Shown here in pieces: positions 1-20,855 of a DNA stretch of 20,855 nt. Positions within the stretch are counted from its first letter, which is position 1. Each line of letters opens with the position of its first letter. Both the position numbers and the translations under genes were made by a program. The DNA lies in IMG/VR virus record IMGVR_UViG_3300042691_014730, positions 1-20,855 of that record; one strand, written 5' to 3'. This stretch comes from a virus (Duplodnaviria > Heunggongvirae > Uroviricota > Caudoviricetes). The notes beneath the pieces were generated by a model. The model was not told the origin of the DNA. It did no database searches and saw only the letters and a program-made list of their open reading frames with translations.

Positions 1-22
1 TGCCTCCAAAATAGAAACAAAA

Positions 23-142
23 CTAACACGCTCCACTCACTAACCACTCACCTATATAGTACCCATACATATATACTTTGTATATAAAATAAAGTACTAA
101 TAATCCTAATAGTAATGACAATCCTCTTAATACATTAATCAT
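23..142 (-). CDS. 39-aa predicted single-pass membrane peptide (not in ORF track)
   Basis: Manual translation MINVLRGLSLLLGLLVLYFIYKVYMYGYYIGEWLVSGAC; GGAGG Shine-Dalgarno (SD); ATGA overlap with the stop of 139..330. Confidence 0.7.
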   Translation of the reverse strand: MINVLRGLSLLLGLLVLYFIYKVYMYGYYIGEWLVSGAC

Positions 143-330
143 AATTCCTCCAATGATATAATCATTATTATCCTAATTGCTTTAAGAAAAGTAGGTGAAT
201 AATCAAATTCATCACTCAAATAACTACCATTATTATATATCCCCCATAGGTTACCATTTAGCCATTCTATATTTTTTACAAAGTTATAACTAATCCCATC
301 GAAAGGTGAATTATATATTACTAGGTGCAT
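139..330 (-). CDS. hypothetical protein, 63 aa
   Basis: ORF track; AAGGAG SD upstream of ATG. Confidence 0.75.
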   Translation of the reverse strand: MHLVIYNSPFDGISYNFVKNIEWLNGNLWGIYNNGSYLSDEFDYSPTFLKAIRIIMIISLEEL

Positions 331-484
331 TAATAATCTCCTTATATATTAATAAGGCTAAGTACCTTACGTTTGATTGTCTTAATGTTATTGATGTATT
401 AATAAAATCATTTAACATAAAATCATTAGTGATAACATAAGGATATATTATCTTCTGTTTATTAAGACGTTGTTCTATAATCAT
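311..484 (-). CDS. hypothetical protein, 57 aa (not in ORF track)
   Basis: MIIEQRLNKQKIIYPYVITNDFMLNDFINTSITLRQSNVRYLALLIYKEIINAPSNI; ATGA overlap with the stop of 481..669, GAGG upstream; fills the gap. Confidence 0.65.
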   Translation of the reverse strand: MIIEQRLNKQKIIYPYVITNDFMLNDFINTSITLRQSNVRYLALLIYKEIINAPSNI

Positions 485-669
485 ACAGCCTCATTAATTA
501 TTTCAATAATATCTCCACCAATATCTAATGTCAAAGATTCTTTATTTAACTGGTCGTTAGTTAATGTGTAGTTATAAGAGTCCCACATATCTTTAATAAT
601 GTCCTCAACATTTGCAGTAAATATAAACATACTACCTGTTTGAGTTGTGATAATAATTTTCTTTTTCAT
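481..669 (-). CDS. hypothetical protein, 62 aa
   Basis: ORF track; AAGGA SD; ATGA coupling with 666..851. Confidence 0.75.
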   Translation of the reverse strand: MKKKIIITTQTGSMFIFTANVEDIIKDMWDSYNYTLTNDQLNKESLTLDIGGDIIEIINEAV

Positions 670-851
670 TTTAGTTTCCTTTGTGAAAGTTTAGTAAATC
701 CTAACTTAATAAAATAATTATATTGTGAATCAGACATATCGGTAATTCGGTACTTATTAGAAGAAGCCGAATAACAATAGGCTAGAATATTTTCACGTTT
801 TTCAAAGATCAATATTTTTTCTAAGATAGAATCCCAATATACTTCAATCAT
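666..851 (-). CDS. hypothetical protein, 61 aa
   Basis: ORF track; ATGA coupling at both ends. Confidence 0.7.
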   Translation of the reverse strand: MIEVYWDSILEKILIFEKRENILAYCYSASSNKYRITDMSDSQYNYFIKLGFTKLSQRKLK

Positions 852-1123
852 AATTTACTCACTTCATACACTACTATTCCCTTTAAATAATAATTATCAG
901 GAATAGGTTTGTAGTAATCTGCACTATAATAATATCCGTCTTTCAAAAGTTCATTATTATTTCCATAATTATAATACCATGTTTGATGATACGCAAATTG
1001 TTCTGGAATTCCATGTTGATTAGTTCTTCTATTGGAACTTATTGCATAACCTTGTTGTAATAACCACAACATATGAGCATGGTTATAACATATTATGTCT
1101 GTTTTAATTAACTTCATAACCAT
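848..1123 (-). CDS. hypothetical Tyr/Asn-rich protein, 91 aa
   Basis: ORF track; AAGG before start; TAATG coupling to the upstream ORF. Confidence 0.7.
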   Translation of the reverse strand: MVMKLIKTDIICYNHAHMLWLLQQGYAISSNRRTNQHGIPEQFAYHQTWYYNYGNNNELLKDGYYYSADYYKPIPDNYYLKGIVVYEVSKL

Positions 1124-1272
1124 TACCTTATTGCATTGATTGCATCTAATAAATTATTATAACTAATATTATTAACTAAGAACTTATTATATTTACAAAT
1201 AATAGCATTACCTTTATAAAATGATGTCCAGTGACCACGAATCATTGACCATTTAAGAGTTAGTTTCTTCAT
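1123..1272 (-). CDS. hypothetical protein, 49 aa (not in ORF track)
   Basis: MKKLTLKWSMIRGHWTSFYKGNAIICKYNKFLVNNISYNNLLDAINAIR; AGGAG SD; its TAA overlaps the next ATG. Confidence 0.7.
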   Translation of the reverse strand: MKKLTLKWSMIRGHWTSFYKGNAIICKYNKFLVNNISYNNLLDAINAIR

Positions 1273-1435
1273 AAAATTCTCCTATTTTAATATAATTAGA
1301 ACGATGTTTTATATGATGAATATATAGACTAGGATTAATTATATAATCAAGATTACTATCATATAATTTTGAATCATTTAAAATAATATAGTAATCACAA
1401 TTATAACAATTAAAATAAATTTCCATCATATACAC
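1253..1435 (-). CDS. hypothetical protein, about 60 aa, with CxxC
   Basis: ORF track; CYNC motif; the true start may be the ATG at 1429 or 1426. Confidence 0.65.
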   Translation of the reverse strand: MYMMEIYFNCYNCDYYIILNDSKLYDSNLDYIINPSLYIHHIKHRSNYIKIGEFYEETNS

Positions 1436-1569
1436 ACACTATTGTTATATCTAGCTTTAATAACTTTATCTTTTAATAACTTAAGTCTTGATCTAATATC
1501 AATATGGTGATCTTTTAATAACTTAAGAATCATAAGTTCTGTACGCAAAGCGTTTATATATGTAGTCAT
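1426..1569 (-). CDS. basic hypothetical protein, 47 aa (not in ORF track)
   Basis: MTTYINALRTELMILKLLKDHHIDIRSRLKLLKDKVIKARYNNSVCI; AGGAGG SD directly after the ligase stop. Confidence 0.7.
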   Translation of the reverse strand: MTTYINALRTELMILKLLKDHHIDIRSRLKLLKDKVIKARYNNSVCI

Positions 1570-1577
1570 AGTTCCTC

Positions 1578-2462
1578 CTATAAATCTATTTCATTTCTAA
1601 ATCCTTTAAACACTGGAAACCTAGGCTTATCCTTCATACCACTAGGTTGATATGTATATGTTATTAGTTTATTAACATACGTATTTTTATTATTCCATAT
1701 CATTGTTCTTAGTTCATCATTAAATCCTGTACCTATTTCAAATACAATACCACTATTAATATCTTGTACTTTAATAGAGCCAAGCTTACCAGTTGGTACT
1801 AAGTTTTCTTTATTAGAACTACGCTTAGTGTTACCTAAGTTATCAGTTACTGCTTCGTTATCATTACTCATCATCTCAGTGAAGTCTATTACTTTAGCCT
1901 CACTATCTTGAAATTGTTTTATCTTAATAAGAATCCCTTCTCTTAATGTAGACCTACCACATTTATATAAGGAATTAGGTTGTCTAATCATTACACCTTC
2001 ATAGTTATTATCTTGACACCATTGTTCATACATATTTAATTCTGTAACATTATTAATTTGTTTAGGTATAAGTGTTTGAATCCATGATTCGTTTTTGTGT
2101 ATAGGATTAGTTGTAAAGCGACTTAACATATCACTAACCCTAGCATAATATGGTCTATTAATATCAGTTACATAATCAAATATAACATAAGTAAAATCGG
2201 GCTCACCATCTTTACTCATTACTAAAGATTGTGTTTCATTGAATGTTTTATTAGGACATATAATTTCACCATCTAATCCATCAGGTAATGTTAATAGTTT
2301 ATTTCTTATATAGTCATTAGGTATATCAATAAACTTACGGGACAATACTTTACCATTAATTTTTAAACATCTAATACCATCTAACTTGGGTGTTGCTAAT
2401 ACAGGGAACTTAATATTATTAACGTCATCAATATTACAAGCGAGTAATGGTTTAGTTATCAT
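1578..2462 (-). CDS. lig: ATP-dependent DNA ligase, minimal Chlorella-virus-like type (NTase + OB fold with latch)
   Basis: Motif I TPKLDGIR (adenylated Lys), III DGEI, IIIa FDYV, IV EGVMIR, V LIKIK, OB-fold IGTGF, motif VI PRFPVFKGFR; AAGGAG SD. Confidence 0.96.
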   Translation of the reverse strand: MITKPLLACNIDDVNNIKFPVLATPKLDGIRCLKINGKVLSRKFIDIPNDYIRNKLLTLPDGLDGEIICPNKTFNETQSLVMSKDGEPDFTYVIFDYVTDINRPYYARVSDMLSRFTTNPIHKNESWIQTLIPKQINNVTELNMYEQWCQDNNYEGVMIRQPNSLYKCGRSTLREGILIKIKQFQDSEAKVIDFTEMMSNDNEAVTDNLGNTKRSSNKENLVPTGKLGSIKVQDINSGIVFEIGTGFNDELRTMIWNNKNTYVNKLITYTYQPSGMKDKPRFPVFKGFRNEIDL

Positions 2463-2649
2463 TTATTTCTCCTTGATTAGTTAAATCACAAACATATTTT
2501 AATAACCCACTTCTAAGATATGATATAATTGAATCATCACTCACATGAAACCAGTAATCACACCCACGACTAGTCCAAGATAAAAGAGATCTGGTCACAT
2601 CATATACTAAATATCTTCTATCACTTGTGTATAGATATAGCTTATACAT
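2452..2649 (-). CDS. hypothetical protein, 65 aa
   Basis: ORF track; GGAGG SD; TAATG coupling. Confidence 0.75.
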   Translation of the reverse strand: MYKLYLYTSDRRYLVYDVTRSLLSWTSRGCDYWFHVSDDSIISYLRSGLLKYVCDLTNQGEINDN

Positions 2650-2942
2650 TATACCTCCTGTTTACAATCAGGACAGTACCAGAATTGTAACGTTCTACTA
2701 ATAATATTATGATATTTTTTAGAGTGAGAACATGATTGTTGTATTTGTTGTACAGTTAATGTTATCGGTTCCGTTGTTACTAATCTAATATGTTTCATTT
2801 TATCTATAAACTCTATAACATTTATATTCTCAGTACTTGTATCAATATTGGTAATATGATAAAAGTCACCTGATACCTTGGTTATTCTATATTTATATAT
2901 ATCATTAGTTATAATATCTCCGACTTTATATTTAGGATTCAT
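2649..2942 (-). CDS. hypothetical protein with N-terminal SH3/KOW-like segment and C-terminal Zn-ribbon-like motif
   Basis: PKYKVGDII start typical of small beta-barrel phage proteins; C-terminal CSH...CPDC; GGAG SD. Confidence 0.7.
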   Translation of the reverse strand: MNPKYKVGDIITNDIYKYRITKVSGDFYHITNIDTSTENINVIEFIDKMKHIRLVTTEPITLTVQQIQQSCSHSKKYHNIISRTLQFWYCPDCKQEV

Positions 2943-3174
2943 TACTATCTCCTATTTTAGTTACTTCTTTAGGGTGAACATAAAAACGATCTCTATAACG
3001 TGAATGATATTCTTGATTGTATGATGTTAAAAAATGAACAATCAACTTAGAACTATTTTCTTGTCTAACCACAATACCAATATCACCTAAGTAATAACCA
3101 CCATAACAAGAATCATATTCTTCGGAATGACCATCACAATTTATAATTTGTATTATATCTCCTGCTTTAAGCAT
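2932..3174 (-). CDS. hypothetical protein, 80 aa (SH3/KOW-like)
   Basis: GGAGG SD; LKAGDIIQII...GDIGIVV...LIVHF pattern. Confidence 0.7.
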   Translation of the reverse strand: MLKAGDIIQIINCDGHSEEYDSCYGGYYLGDIGIVVRQENSSKLIVHFLTSYNQEYHSRYRDRFYVHPKEVTKIGDSNES

Positions 3175-3188
3175 ATTACCTCCATTAG

Positions 3189-3272
3189 TTAAAATGTTTT
3201 AACGGATAAAGATATAACGTGAAGGTAAGATGCCAGTACAATAATCCAGAAGGTTACATAATATTTAAGCAT
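3189..3272 (-). CDS. 27-aa hydrophobic peptide directly downstream of hammerhead 1 (not in ORF track)
   Basis: MLKYYVTFWIIVLASYLHVISLSVKTF; AGGAG SD 5 nt before ATG. Confidence 0.65.
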   Translation of the reverse strand: MLKYYVTFWIIVLASYLHVISLSVKTF

Positions 3273-3289
3273 AGTTACTCCTATTGTTT

Positions 3290-3349
3290 GGACTCATCAG
3301 GATAGACCTAATCTATCTACGTCCCCTAATTCTAAGGGACGTTTCGTCC
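3290..3349 (-). ncRNA. hammerhead ribozyme 1 (type II)
   Basis: Minus-strand RNA: GGAC-GAAA-CGUCCCUU(AGAAUU)AGGGGACG-UA^GAUAGA(UUAGG)UCUAUC-CUGAUGA-GUCC. Full core (CUGAUGA, GAAA, GUA triplet); stem I 6 bp, stem II 4 bp, stem III 9 bp. Predicted cut between 3318 and 3317. Confidence 0.9.
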
Positions 3350-3421
3350 TTATCCCCTTCTAATCATTAAGAATTGTATTAGTGGTAGGGTTAAAAATAA
3401 TAATATGATTACATAATCCAT
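3350..3421 (-). CDS. 23-aa hydrophobic peptide ending at the 5' edge of hammerhead 1 (not in ORF track)
   Basis: MDYVIILLFLTLPLIQFLMIRRG; ATG overlaps the tandem TAA stops of the upstream gene; weak SD. Confidence 0.5.
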   Translation of the reverse strand: MDYVIILLFLTLPLIQFLMIRRG

Positions 3422-3423
3422 TA

Positions 3424-3738
3424 TTACCCAACCATTTTATTAGGATTAAATGCTTTAATAGGTTTTCTTTTTAATTGTTCTTTATTAGCTTCTACAAAAG
3501 CATCAATCTTATCAAGGTTAGCTTTAAGCTTCTCATATTGTTCAATAAACATATTAACTGGGAAGTTACCACCTAATCCTTTAATAGTTAAGCCACCACC
3601 TTTATTAACTTCTACCCTTACTTCTTCACGCACTAAGCTGTTAAGAATCCTTAATTGTTCTTGTTGTTTTTGAATTTCTTCTTTAAGAGCTTGTGCTTCT
3701 TGTTGTAATTGTTGTGCAGTTTTAGTTGATGTTGTCAT
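3424..3738 (-). CDS. coiled-coil + small beta/alpha domain protein, 104 aa
   Basis: AAGGAG SD; N-terminal Q/E/K-rich coiled coil; KGGGLTIKGLGGNFPVNMFIEQYEKL resembles, from memory, a widespread small bacterial/phage family (KGxVSVYGLGRFPVTLYxEQW). Confidence 0.8.
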   Translation of the reverse strand: MTTSTKTAQQLQQEAQALKEEIQKQQEQLRILNSLVREEVRVEVNKGGGLTIKGLGGNFPVNMFIEQYEKLKANLDKIDAFVEANKEQLKRKPIKAFNPNKMVG

Positions 3739-3784
3739 AAATACTCCTTTAGTGACGTTAAGTCACGTTGTTAATTGATTGTTC

Positions 3785-3838
3785 TGGTGTTTCGTCTTAT
3801 TAAGACTCATCAGCCTAGGTTAAATCCTAGGGACACCA
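3785..3838 (-). ncRNA. hammerhead ribozyme 2 (type III)
   Basis: Minus-strand RNA: UGGUGUC^CCUAGG(AUUUAA)CCUAGG-CUGAUGA-GUCUU(AAU)AAGAC-GAA-ACACCA. Canonical core, GUC triplet; stem I 6 bp, stem II 5 bp, stem III 6 bp. Predicted cut between 3832 and 3831. Confidence 0.95.
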
Positions 3839-3839
3839 A

Positions 3840-4132
3840 GGATAAGAGTACGTTACCTCATACTCCTATCCTAGTGATCCTCAGTATGCTGTTATCCTGT
3901 CCTAGTACAATAACCTAGGAGTTCTTATGGCATACCAAGGTACTCTAAGTTTTCTCGGTTTTTCCGAGCTATACCATATAGGTACTTAGAGTGAATGAAG
4001 TTACTTCTCGCTAAGATAGTTCTCGCTATCGAAGTCCATAACTCCCAACGGCTTATGTCTAAAGCAGTTACTATCCGTCTAGCCCAACAGTCAAGCTGTT
4101 AGCCCTTTTATAGTAACCTATGTCTTGTTACC
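3840..4132 (-). ncRNA. unassigned highly structured RNA (about 290 nt)
   Basis: ORF-free. Helices read by eye: 4117-4110/4074-4067 (8 bp), 3992-3984/3950-3942 (9 bp closing a 3-way junction), 3940-3930/3889-3879 (11 bp enclosing a possible pseudoknot), 3871-3861/3850-3840 (11 bp). Confidence 0.65.
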
Positions 4133-4417
4133 TTAGATAAACGCTATACCATTTTCAACTTTAGTCAAGGTTATAGCTTGTTTATTAAGTAACTTCTTAA
4201 GTCTATTGACCTCGGCGATTAGTTTTTCTTTAGAGCTTTTGCCCTTAAGATAGAAGCCTCGTCTAAATAAACTTATATCACTAGGGCAGTTAGTTTTAAC
4301 GTACCCTGAGTTAAACACTTTTTTGTTAGCTATAACGTCTTGACGTTTTATAGCGTTTTGTTTATACCCTACATTAGCCCTTTTACAAGCTAATGCAGTT
4401 TTACTTAATGTTCTCAT
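4133..4417 (-). CDS. basic hypothetical protein, 94 aa, possibly nucleic-acid binding
   Basis: ORF track; AGGAG SD 11 nt upstream, inside hammerhead 3 stem III; about 21 K/R versus 5 D/E by my count. Confidence 0.75.
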   Translation of the reverse strand: MRTLSKTALACKRANVGYKQNAIKRQDVIANKKVFNSGYVKTNCPSDISLFRRGFYLKGKSSKEKLIAEVNRLKKLLNKQAITLTKVENGIAFI

Positions 4418-4430
4418 AAGTTAAGTTACT

Positions 4431-4486
4431 CCTATTTCGAGTCAAAAGACTCATCATCAGTAGGGACTCAATTATCCCTAGATAGG
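4431..4486 (-). ncRNA. hammerhead ribozyme 3 (type III, extra U between A9 and G10.1)
   Basis: Minus-strand RNA: CCUAUC^UAGGGA(UAAUUGAG)UCCCUA-CUGAUGA-U-GAGUC(UUUU)GACUC-GAA-AUAGG. AUC triplet; stem I 6 bp, stem II 5 bp, stem III 5 bp. Predicted cut between 4481 and 4480. Confidence 0.8.
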
Positions 4487-4556
4487 GAGAGTTAGTGTTA
4501 GCTAACTCCCAATTAGGTTACTAAGTAATATTATAGCGAGAGAGATTTTTATAATA

Positions 4557-4754
4557 TTAGCTAGCATGGTTATCCATTTTTTCAAGTTCCCATAATTTCT
4601 CATAAGCACTATAGTGTGAATAACAAATTATTTCTTCTTTTTCAGATTCATGATTTTTAAAGTATATTACTTTATACAAGTTATTATACTTATCATAGAT
4701 TATTTTACATAAGAATCCAGTATTTACATTAGTTACTTGTTTAAGAAATATCAT
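4557..4754 (-). CDS. hypothetical protein, 65 aa; first ORF of the leftward arm
   Basis: ORF track; GGAG SD. Confidence 0.75.
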   Translation of the reverse strand: MIFLKQVTNVNTGFLCKIIYDKYNNLYKVIYFKNHESEKEEIICYSHYSAYEKLWELEKMDNHAS

Positions 4755-4871
4755 GTTTACTCCAGTTTTATATATACTTGAATGTATATATTTTATTTAT
4801 TTTTGTATCTCAGCTTGTCAGGCTGATGCCGAGCTAACATTCAAGCCCAATGCCAACTGCTTTTCTGAACA

Positions 4872-4993
4872 AAATCAAGCACTTAGCCTCGGTTCACAAT
4901 GACACCAGTGTCAAAACGCCACCGACTTCGGAGTCAAAACGCCACTAAACGTGGTATCAAAATGCACCAGTACCAACGAAATCAATGACTTAG
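4872..4993. repeat. three 23-bp-period direct repeats bracketed by a second 15-bp direct repeat
   Basis: GTCAAAACGCCAC at 4910 and 4933, variant ATCAAAATGCACC at 4956; AAATCAAGCACTTAG (4872-4886) and AAATCAATGACTTAG (4979-4993). Confidence 0.8.
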
Positions 4994-5035
4994 AGCTAAG
5001 TACCTGATTTCTCGTAGGTGAATATAAGAACACCC

Positions 5036-5184
5036 ATGCGTGTGTTTAATACCTGCGTGTGCGTAACGTGTGCGTGTAGCGTGTGTGCGAGCGTATGTGT
5101 GCGTATGCACGAGCGTGTGCGTAACGTGTGTGCGCATAATGCGTGCGTAGGCGTGTGTGGGTGCGTTTGCGTAGGGGGGTAGGG
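5036..5184. repeat. alternating purine/pyrimidine (GT/GC) low-complexity tract ending in a G-run
   Basis: Mostly GTGTGCGT-type sequence; 18-bp GCGTGTGCGTAACGTGTG at 5055 and 5113; GGGGGGTAGGG at 5174-5184. Confidence 0.9.
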
Positions 5185-5409
5185 ACGTTTCAGGATATGC
5201 CTGACATTGACCGAGTACACTCTCCCACTTTACCCTCTCAACTATAGAAACTCTCCAACACTCACCTACTTATCCTTCAACGCTTCTAATAACAACTCTT
5301 AGTACATTAGCCCTTAAAACGCACAGAAATAGGGTTATTTAACATCGTATTAGCACACCCTAATACTTAGTATAAAAGTCATTACTCAACGTTTAAAAGG
5401 ATTCTGACG

Positions 5410-6021
5410 ATGATTAGTATATTGGACGTTAGTATTATTAACCAGATTCCTAAAGAAGGCATAATAGCCTTTATAAACGATTCTGATAAAAAGGTATTAA
5501 TCGTACAGGGTAGTAATTTATTAGCTCTCCTAGGGCGTATTATGAGCGAATTACAACAAGGTATTTATACACACCAAGAGGTTATAGAAGATTATAATAA
5601 ACTAAAGATAGTAGTTCTAGAAACACAATCGGACATCACAATTAGGTACTTACAGATGTCATACTGGTATGATTACTTCGTTAATAACGGTTATACGCTG
5701 TATTCAAAGACTAAGTACTCAGTATATAGGGTAAGATCAAGAATCGTGTATAAACGAATAGGAAGCACGTTAATGAACGTAAATGTTGAACTAGTTAGTA
5801 CTAGAGGTAATACGATATTAGTAGGAGTATTTAAAACAATGTTAGAAGCTAATGAGTTTATAGAAACTTATTACAGTCAAACTACTAATCAGTATAAGCT
5901 TCCAATACTAGCTAATAACGATTTGACAAAAGCTTACTACCAAGATAAAACGAGTCGAAGGAGCGAAGCGACTGACGCAGTTACCTATGGGTTGGTAGAT
6001 AGTACGTTAGAAAAAATCTAA
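5410..6021 (+). CDS. hypothetical protein with degenerate GIY-YIG-like N-terminal domain
   Basis: AAGGA SD; GIIAFIN..KKVLIVQGSNL..L ... IVVLE ... YWYDYF.NNGY follows the GIY-YIG pattern but lacks the catalytic residues. Confidence 0.6.
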   Translation: MISILDVSIINQIPKEGIIAFINDSDKKVLIVQGSNLLALLGRIMSELQQGIYTHQEVIEDYNKLKIVVLETQSDITIRYLQMSYWYDYFVNNGYTLYSKTKYSVYRVRSRIVYKRIGSTLMNVNVELVSTRGNTILVGVFKTMLEANEFIETYYSQTTNQYKLPILANNDLTKAYYQDKTSRRSEATDAVTYGLVDSTLEKI

Positions 6022-6086
6022 ATTCCAAACAAGTTGTTATTTAGGTACACATTTACTTATATGTATAGTTTATATGTATAGGCAAC

Positions 6087-6145
6087 ATTCTGACCCACCT
6101 TGTGGGCATATTTTGACCCACCTCTGGGCATATTCTGACCCACCT
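6087..6145 (+). repeat. three iteron-like direct repeats (22-23 bp period)
   Basis: ATTYTGACCCACCT at 6087, 6110 and 6132, joined by (T)GTGGGC/CTGGGC-type spacers ending in AT. Confidence 0.9.
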
Positions 6146-6173
6146 AAAGGTGATTATTTTGTGTAAAAAGTGC

Positions 6174-6202
6174 TTGACAAAAAACTAAAAGTGTGGTATT
6201 AT
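6174..6202 (+). promoter_or_regulatory. sigma70-type promoter with extended -10
   Basis: TTGACA (6174-6179), 17-bp spacer, TG-n-TATTAT (6197-6202), upstream of the AAGGGAG SD and the ATG at 6227. Confidence 0.85.
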
Positions 6203-6226
6203 AGAAACAACATAAGGGAGAATTAT

Positions 6227-6649
6227 ATGGAACACAATCAAATTTTAGTAACATTAGCAGTATTGGCAGTATTTAGAGCAGTTGAAGCATTAGTGGTTAA
6301 GTTTATGTTTTTACGTACAATGAGAACTATGTCTTTTAATCCAGATGAGAGTCAAGGATTAATACAATACGTAGGTGGAGACACTAATCTAACTATAGCA
6401 GAAAGAGCTATTAAGCGTATTCAATCACTTGGTGCTGAAAATAGTGGTATTGAACTTAGAAAGGATAAAGCGTACCTAGGTAAGAACACAGAACACGGTC
6501 CAGTATTCGAGGATGTTGATGTAGCTTTCTTTTTAGGAGTTGAATTACCTATTAGTCACGAAGATCATGAAGAAGTTGCTAAAGCTTATAAAAATGAACA
6601 GTTTAGAAAGCAGAACGAAGAGAAAAAACAAATCCTTTCAGTACTTTAA
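6227..6649 (+). CDS. N-terminally membrane-anchored hypothetical protein, 140 aa
   Basis: Start reassigned to ATG 6227 (AAGGGAG SD, downstream of the promoter); hydrophobic ILVTLAVLAVFRAVEALVVKFMF. Confidence 0.8.
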   Translation: MEHNQILVTLAVLAVFRAVEALVVKFMFLRTMRTMSFNPDESQGLIQYVGGDTNLTIAERAIKRIQSLGAENSGIELRKDKAYLGKNTEHGPVFEDVDVAFFLGVELPISHEDHEEVAKAYKNEQFRKQNEEKKQILSVL

Positions 6650-6657
6650 GGAGTTAT

Positions 6658-6804
6658 ATGATAATTTTTGTAATGTTTGCTGTAATTGTAACAGCCAGCT
6701 TAGAAAGATCACAAATCGAAACTAACGCTAAAAGTAATGAAGAATACGTAAGAAGACAACATGAAGCAAGTAGAAACTGGATTAGAGACAGGGAGAGATA
6801 TTAG
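6658..6804 (+). CDS. 48-aa protein with hydrophobic N-terminus (not in ORF track)
   Basis: MIIFVMFAVIVTASLERSQIETNAKSNEEYVRRQHEASRNWIRDRERY; AAGGAG SD; TAG overlaps the next GTG start. Confidence 0.7.
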   Translation: MIIFVMFAVIVTASLERSQIETNAKSNEEYVRRQHEASRNWIRDRERY

Positions 6805-7097
6805 TGGTAACTCCTAACTACAAGTTAATATACGGTATTATCAAAGGATTAGAGGCTCTAGAAGATACTCATGGTATAGACGTATATGGTGACGAAATAG
6901 TTAAAATGACTAGTATTTTGTGTCCGCTTATTAGTGTAGACTTTCCAGATAGTTATGAACAATGGAACGATTATTTTGAGAAAGCATTTGAATATGGTAT
7001 TAAACAACGTAAAAGGCTAAAGAAAGATCAAATTAAAACGTTTATTGTTCATTGTTTTGATATAGATAAGTCTTTGGAACTGTTAAAGGATTTGTAA
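6804..7097 (+). CDS. hypothetical protein, 97 aa
   Basis: ORF track; GGGAG SD, GTG start. Confidence 0.75.
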   Translation: MVTPNYKLIYGIIKGLEALEDTHGIDVYGDEIVKMTSILCPLISVDFPDSYEQWNDYFEKAFEYGIKQRKRLKKDQIKTFIVHCFDIDKSLELLKDL

Positions 7098-7249
7098 TGT
7101 ATATGTTAATAGGAATGGCTACAATTGGATTCTCAATCTCAGCTGGCGGTGCTTTGATGTTAGGCAAGAACTATATGAGAGGAGTTCAGTTAATTATACT
7201 AGGTCATGCTGTTATGGGGACAGCTATGATATTGAAAGGATTGATTTAG
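7097..7249 (+). CDS. 50-aa two-helix membrane protein (not in ORF track)
   Basis: MYMLIGMATIGFSISAGGALMLGKNYMRGVQLIILGHAVMGTAMILKGLI; AAGGA SD, TAATG coupling. Confidence 0.7.
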   Translation: MYMLIGMATIGFSISAGGALMLGKNYMRGVQLIILGHAVMGTAMILKGLI

Positions 7250-7250
7250 T

Positions 7251-7595
7251 ATGGATATTAAAAAAGTTAAAAAACTACATTTCCATCCATTCGACTACAA
7301 GGTTAAGTACACTAAAGACAAACGATTTGTTACTAGAGACTTTGGTGAAACTAACTTAAACGATAAGTGGATAAAAATAGCGGACGTTAATGACGAGAAA
7401 GTTATGAAACATACGCTTCTACATGAGGCAGTTCACGTTATTTTAGAAGATGTTATCGAAACTACTGCTAAAATCAAAGATTTAGAAGACAGAGAAGAAG
7501 CTATTGTTAGATTAATAAGTCCAAGATTACAAGCATTTATGGAATCTAATCCTGAATTTATGAAATGTTTTCTCCCAAAGGAAGACGATGAGTGA
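7251..7595 (+). CDS. HExxH metallopeptidase-like phage protein
   Basis: TLLHEAVHVILE zincin motif preceded by FGET...IKI, followed by EE. Confidence 0.75.
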   Translation: MDIKKVKKLHFHPFDYKVKYTKDKRFVTRDFGETNLNDKWIKIADVNDEKVMKHTLLHEAVHVILEDVIETTAKIKDLEDREEAIVRLISPRLQAFMESNPEFMKCFLPKEDDE

Positions 7596-7776
7596 AATTA
7601 AGTGTTCTTGTCCGTATTGCGGATTTACTGTAACTATCCCAGAAGGTCATGATAAAGAACATGATAAGATTTGTTGCATGAATTGTAATAAAGCTTTCCC
7701 TTTACCAACTTTAAGTGCTCGTAATCAATTAAAATTTTTAGAAAAAGAAGATGAAACGGACGATTGGTTTGAATGA
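7588..7776 (+). CDS. small zinc-ribbon protein
   Basis: CPYC...CMNC pairs, acidic tail. Confidence 0.75.
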   Translation: MSEIKCSCPYCGFTVTIPEGHDKEHDKICCMNCNKAFPLPTLSARNQLKFLEKEDETDDWFE

Positions 7777-8096
7777 AAGGTAAGATTTATTTAAATTCGT
7801 TGAGAAAAGGGTATTTTAAAGTACCTTATCAGATTAAGTCTATGGATTTAAATAGTAAGTCTATTCTAATTTATATGTATTTATGTTCTTATAGTGAAGA
7901 TTTTAATCCTTCAGTTCGTTATTTGGCTTCTGAATTAGGTATTTCTAAAGCTAAGGTAAAGGAATCATTAGATGAATTAATAAATAAAGGTATTATACAG
8001 TTAATAAAACAAGGTAATAGAACAAAACCCAACGAGTATATGTTCAATTCACCTAAAAAATGGAGAAAAGATGGAATTAATGGCGAACGCAATTAG
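7773..8096 (+). CDS. stand-alone winged helix-turn-helix protein (replication-initiator N-terminal-like)
   Basis: YFKVP...IYMYLCS...PSVRYLASELGISKAKVKESLDELINKGII...N.Y matches the wHTH of phage initiator/replisome-organiser proteins. Confidence 0.8.
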   Translation: MKGKIYLNSLRKGYFKVPYQIKSMDLNSKSILIYMYLCSYSEDFNPSVRYLASELGISKAKVKESLDELINKGIIQLIKQGNRTKPNEYMFNSPKKWRKDGINGERN

Positions 8097-8250
8097 AAGT
8101 GTTATTGTAATAATTTGTGTGTGTATGGTTTTATATGGTTTAAAAGGTCGATCTGATAAAATAAAGGATATAATGGTGAAAAGCGATGAGCAAAGTAAAA
8201 GAAAAACTTGTTTTCAAAGCCCCAAAAACAAGAAAGCCAGTTGCGACTAA
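8080..8250 (+). CDS. 56-aa membrane-anchored peptide (not in ORF track)
   Basis: MANAIRSVIVIICVCMVLYGLKGRSDKIKDIMVKSDEQSKRKTCFQSPKNKKASCD; weak SD. Confidence 0.5.
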   Translation: MANAIRSVIVIICVCMVLYGLKGRSDKIKDIMVKSDEQSKRKTCFQSPKNKKASCD

Positions 8251-8344
8251 GGCAAATTCTATACATAAGTCTAAAAAAGACTATAAACGCTTAAAAATTC
8301 GTAATAATTGTTTACGAAAAGAACTTAGTGCTATAGAAAATTAA
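8186..8344 (+). CDS. 52-aa highly basic peptide (not in ORF track)
   Basis: MSKVKEKLVFKAPKTRKPVATKANSIHKSKKDYKRLKIRNNCLRKELSAIEN; GGTG SD; fills the gap before 8380. Confidence 0.6.
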   Translation: MSKVKEKLVFKAPKTRKPVATKANSIHKSKKDYKRLKIRNNCLRKELSAIEN

Positions 8345-8349
8345 CAACT
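8341..8349 (+). promoter_or_regulatory. TTAACAACT candidate late-promoter motif
   Basis: Recurs at gene junctions (5290, 8341, 9385, 11721, 20612). Confidence 0.45.
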
Positions 8350-8379
8350 GTTTCTATACATTAACTAGGGAAAAGTTTT

Positions 8380-8601
8380 ATGGCTGAAGAAATTAACAAA
8401 TCTACGTGTAGGGTGTGTGGTGAGATCAAGACTCGTATTCAAGCGGGTGAATTTGATTCTAAAAACAAAAGGTGGATTGATGAAACAGGAAAACAATGGA
8501 ACGGAAGAAAGTGTCCAGACTGCGTTGTCCAAATCCAAAAAGAAAAACAAAGAGAAAGAAGAGCAAAAGCTAAAAAAAGACTCGAAGAACTCTTCTCATA
8601 G
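8380..8601 (+). CDS. zinc-finger protein with basic helical tail
   Basis: CRVC...CPDC; AGGG SD; K/R-rich C-terminus. Confidence 0.8.
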   Translation: MAEEINKSTCRVCGEIKTRIQAGEFDSKNKRWIDETGKQWNGRKCPDCVVQIQKEKQRERRAKAKKRLEELFS

Positions 8602-8664
8602 GTGTCCTTTTTGTGAAATACCTTGTGGTTATACTCATTGTACTTACAACAATAAGGATTAAAG

Positions 8665-8970
8665 ATGAAAGAAGACTTAGAGTATTCAACCGCCGAACTG
8701 ATAATCTCTCATATAGAAGAAACAAACTATATTATTGGAAATATAAGGGAATTTCAGGAATTGATTCTGAACGTATCCGATCCGCATCTCAAGATTTTAT
8801 ACGAGGAAGACGTTCAATCTGAAACAAAACAGTTAATGAAAGTATGCGAAAATCTTAGGTTCTTATTAACTAATTATATTAACGAATGTAATCAATTTAA
8901 TAGACCTATAGATATAAATTTTTATAGAGTTTACAAGGAATTACATAAACTTGGAGATTTAGATGGCTAA
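8665..8970 (+). CDS. hypothetical helical protein, 101 aa
   Basis: ORF track; AAGGA SD. Confidence 0.75.
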   Translation: MKEDLEYSTAELIISHIEETNYIIGNIREFQELILNVSDPHLKILYEEDVQSETKQLMKVCENLRFLLTNYINECNQFNRPIDINFYRVYKELHKLGDLDG

Positions 8971-9388
8971 TAGTAACAGATATTTTATCTGGAATAAGAA
9001 TGAAGATATCAAAATTAGTAAGAACTTCAACACTAAAGAATTTCAGTGTCAATGTTCTAGACCAGCGTGTGTTGAACAACGTATCTCTTTGGATTTAATA
9101 GAAAAACTAGAACAAATTAGGTCCCAAGTAGGACAACCTTTAATAGTTACATCAGGTTACCGTTGTTTTAACCACCAACAGGACCTTAAAGATAAAGGTA
9201 CCGTGGCAACTGTTATTGCTCAAAAATCAACCCACGTTCTAGGTGACGCTGCAGACATTAAAATCCCTAAAAACAATACTATAGAACAATTTCTTGAGAA
9301 ATGTGAACCGCATTTTGAAAGCATAGGAGTAGCTAATACTTTTTTACACTTAGACCTTAGAAAAGGTAAAAGACGTTGGAATTATTAA
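8963..9388 (+). CDS. peptidase M15 (Peptidase_M15_3/YcbK-like) endolysin
   Basis: NFNTKEFQCQC, LEQIR, TSGYRC, STHVLGDAADI (SxH-x6-D Zn ligands) and HLDLR; GGAG SD. Confidence 0.88.
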   Translation: MANSNRYFIWNKNEDIKISKNFNTKEFQCQCSRPACVEQRISLDLIEKLEQIRSQVGQPLIVTSGYRCFNHQQDLKDKGTVATVIAQKSTHVLGDAADIKIPKNNTIEQFLEKCEPHFESIGVANTFLHLDLRKGKRRWNY

Positions 9389-9393
9389 CAACT
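9385..9393 (+). promoter_or_regulatory. TTAACAACT candidate late-promoter motif
   Basis: At the endolysin stop, upstream of the holin-like/terS/terL genes. Confidence 0.45.
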
Positions 9394-9495
9394 TTATTCA
9401 AGATTCGACGTTTAGCAATGCCGAATGTTCCTATTGGAACGAATTATTTAAAAGCGGATCACGCAACTTAAGAGTCTTAATTTAAAAGGTACTTT

Positions 9496-9780
9496 ATGGA
9501 AAAAATCAAACAGTTGATCCCTTCGATTCTTTTTGTCTTATTTTGTTTAAAGTCATTATTTATCTCCCCAACAGCCTCAGAAGTAGCAATTTGTGCGATT
9601 TTGGCAGTAATTAGTGCGTTTTTTCATTATGTGGAGAAAATAACCACTGTTAAAAAATTAGAAAAGCAAGTTGAAGAAAATAATAAAAAAGTTAATGAGT
9701 ATATTGACGCTATTACAACATTAAAGAATAATTTAGATTCAGTTAAGATATCAATGAATATGAGGAATACACGTGTCTAA
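9496..9780 (+). CDS. putative holin-like membrane protein (2 TM + coiled coil)
   Basis: Two hydrophobic segments then a charged coiled coil; adjacent to the endolysin. Function inferred from position only. Confidence 0.45.
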   Translation: MEKIKQLIPSILFVLFCLKSLFISPTASEVAICAILAVISAFFHYVEKITTVKKLEKQVEENNKKVNEYIDAITTLKNNLDSVKISMNMRNTRV

Positions 9781-10228
9781 CGATAGCATAGATAAACTAG
9801 CTAAAACTTTCTCTTCTATGGAAGAGTTACAAATATATTGTGACGCTCAGTTTAAAACAATCCAGAAATTAACCAAACAATTAAATGATTCTAGAAAAGA
9901 ACTGGATGAGTTTAAAGAAAAATACATTAAATTAAAAGAAGCTAAACCTTCTCCAGAGGCTATTAAATTAGCTGGCGGAGGAGAGCTAGGTAAATTAGGC
10001 GTTACTGACGAAGAAGCTATTTGTGTAATGCAATTAAACTTCCTAAAACAAATTGCAGTAGTTAGAGAGTTAACTTTAGAAGAATCTAAGAAAGTCGAAA
10101 TTTACGTTAAGACATTAAATACAATTCGTAATGTTCCTAAGAAAATAGAGTTAGAAACTAAAGACATGAGTAATGATCAATTAATTAAGTTAATAGAGGC
10201 ATCGGTTGATAGTTTTGAAAAACAATAA
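9773..10228 (+). CDS. putative terminase small subunit / coiled-coil protein
   Basis: Helical 151 aa; TAATG-coupled to terL. Positional inference only. Confidence 0.45.
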   Translation: MSNDSIDKLAKTFSSMEELQIYCDAQFKTIQKLTKQLNDSRKELDEFKEKYIKLKEAKPSPEAIKLAGGGELGKLGVTDEEAICVMQLNFLKQIAVVRELTLEESKKVEIYVKTLNTIRNVPKKIELETKDMSNDQLIKLIEASVDSFEKQ

Positions 10229-11712
10229 TGAGTCAAACATCGCTTCCTAAGATATCCAAGCTTCAAGCCAAACATGAACTTTGGCGAAGAGGGGAATTAT
10301 CTTGGAAGATGCATTCAGTTCAAAAAGAATTATTCCAATTATACAAAGATTCAGGTGAAAACCAAATTATGGTTTGGTTACTATCTAGACAAACAGGTAA
10401 ATCTTTTTGTTTAGCTCTAATTGCTTGTATGGAATGTATAACTAAACCAAACGCAATTGTTAAATTACTAACAGACACTAAAGTTCACGCTCAAACGATA
10501 TTCGAACCTATCTTTCGGGAAGTATTAGAAGATTGTCCCGAAGACTTAAGACCTGAATATAATAAAAGTTCATATGTTTATTATTTTCCCAATGGTTCAC
10601 AAATACAATTAGCTGGATCAGATGGTGGACACGCTGAAAGACTTAGAGGTCAAAAATCAACATTAGTTCTTATTGACGAAGCAGGGTTTTGTGACAAATT
10701 AAACTATAATGTTCTATCTATTCTATTACCTACTACAACTCATACAGGTGGTAGGATTATTATGGCTTCTACTCCTCCAGAAGACCCTGAACATGAATTT
10801 CTTGAGTTTATTGAAAAAGCAGAAATGTACAATACTTTAATTAAAAAGACAGTATTTGATAATCCTTTATTAACCAAGCAACAAATAGACACTATTATCT
10901 CAAGATTCCCACTAGGAATAAACGATCCTCAATTCAGAAGAGAGTATCTATGTGAAATATTACGAAGTGAGGAGAGATCAGTATTCCCTGAGTTAAACGA
11001 AGAGAAGTTACAAAGTATAGTTGGAGTTTGGGATAAACCAGTTTATTATAATTGTTATGTTGGAATGGATTTAGGATTTGACGACTTTACTGCTGTTATT
11101 TTCCTATATTATGACTTTATGAAAGATAAGATAGTTGTTGAAGATGAGATAGTTATTGAAGGTAAGAACTTGAAATTAGATAGTTTTGGAGAGACAATAT
11201 TAAATAAAGAAAAAGAATTATGGACGAATACTTTAACTAATGAAACAATTAAACCTGACGTTAGATGTAGTGATATCAATAAGATAGTAACCAATGAGAT
11301 AGCTAGACACACTGGATATCAGTTATATTTTTCCGTACCTAAAGGAAAGTTCGATGATAAAGGAGCATCTACTAATAAATTAAGGGTATTATTAGCAAAT
11401 GACAAGATAGTAATTCATCCTAGATGTAAGACACTTATACGACATTTAAAGAACGTTCAATGGAAGAAAAGAACATCTAATAACTCAAGACCTGAGTTTA
11501 AAAGATCAGTAGATGACGGTCACTACGATACGGTAGATGCTTTAATTTATGCTGTGAATTCTATAACTACAACAAAGAATCCTTACCCAGCTGGATATAA
11601 CGTAAATATGCAAAATCTTTATGTTTATGACCAAGATAAGTTTGAACATAAAAACGGTAATTATCAAACTAATAATATCCAAGTCTTGAAGCGTCTATTC
11701 AATAGAAAATAA
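10228..11712 (+). CDS. terL: terminase large subunit
   Basis: Walker A SRQTGKS, Walker B VLIDEAGF, motif III ASTP, nuclease GMDLGFDD and HYDTVDAL. Confidence 0.95.
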   Translation: MSQTSLPKISKLQAKHELWRRGELSWKMHSVQKELFQLYKDSGENQIMVWLLSRQTGKSFCLALIACMECITKPNAIVKLLTDTKVHAQTIFEPIFREVLEDCPEDLRPEYNKSSYVYYFPNGSQIQLAGSDGGHAERLRGQKSTLVLIDEAGFCDKLNYNVLSILLPTTTHTGGRIIMASTPPEDPEHEFLEFIEKAEMYNTLIKKTVFDNPLLTKQQIDTIISRFPLGINDPQFRREYLCEILRSEERSVFPELNEEKLQSIVGVWDKPVYYNCYVGMDLGFDDFTAVIFLYYDFMKDKIVVEDEIVIEGKNLKLDSFGETILNKEKELWTNTLTNETIKPDVRCSDINKIVTNEIARHTGYQLYFSVPKGKFDDKGASTNKLRVLLANDKIVIHPRCKTLIRHLKNVQWKKRTSNNSRPEFKRSVDDGHYDTVDALIYAVNSITTTKNPYPAGYNVNMQNLYVYDQDKFEHKNGNYQTNNIQVLKRLFNRK

Positions 11713-11720
11713 TTCTATAC

Positions 11721-11729
11721 TTAACAACT
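11721..11729 (+). promoter_or_regulatory. TTAACAACT candidate late-promoter motif
   Basis: Intergenic, between terL and the protease/portal genes. Confidence 0.45.
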
Positions 11730-11763
11730 ATAAAAAGCAATTTAAACAAAAAAGGGTGTTAGT

Positions 11764-12504
11764 ATGTGGAAATTCTTAGGTCAATCATTGAAGTGGTCTA
11801 TTTTGGCTGTTTCTGTTTTATTCATTTCTTTAAACGCAAATCGATTACATGAAAGTTATTTGATGGATTATATTGGAAATCAAGTAGTTATGGTTAGAGG
11901 TGAAGGTGGAGGAGGAACAGGATTCCACGTTGAAGCTCCATCTGGAGATGTTTATATTCTGTCAAATAGACACGTTTGTGAGGTTAAAGATTCATCAGGA
12001 AGAGTTAAAATTATAACTCAAGATGGTAAAGTTCATATTAAAAAAGTAATTAAAACTTATAAAAAACATGATCTTTGTCTTATTGAACCAGTTCGAGGTT
12101 ATTCTGGTTTAGAATTAACAGATCATCAAAGTCTACATTCTAAAACATATATTGTTGGTCATCCAGGATTAAGACCATTGACCTTATCTTCTGGTCATTA
12201 TTTAGGAGATGAAACAATAACTATGCAGCTTATTAATATTAAAAAGAATGATTGTTATGGAATTTATGAACAACTAGAAGAAAATTCACTAACTAGATTA
12301 TTCTTTGGTATAGAGTCAGTTTGTTCTGTTTATTATGATACAGTTATGACTGATGCTCCAGTTTATGGTGGTAACTCTGGTTCACCTATGGTTGATTCTC
12401 TAGGTAATGTATGGGGAGTTGTATTCGCTAAATCAATGAACGCTGTTCACAATGGATATATAGTTCCAATTGATTATGTTAAGGATTTTTTAAAGAAATA
12501 TTAG
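11764..12504 (+). CDS. trypsin-like (S1) serine protease with N-terminal signal/anchor
   Basis: GTGF, SNRHVC (His), DLCLI (Asp), GGNSGSP (Ser); hydrophobic WSILAVSVLFISLNA at the N-terminus. Confidence 0.9.
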   Translation: MWKFLGQSLKWSILAVSVLFISLNANRLHESYLMDYIGNQVVMVRGEGGGGTGFHVEAPSGDVYILSNRHVCEVKDSSGRVKIITQDGKVHIKKVIKTYKKHDLCLIEPVRGYSGLELTDHQSLHSKTYIVGHPGLRPLTLSSGHYLGDETITMQLINIKKNDCYGIYEQLEENSLTRLFFGIESVCSVYYDTVMTDAPVYGGNSGSPMVDSLGNVWGVVFAKSMNAVHNGYIVPIDYVKDFLKKY

Positions 12505-12511
12505 GATTCAA

Positions 12512-14563
12512 ATGGAAGATAATAAACCTGTTGCAAAAAACGATCCACTAGATCAATACTTTGCAAGAAAATCAGCTAGTGAATGCGCTCACGTTTTACT
12601 TAATAAAGGTAGAACATTCTTTAATATATTAGAAGGTAATTCTTATATATACAAAATTCAAAATATGTGGAGAGCATATTCAGGTTCATATAGTACTGAA
12701 CAAGGTGAAGGACACCAAATTTCGTTTACTGGTGAACAAGGAGAGTTGGTAAGATTGCCTGTCAATCACTTCTCTAACTTAGCTAGACACACATATAACA
12801 TGGTTACTGCCAATCGTCCTACGATGGAAGCTAGAGCAGTAAATACCGATTATAAATCTCTTTCTCAAACATATTTAGCTAATGGTATATTAGACTATTA
12901 CATGAGAGAAAAGGGATTAGAAGAAGTTTTAAATAAAGCAGTTGAGTTTGCTATTGTTTTAGGTTCAGGATATTTAAAGCTTGAGTGGAACGCTACTTCA
13001 GGGGATGCTGTAGATGTTGATCCTGAAACAGGTGAATTGCATTATACTGGAGAAATAGAGTTTAAACCTATTGATCCTTTAAACGTTATCTTTGATGGTA
13101 CAAAAGAAACTTGGGATCATGAATGGATTGTTGTTAGATCGTTTAAAAATAAATATAATCTAATGGCTAAGTTCCCAGAGTTAGCAAGTAAAATTGAACA
13201 ATTAGATACTAAAACAGCTAATTCGTTATATCGTTTATCTCTTTGGTCAAATGATGACACTGTTGATATTCCAGTATTTGAATTCTTTCATAAGAAAACA
13301 GAAGCAATGCCTGAAGGAAGGTATATGCTTTTTTGTTCAGATGATATCGTATTGTTAGATACTCCTATGCCTTATAATCAGATTCCAGTACACAGAATTG
13401 TTCCTAGAGAAATATTAGGAACATGTTATGGTTATTCTGATATGTTTGATGTTTTTCCTATTCAAGAAATGATTAATGCTACATATTCAGCAATCGCTAC
13501 TAATCAGAATGCGTTTGCTGTTCAAAATGTGTACATTCCAAGAGAAGCAGATATAAATATTACATCGATTGCTGGAGGAATGCAAGTTTTTGAAGGAAAT
13601 GCTAAACCTGAGGCTTTAAACTTAACACAAACACCCGCAGAAGTTTATAAGTTTTTGGAAGTATTAATTCAAGCAGCTGAAACGATGTCAGGGATTAACT
13701 CTGTAACAAGAGGAAGCCCTGGTGCTTCTTTGGAATCTGGTGCAGCATTAGCTTTAGTTCAATCTATGTCGTTACAATTTATTAATGGGTTACAACAAAG
13801 CTACGTTAAAATGGTAGAGTCTGTTGGAACTGGACTTATTCAAATTCTACAAGATTATGCTCATACACCAAAGTTAGTAGCTATCGTTGGTAGAAATAAT
13901 AGATCATTATTAAAAACTTTTACTGGTTCAGATATTGCAAATATTAAAAGAGTTGTAGTAGATATCGGAAATCCGTTATCTAGAACAACAGCTGGTCGTG
14001 TTCAAATGGCTGATCAGTTAGCTCAAATGAAACTATTAAAGAATCCTCAACAATATTTCCAAGTATTAAATACTGGTAGATTAGACGTATTGTTTGAAGG
14101 GGAAATGAGTGAATTATTATTAATTAAATCTGAAAACGAAAGTCTTTTATCTGGTGAAAAAGTAAATGCTTCTATATTAGATCAACATAGATCACATATC
14201 TTAGAACATAAATCTGTTATGGCTGATCCTGATTTAAGAAAAGACCCTAATTTAATTCGAAACGTTCAAGATCATATCTTAGAACATATTAATTTATTAA
14301 GAAACGGTGATCCTGATTTACTTCAGTTAATTGGTGAACAACCTCTTAATCCACCTCAAGCAGCTGGTAATCCAGAAATGCCTCCAGGTCCGATGAATAA
14401 TCAAGAAGTAATTGAAGGAAGTCCTATTCCAGATGTTCAACAGAGTCAAACTTTAGTGAATCAAGCAGACAATATACAACAAGCAAACGTTCCTGGTGTA
14501 GACCCTAGTCTATTACCTAACGCCGCAATACAAGAACAAGCACCTGGTGGAGTTAAAAAATAA
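12512..14563 (+). CDS. portal protein (P22 gp1-like) with Pro/Gln-rich C-terminal extension
   Basis: 683 aa downstream of terL; GSGYLKLEW, YGYSDMFD, PIQEMIN, SGINSVTRG, SGAALALVQ are portal-like segments. Confidence 0.88.
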   Translation: MEDNKPVAKNDPLDQYFARKSASECAHVLLNKGRTFFNILEGNSYIYKIQNMWRAYSGSYSTEQGEGHQISFTGEQGELVRLPVNHFSNLARHTYNMVTANRPTMEARAVNTDYKSLSQTYLANGILDYYMREKGLEEVLNKAVEFAIVLGSGYLKLEWNATSGDAVDVDPETGELHYTGEIEFKPIDPLNVIFDGTKETWDHEWIVVRSFKNKYNLMAKFPELASKIEQLDTKTANSLYRLSLWSNDDTVDIPVFEFFHKKTEAMPEGRYMLFCSDDIVLLDTPMPYNQIPVHRIVPREILGTCYGYSDMFDVFPIQEMINATYSAIATNQNAFAVQNVYIPREADINITSIAGGMQVFEGNAKPEALNLTQTPAEVYKFLEVLIQAAETMSGINSVTRGSPGASLESGAALALVQSMSLQFINGLQQSYVKMVESVGTGLIQILQDYAHTPKLVAIVGRNNRSLLKTFTGSDIANIKRVVVDIGNPLSRTTAGRVQMADQLAQMKLLKNPQQYFQVLNTGRLDVLFEGEMSELLLIKSENESLLSGEKVNASILDQHRSHILEHKSVMADPDLRKDPNLIRNVQDHILEHINLLRNGDPDLLQLIGEQPLNPPQAAGNPEMPPGPMNNQEVIEGSPIPDVQQSQTLVNQADNIQQANVPGVDPSLLPNAAIQEQAPGGVKK

Positions 14564-15312
14564 TGAGCAACCCTAAGTCATTGTTAGACCCTGGTCAAAT
14601 TATTCAACATGCTTATGATGAAGCTGCGCAACGAATACGTGTAGATTCTGAAGCAACTGTAGTAAATGCTGATATTGATATTCAATTAGATTCCACAGAA
14701 GATAGTGTTGCGATAGGTGATGCAGACGGTGATTTATTAGAGGTAAATCCAGACGGTTCCATTAATGTACAAGCTCCTGATGTAGAGACTAAGTTAGACG
14801 AAATAAAAACAGAAGTTCAGAATGCAGTTAATGAATTACAAGATATTAACTCTGAATTGAATAATCAAACAACTTTACTTAGTAGTTTGGACGGTAAAGA
14901 TTTCGCTACTTCTGCTAAACAAGATATAGGAAATACTTCTTTAGCCAGTATCGATTCAAAAATGAATACGTTAGGACAGAAAACAATGGCTAATTCAATG
15001 CCTGTTGTTATAGCTTCTGATCAAACTCTAAATGTTCAAACACAAAATCCAGTAGTTATTGCTGGAACTATTGATGGACAACCAAACGGAACACAATATA
15101 CAGTGGTTAATAATATTTTTGAACAAATATTAAAAACACATGATAGAGATCAAGCTTTGAGTTATGCTGATTTTGGAACAAAAGATCAAAGAATAACTCA
15201 GATAGACTATACCAGTCCAACGTTTCCTGGAGTAACTGCTAGGAAAACTATAACTTATACACTAGTTAGTGGTAAATATAGAAGAGATAATATAACAAGA
15301 ACGATTGTTTAA
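14563..15312 (+). CDS. virion structural protein, 249 aa
   Basis: Coupled to portal; GNTSLASIDSK...GQKTMANSMPVVIASDQ-type segments seen in phage tail/virion proteins. Confidence 0.6.
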   Translation: MSNPKSLLDPGQIIQHAYDEAAQRIRVDSEATVVNADIDIQLDSTEDSVAIGDADGDLLEVNPDGSINVQAPDVETKLDEIKTEVQNAVNELQDINSELNNQTTLLSSLDGKDFATSAKQDIGNTSLASIDSKMNTLGQKTMANSMPVVIASDQTLNVQTQNPVVIAGTIDGQPNGTQYTVVNNIFEQILKTHDRDQALSYADFGTKDQRITQIDYTSPTFPGVTARKTITYTLVSGKYRRDNITRTIV

Positions 15313-15321
15313 GGAGATATA

Positions 15322-17601
15322 ATGAAATTAATTAAAGCAGGATTGTTAGATGATGTAGTAGGATCGTATGATCAAACTAAAACAACAATTCAAGGTAGAG
15401 TAAGTCAAAAGACTATTAGTGGAGAGGATGTTCTGGGTCCACCACTATCTAAGTATAACGACTTCTTCACAGATACTGGATTAACTCCAGCAGGGTCTAT
15501 ATTTAAAACATCAAATAATAGAATATTTATCCCTTTCTTAGTAGTGGCTGGTACATTTGGAGTTGCTTTATATAATCACAATCCACTAACTAACGTAAAC
15601 ACATATGTGGGACAAATAAGATTTAACATGCCTAACGTAGCAGCTACTGTCCACACACTAAGAGGGTTTAAAGTATTAGACTCTGGAACTACTGGATGGA
15701 AAATATTTTTAAGCACAACTGGATCAGTTGCAAGAAACGGAGCAACATTTTTAATAAATAGCATAGACTTAGCTGATTTCGTATTTTCACCTTCAACTCT
15801 AGGATTCGCAACAGGAAATGACCAAAAAGCTGTATATTTTTTACAAGATAATTTAAGTACGGTTTCAAATTCAGTTACAGTAACTGTAGCTTCTCCTGGA
15901 AAAGTAAACTACACAGCACACCCATATCATGTAAATGATCCTATCGTTTTTATATATGGAACATTACCTACAGGATTAGCACTAAATACCACATATTATG
16001 TTAGAAATCCATCCGCTAATGATTTTGAATTATCCGCTACTGTCGGTGGAGCTTCAATCAACACAACAGGAGCAGGAGGTACTGCTCAGATTTCAGCAGT
16101 ATACTATCAAACAGCAATCGCAGCCTCTATTCTCCATATTTCTGCAAATAAACTATACGTACATAATGGTATTGCAGCTACTCATCAGTATCATGTTTAT
16201 AACACAAACGTAGCACCTACTTATTCTAAACAAACAGGATTAGTAGTTGATGATGTTACTGATACTATCGCATACACAGCACATCCGTTTCAAAACAATG
16301 ATCCTCTTCTGCTTACTGATTTAGTTGGTGGAACAGGTTTGATAAATAATGGTATATATTTTGTTAGAAATGCAACAGCTAACTCATTTCAAGTATCAAC
16401 TACGTCTGGTGGAGCAGTGGTTAATATAACAGCAGCAGGAACGGCTTCTATTGGTAGGGCTTTTGGAACAACATCTGCATTGTTCTCACACAAGACAGCT
16501 AATCTTAATGCTCTAACAGGTACTTTAATTGTACTAGATTCTGAAGATTTTGCTCAACCTCAACATAGTGCAAACTCAGGATTCGATTGTGCATTTTTTG
16601 CAACATCTACACATTTATATCTAGGTAAATTATCCGAACTAACAGCAGGAGCGACATCTTGGGCTTCTTTAATAAACGTGAATATATTAGGTACTACAAA
16701 CCAAATAACAGCAGCAACTGTTTCCGTAGCTTCATGGTCTAATGTTTTAGATTCTGCAATATATGTAACAAACGGTGCTAAATTTATAATGAAACAATTT
16801 ATAAACAACGACATTGATTACATATTCGGAGAATTAAATAATACATATTATGAGGGATTTTCTATACCAGAAACACCTCAATTAGGTCTGATTACTGTTG
16901 GAGGTCTTGATTTAGAAGACGGAGTACTATACGTTACTGGAACAACAACAGGACAAAGAGGATTCCTTACTGTCGATTTAAGATCAGACTCATCTTATGA
17001 TTATTCTTATATCGTATCTCCAGTATTGAATACTCCTAGTGCAGTATTAAAAGTCATTACTAGTGTAGAACAACTTTATTCTAGTACAGGTAATATTAAA
17101 GTTCAATATAGAACTTCTGGATTTGGTTCTATTTCTGGAGGATGGGTAAATTTACCTTCTTTTTCAGATTTAAGTGGATACGCTTCAGGAAGTCAAATAC
17201 AATTCAAAATATTATTTAATATGCACTCAGAAGAATCCTCATCTCCAGCTCAAATTTCTGAACTATATTTAGGATATGAAACAATTACTGAATCTTCTGA
17301 ACATTGGGAATTTTCTGACGATAACTCAGTTAATACTGTACCTAGTAGAATTGCATATAGGTTGAAAAACGTGTACGCTACTTCAGTACCTACTTTATAC
17401 TTCAGAGCACATGACTTAACTGATACATTGTTAACTACAAAAAATACAGTAACTAATGCTGCCGAGTTTGAATATTCTACTGATAACGGAATGACTTGGT
17501 TACCTTTAGGTACAATTCCTAACACGGTCGGTACTTTAGTAAGATACTCTTTACCTTCTGGTTTTGGAGTTGATATTAGACCTTCACTAAGAGAAGAATA
17601 A
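15322..17601 (+). CDS. large beta-rich virion/tail protein with two internal domain repeats
   Basis: AAGGAG SD; repeats YTAHPYHVNDP...TYYVRNPSANDFELSATVGG and YTAHPFQNNDP...IYFVRNATANSFQVSTTSGG. Confidence 0.7.
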   Translation: MKLIKAGLLDDVVGSYDQTKTTIQGRVSQKTISGEDVLGPPLSKYNDFFTDTGLTPAGSIFKTSNNRIFIPFLVVAGTFGVALYNHNPLTNVNTYVGQIRFNMPNVAATVHTLRGFKVLDSGTTGWKIFLSTTGSVARNGATFLINSIDLADFVFSPSTLGFATGNDQKAVYFLQDNLSTVSNSVTVTVASPGKVNYTAHPYHVNDPIVFIYGTLPTGLALNTTYYVRNPSANDFELSATVGGASINTTGAGGTAQISAVYYQTAIAASILHISANKLYVHNGIAATHQYHVYNTNVAPTYSKQTGLVVDDVTDTIAYTAHPFQNNDPLLLTDLVGGTGLINNGIYFVRNATANSFQVSTTSGGAVVNITAAGTASIGRAFGTTSALFSHKTANLNALTGTLIVLDSEDFAQPQHSANSGFDCAFFATSTHLYLGKLSELTAGATSWASLINVNILGTTNQITAATVSVASWSNVLDSAIYVTNGAKFIMKQFINNDIDYIFGELNNTYYEGFSIPETPQLGLITVGGLDLEDGVLYVTGTTTGQRGFLTVDLRSDSSYDYSYIVSPVLNTPSAVLKVITSVEQLYSSTGNIKVQYRTSGFGSISGGWVNLPSFSDLSGYASGSQIQFKILFNMHSEESSSPAQISELYLGYETITESSEHWEFSDDNSVNTVPSRIAYRLKNVYATSVPTLYFRAHDLTDTLLTTKNTVTNAAEFEYSTDNGMTWLPLGTIPNTVGTLVRYSLPSGFGVDIRPSLREE

Positions 17602-17612
17602 AAGGATAAACA

Positions 17613-18965
17613 ATGTCTGACATATTAGTAACAGACAGAGCATATATCTCAATACCAGACGCTTGTGTGGATGATCTAACTCCTCCAACATTTGCTGGAT
17701 TAGATACTCTGGATGTTGAATCAAGAGGTCAAATTAGAGCAACTTGGTTAGCAGGAACAGACACCTCTAATCCAGTTAGATATGAGATATACATTCAAGC
17801 ATCTACTAACGTAGGTTTATTTAATACAGCAAATATTGTAGCAATAACTCCAAATTTACAGTATGATATCTTTACAATGCCAGATGGCTCCTTTTTAGTT
17901 AATGGAACTACATACCATGTAGGAGTCAGAGCTATTGATGCTCTTTCAAATAGAGATGCAAATATTGTATCAGATAGCGTTATTTCAACTGGTATTTTAA
18001 CATCTATTGATGTTTATGAGTCAGAAGGTGCTTTTGCTATAAACGCATCTAATCAATTACAAGGTACATTGTGGTGTAAAAAGAACCAATCACTTGCAAC
18101 ATCATCTAATTCAACTTTAGGAACAGCATCATATCAGGTATATGATAAAGCAGGAAATGCTGTTGTTGGTTTAACTCAGTCTGGAATTGTTGCAGACGCT
18201 AATGGACAGTTTAAAATAACGGCAGTAAGTGCCTCTTCTTTATCTGAATCGTTAGAGCACTATGTTGTTAAAGTAGATATTACTGTAGACTCAGCAATTA
18301 GGTCTAATTACGTACCATTTATACAAAAAGCTCCAGACTATAACATTGAAGGAGTATTCTCTCTAGATAGCTCTGCTGACCTACAAGGAACATTTTGGAT
18401 TACAGCAAATGAAGCAATTAAAACAAGTGGACTTGGTACAGCTTCTTATACTATATACGACTCAGCAGGAAATACTGTTGTCGGTATGACAGAATCTGGA
18501 ATTACAGCAGACGCTAATGGTTTATTTCAAATAACTCCTGTAACATCCGCACTAAACCAAGAACTGTCTTTATACGCTGTAAAAGTTACTATAACAGTAG
18601 ATGGAATAACTAGAAGTGATTTCCTTCCTATAAGAGGTAAAGTACCTTCTTATGAATGTTTAGGAATCTTTTCTATTAACGCTTCTAATCAGTTTGAAGC
18701 TACTCTATGGGCAACAGCAGATGGAGAAATAAGAACTGGTGCTAGTTTAGGGACAGCATCATATACTGTTTATGATAAAAACGGAACAGCAGTAGCTGGA
18801 CTATCTGAATCAGGAATTACAGCAGATGGTAATGGAAGATTTCAAACCACAGCAGTAAGTGCAACTTTACTAACAGATTTAACACACTATACAGTAGAGA
18901 TTGAAATAGAAGTAGACGGAATTAATAGAATAAGCTATACTGGATTTACACTTTTAGGAACATAA
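17613..18965 (+). CDS. virion protein: Fn3-like domain + three tandem Ig-like repeats of about 105 aa
   Basis: PPTFAGL...W...D...RYEIY...GTTYHVGVRAID (Fn3-like); LGTASYxxYD..G..V.G...SGI.AD.NG.F motif repeated three times. Confidence 0.75.
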   Translation: MSDILVTDRAYISIPDACVDDLTPPTFAGLDTLDVESRGQIRATWLAGTDTSNPVRYEIYIQASTNVGLFNTANIVAITPNLQYDIFTMPDGSFLVNGTTYHVGVRAIDALSNRDANIVSDSVISTGILTSIDVYESEGAFAINASNQLQGTLWCKKNQSLATSSNSTLGTASYQVYDKAGNAVVGLTQSGIVADANGQFKITAVSASSLSESLEHYVVKVDITVDSAIRSNYVPFIQKAPDYNIEGVFSLDSSADLQGTFWITANEAIKTSGLGTASYTIYDSAGNTVVGMTESGITADANGLFQITPVTSALNQELSLYAVKVTITVDGITRSDFLPIRGKVPSYECLGIFSINASNQFEATLWATADGEIRTGASLGTASYTVYDKNGTAVAGLSESGITADGNGRFQTTAVSATLLTDLTHYTVEIEIEVDGINRISYTGFTLLGT

Positions 18966-19516
18966 TGGCAACAAGAAAACTAGTGGCACATCACAATACT
19001 AAACACAATCAAATCCTAAAAATGGATTCGATTTCTAGATTTATTGTGAATGATTCTCCTAAATGGCAGTTTATATTTAATGCTAATTCTGAGTTTACAA
19101 ATAGTACTCAAGTTGCTAAAGTTACTGCTGAATTTGATACAAGCAATCTAAGTAAAATTAGAGTTACAGGATACTTATATAATCCTGCTAACGGTACTGT
19201 AGACAATGCTGATTCTTGTTCTGTAAAGTTATTTAGAGTAGAGAAGCAAGTTAATCCTAGATGGAACGAAGTACTAGTAACTACTCTATCTACAACACAA
19301 GATGCAAATAGTTACTACTTTGTAGATATTGATACTAGCTCTATTACAGGTGCTAATCTAGACGGAGACACTACTTTAATGTTAGAAGCTACAATAACTA
19401 GATTAGGAAGAACTTATAGAGAAAGAGTATACGTGAATCATTTAGGAGTTTACGATAGTATTATAAGATTAAGACAAGACGTAGAATGGTTAGATATATC
19501 AAAATTAGACGAATAA
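18965..19516 (+). CDS. putative virion protein, 183 aa
   Basis: TAATG-coupled; beta-rich; structural-module context. Confidence 0.6.
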   Translation: MATRKLVAHHNTKHNQILKMDSISRFIVNDSPKWQFIFNANSEFTNSTQVAKVTAEFDTSNLSKIRVTGYLYNPANGTVDNADSCSVKLFRVEKQVNPRWNEVLVTTLSTTQDANSYYFVDIDTSSITGANLDGDTTLMLEATITRLGRTYRERVYVNHLGVYDSIIRLRQDVEWLDISKLDE

Positions 19517-19525
19517 GGATAAAAT

Positions 19526-19981
19526 ATGAGATTACATGCATTTTTAATTGATAATCAAGTAGTGAAAGTAGAATCTATTAATGAAGAACAATATATGATT
19601 CAAATTAGAGATTATCAAAATATTATTGACGTTCACGATTTATTAGTTACCCCTCAAACAGGGTGGGTTCTTAGTGGGTCTCAATTAGTTCCAGGAGTAG
19701 GACAAGCTATAGATTTACATAGTATGATAGTTGCTAAATTAACTAACTACCAAGCAGTAGCCCCATCGTTACTAAAGAACCTATATGCAACTAATACCCT
19801 AATGGGAATCACGTCTGCTCAATCAGATGCAATGTTTGACGAGTACCAAGATGTAATCATTAGACTAAGAGAAGGAGCTTTTCCTACAGCTATTTATAGA
19901 CTTCAACAAAAACAACCTTCAGGATTCGTAACTCAAGATTTAATTAACAGTTGGATTAGTCAAATACAAGCATTATTATAA
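19526..19981 (+). CDS. hypothetical protein, possible tail-fibre assembly chaperone
   Basis: AAGGA SD; AFLIDNQVVKV...GWVLSG pattern followed by a helical domain; weak assignment. Confidence 0.45.
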   Translation: MRLHAFLIDNQVVKVESINEEQYMIQIRDYQNIIDVHDLLVTPQTGWVLSGSQLVPGVGQAIDLHSMIVAKLTNYQAVAPSLLKNLYATNTLMGITSAQSDAMFDEYQDVIIRLREGAFPTAIYRLQQKQPSGFVTQDLINSWISQIQALL

Positions 19982-20478
19982 TGAGAAAGATTATTATAGG
20001 ATTTTCTAAAACAGAACATATAATGTCTAAAGCAATAATGTGCTTAGAAGATACTGATTTTTCACACGTATATTTTAATTTTTATTCAGATACATTAAAG
20101 AGAGATATAATATATCACGCTAGTTTTCATCATGGTGTTTCGTTTATAAATAAACAAAGATTTCTTGAAACATCTAAAATTATACACGAGTTTGAATTAA
20201 ATTTAACAGATGAAGAGTATATTGAGTTTATGCAATATATGATTGATAAAAGTTCAATTAAATACGGAAAGATTCAAATATTAGGAATGGCTTTATCTAG
20301 AATTCTTTCTAAATTAGACATTAAATTTAAAAATCCAATTAAGGATGGAAGTTTAACAGAGGTTTGTTCTGAATTAGTTGGTGAATATTTAAAAAAGAAA
20401 GGATTAATCGATAAATCTGTGGATTTTGAACAAGAAGGACCAGGGTATATTTACAATGCGCTTAAGAATAAAAGATAA
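19981..20478 (+). CDS. permuted papain-like NlpC/P60 enzyme (YaeF/YiiX-like)
   Basis: FSHV (His) near the N-terminus, IYHAS, Y motif, and VCSELV (Cys) near the C-terminus: the permuted His-before-Cys order. Confidence 0.8.
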   Translation: MRKIIIGFSKTEHIMSKAIMCLEDTDFSHVYFNFYSDTLKRDIIYHASFHHGVSFINKQRFLETSKIIHEFELNLTDEEYIEFMQYMIDKSSIKYGKIQILGMALSRILSKLDIKFKNPIKDGSLTEVCSELVGEYLKKKGLIDKSVDFEQEGPGYIYNALKNKR

Positions 20479-20518
20479 AAGACTACCTTCTGAAAAGAGT
20501 TCAGTTAAGCAAAATAAG

Positions 20519-20626
20519 ATGGTAAATACCAGAGGTAAGTATCATTTTTATAAAAAAATATCAACATTATTATTAATATTAAACGTTATATCTTTAATTG
20601 TAATATATAAACTAACAACTATTTAG
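20519..20626 (+). CDS. possible 35-aa membrane peptide (3' part of track ORF 20426..20626)
   Basis: MVNTRGKYHFYKKISTLLLILNVISLIVIYKLTTI; weak SD. Confidence 0.35.
   Translation: MVNTRGKYHFYKKISTLLLILNVISLIVIYKLTTI
20612..20620 (+). promoter_or_regulatory. CTAACAACT candidate late-promoter motif
   Basis: 12 nt upstream of the ATG at 20633. Confidence 0.4.
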
Positions 20627-20632
20627 GACAAT

Positions 20633-20855
20633 ATGGCAAAGCCAGCTAAAGGTAAAAGATTTGTTAAACTAGTTAAAAGTATTAACGGTAGAACACGTAA
20701 AGTATCATACGGTCAAGCAGGAAATGCTTCAGATGGTGGTGATAGAATAAGACCAGGTACAGCAAAAGGCGATGCTTATTGTGCAAGGTCTAATAAGATA
20801 AAAGGTGATTGGAGAAGTGATCCTAATTCACCGAATAATCTTTCAAGACGTAAAT
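20633..20855 (+). CDS. basic conserved viral hypothetical protein, truncated by window end
   Basis: AGGA SD; MAKPAKGKRFVK...RKVSYGQAG...AYCARS..I.G...DPNSPNNLSRRK; open to the end of the window. Confidence 0.75.
   Translation, partial: MAKPAKGKRFVKLVKSINGRTRKVSYGQAGNASDGGDRIRPGTAKGDAYCARSNKIKGDWRSDPNSPNNLSRRK

Follow-up and report, generated by a model that had tools for sequence, protein, structure and literature searches.

Three co-oriented hammerhead ribozymes at the head of a freshwater phage gene array, one of them a candidate 3' end former of a conserved structured RNA

The DNA analyzed here (hereafter, the window: 20,855 nt, positions 1 to 20,855 of IMG/VR record IMGVR_UViG_3300042691_014730) belongs to a freshwater phage with an 84,855-nt genome (~85 kb) that carries terminase and portal genes. 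It contains a gap-free leftward (minus-strand) gene array, at the head of which three hammerhead motifs (HH1, HH2, and HH3, in leftward order) lie between small genes. They are contained in 1.2 kb of the minus strand and share the array's orientation. The first gene, ORF A (65 aa; minus strand, 4557..4754), is located upstream of HH1, and ~255 nt further upstream there is a candidate sigma-70-like promoter (minus strand, 5021..5048; TAAACA, 16 nt, TATATT) for the leftward array, which is also kept in a sister phage. ORF B (94 aa, pI 10.4; minus strand, 4133..4417) lies between HH1 and a structured non-coding RNA, and ORF C (104 aa; minus strand, 3424..3738) downstream of HH2. A hydrophobic mini-ORF of 23 codons (minus strand, 3350..3421; a 24-codon ORF in the sister phage) has a stop codon (3352..3350) that abuts HH3, and the first cistron past HH3 is a hydrophobic ORF of 27 codons (minus strand, 3189..3272). 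On gene layout alone, the array would be early and carried on one transcript. No leftward intrinsic terminators were predicted in positions 1..6200, hence none between the hammerheads, and most intergenic junctions of the array contain no ribozyme. The small ORFs of the locus had no Pfam or PHROGs match, and no DNA similarity was detected in the INPHARED phage collection. Queries with ORF B, ORF C, the ligase, and the terminase against IMG/VR and in a metagenome scan recovered a single sister lineage only; contigs from 4 metagenome runs match the window exactly and hence contribute no covariation. DNA of the phage occurs in lakes in 13 studies, and no RNA run was among those listed for the sequence.

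All cores and helices of three complete hammerheads (Rfam clan CL00010; one type II, two type III) are present where the initial annotation had placed them. Each contains the conserved core (C3 U4 G5 A6 N7 G8 A9, and G12 A13 A14), together with the A15.1-U16.1 pair and H17 (not G) at the cleavage site. HH1 (type III; minus strand, 4431..4486; predicted cut 4481/4480, with C17 at 4481) is formed by stems III (CCUAU/AUAGG), I (UAGGGA/UCCCUA), and II (GAGUC/GACUC), with CUGAUGA in the core and GAA after stem II. The 3' strand of its stem III (4435..4431) overlaps the AGGAG Shine-Dalgarno (SD) sequence of ORF B (4433..4429), and its core holds one extra U at 4453, between A9 and G10.1. An extra nucleotide at this position is known from the CChMVd (+) hammerhead, where U is well tolerated and compatible with fast cleavage. 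HH2 (type III; minus strand, 3784..3839; predicted cut 3832/3831, with C17 at 3832) has a canonical core (CUGAUGA, and GAA after stem II) and stems III (UUGGUGU/ACACCAG), I (CCUAGG/CCUAGG), and II (GUCUU/AAGAC). The stretch that separates HH2 from the ORF C SD contains a conserved TTAACAACGT box (minus strand, 3774..3765) and a covarying 5-bp hairpin (minus strand, 3766..3752). HH3 (type II; minus strand, 3290..3349; predicted cut 3318/3317, with A17 at 3318) begins directly 3' of the mini-ORF stop codon and is arranged in the order GGAC, GAA, stem III (ACGUCCC../..GGGGACGU), stem I (GAUAGA/UCUAUC), core CUGAUGA, and GUCC, its stem II being open and 4 bp long (GUCC/GGAC). Most type II hammerheads carry a pseudoknot of at least 4 bp between loop I and the 3' tail (PMC3088659); reading of the HH3 sequence by this criterion found none. 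As the initial annotation had noted, the three hammerheads have unrelated stems and hence are not copies of one another. Their intergenic placement, each ahead of an SD and ATG, agrees with the ORF layout, and the distances from cut to ATG (63 nt for HH1, 93 nt for HH2, and 45 nt for HH3) are those reported earlier.

A descriptor covering all three topologies matched exactly HH1, HH2, and HH3 in the whole genome on both strands, compared to a chance rate of 0.09 matches per genome (mean of 100 dinucleotide shuffles, maximum 1). The Rfam search (cmsearch) that the initial annotation had suggested was partly supportive: HH2 (RF00008: 46.7 bits, E 1.4e-7) was the best of the three and HH1 (25.7 bits; E 0.13 over the whole window, 0.005 locally) was weaker, both below the gathering score of 48.5, and HH3 had no match to the type II model RF02276 at E<=10. 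HH3 was accepted on descriptor, fold, and covariation instead. No Rfam match in the window thus reaches gathering level, a threshold of statistical and not of structural nature. The remaining 64 kb of the genome had no Rfam match at E<=0.05, and neither a further ribozyme nor a tRNA was found in the phage. In isolation, HH1, HH2, and HH3 each take up the canonical three-way junction as their minimum free energy (MFE) fold (z -2.9 to -3.8), and both MFE and centroid structures give this junction for the window hammerheads and for all three sister-phage copies. HH1 to HH3 would probably be active cis-cleaving hammerhead ribozymes, with cleavage itself predicted from sequence.

Covariation and synteny in related phage contigs had been put forward as a check on the motifs, and comparison with the sister phage (L004) bore them out. 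All three hammerheads are retained at the same junctions, with ORFs sharing 68–74% nucleotide identity. Among the 52 comparable stem pairs, 36 are identical, 15 are changed on both sides, one on one side, and none is broken; the cores vary solely at N7 and H17. The overall identity of HH2 (57%) is lower than that of the ORFs. Covariation of these exact hammerhead copies is based on only two independent lineages (the window phage and L004, the latter including L009 and L010). Compensatory changes and invariant cores despite ~30% divergence of the surroundings indicate that the hammerhead fold is under selection, namely purifying selection on catalytic competence.

A non-coding RNA with extensive predicted structure, ~290 nt long (minus strand, 3840..4135), starts at the ORF B stop codon, and its 3' end is a 13–14-bp hairpin (3872..3840) abutting HH2. 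Its GC content is 40% (genome: 32%), and it contains 63 consensus pairs, 18 of which are changed on both sides (z -5). The position of HH2 at the 3' end of this conserved RNA had escaped the initial annotation. Neither the window phage nor the sister has a ribozyme between ORF B and the structured RNA, so the RNA is not excised alone in these phages. An exact search with its conserved block found the sister phage only; across lineage groups, nhmmer returned nothing from the window phage and L004 to the others, and a covariance model of the RNA (R1) gave only noise (E>=0.07). We therefore treat the 'same RNA' in all relatives as an assumption. ORF B is a probable member of a family of divergent basic proteins (83–94 aa) found at the same position in relatives, to which weak pairwise BLAST chains and a coherent alignment link it. 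No homologues of ORF B or ORF C beyond the sister lineage were found among 5.8 billion proteins, and none of ORF B among 1.84 billion representatives. The AlphaFold2 model of ORF B (8-sequence alignment; pLDDT 60.6, pTM 0.31) was too poor for a fold search.

At the equivalent junctions, six more distant relatives (terminase 53–61% identical) have type II or III hammerheads, candidate twisters, or a tRNA, all on the leftward strand. In L020 and L023, a basic ORF is followed by a type II hammerhead, 270–275 ORF-free nt, and a type III hammerhead; L025 keeps this order around a longer gap, with its type III hammerhead weakened; and in L021, a type II hammerhead is followed after about 400 nt by a tRNA-Glu. 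L024 and L026 contain candidate twisters (RF03160: 38.2 and 31.5 bits, E 8.6e-5 and 0.007, gathering 67.2; RF03154: 25.7 bits, E 0.6, gathering 39.9), which in L026 bracket 269 nt and whose positions match those of hammerheads in other lineages. The window itself has no twister. A further relaxed-threshold match in L024, located inside a coding gene, was treated as a false positive. The fenced segment in the window phage and its relatives is a structured, ORF-free RNA of about 270–400 nt beside a small basic protein gene; in L020, L023, and L026, unlike in the window phage and its sister, it would be excised alone. That relatives place a hammerhead, a candidate twister, or a tRNA at such borders points to RNA maturation, beyond mere mRNA punctuation.

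The suggestion that cleavage yields hairpin-capped RNAs agrees with the folding predictions, in which covarying hairpins occur at both ends of the products of each cut. The predicted 3' products have their first 4 nt paired (probabilities of being unpaired: 0.05, 0.01, and 0.26), and the predicted 5' products end in hairpins. At HH1, the upstream product ends in a 9-bp hairpin (minus strand, 4487..4510) that abuts stem III and shows covariation when read against the sister-phage sequence, with 4 pairs altered on both sides. Given the co-orientation of selected motifs, the lack of predicted terminators, and these hairpin ends, it is reasonable to suppose that the polycistron is cut into pieces capped by hairpins. 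The accompanying idea that 5'-OH ends make such pieces resistant to decay does not hold in general: RNase J1 accepts the 5'-OH RNA released by the glmS ribozyme as a substrate, and this RNA decays rapidly (Collins et al. 2007, as summarized in PMC3328962). Any protection from decay would more likely come from a base-paired 5' end than from the 5'-OH, and would be host-dependent. After the cut, predicted SD accessibility rises at HH1 (0.33 to 0.56) and falls at HH2 (0.66 to 0.52) and HH3 (0.43 to 0.31). SD release by cleavage was rejected as a general mechanism, holding for HH1 only.

Our preferred reading, to which we assign a probability of roughly 60%, is that active hammerheads cut the leftward transcript, that HH2 makes the 3' end of the structured RNA, and that the units on either side are detached from each other. 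Cleavage would take place during synthesis at 4481/4480, 3832/3831, and 3318/3317, with internal pieces of about 649 nt (4480..3832) and 514 nt (3831..3318) as the expected outcome. Upstream pieces would end in a stable hairpin with a 2',3'-cyclic phosphate, the hairpin being a separate one abutting stem III at the type III ribozymes and the ribozyme's own stem III at the type II; downstream pieces would start with a 5'-OH at the stem I hairpin, with zero unpaired nucleotides. HH2 would act as the 3' end former of the ~290-nt structured RNA that follows ORF B, a role that would recur across relatives, and HH1 and HH3 would cut the unit of ORF B plus RNA, and likewise the ORF C unit, free of what adjoins them; lifetime and translation could then differ from piece to piece. 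Transcription across the region, any effect on stability, and any function of the structured RNA are, like cleavage itself, inferred.

A broader, more tentative proposal concerns a widespread freshwater phage family (~80–90 kb), for which more than 1,800 terminase homologues were counted: here the ribozymes would be exchangeable processing parts of an early module that the family conserves. The module's two parts would be the gene of a small basic protein (83–94 aa, pI ~10) and, behind it, a structured RNA of 270–400 nt whose ends are made by whichever element the lineage carries, be it a hammerhead (type II or III), a twister, or a tRNA. The functional product would then be the RNA set free in this way, possibly in complex with the basic protein. 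If so, phage hammerheads would gain a concrete job in non-coding RNA maturation.

Pure mRNA punctuation, whereby the ribozymes release single-gene mRNAs with decay-resistant 5'-OH ends in the manner of T7 RNase III sites and the structured RNA is a long 3' UTR, appears rather unlikely to be the whole account. It fits the SD and ATG that follow each ribozyme, the hairpins at both product ends, and the SD accessibility gained at HH1, and it is already a published hypothesis for clustered prophage hammerheads (PMC3088659). In E. coli, moreover, a hammerhead and hairpin inserted ahead of a gene (RiboJ) raised mRNA ~2-fold and protein 2–10-fold (PMC6206723). However, no accessibility is gained at HH2 or HH3, the majority of the intergenic junctions in the array lack a ribozyme, and the 5'-OH is, in the case summarized in PMC3328962, a degradation signal for RNase J1. 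The ribozymes of relatives, furthermore, concentrate at the borders of the ORF-free segment, one of which is a tRNA.

Less probable still is that the hammerheads travel with mobile cassettes of small genes and mark recombination borders, their cleavage being incidental to fitness. Cassette exchange is consistent with ~830 nt (four ORFs) located directly after HH3 in the sister phage and missing from the window phage, with the variation of ribozyme type and position among relatives, and with the inconstancy of the genes flanked by such elements (Perreault et al., PMC3088659), but all three hammerheads occupy the same junctions in the two phages and keep invariant cores and compensatory changes where the surroundings have diverged by ~30%. 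The joining of inter-ribozyme fragments into circles or spliced RNAs, by host RtcB or by a phage kinase-type enzyme with an RNA ligase, is very improbable, even though 5'-OH and 2',3'-cyclic-phosphate ends are chemically suitable and the genome encodes an RNA ligase (PF09414; 62441-63115) and an AAA_33 kinase-type protein (65377-65667): Perreault et al. sought spliced or circular products and found none (PMC3088659). Self-ligation into circles was rejected as well: the strands of stem III that remain on the fragments cannot pair (HH2 5' UUGGUGU vs HH1 3' AUAGG, by reading), so no chimeric hammerhead could hold the ends. That the three are inactive, hammerhead-shaped look-alikes, as their sub-gathering Rfam scores, the core insertion in HH1, and the lack of an evident stem I/II tertiary contact in HH3 might suggest, is hardly credible against a chance expectation of 0.09 per genome for motifs found three times in 1.2 kb on one strand, 15 compensatory and no disruptive changes, and a known hammerhead (CChMVd) in which the extra U is compatible with fast cleavage.

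Cleavage of the transcript, with HH2 forming an RNA 3' end, can be set beside several known systems. Clustered phage and prophage hammerheads, and the idea that they process transcripts, are already known: Perreault et al. (2011) described groups of two or three hammerheads (types I, II, and III) on either side of single genes or short gene blocks, mostly of unknown function, proposed that they process long phage transcripts into operon- or gene-length RNAs, and found that triple clusters, an arrangement present in Clostridium scindens, Azorhizobium caulinodans, and Agrobacterium tumefaciens, cleave in vitro (PMC3088659). The present locus likewise has several same-strand hammerheads of mixed topology, separated by phage genes, within ~2 kb. 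It differs in several respects: what one of its ribozymes borders is not a gene but a conserved structured non-coding RNA, a covarying hairpin abuts each type III ribozyme on the upstream side, cleavage is predicted, and relatives swap in candidate twisters or a tRNA at equivalent borders. New are the covarying hairpins at both product ends and the structured RNA fenced by ribozymes or tRNA beside a basic protein gene. The concept of a hammerhead cluster is left unchanged by this clean comparative case, which makes the vague idea of 'mRNA processing' specific and experimentally addressable. Hundreds of hammerheads are known from bacteria and phages, and most genomic ribozymes have been called functional orphans (2019 NAR review); the pattern at this locus hints at a job for its own ribozymes.

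Application of cyPhyRNA-seq to D. vulgaris cells revealed active type II hammerheads in the vicinity of phage-like genes, and twister, pistol, and hatchet ribozymes occur in genetic contexts similar to those of bacterial hammerheads (PMC8782182). The candidate twisters of L024 and L026 share such contexts, being located at the hammerhead junctions of other lineages; they score below Rfam gathering thresholds. As with the glmS ribozyme, self-cleavage would leave the downstream mRNA with a 5'-OH. In the glmS/RNase J1 case, this end triggers rapid decay, whereas the 5' ends in the window are predicted to be base-paired and may block it; to that extent, the widespread view that a 5'-OH protects by itself is corrected.

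The T7 early region offers a functional parallel. There, host RNase III cuts double-stranded hairpins and leaves 5'-phosphate and 3'-OH ends. Both systems would place intercistronic cuts in a phage polycistron and leave hairpins on the product ends, and to this extent the equivalence drawn in the initial annotation stands as an analogy; by their fold, the hammerhead junctions are not RNase III substrates, and the RNA would cut itself to give 5'-OH and 2',3'-cyclic-phosphate ends. RiboJ (the sTRSV hammerhead plus a 23-nt hairpin), one of a group of synthetic ribozyme insulators whose cleavage standardizes the 5' end (PMC6206723), is engineered and placed after a promoter, unlike the natural elements inside the polycistron of the window. 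Its layout is nevertheless mirrored at HH2, which is followed by the hairpin at 3766..3752 and then by AGGAG ahead of ORF C.

The leftward array examined here belongs to an 84,855-nt IMG/VR phage record (GC 32%; estimated 100% complete by CheckV) that has a 22-nt terminal repeat resembling a circular-assembly overlap; the window, its first 20,855 nt, was found near-identical in freshwater metagenomes from 13 studies, with no RNA run among the matches listed. Small ORFs and an ATP-dependent DNA ligase gene are tightly packed in this array (139..4754), and terminase and portal genes run rightward from 5410. A sigma-70-like promoter candidate (5048..5021, minus strand; prediction) is conserved in the sister phage L004, and no leftward terminator was predicted within 1..6200. 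Reading the minus strand confirmed, at exactly its coordinates, the three complete hammerheads of the initial annotation: HH1 (4486..4431, type III), HH2 (3839..3784, type III, canonical), and HH3 (3349..3290, type II, with A17 and a stem II that is open and 4 bp long). The HH1 core (CUGAUGA / GAA / A15.1-U16.1 / C17) has an extra U between A9 and G10.1; an extra nucleotide at this position is known in the CChMVd hammerhead, in which U is the fastest variant (PMC3705267). From the predicted cuts (HH1 4481/4480, HH2 3832/3831, HH3 3318/3317) it is 63, 93, and 45 nt to the following ATG, reproducing the spacings first reported. With the Rfam models proposed as a check, nothing in the window matched at the gathering level: HH2 (46.7 bits against a gathering score of 48.5, E 1.4e-7) and HH1 (25.7 bits) were detected below it, and HH3 was missed by the type II model. 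Using our own descriptor, which covers all three hammerhead topologies, the whole genome yielded HH1, HH2, and HH3 only, compared to 0.09 matches per genome in 100 dinucleotide shuffles. The canonical junction was the minimum-free-energy fold of each.

The gene order is shared with L004 (84.4-kb IMG/VR record; identity: ligase 62%, terminase 89%), in which all three hammerheads occur at the same junctions. Among 52 comparable stem pairs (helices anchored at the core), 36 were unchanged, 15 had changed on both sides, one had changed on one side, and none was broken. Every HH2 pair was kept despite an overall identity of 57% (adjacent ORFs: 68–74%), and the cores differed only at N7 and H17, both free positions. 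With two-sided changes, no broken pair, and a fixed core, this comparison of two lineages, which covers the covariation and synteny proposed as a check, argues strongly that the hammerhead fold is under selection. Directly after HH3, and before the homologue of a 27-codon ORF, L004 carries an insertion of about 830 nt with four extra ORFs (4414-5241), so that the ribozyme borders a break point in gene content. This fits the association already known between ribozymes of this kind and variable gene cassettes, a less likely explanation for their presence.

A structured segment of about 290 nt (3840..4135, minus strand; 40% GC) lies upstream of HH2 in the 394-nt gap between the small genes ORF B and ORF C, with a folding z of about -5 to -6 compared to shuffles. 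Both sides had changed in 18/63 consensus pairs shared with L004, and no Rfam family matched the segment. The stop codon of ORF B is part of the segment's first helix, and the last one adjoins HH2, which is therefore predicted to make the 3' end of the structured RNA.

To extend the comparison, terminase homologues (53–61% identity) led to further phages of about 80–90 kb with the same layout. A basic ORF (83–94 aa, pI about 10), distantly related to ORF B (4133-4417, minus strand), comes first on each leftward strand. This divergent family (ORF B and L020–L026) has in common G-[FH]-[YF]-x-K and a basic strand at the C terminus; it matched no Pfam or PHROG family, and the AlphaFold2 model was poor. 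The basic-protein gene directly precedes the ribozyme-fenced segment, except in L026, where an extra 58-aa ORF intervenes. Reading leftward, L020 and L023 contain a type II hammerhead, 270–275 ORF-free nt, and a type III hammerhead (RF00008, 36.1 bits in L023). L025 keeps this order; stem III of its type II hammerhead contains a long insertion, and its type III hammerhead has U-U at 10.1/11.1. A tRNA-Met gene of L025 (581-658, minus strand) lies inside the leftward small-gene array. In L021, a type II hammerhead is followed after about 400 nt by tRNA-Glu (4374-4445, minus strand), likewise inside the array and at the position of the 3' border ribozyme in other lineages. Candidate twisters below the Rfam gathering threshold occupy junctions where other lineages have hammerheads: one directly 3' of the basic ORF in L024 (6424-6478, minus strand; E 8.6e-5), and two around 269 ORF-free nt in L026 (2896-2966 and 2567-2626, minus strand; E 0.007 and 0.6). 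The ORF-free segments folded with z -4.8 (L023) and -3.1 (L026) relative to shuffles. A strict descriptor gave six matches in these loci (about 0.2 false expected), each of them leftward and close to the operon head. No ribozyme was found in the L027 locus, and the L022 locus ends at the contig end. Comparisons among the three lineage groups gave no demonstrable RNA homology.

The most economical reading of these sequences is that HH1–HH3 are working cis-cleaving ribozymes that would process the leftward transcript. The same role, processing of a long transcript, was proposed for hammerhead clusters of prophages, where triple arrangements cleaved in vitro in support of it (Perreault et al. 2011, PMC3088659); cleavage here is predicted from sequence. 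Given that the 5' border ribozyme, HH1, lies upstream of ORF B both here and in L004, the HH1 and HH2 cuts would free a unit of ORF B mRNA plus structured RNA. The relatives add that the ribozymes recur where a structured RNA begins or ends next to the basic protein gene, with an interchangeable processing element, which argues that defined RNA ends are what is selected. Clustered phage hammerheads are already known, and this is a further case; what it adds is the pattern that the relatives show at the structured RNA, which is unproven.

Hairpins abut HH1 (4510..4487) and HH2 (3872..3840) without a spacer on the minus strand (folding; both covary with L004), and the upstream product of HH3, a type II ribozyme, would retain stem III of that ribozyme; thus, each predicted upstream piece has a hairpin plus a short tail at its 3' end. 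The predicted downstream pieces begin base-paired at stem I (P(unpaired) over the first 4 nt: 0.05 / 0.01 / 0.26), and cleavage is predicted to unmask the Shine-Dalgarno sequence for HH1 only. The initial annotation had proposed that the cuts generate 5'-OH, hairpin-capped, decay-resistant mRNAs. Its transcript-processing part agrees with the selected fold and the published precedent (PMC3088659), but resistance due to the 5'-OH does not hold in general, as the glmS ribozyme showed that RNase J1 takes such ends (PMC3328962). Any protection of the downstream pieces would need to rest on their base-paired 5' end, which agrees with the raised mRNA levels that RiboJ, a hammerhead-plus-hairpin insulator, gives in E. 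coli (PMC6206723). The chemistry of the fragment ends would allow circular RNAs, and genes for an RNA ligase and a kinase-type protein are present in the phage, but no chimeric hammerhead can be built from these ends, and circles were not found for the prophage clusters by Perreault et al. (PMC3088659).

The RNA ligase (62441-63115, minus strand; PF09414, 88 bits) and the AAA_33 kinase-type protein (65377-65667, minus strand; 47 bits) could in principle act on ribozyme-type 5'-OH and cyclic-phosphate ends. Just after HH2, a box, TTAACAACGT (within 3752-3774, minus strand), is conserved in both lineages and followed by a covarying 5-bp hairpin ahead of the ORF C Shine-Dalgarno sequence. It is similar to the TTAACAACT box present seven times upstream of rightward late genes, a likeness that leaves room for a promoter inside the leftward array. 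Tiny hydrophobic ORFs with counterparts in L004 lie on either side of HH3 (3350-3421, 23 codons; 3189-3272, 27 codons; minus strand). The stop codon of the 23-codon ORF adjoins HH3, so a ribosome terminating there would cover the 5' half of the ribozyme. Upstream of the array, the non-coding region 4755-5420 (minus strand) is 83% identical to L004 (68–74% for ORFs). Its features are a GC-rich (up to 58%) stretch of degenerate CACACGC-type repeats (about 5050-5200), a site resembling a promoter, and a conserved leader, about 255 nt long, in which GGTGGCGTTTTGAC occurs twice as a direct repeat (about 4945-4905). The region may serve as an origin, a cluster of operators, or a leader RNA.

Follow-up and report, generated by a model that had tools for sequence, protein, structure and literature searches.

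A conserved multi-domain RNA fold on the minus strand of a ribozyme-punctuated operon in two phage lineages

Several large structured RNAs of bacteria and phages are orphans, among them GOLLD, ROOL, OLE, raiA, and HEARO. In phage T7, the early polycistronic transcript is cut between genes by the host RNase III, and the upstream product keeps a protective 3' stem-loop. Clustered hammerhead ribozymes that flank single genes have been described in prophages (Perreault et al., 2011; PMC3088659). The RAGATH candidates are structured RNAs located beside hammerhead- or twister-associated genes, and most of them still lack an explanation (PMC11061315). The locus described here resembles the operons of Perreault et al. 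(2011; PMC3088659) in that three co-oriented hammerheads, of types II and III, are predicted to cut a phage message into gene-length pieces. In those operons the ribozymes flank protein genes; here, a conserved non-coding domain of 301 nt follows the gene within the excised piece, which is hyper-structured overall. It is a new RNA family inside a known ribozyme-punctuated operon setting. The purpose of phage hammerheads has been an open question since 2011, and here the excised piece is a hyper-structured RNA of fixed length.

The window, the whole stretch of DNA that was analyzed (20,855 nucleotides), is the first 20.9 kb of the complete 84,855-bp (84.9-kb) genome of an uncultured freshwater phage from IMG/VR (IMGVR_UViG_3300042691_014730), which has direct terminal repeats. 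Its terminase showed less than 30% identity to anything among 50,697 GenBank phages, and no close cultured relative was found there. The genes from approximately position 5000 down to 139 lie on the minus strand and form a leftward early-type operon, and rightward packaging and head genes start at 5410. In the divergent region between the two operons, positions 5030-5210 contain GC-rich CACACGC-like repeats in an otherwise AT-rich genome; this repeat run produced a spurious weak match to mir-297. Following the leftward order, the minus strand contains an ORF of 65 aa (4754..4557); hammerhead 1 (4429..4488), of type III with an extra U after A9 (RF00008, 25.7 bits, E 0.013); ORF94 (4133..4417), which codes for a basic orphan protein of 94 aa; the structured RNA (301 nt, 4132..3832), between the ORF94 stop and the hammerhead 2 cut; hammerhead 2 (3784..3839), also of type III (RF00008, 46.7 bits, E 1.4e-8, full length 1-54, with a gathering score of 48.5); ORF104 (3738..3424); a type II hammerhead (~3285-3355), read by eye; and, beyond it, small ORFs and a DNA ligase gene. 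Several co-oriented self-cleaving ribozymes at gene boundaries define a ribozyme-punctuated phage operon, and this is the arrangement found in the window. The same layout (hammerhead 1, ORF94, RNA, hammerhead 2, ORF104, and type II hammerhead) is present in a second uncultured phage, IMGVR_UViG_3300042691_015935 (G001/L005; 84.4 kb, with terminal repeats), hereafter the relative, for which near-identical lake contigs also exist. Its homologues of ORF94 and ORF104 are 73 and 63% identical, respectively, and the RNA is single-copy in each genome.

Hammerhead 2 shows the CUGANGA and GAAA cores, the three stems, and the GUC before the cut that characterize type III hammerheads, and it is predicted to cleave between 3832 and 3831, generating the 3' end of the RNA. 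A sequence-only reading of this DNA had proposed that the RNA receives its 3' end from this ribozyme, and this agrees with the conservation of both the ribozyme and the cleavage triplet GUC in the two phages; the RNA boundary that it had placed at 3840 was moved to the cleavage site, 3832/3831. The hammerhead 2 of the relative (L005 3579-3640) was recognized by eye by its canonical CUGACGA core, its GUC cut, and three covarying stems, and was reported neither by cmscan at E<=5 nor by a genome search with RF00008, which reflects a sensitivity gap. Hammerhead 1 is predicted to cleave between 4481 and 4480, which would create the 5' end of a 649-nt unit, and the 3' strand of its stem III overlaps the Shine-Dalgarno sequence of ORF94. 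In the relative (G001) it scored 25.4 bits, with compensatory changes in stem II between the phages. The type II hammerhead (L005 ~4080-4145 in the relative) has an open stem II of only 4 bp and a cut after GUA; it scored 13-15 bits with Rfam models and has intact cores, and in the relative all changes in stems I and III are compensated.

Right after hammerhead 2, positions 3745-3783 of the window (minus strand; L005 3641-3680) contain AATTAACAACG, a 5-bp hairpin that covaries between the phages (GTGAC..GTCAC versus GTAGC..GCTAC), and then the Shine-Dalgarno sequence of ORF104. Since TTAACAAC is the box proposed as late promoter of the window phage and it stands with the covarying hairpin ahead of ORF104, this gene may have its own promoter or a 5' stabilizer. 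Separately, two unrelated T4-like contigs found via the ligase (L045, ~5391-5470; L046, ~4108-4190) carry, in a gap upstream of an HSP20 gene, a compact hammerhead-like core made of CUGACGAG, a GC stem, and CGAAAC.

The minimum-free-energy fold of 4132..3832 had -94.1 kcal/mol, versus -68.9 +/- 5.0 kcal/mol for 200 dinucleotide shuffles (z -5.04, compared with -3.5 for the plus-strand reading). This comparison had been set beforehand as a refuting check, and 0 of the 200 shuffles folded as well. The proposal of a structured RNA on the minus strand had relied in part on G-U pairs limited to that strand, and eight such pairs were counted. The fold comprises five domains, P1 to P5, with 12 helices and invariant junctions and loops, all of them on the minus strand. 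In the P1 domain (4066..4118), a 9-bp P1 (GUUACUAU/AUAGUAAC) encloses P1a, of 2 bp, and P1b, of 7 bp, and the junctions AAAA and AGACGG are invariant between the two phages. The conserved single-stranded linker J3 (UUAGACAUAA.CCGUUG; 4046..4065), identical at 18 of 21 positions, separates it from the P2 domain (3997..4045), in which the 8-bp helix P2 (GGAGUUAU/GUAACUUC; 4045-4038 with 4004-3997) is followed by an internal loop (GGA / CGAGAA), P2a, and P2b, the latter being a GAUAG/CUAUC hairpin capped by a second CGAGAA. The three-way junction (3942..3992) is built from P3, P3a (ACC/GGU, with the invariant loop UAUAU), and P3b. In the P4 domain (3879..3940), the 11 bp of P4 lead into a large internal loop that is conserved (AUAAGAAC / GGAUAAC), followed by P4a (UCCUAG/CUAGGA) with a 9-nt loop, and the 3' end module (3832..3878) contains J10, the 11-bp P5 hairpin, and an 8-nt tail ending at the cleavage site. 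All helices listed in the sequence-only reading, corresponding to P1/P1b, P2b, P3/P3a/P3b, P4/P4a, and P5, were found at their places and in the minimum-free-energy fold, and its inventory lacked the 8-bp P2. The H-type pseudoknot GUUAU/AUAAC that it had also proposed is not supported: the corresponding loop of the relative is AUUAA and the AUAAC is invariant, so that two of the five pairs are lost with no compensation. Its description of a novel phage non-coding RNA thus holds for the structure, the strand, the end made by hammerhead 2, and the absence of an Rfam 15 assignment, and is not supported for the pseudoknot.

Rfam 15 (4227 models) gave no match in 3832-4132 on either strand, at the gathering threshold or at E<=10, and only the flanking hammerheads scored; the models covered include the RAGATH motifs, GOLLD, ROOL, OLE, raiA, HEARO, twister, pistol, hatchet, and HDV-like ribozymes, and also introns, RNase P, 6S, Y RNA, and pRNA. 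The RNA copy of the relative likewise matched no Rfam family, and ARAGORN found 0 tRNA or tmRNA genes in the window. Homologues were sought at several levels. Comparison of the region with 50,697 GenBank phages by blastn gave no match; exact-motif scans of IMG/VR with four patterns recovered only the second phage lineage and its near-identical copies, the rest being chance hits; and scans of JGI/ENA metagenome contigs and of 185,579 GTDB genomes, with one pattern each, gave no third lineage. Searches anchored on the ORF94, ORF104, ligase, and terminase proteins led to the same single relative. From the wider phage family, three contigs found via the ligase (L040, L041, and L043) have nothing but the ligase in common with the two phages, and in them neither hammerheads nor, by nhmmer or the covariance model R1, a match to the RNA were found. 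Across all these searches, ORF94 and the RNA co-occur only in these two phages, and always adjacent.

The relative's sequence folds independently into the same 12-helix architecture (z -4.73 sense versus -1.64 antisense). The two copies were aligned manually, helix by helix, giving 80 pair columns in 12 helices, 74 of them comparable, with segments that reproduce both sequences exactly. In this alignment, the 74 comparable pairs comprise 38 without any change, 3 with a change on one side only, 32 in which both sides changed and still pair, and 1 broken pair at the end of a helix; thus, 73 of 74 are canonical in both phages. If the two sides changed independently, approximately 37 one-sided changes would be expected instead of 3 (chi-square 62, p 3e-15), and 32 of the 33 double changes are still canonical (p 1e-10 versus a chance of 4/9). 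Double compensations are distributed among P1 (1), P1b (5 in 7 pairs), P2 (2), P2a (1), P2b (1), P3 (5), P3b (4), P4 (5), P4a (5), and P5 (5). As a second check, the RNAalifold consensus was used as the model, from which P3 and P3b are missing because MAFFT misaligned them: 100% of its cells pair, versus 30-48% with slid partners, and double changes occur in 20 pairs, versus 0-4.

Stems and loops have evolved in different ways. Third codon positions are only 47% identical in ORF94 and 57% in ORF104, whereas core junctions and loops of the RNA are 88% identical (76/86 positions), a set that includes AAAA, AGACGG, UUAGACAUAA.CCGUUG, GGA, both CGAGAA, UAUAU, AUAAGAAC, and GGAUAAC. Since neutral sites are near saturation, this identity points to selection at the RNA level on the minus strand. 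Several small insertions and deletions separate the two copies, yet both measure 301 nt from the stop codon to the cleavage site. Within the early operon, which otherwise evolves fast, ORF94 and the RNA show the highest conservation. A decayed gene, a DNA-level signal, or chance could be invoked in view of the small number of lineages, which is all that speaks for such a non-RNA element; all six frames are closed in both copies, with 4-13 stop codons per sense frame, and the strand asymmetry, the G-U pairs, and the 32 compensatory pairs point to RNA, so that this explanation is refuted in practice. Comparison of the two sequences shows, or nearly shows, that 4132..3832 is a functional folded RNA under purifying selection, in which stems covary and loops are frozen, this being a two-lineage comparison below R-scape-grade statistics. 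We consider it firm that this is a new conserved multi-domain minus-strand RNA fold, known from two lineages.

A kink-turn of the Kt-7 type is made of a C helix, a 3-nt bulge, tandem sheared G-A pairs, and a 3b-3n A-G pair. Compared by eye with the Kt-7 consensus, the P2 internal loop fits in both phages, with CGA-GA-A as the bulged strand and G-GA opposite, and the pair closing its C helix covaries (G-C to C-G); judged by its sequence, the loop looks like a K-turn and is a candidate for one. The CGAGAA motif occurs twice, nine bases apart in both phages, in the P2 internal loop and in the P2b hairpin loop, and UAGAC is also found twice in the RNA. As a separate observation, GAGAAC/GAGAAG occurs in both phages at the start of ORF94 (AUGAGAAC; 4417-4410) and in both CGAGAA motifs (4025-4020 and 4010-4005), a sharing that could be autoregulatory mimicry or chance. 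Other candidates were discarded. By eye, a CCUUGGU repeat as anti-ribozyme, a pairing of P1 with the shared AGUAAC leader, and a pairing of the 5' tail with P1 are not conserved in the relative; the 3' strand of P5 as anti-Shine-Dalgarno of ORF94 was also rejected by eye, forming 9 bp here and 6 bp in the relative; and a CsrA sponge was rejected on finding merely two conserved unpaired GGA. The size, the number of helices, and the invariant junctions resemble those of large orphan RNAs suspected of catalysis, and the neighborhood is rich in ribozymes, as for the RAGATH candidates (PMC11061315), so that the domain might be a new large ribozyme, which could, for example, detach itself at the 5' end from the ORF94 message or act as a ligase. 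We regard this as very improbable: no match to twister, twister-sister, pistol, hatchet, HDV-like, group I/II intron, or RNase P models was obtained at E<=10, and an HDV-like fold of P1 to J3 was rejected by eye for its misfit to the nested double pseudoknot.

On the minus strand from 4417 to 3840 no ribozyme, promoter-like site, or terminator was found. Since nothing separates the RNA from the ORF94 coding region, the predicted product is an RNA of 649 nt containing ORF94 plus the structured domain, and the ribozyme-to-ribozyme unit of the relative measures 650 nt. The whole unit, coding part included, is hyper-structured in both phages (z -9.2 here and -7.7 in the relative, 20 shuffles each), unlike ORF104 (z -0.55), and a sliding scan confined the structure signal to approximately 4700..3600. 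Taken alone, the coding RNA of ORF94 also shows unusually strong structure (z -5.9 here and -3.3 in the relative); the two phages share some of its hairpins, and a few of the changes between them are compensatory or G-U-neutral. Codons 7-16 form a conserved 12-bp hairpin, in which 4 of 4 changes keep pairing. At the other end of the unit, no linker separates P5 from stem III of hammerhead 2 in either phage. The segment immediately 5' of P5, J10, is able to pair with the 3' tail, which is also the 5' strand of stem III; the relative retains this helix, one C-G pair being replaced by G-C. Before cleavage, the J10:tail conformer is isoenergetic with the native hammerhead (-37.0 versus -37.0, and -36.8 versus -36.8 kcal/mol in the two phages); after cleavage, J10 is the only partner of the tail within the cleaved 5' product. 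We infer from these predicted folds that the J10:tail helix probably serves product capture and protection of the 3' end, a regulatory role being a weaker alternative.

Such a regulatory role would make the domain a sensor of a protein or a small ligand, with the choice between J10:tail and stem III setting the cleavage rate of hammerhead 2 and tuning the coupling of ORF94 to the downstream genes. The pairing of J10 with the 5' strand of stem III in both phages, its one compensatory change, and the isoenergetic conformers are compatible with such a switch, and the conserved internal loops could form a binding pocket; but the native hammerhead lies at or within 0 kcal/mol of the minimum-free-energy fold with no ligand, product capture explains the same helix, and J10 is distant from the conserved loops. 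We consider a ligand-dependent switch improbable. A simpler possibility is that the domain and the structured ORF94 region have no specific partner and act as armor, prolonging ORF94 expression by resisting RNases specific for single strands as well as 3' exonucleases. This would account for a unit hyper-structured along its whole length, for hairpins placed directly against stem III in each of the type III hammerheads, and for a captured 3' tail, and it has a parallel in the T7 early mRNAs, which are stabilized by 3' hairpins left by RNase III. For protection, however, one hairpin like P5 suffices, and armor leaves unexplained the 88% identity of junctions and loops at near-saturated neutral sites, the exact conservation of length, and the repeated CGAGAA and UAGAC. 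We judge it unlikely, although it deserves serious weight.

The explanation that we favor, with a probability of about 0.4 for the scaffold reading as a whole, is that P1 to P4 form a protein-binding platform, with ORF94 as the candidate partner, in an early ribonucleoprotein excised by ribozymes. Cleavage by hammerheads 1 and 2 would release an RNA of 649 nt (4480..3832), with 5'-OH and 2',3'-cyclic phosphate ends, containing the hammerhead 1 body, the Shine-Dalgarno sequence, ORF94, and the 301-nt domain. P5 and J10 would serve the ribozyme punctuation: P5 would stack on stem III and, after cleavage, J10 would take the released tail, leaving a product that ends in a long closed hairpin, which would help the product to dissociate and protect its 3' end. 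P1 to P4 (~250 nt) would be a specifically folded scaffold, with the K-turn-like bend of P2, the two CGAGAA, and the conserved P3a and P4 loops, and would act as the platform. The most economical partner would be ORF94, translated in cis from this same, long-lived molecule, leading to an early-expressed ribonucleoprotein whose roles might be in host take-over or counter-defense. A role of the RNA as protein sponge or in anti-defense, also suggested by the sequence-only reading, is a guess.

ORF94 is truly coding, as indicated by identities to the relative of 0.81/0.83/0.47 at the three codon positions, and its product is very basic. No Pfam or PHROG family was found for it, nor any other homologue among 1.84 billion representatives; among 5.8 billion clusters, neither ORF94 nor ORF104 had a homologue beyond the second phage. 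AlphaFold2 gave a pLDDT of 42 and the ESM Atlas no usable model, and no RNA-binding fold was recognizable. The partnership of ORF94 and the RNA is therefore put forward as a hypothesis, circumstantially suggested by their adjacency and by their shared confinement to two phages; adjacency in two genomes is weak evidence.

The same excised RNA might also be circularized. A host RtcB, or the phage Pnkp and Rnl-type ligase, would seal the 649-nt fragment into a viroid- or Obelisk-like coding circle, to which the structured domain would give compactness and nuclease resistance. The ends left by the established hammerhead mechanism have suitable chemistry, both phages encode an RNA ligase domain (PF09414), the units measure 649 and 650 nt with extreme z-scores, and circular products, together with spliced ones, were raised for tandem phage hammerheads by Perreault et al. 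(2011; PMC3088659); those authors, however, searched for such products and detected none. Moreover, RtcB is absent from both phages, the predicted folds have no helix joining the two ends, and the junction would not rebuild a hammerhead. Sealing into a circle thus seems doubtful. In more distant members of the ~84-kb family (L040, 2225-3373; L041, 2207-3355), RtcB is encoded in the early operon upstream of the ligase and hammerheads were not found; the two hammerhead-bearing phages have an Rnl-type RNA ligase in place of RtcB. It is similarly doubtful that the entire 649-nt segment, beyond its 3' half, is a hyper-structured, self-excising, possibly circularized RNA machine encoding its own basic binding protein; if true, a phage would encode in its DNA an equivalent of the protein-coding viroid-like or Obelisk-like RNAs and deploy it during the first minutes of infection.

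Whichever its function, the excised RNA is a concrete object for asking whether excision yields a long-lived RNA or ribonucleoprotein, whether it is circular, and what it binds, and its non-coding half is constrained more strongly than the neighboring proteins. With T7 it shares intergenic cutting, and the role of the protective 3' stem-loop would be played here by P5 and the J10:tail helix; unlike in T7, where the sites are single hairpins without the multiple domains and the conserved loops of this RNA, cutting here is autonomous, by ribozymes. It is like the RAGATH candidates in being a conserved structured RNA beside hammerheads in a phage-type gene neighborhood and differs in being larger than most RAGATH motifs (~300 nt, 12 helices), in matching no RAGATH model, and, with respect to RAGATH-18, in having no TnpB-like nuclease nearby (PMC11061315). 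With Obelisks and viroid-like RNAs it has in common a predicted sub-kilobase, highly structured unit bounded by type III hammerheads and coding for a small homologue-less protein; unlike Obelisks, it is encoded by a dsDNA phage, it has two different hammerheads and not one unit-length repeat, and its predicted fold is branched and not rod-like (PMC10827157). Finally, it resembles GOLLD, ROOL, OLE, raiA, and HEARO in its many helices and invariant junctions and, for some of them, in the association with phages, and differs from them in matching no model, in being present in two lineages only, and in forming the tail of a coding RNA and not a separate gene. To this short list of orphan structured RNAs it adds a well-supported large fold, with 12 helices, 32 compensatory pairs, and a K-turn candidate.

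Follow-up and report, generated by a model that had tools for sequence, protein, structure and literature searches.

A type III hammerhead ribozyme that shares part of stem III with a Shine-Dalgarno sequence in a phage gene cluster: anatomy, conservation and candidate roles

The locus and its three hammerheads

The window, the whole stretch of viral DNA analysed here, comprises the first 20,855 nt of a viral contig that measures 84,855 nt and bears direct terminal repeats. Its right part carries the terminase, a P22-type portal and further structural genes, and its left part a minus-strand series of small genes, the last of which encodes an ATP-dependent DNA ligase. Where the leftward and rightward gene blocks diverge, the intergenic region contains a GC-rich, low-complexity tract of CA/CG repeats (5040-5200, ACGCACAC-like units), which yields spurious ORFs on both strands. 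Three hammerheads, here named HH-A, HH-B and HH-C, lie within 1.2 kb on the coding strand between co-oriented small genes (Table 1), and the same arrangement is found in the related lineage described below. HH-B, the main subject of this paper, occupies the gap between a 65-aa gene and a 94-aa gene.

Table 1. Features of the hammerhead region, with positions counted from the first letter of the window
Feature	Position	Strand	Basis
HH-C, sister type II hammerhead	3290..3349	-	scanner; stems I and III covary in relative
HH-A, sister type III hammerhead	3784..3839	-	Rfam 46.7 bits; all three stems covary in relative
13-bp hairpin flush with 5' side of HH-A stem III	3840..3871	-	fold of upstream 45 nt
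Downstream gene, basic 94-aa protein, putative	4133..4417	-	ORF list
AGGAG Shine-Dalgarno sequence of the 94-aa gene	4429..4433	-	sequence; conserved in relative
HH-B, type III hammerhead	4431..4486	-	Rfam RF00008 25.7 bits; motif scanner; conservation in relative
9-bp hairpin, one G.U, 6-nt loop	4487..4510	-	sequence, folds; 8-bp counterpart in relative
Upstream gene, 65 aa	4557..4754	-	ORF list; synteny in relative

Searches of both flanking genes against PHROGs and Pfam returned no function. The 94-aa protein falls into just two protein clusters among 5.8 billion proteins, and its relatives are confined to the sister lineage; it is weakly like (E=3e-4) a protein built of homing-endonuclease-associated (HNH_repeat) units, and a weak match to a repeat of a 1083-aa protein was also seen. 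From the TAA stop of the upstream gene, a block of about 24 nt (minus strand, 4536-4559, TAATATTATAAAA.TCTCTCT) is near-invariant between the lineages, and the 25 nt downstream of it are not; candidate roles for the block are those of a promoter, a processing site or a binding site. On account of a TATAAT box, a sigma-70 promoter was considered in the interval from the upstream gene to HH-B and rejected, because the scan gave it no support and the box is not conserved.

HH-B is read on the minus strand, and its 5-bp stem III pairs CCUAU (4486-4482) with AUAGG (4435-4431). C17 is position 4481, so that the cut is predicted between 4481 and 4480, and the trinucleotide preceding it is AUC. Stem I (7 bp, 6-nt loop) joins 4480-4474 with 4467-4461; the core CUGAUGA (4460-4454) is followed by an extra U (4453) between A9 and G10.1; stem II (5 bp, UUUU loop) joins GAGUC (4452-4448) with GACUC (4443-4439), and GAA stands at 4438-4436. 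The conserved core of RF00008 (Hammerhead_3) is present in full, that is, CUGAUGA, GAA, A4435-U4482 (A15.1-U16.1) and C4481 (H17), and the three helices have the layout of that family, in which stems I and II end in loops and stem III is open; HH-B differs from it in the extra U and in having AUC instead of the usual GUC. An alternative core register without the extra U was rejected, since G12 would then be replaced. Immediately upstream, a hairpin with the strands GGGAGUUAG (4510-4502) and CUAACUCUC (4495-4487) around the loop 4501-4496 directly abuts the 5' strand of stem III with zero spacer, and after cleavage 6 nt would separate it from the new 3' end of the upstream RNA. This hairpin was also considered as an intrinsic terminator and rejected, as no U-run follows it. 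All of these elements, namely the hammerhead, the adjoining 9-bp hairpin, the extra U and the overlap of stem III with the Shine-Dalgarno (SD) sequence of the 94-aa gene, had been proposed in a first-pass annotation of the DNA, and all of their coordinates were borne out on the minus strand. Visual inspection for a pseudoknot of loop 1 with the flanks gave just a weak 5-bp A-U match. The 5' strand of HH-B stem I (UAGGGA) resembles the SD region (UAGGAG), and UCCCUA is present twice, at 4488-4483 and 4466-4461.

The first-pass annotation had also stated that a one-nucleotide insertion at the position of the extra U is tolerated in a natural viroid hammerhead, and the literature agrees. According to PMC3705267 and PMC1636495 (both citing De la Pena and Flores 2001), the (+) hammerhead of CChMVd carries an extra A10 between A9 and G10.1, exactly the HH-B position; C or G in place of A10 was harmful, and U raised the trans-cleavage rate 3-4 fold. 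The CChMVd element is a viroid replication ribozyme, in which the extra base serves the global fold of the viroid, whereas HH-B lies in a phage mRNA. The same extra U was found in unrelated phage type I hammerheads of L035 (1295-1353, minus) and L046 (5831-5890), two contigs that also hold a type III hammerhead with an SD in stem III, and a type III hammerhead of L025 has a C at the insertion position. On this evidence, the U insertion is a recurring, tolerated variant and not a defect, with no sign of slowed cleavage.

The two sister hammerheads differ from HH-B in their relation to the SD. HH-A, with a predicted cut after C3832, is preceded by a 13-bp hairpin flush with stem III, and in the relative this site holds a 10-bp hairpin whose sequence differs. 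The SD of HH-A lies about 35 nt downstream, beyond a separate conserved hairpin, and is unmasked; that hairpin (3744-3766, minus; L004 3650-3675) covaries, with GUGAC...GUCAC in the window and GUAGC...GCUAC in the relative. The resulting order of ribozyme, hairpin and ribosome-binding site (RBS) recalls the synthetic RiboJ insulator. In RiboJ-type ribozyme insulators, self-cleavage leaves a structured 5'-OH leader. After cleavage of HH-C, predicted to follow A3318, the upstream fragment would terminate at its 3' end in stem III of the ribozyme itself, a 10-bp hairpin. The SD of HH-C, which starts 8 nt (window) or 2 nt (relative) past the stem II strand, is likewise unmasked. All three predicted cuts have in common that the new 3' end would lie 1-6 nt beyond a stable hairpin and that the RNA with the new 5'-OH end would begin directly with the stem I hairpin. 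The stretch between the stop of the 94-aa gene and the HH-A hairpin (3872-4132, minus; L004 3286-3545) comprises about 260-290 nt of helix-rich, non-coding sequence with block-wise conservation in the relative; it matched no Rfam family, and it would form the 3' part of an RNA released between HH-B and HH-A.

Conservation and chance controls

The sole relative lineage found (L004, L005, L011, L018, L021, L023; the lineage of the window itself comprises L019 and L020) is represented by an 84.4-kb contig, with a terminase of 89% and a 94-aa protein of 73% identity, and it contains all three hammerheads at matching positions. Stem II of HH-B reads GGGUG/CACCC in the relative and GAGUC/GACUC in the window, which amounts to two double compensatory changes with no pair broken. 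Outside stem II and loop 2, the two lineages agree at all 44 hammerhead positions, the extra U and the SD tail included; stems I and III are invariant between the two available lineages and are therefore uninformative for covariation. The flanks have diverged, with 28/46 positions identical upstream, 13/24 within the hairpin and 5/11 in the SD-ATG spacer. The HH-B hairpin has as its counterpart in the relative an 8-bp hairpin with another sequence, and AGGAG and its 11-nt spacing are kept in spite of differences at 6/11 spacer positions. The elements singled out in the first-pass annotation (hammerhead, flush hairpin, extra U, overlap of stem III with the SD) are thus all retained in the sole relative lineage. 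The anatomy, the conservation and the covariation are direct observations on the DNA, as is the recurrence in other phages described below.

Stem III is frozen between the lineages because the SD shares its strand. Stem I and loop 1 of HH-B (4461-4480, minus) are also identical, at 20/20 positions, while in the same comparison HH-A and HH-C show free, compensated changes in their stems. At the sequence level, this identity points to a constraint on the stem I/loop 1 sequence itself.

Searches for further homologues returned the same two lineages only, which makes the comparison a shallow one. BLAST against 50,697 deposited phage genomes gave no match to the region, near or distant; scanning viral contigs under protein guidance and searching viral and metagenome contigs with DNA patterns gave just the two lineages, and so did a homologue search in 5.8 billion proteins and 1.84 billion cluster representatives. 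L022, a further candidate homologue, was rejected as a chance match inside a coding region. More distant terminase relatives (L007-L010, L012-L017) contained no hammerheads in the DNA fetched.

The covariance model by itself gives HH-B a low score. Rfam Hammerhead_3 matches 4488-4429 at 25.7 bits (E=0.13 in the window), below the Rfam gathering score of 48.5, and zero matches were obtained in the window at gathering thresholds; the score is low because the insertion makes the model skip stem II as a local end. In the relative, all three copies likewise escaped Rfam, which gave no matches in the more distant relatives either; since the three copies in the relative were missed, the model is insensitive for these phage forms. 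A motif scanner purpose-written for hammerheads was used after these misses. On the whole genome it reported HH-A, HH-B, HH-C and one marginal match, compared with 0-1 matches in each shuffled genome (mean about 0.25), and a stricter version gave 0 matches in 615 kb of shuffled phage DNA. Flush hairpins of at least 8 bp end at 0.6% of genome positions, and both type III hammerheads have one.

These controls bear on the reading that HH-B is an inactive relic or a chance motif, for which the score of 25.7 bits against a gathering score of 48.5 and the insertion in the core might be adduced. The core is conserved throughout, stem II is compensated, the extra U is retained despite the diverged flanks, the shuffle controls gave near-zero matches, the same U insertion is present in the unrelated phage type I hammerheads of L035 and L046, and the viroid ribozyme is active with U at this position; the probability that we assign to a relic or chance origin is close to negligible. 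On the sequence evidence, HH-B is a genuine hammerhead ribozyme.

The Shine-Dalgarno overlap and cleavage-dependent translation

Three of the five SD bases (A4433, G4432, G4431) form the outer 3 bp of the 3' strand of stem III. The ATG at 4417 is 11 nt from the SD in both lineages, with no alternative start, and elsewhere in the genome the AGGAG-to-ATG spacing has a mode of 5 nt, with 39/57 cases at 4-7 nt; the SD of the 94-aa gene is a weak site. The energetics of the overlap were estimated by nearest-neighbour models, which ignore tertiary contacts and hence bound the effect on the SD rather than measure it. In its local context HH-B has the hammerhead fold as its minimum free energy structure, and stem III makes a net contribution of -2.2 to -2.9 kcal/mol; with longer flanks, competing pairings appear in the model. 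On cleavage, the modelled probability of an open SD increases from 0.023 to 0.13 (window) and from 0.0013 to 0.0045 (relative), and the gain in SD accessibility in the wider context is about 3-6 fold. For the ribozyme alone, an inactive fold (-17.7 kcal/mol) is isoenergetic with the active one (-17.6 kcal/mol). In the inactive fold, UAUC (4484-4481, the cut site included) pairs with G5-G8 of the core (GAUG) and the SD is left unpaired, so that uncut RNA need not be silent. A cleavage-released RBS would have its SD paired in the uncut RNA and free afterwards; in HH-B, 3/5 SD bases are paired, and the inactive fold frees the SD too. As modelled, the overlap of stem III with the SD is partial and weak, though conserved.

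It was proposed in the first-pass annotation that HH-B is a natural ribozyme-gated translation timer. Developed further, the proposal would be that the fusion of stem III with the SD mainly serves to silence the 94-aa gene until self-cleavage, with a delay set by AUC, the competing inactive fold and the extra U. Two of its premises hold. The anti-SD strand CCUAUC would stay on the upstream fragment, where only 5 bp would join the two molecules, and it should therefore dissociate. A switch in which cleavage liberates the SD has indeed been built for bacteria: as reviewed in PMC12192606, synthetic RBS-freeing hammerheads function in E. coli, with the SD paired in a ribozyme helix and the mask removed by cleavage. 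These devices mask the whole RBS in a lengthened helix under ligand control, whereas in HH-B the mask covers 3/5 SD bases and no sensor is evident. The trinucleotide before the cut is the best argument for a delay, though one drawn from a different ribozyme. AUC has been described as essentially absent from classical natural hammerheads, and Carbonell et al. proposed a core-pairing trap to explain this near-absence; in the ELVd hammerhead, AUC slowed co-transcriptional cleavage through pairing with the core (PMC1636495). The UAUC-GAUG pairing in HH-B is of the same kind as the ELVd trap and isoenergetic with the active fold, and by this analogy AUC and the equally stable inactive fold could slow HH-B cleavage, which would favour a timer.

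Further support for a gating role comes from other phages. Viral contigs were scanned for a canonical core followed by GAAA, one base and AGGAG; AGGAG was thus pre-selected, and start codons and ORFs were not. Nine of the 30 loci listed are valid type III hammerheads, and they belong to three unrelated families with the SD in stem III (L029/L031/L035/L046/L047, L033/L044 and L037/L041). An ATG lies 5-8 nt past AGGAG in all nine, and in seven of them this ATG opens an ORF of at least 30 aa. The corresponding counts for the control pentamers, among the loci listed, were 0/12 for CTCCT and 1/26 for GAGAG, a comparison of one SD pattern with two control pentamers that involves small numbers; the excess after GAAAN counts in favour of the timer, as do the SDs that two of the three families bury entirely in a stem III of at least 7 bp. 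The family of L033/L044 has AUC before the cut too, and the register of L037/L041 is ambiguous (AUC or AUA), with an 11-bp stem III in the best register of the scanner. Second type III hammerheads in L029, L031 and L047 have an upstream hairpin that is either flush (L031) or 1 nt off (L029, L047). Scanning for the stem I sequence of HH-B led to another phage, L092, in which an ORF stop is followed after 8 nt by a 13-bp hairpin flush with a type III hammerhead; AAGGAG shares 3 nt with its stem III, and an ATG lies 7 nt beyond. In total, at least four other phage hammerhead families have an SD inside stem III, several of them with a hairpin just upstream, and by sequence the HH-B layout is one instance of a recurrent phage design. 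No published description of a natural hammerhead with an SD inside a helix was found in the searched part of the literature.

Several observations weigh against a timer at HH-B. Just the AGG of AGGAG is paired, by a stem worth about 2-3 kcal/mol; the modelled opening of the SD gains 3-6 fold only on cleavage; the inactive fold has the SD open without cleavage; the SDs of HH-A and HH-C are unmasked; and the SD is 11 nt from the ATG, compared with the genome mode of 5 nt. Natural hammerheads usually cleave within seconds to one minute, and this typical cleavage time is short relative to an infection cycle. Moreover, U at the extra position accelerated the viroid ribozyme (PMC3705267). Of the timer proposal, the overlap itself stands, being real and conserved, with SDs in stem III recurring in other phages; the timer function is not supported, and we consider a timer at HH-B doubtful. 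The coupling between cleavage and the SD is judged, from the models, to be real but modest and short-lived, a coupling that orders events (cut, then translate) and is no timer. A broader version of the proposal would regard the succession of flush hairpin, type III hammerhead, SD in stem III and AUG as a widespread phage device that makes translation cleavage-dependent, with the HH-B gate tuned by AUC, the inactive fold and U10; this, too, we hold to be an unlikely, if tentatively arguable, reading.

Transcript processing and RNA ends

Since HH-A and HH-C leave their SDs unmasked, SD masking is not the common reason for the trio. The three hammerheads stand between co-oriented genes and give hairpin-capped ends, and they thus fit the role proposed in the literature for clustered phage hammerheads, that of dividing long transcripts into single-gene mRNAs (PMC3088659, PMC6765202). 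Clustered prophage hammerheads cleave in vitro and in vivo, as reported in PMC3088659. HH-A, HH-B and HH-C form a cluster in the sense used there by Perreault et al. (2011), with two or more hammerheads that flank single genes or short gene blocks in a space of a few kb, and they resemble those clusters, which are often triple, in their mixed topologies (here III, III and II) and in their small co-oriented phage genes. They differ in that stem III of HH-B is partly SD and that both type III copies have a flush hairpin; neither the fusion of SD and stem III nor the flush hairpin was found in the consulted sections of PMC3088659 or by searching it for SD/RBS terms. On balance we think it probable that HH-B is an active intercistronic processing ribozyme, in which release of the SD is a built-in but modest consequence.

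Under the processing reading, HH-B, HH-A and HH-C would cut a leftward early polycistronic transcript into single-gene mRNAs. The cut between C4481 and U4480 would leave the mRNA of the 65-aa gene ending in the stable hairpin and six further bases (CCUAUC) with a 2',3'-cyclic phosphate, and the downstream mRNA would start with a 5'-OH directly on the stem I hairpin. In bacterial RNA decay, hairpin-capped 3' ends and 5'-OH ends are expected to resist 3' exonucleases and 5'-monophosphate-dependent nucleases, and both ends produced at HH-B would likewise be expected to withstand the usual exonucleases and 5'-end-dependent decay. The flush hairpin probably stacks coaxially on the short stem III and would so aid its formation. 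Through the fusion of the SD with the 3' strand of stem III, 30S binding and the active ribozyme fold are mutually exclusive, and cleavage would free the SD for good, because a 5-bp duplex between separate molecules falls apart. Cleavage, the stability of the ends and the effect on translation are what we infer from the observed anatomy. The constancy of stem I and loop 1 in HH-B is unaccounted for by the processing reading.

The mutual exclusion could also work in the opposite direction. A 30S subunit that bound the SD first would block stem III and the cut, and ribosome availability would then decide whether the two genes share one mRNA. The SD is the last-transcribed part of the ribozyme, the 30S site and the 3' strand of stem III share AGG, stem III is marginally stable, and the active and inactive folds are balanced, all of which would suit such a coupling. 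A weak SD at 11-nt spacing should, however, compete poorly with intramolecular folding, and no comparative signal separates this model from the others; we regard it as improbable.

A further reading concerns the RNA between two of the cuts. HH-B and HH-A together might release an RNA of about 650 nt (4480-3832) that carries the 94-aa gene together with the structured, conserved non-coding region (290 nt) and that could be circularised by a host RtcB-type ligase. Two co-oriented type III hammerheads do bracket a gene and a conserved non-coding stretch. The end chemistry is also favourable, as 5'-OH and 2',3'-cyclic phosphate ends suit RtcB ligase. The two hammerheads are unrelated, so the ribozymes themselves cannot ligate the RNA, and Perreault et al. 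sought spliced or circular products of clustered phage hammerheads and found none (PMC3088659). Excision with circularisation is in our view very improbable. Reverse coupling, excision/circularisation and an inactive relic are all less likely than processing and the timer.

The role of bacterial and phage hammerheads has been in question since their discovery in 2011, and their purpose was described as still undefined in a 2019 review (PMC6765202). HH-B and the unrelated phage examples share a compact, recurrent layout, in which hairpin, ribozyme and RBS are fused without spare bases, and this layout makes two predictions, namely that cleavage produces protected RNA ends and that cleavage frees the SD. 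If translation depends on cleavage, the layout would be a natural precedent for a synthetic design that was reached independently, and a gate of this kind, if truly widespread, would be the first defined function for phage hammerheads. If translation is independent of cleavage, the hairpin-capped ends still support the view that these ribozymes process mRNA.

Other arrangements of related parts were seen in the scans. In a 241-kb phage contig (L093, 6740-6800), a hammerhead-like element with the stem I of HH-B has UAAA replacing GAAA (at G12) and is possibly an inactivated copy. Two type I hammerheads from other phages, in L055 (about 2967-2996) and L060 (about 12878-12903), both on the minus strand, have AGGAGG as the 3' strand of their stem III hairpin, followed by the cut site (GUC) and then by AUG, at once or 1 nt later; cleavage there would fall between the SD-like box and the possible start codon.
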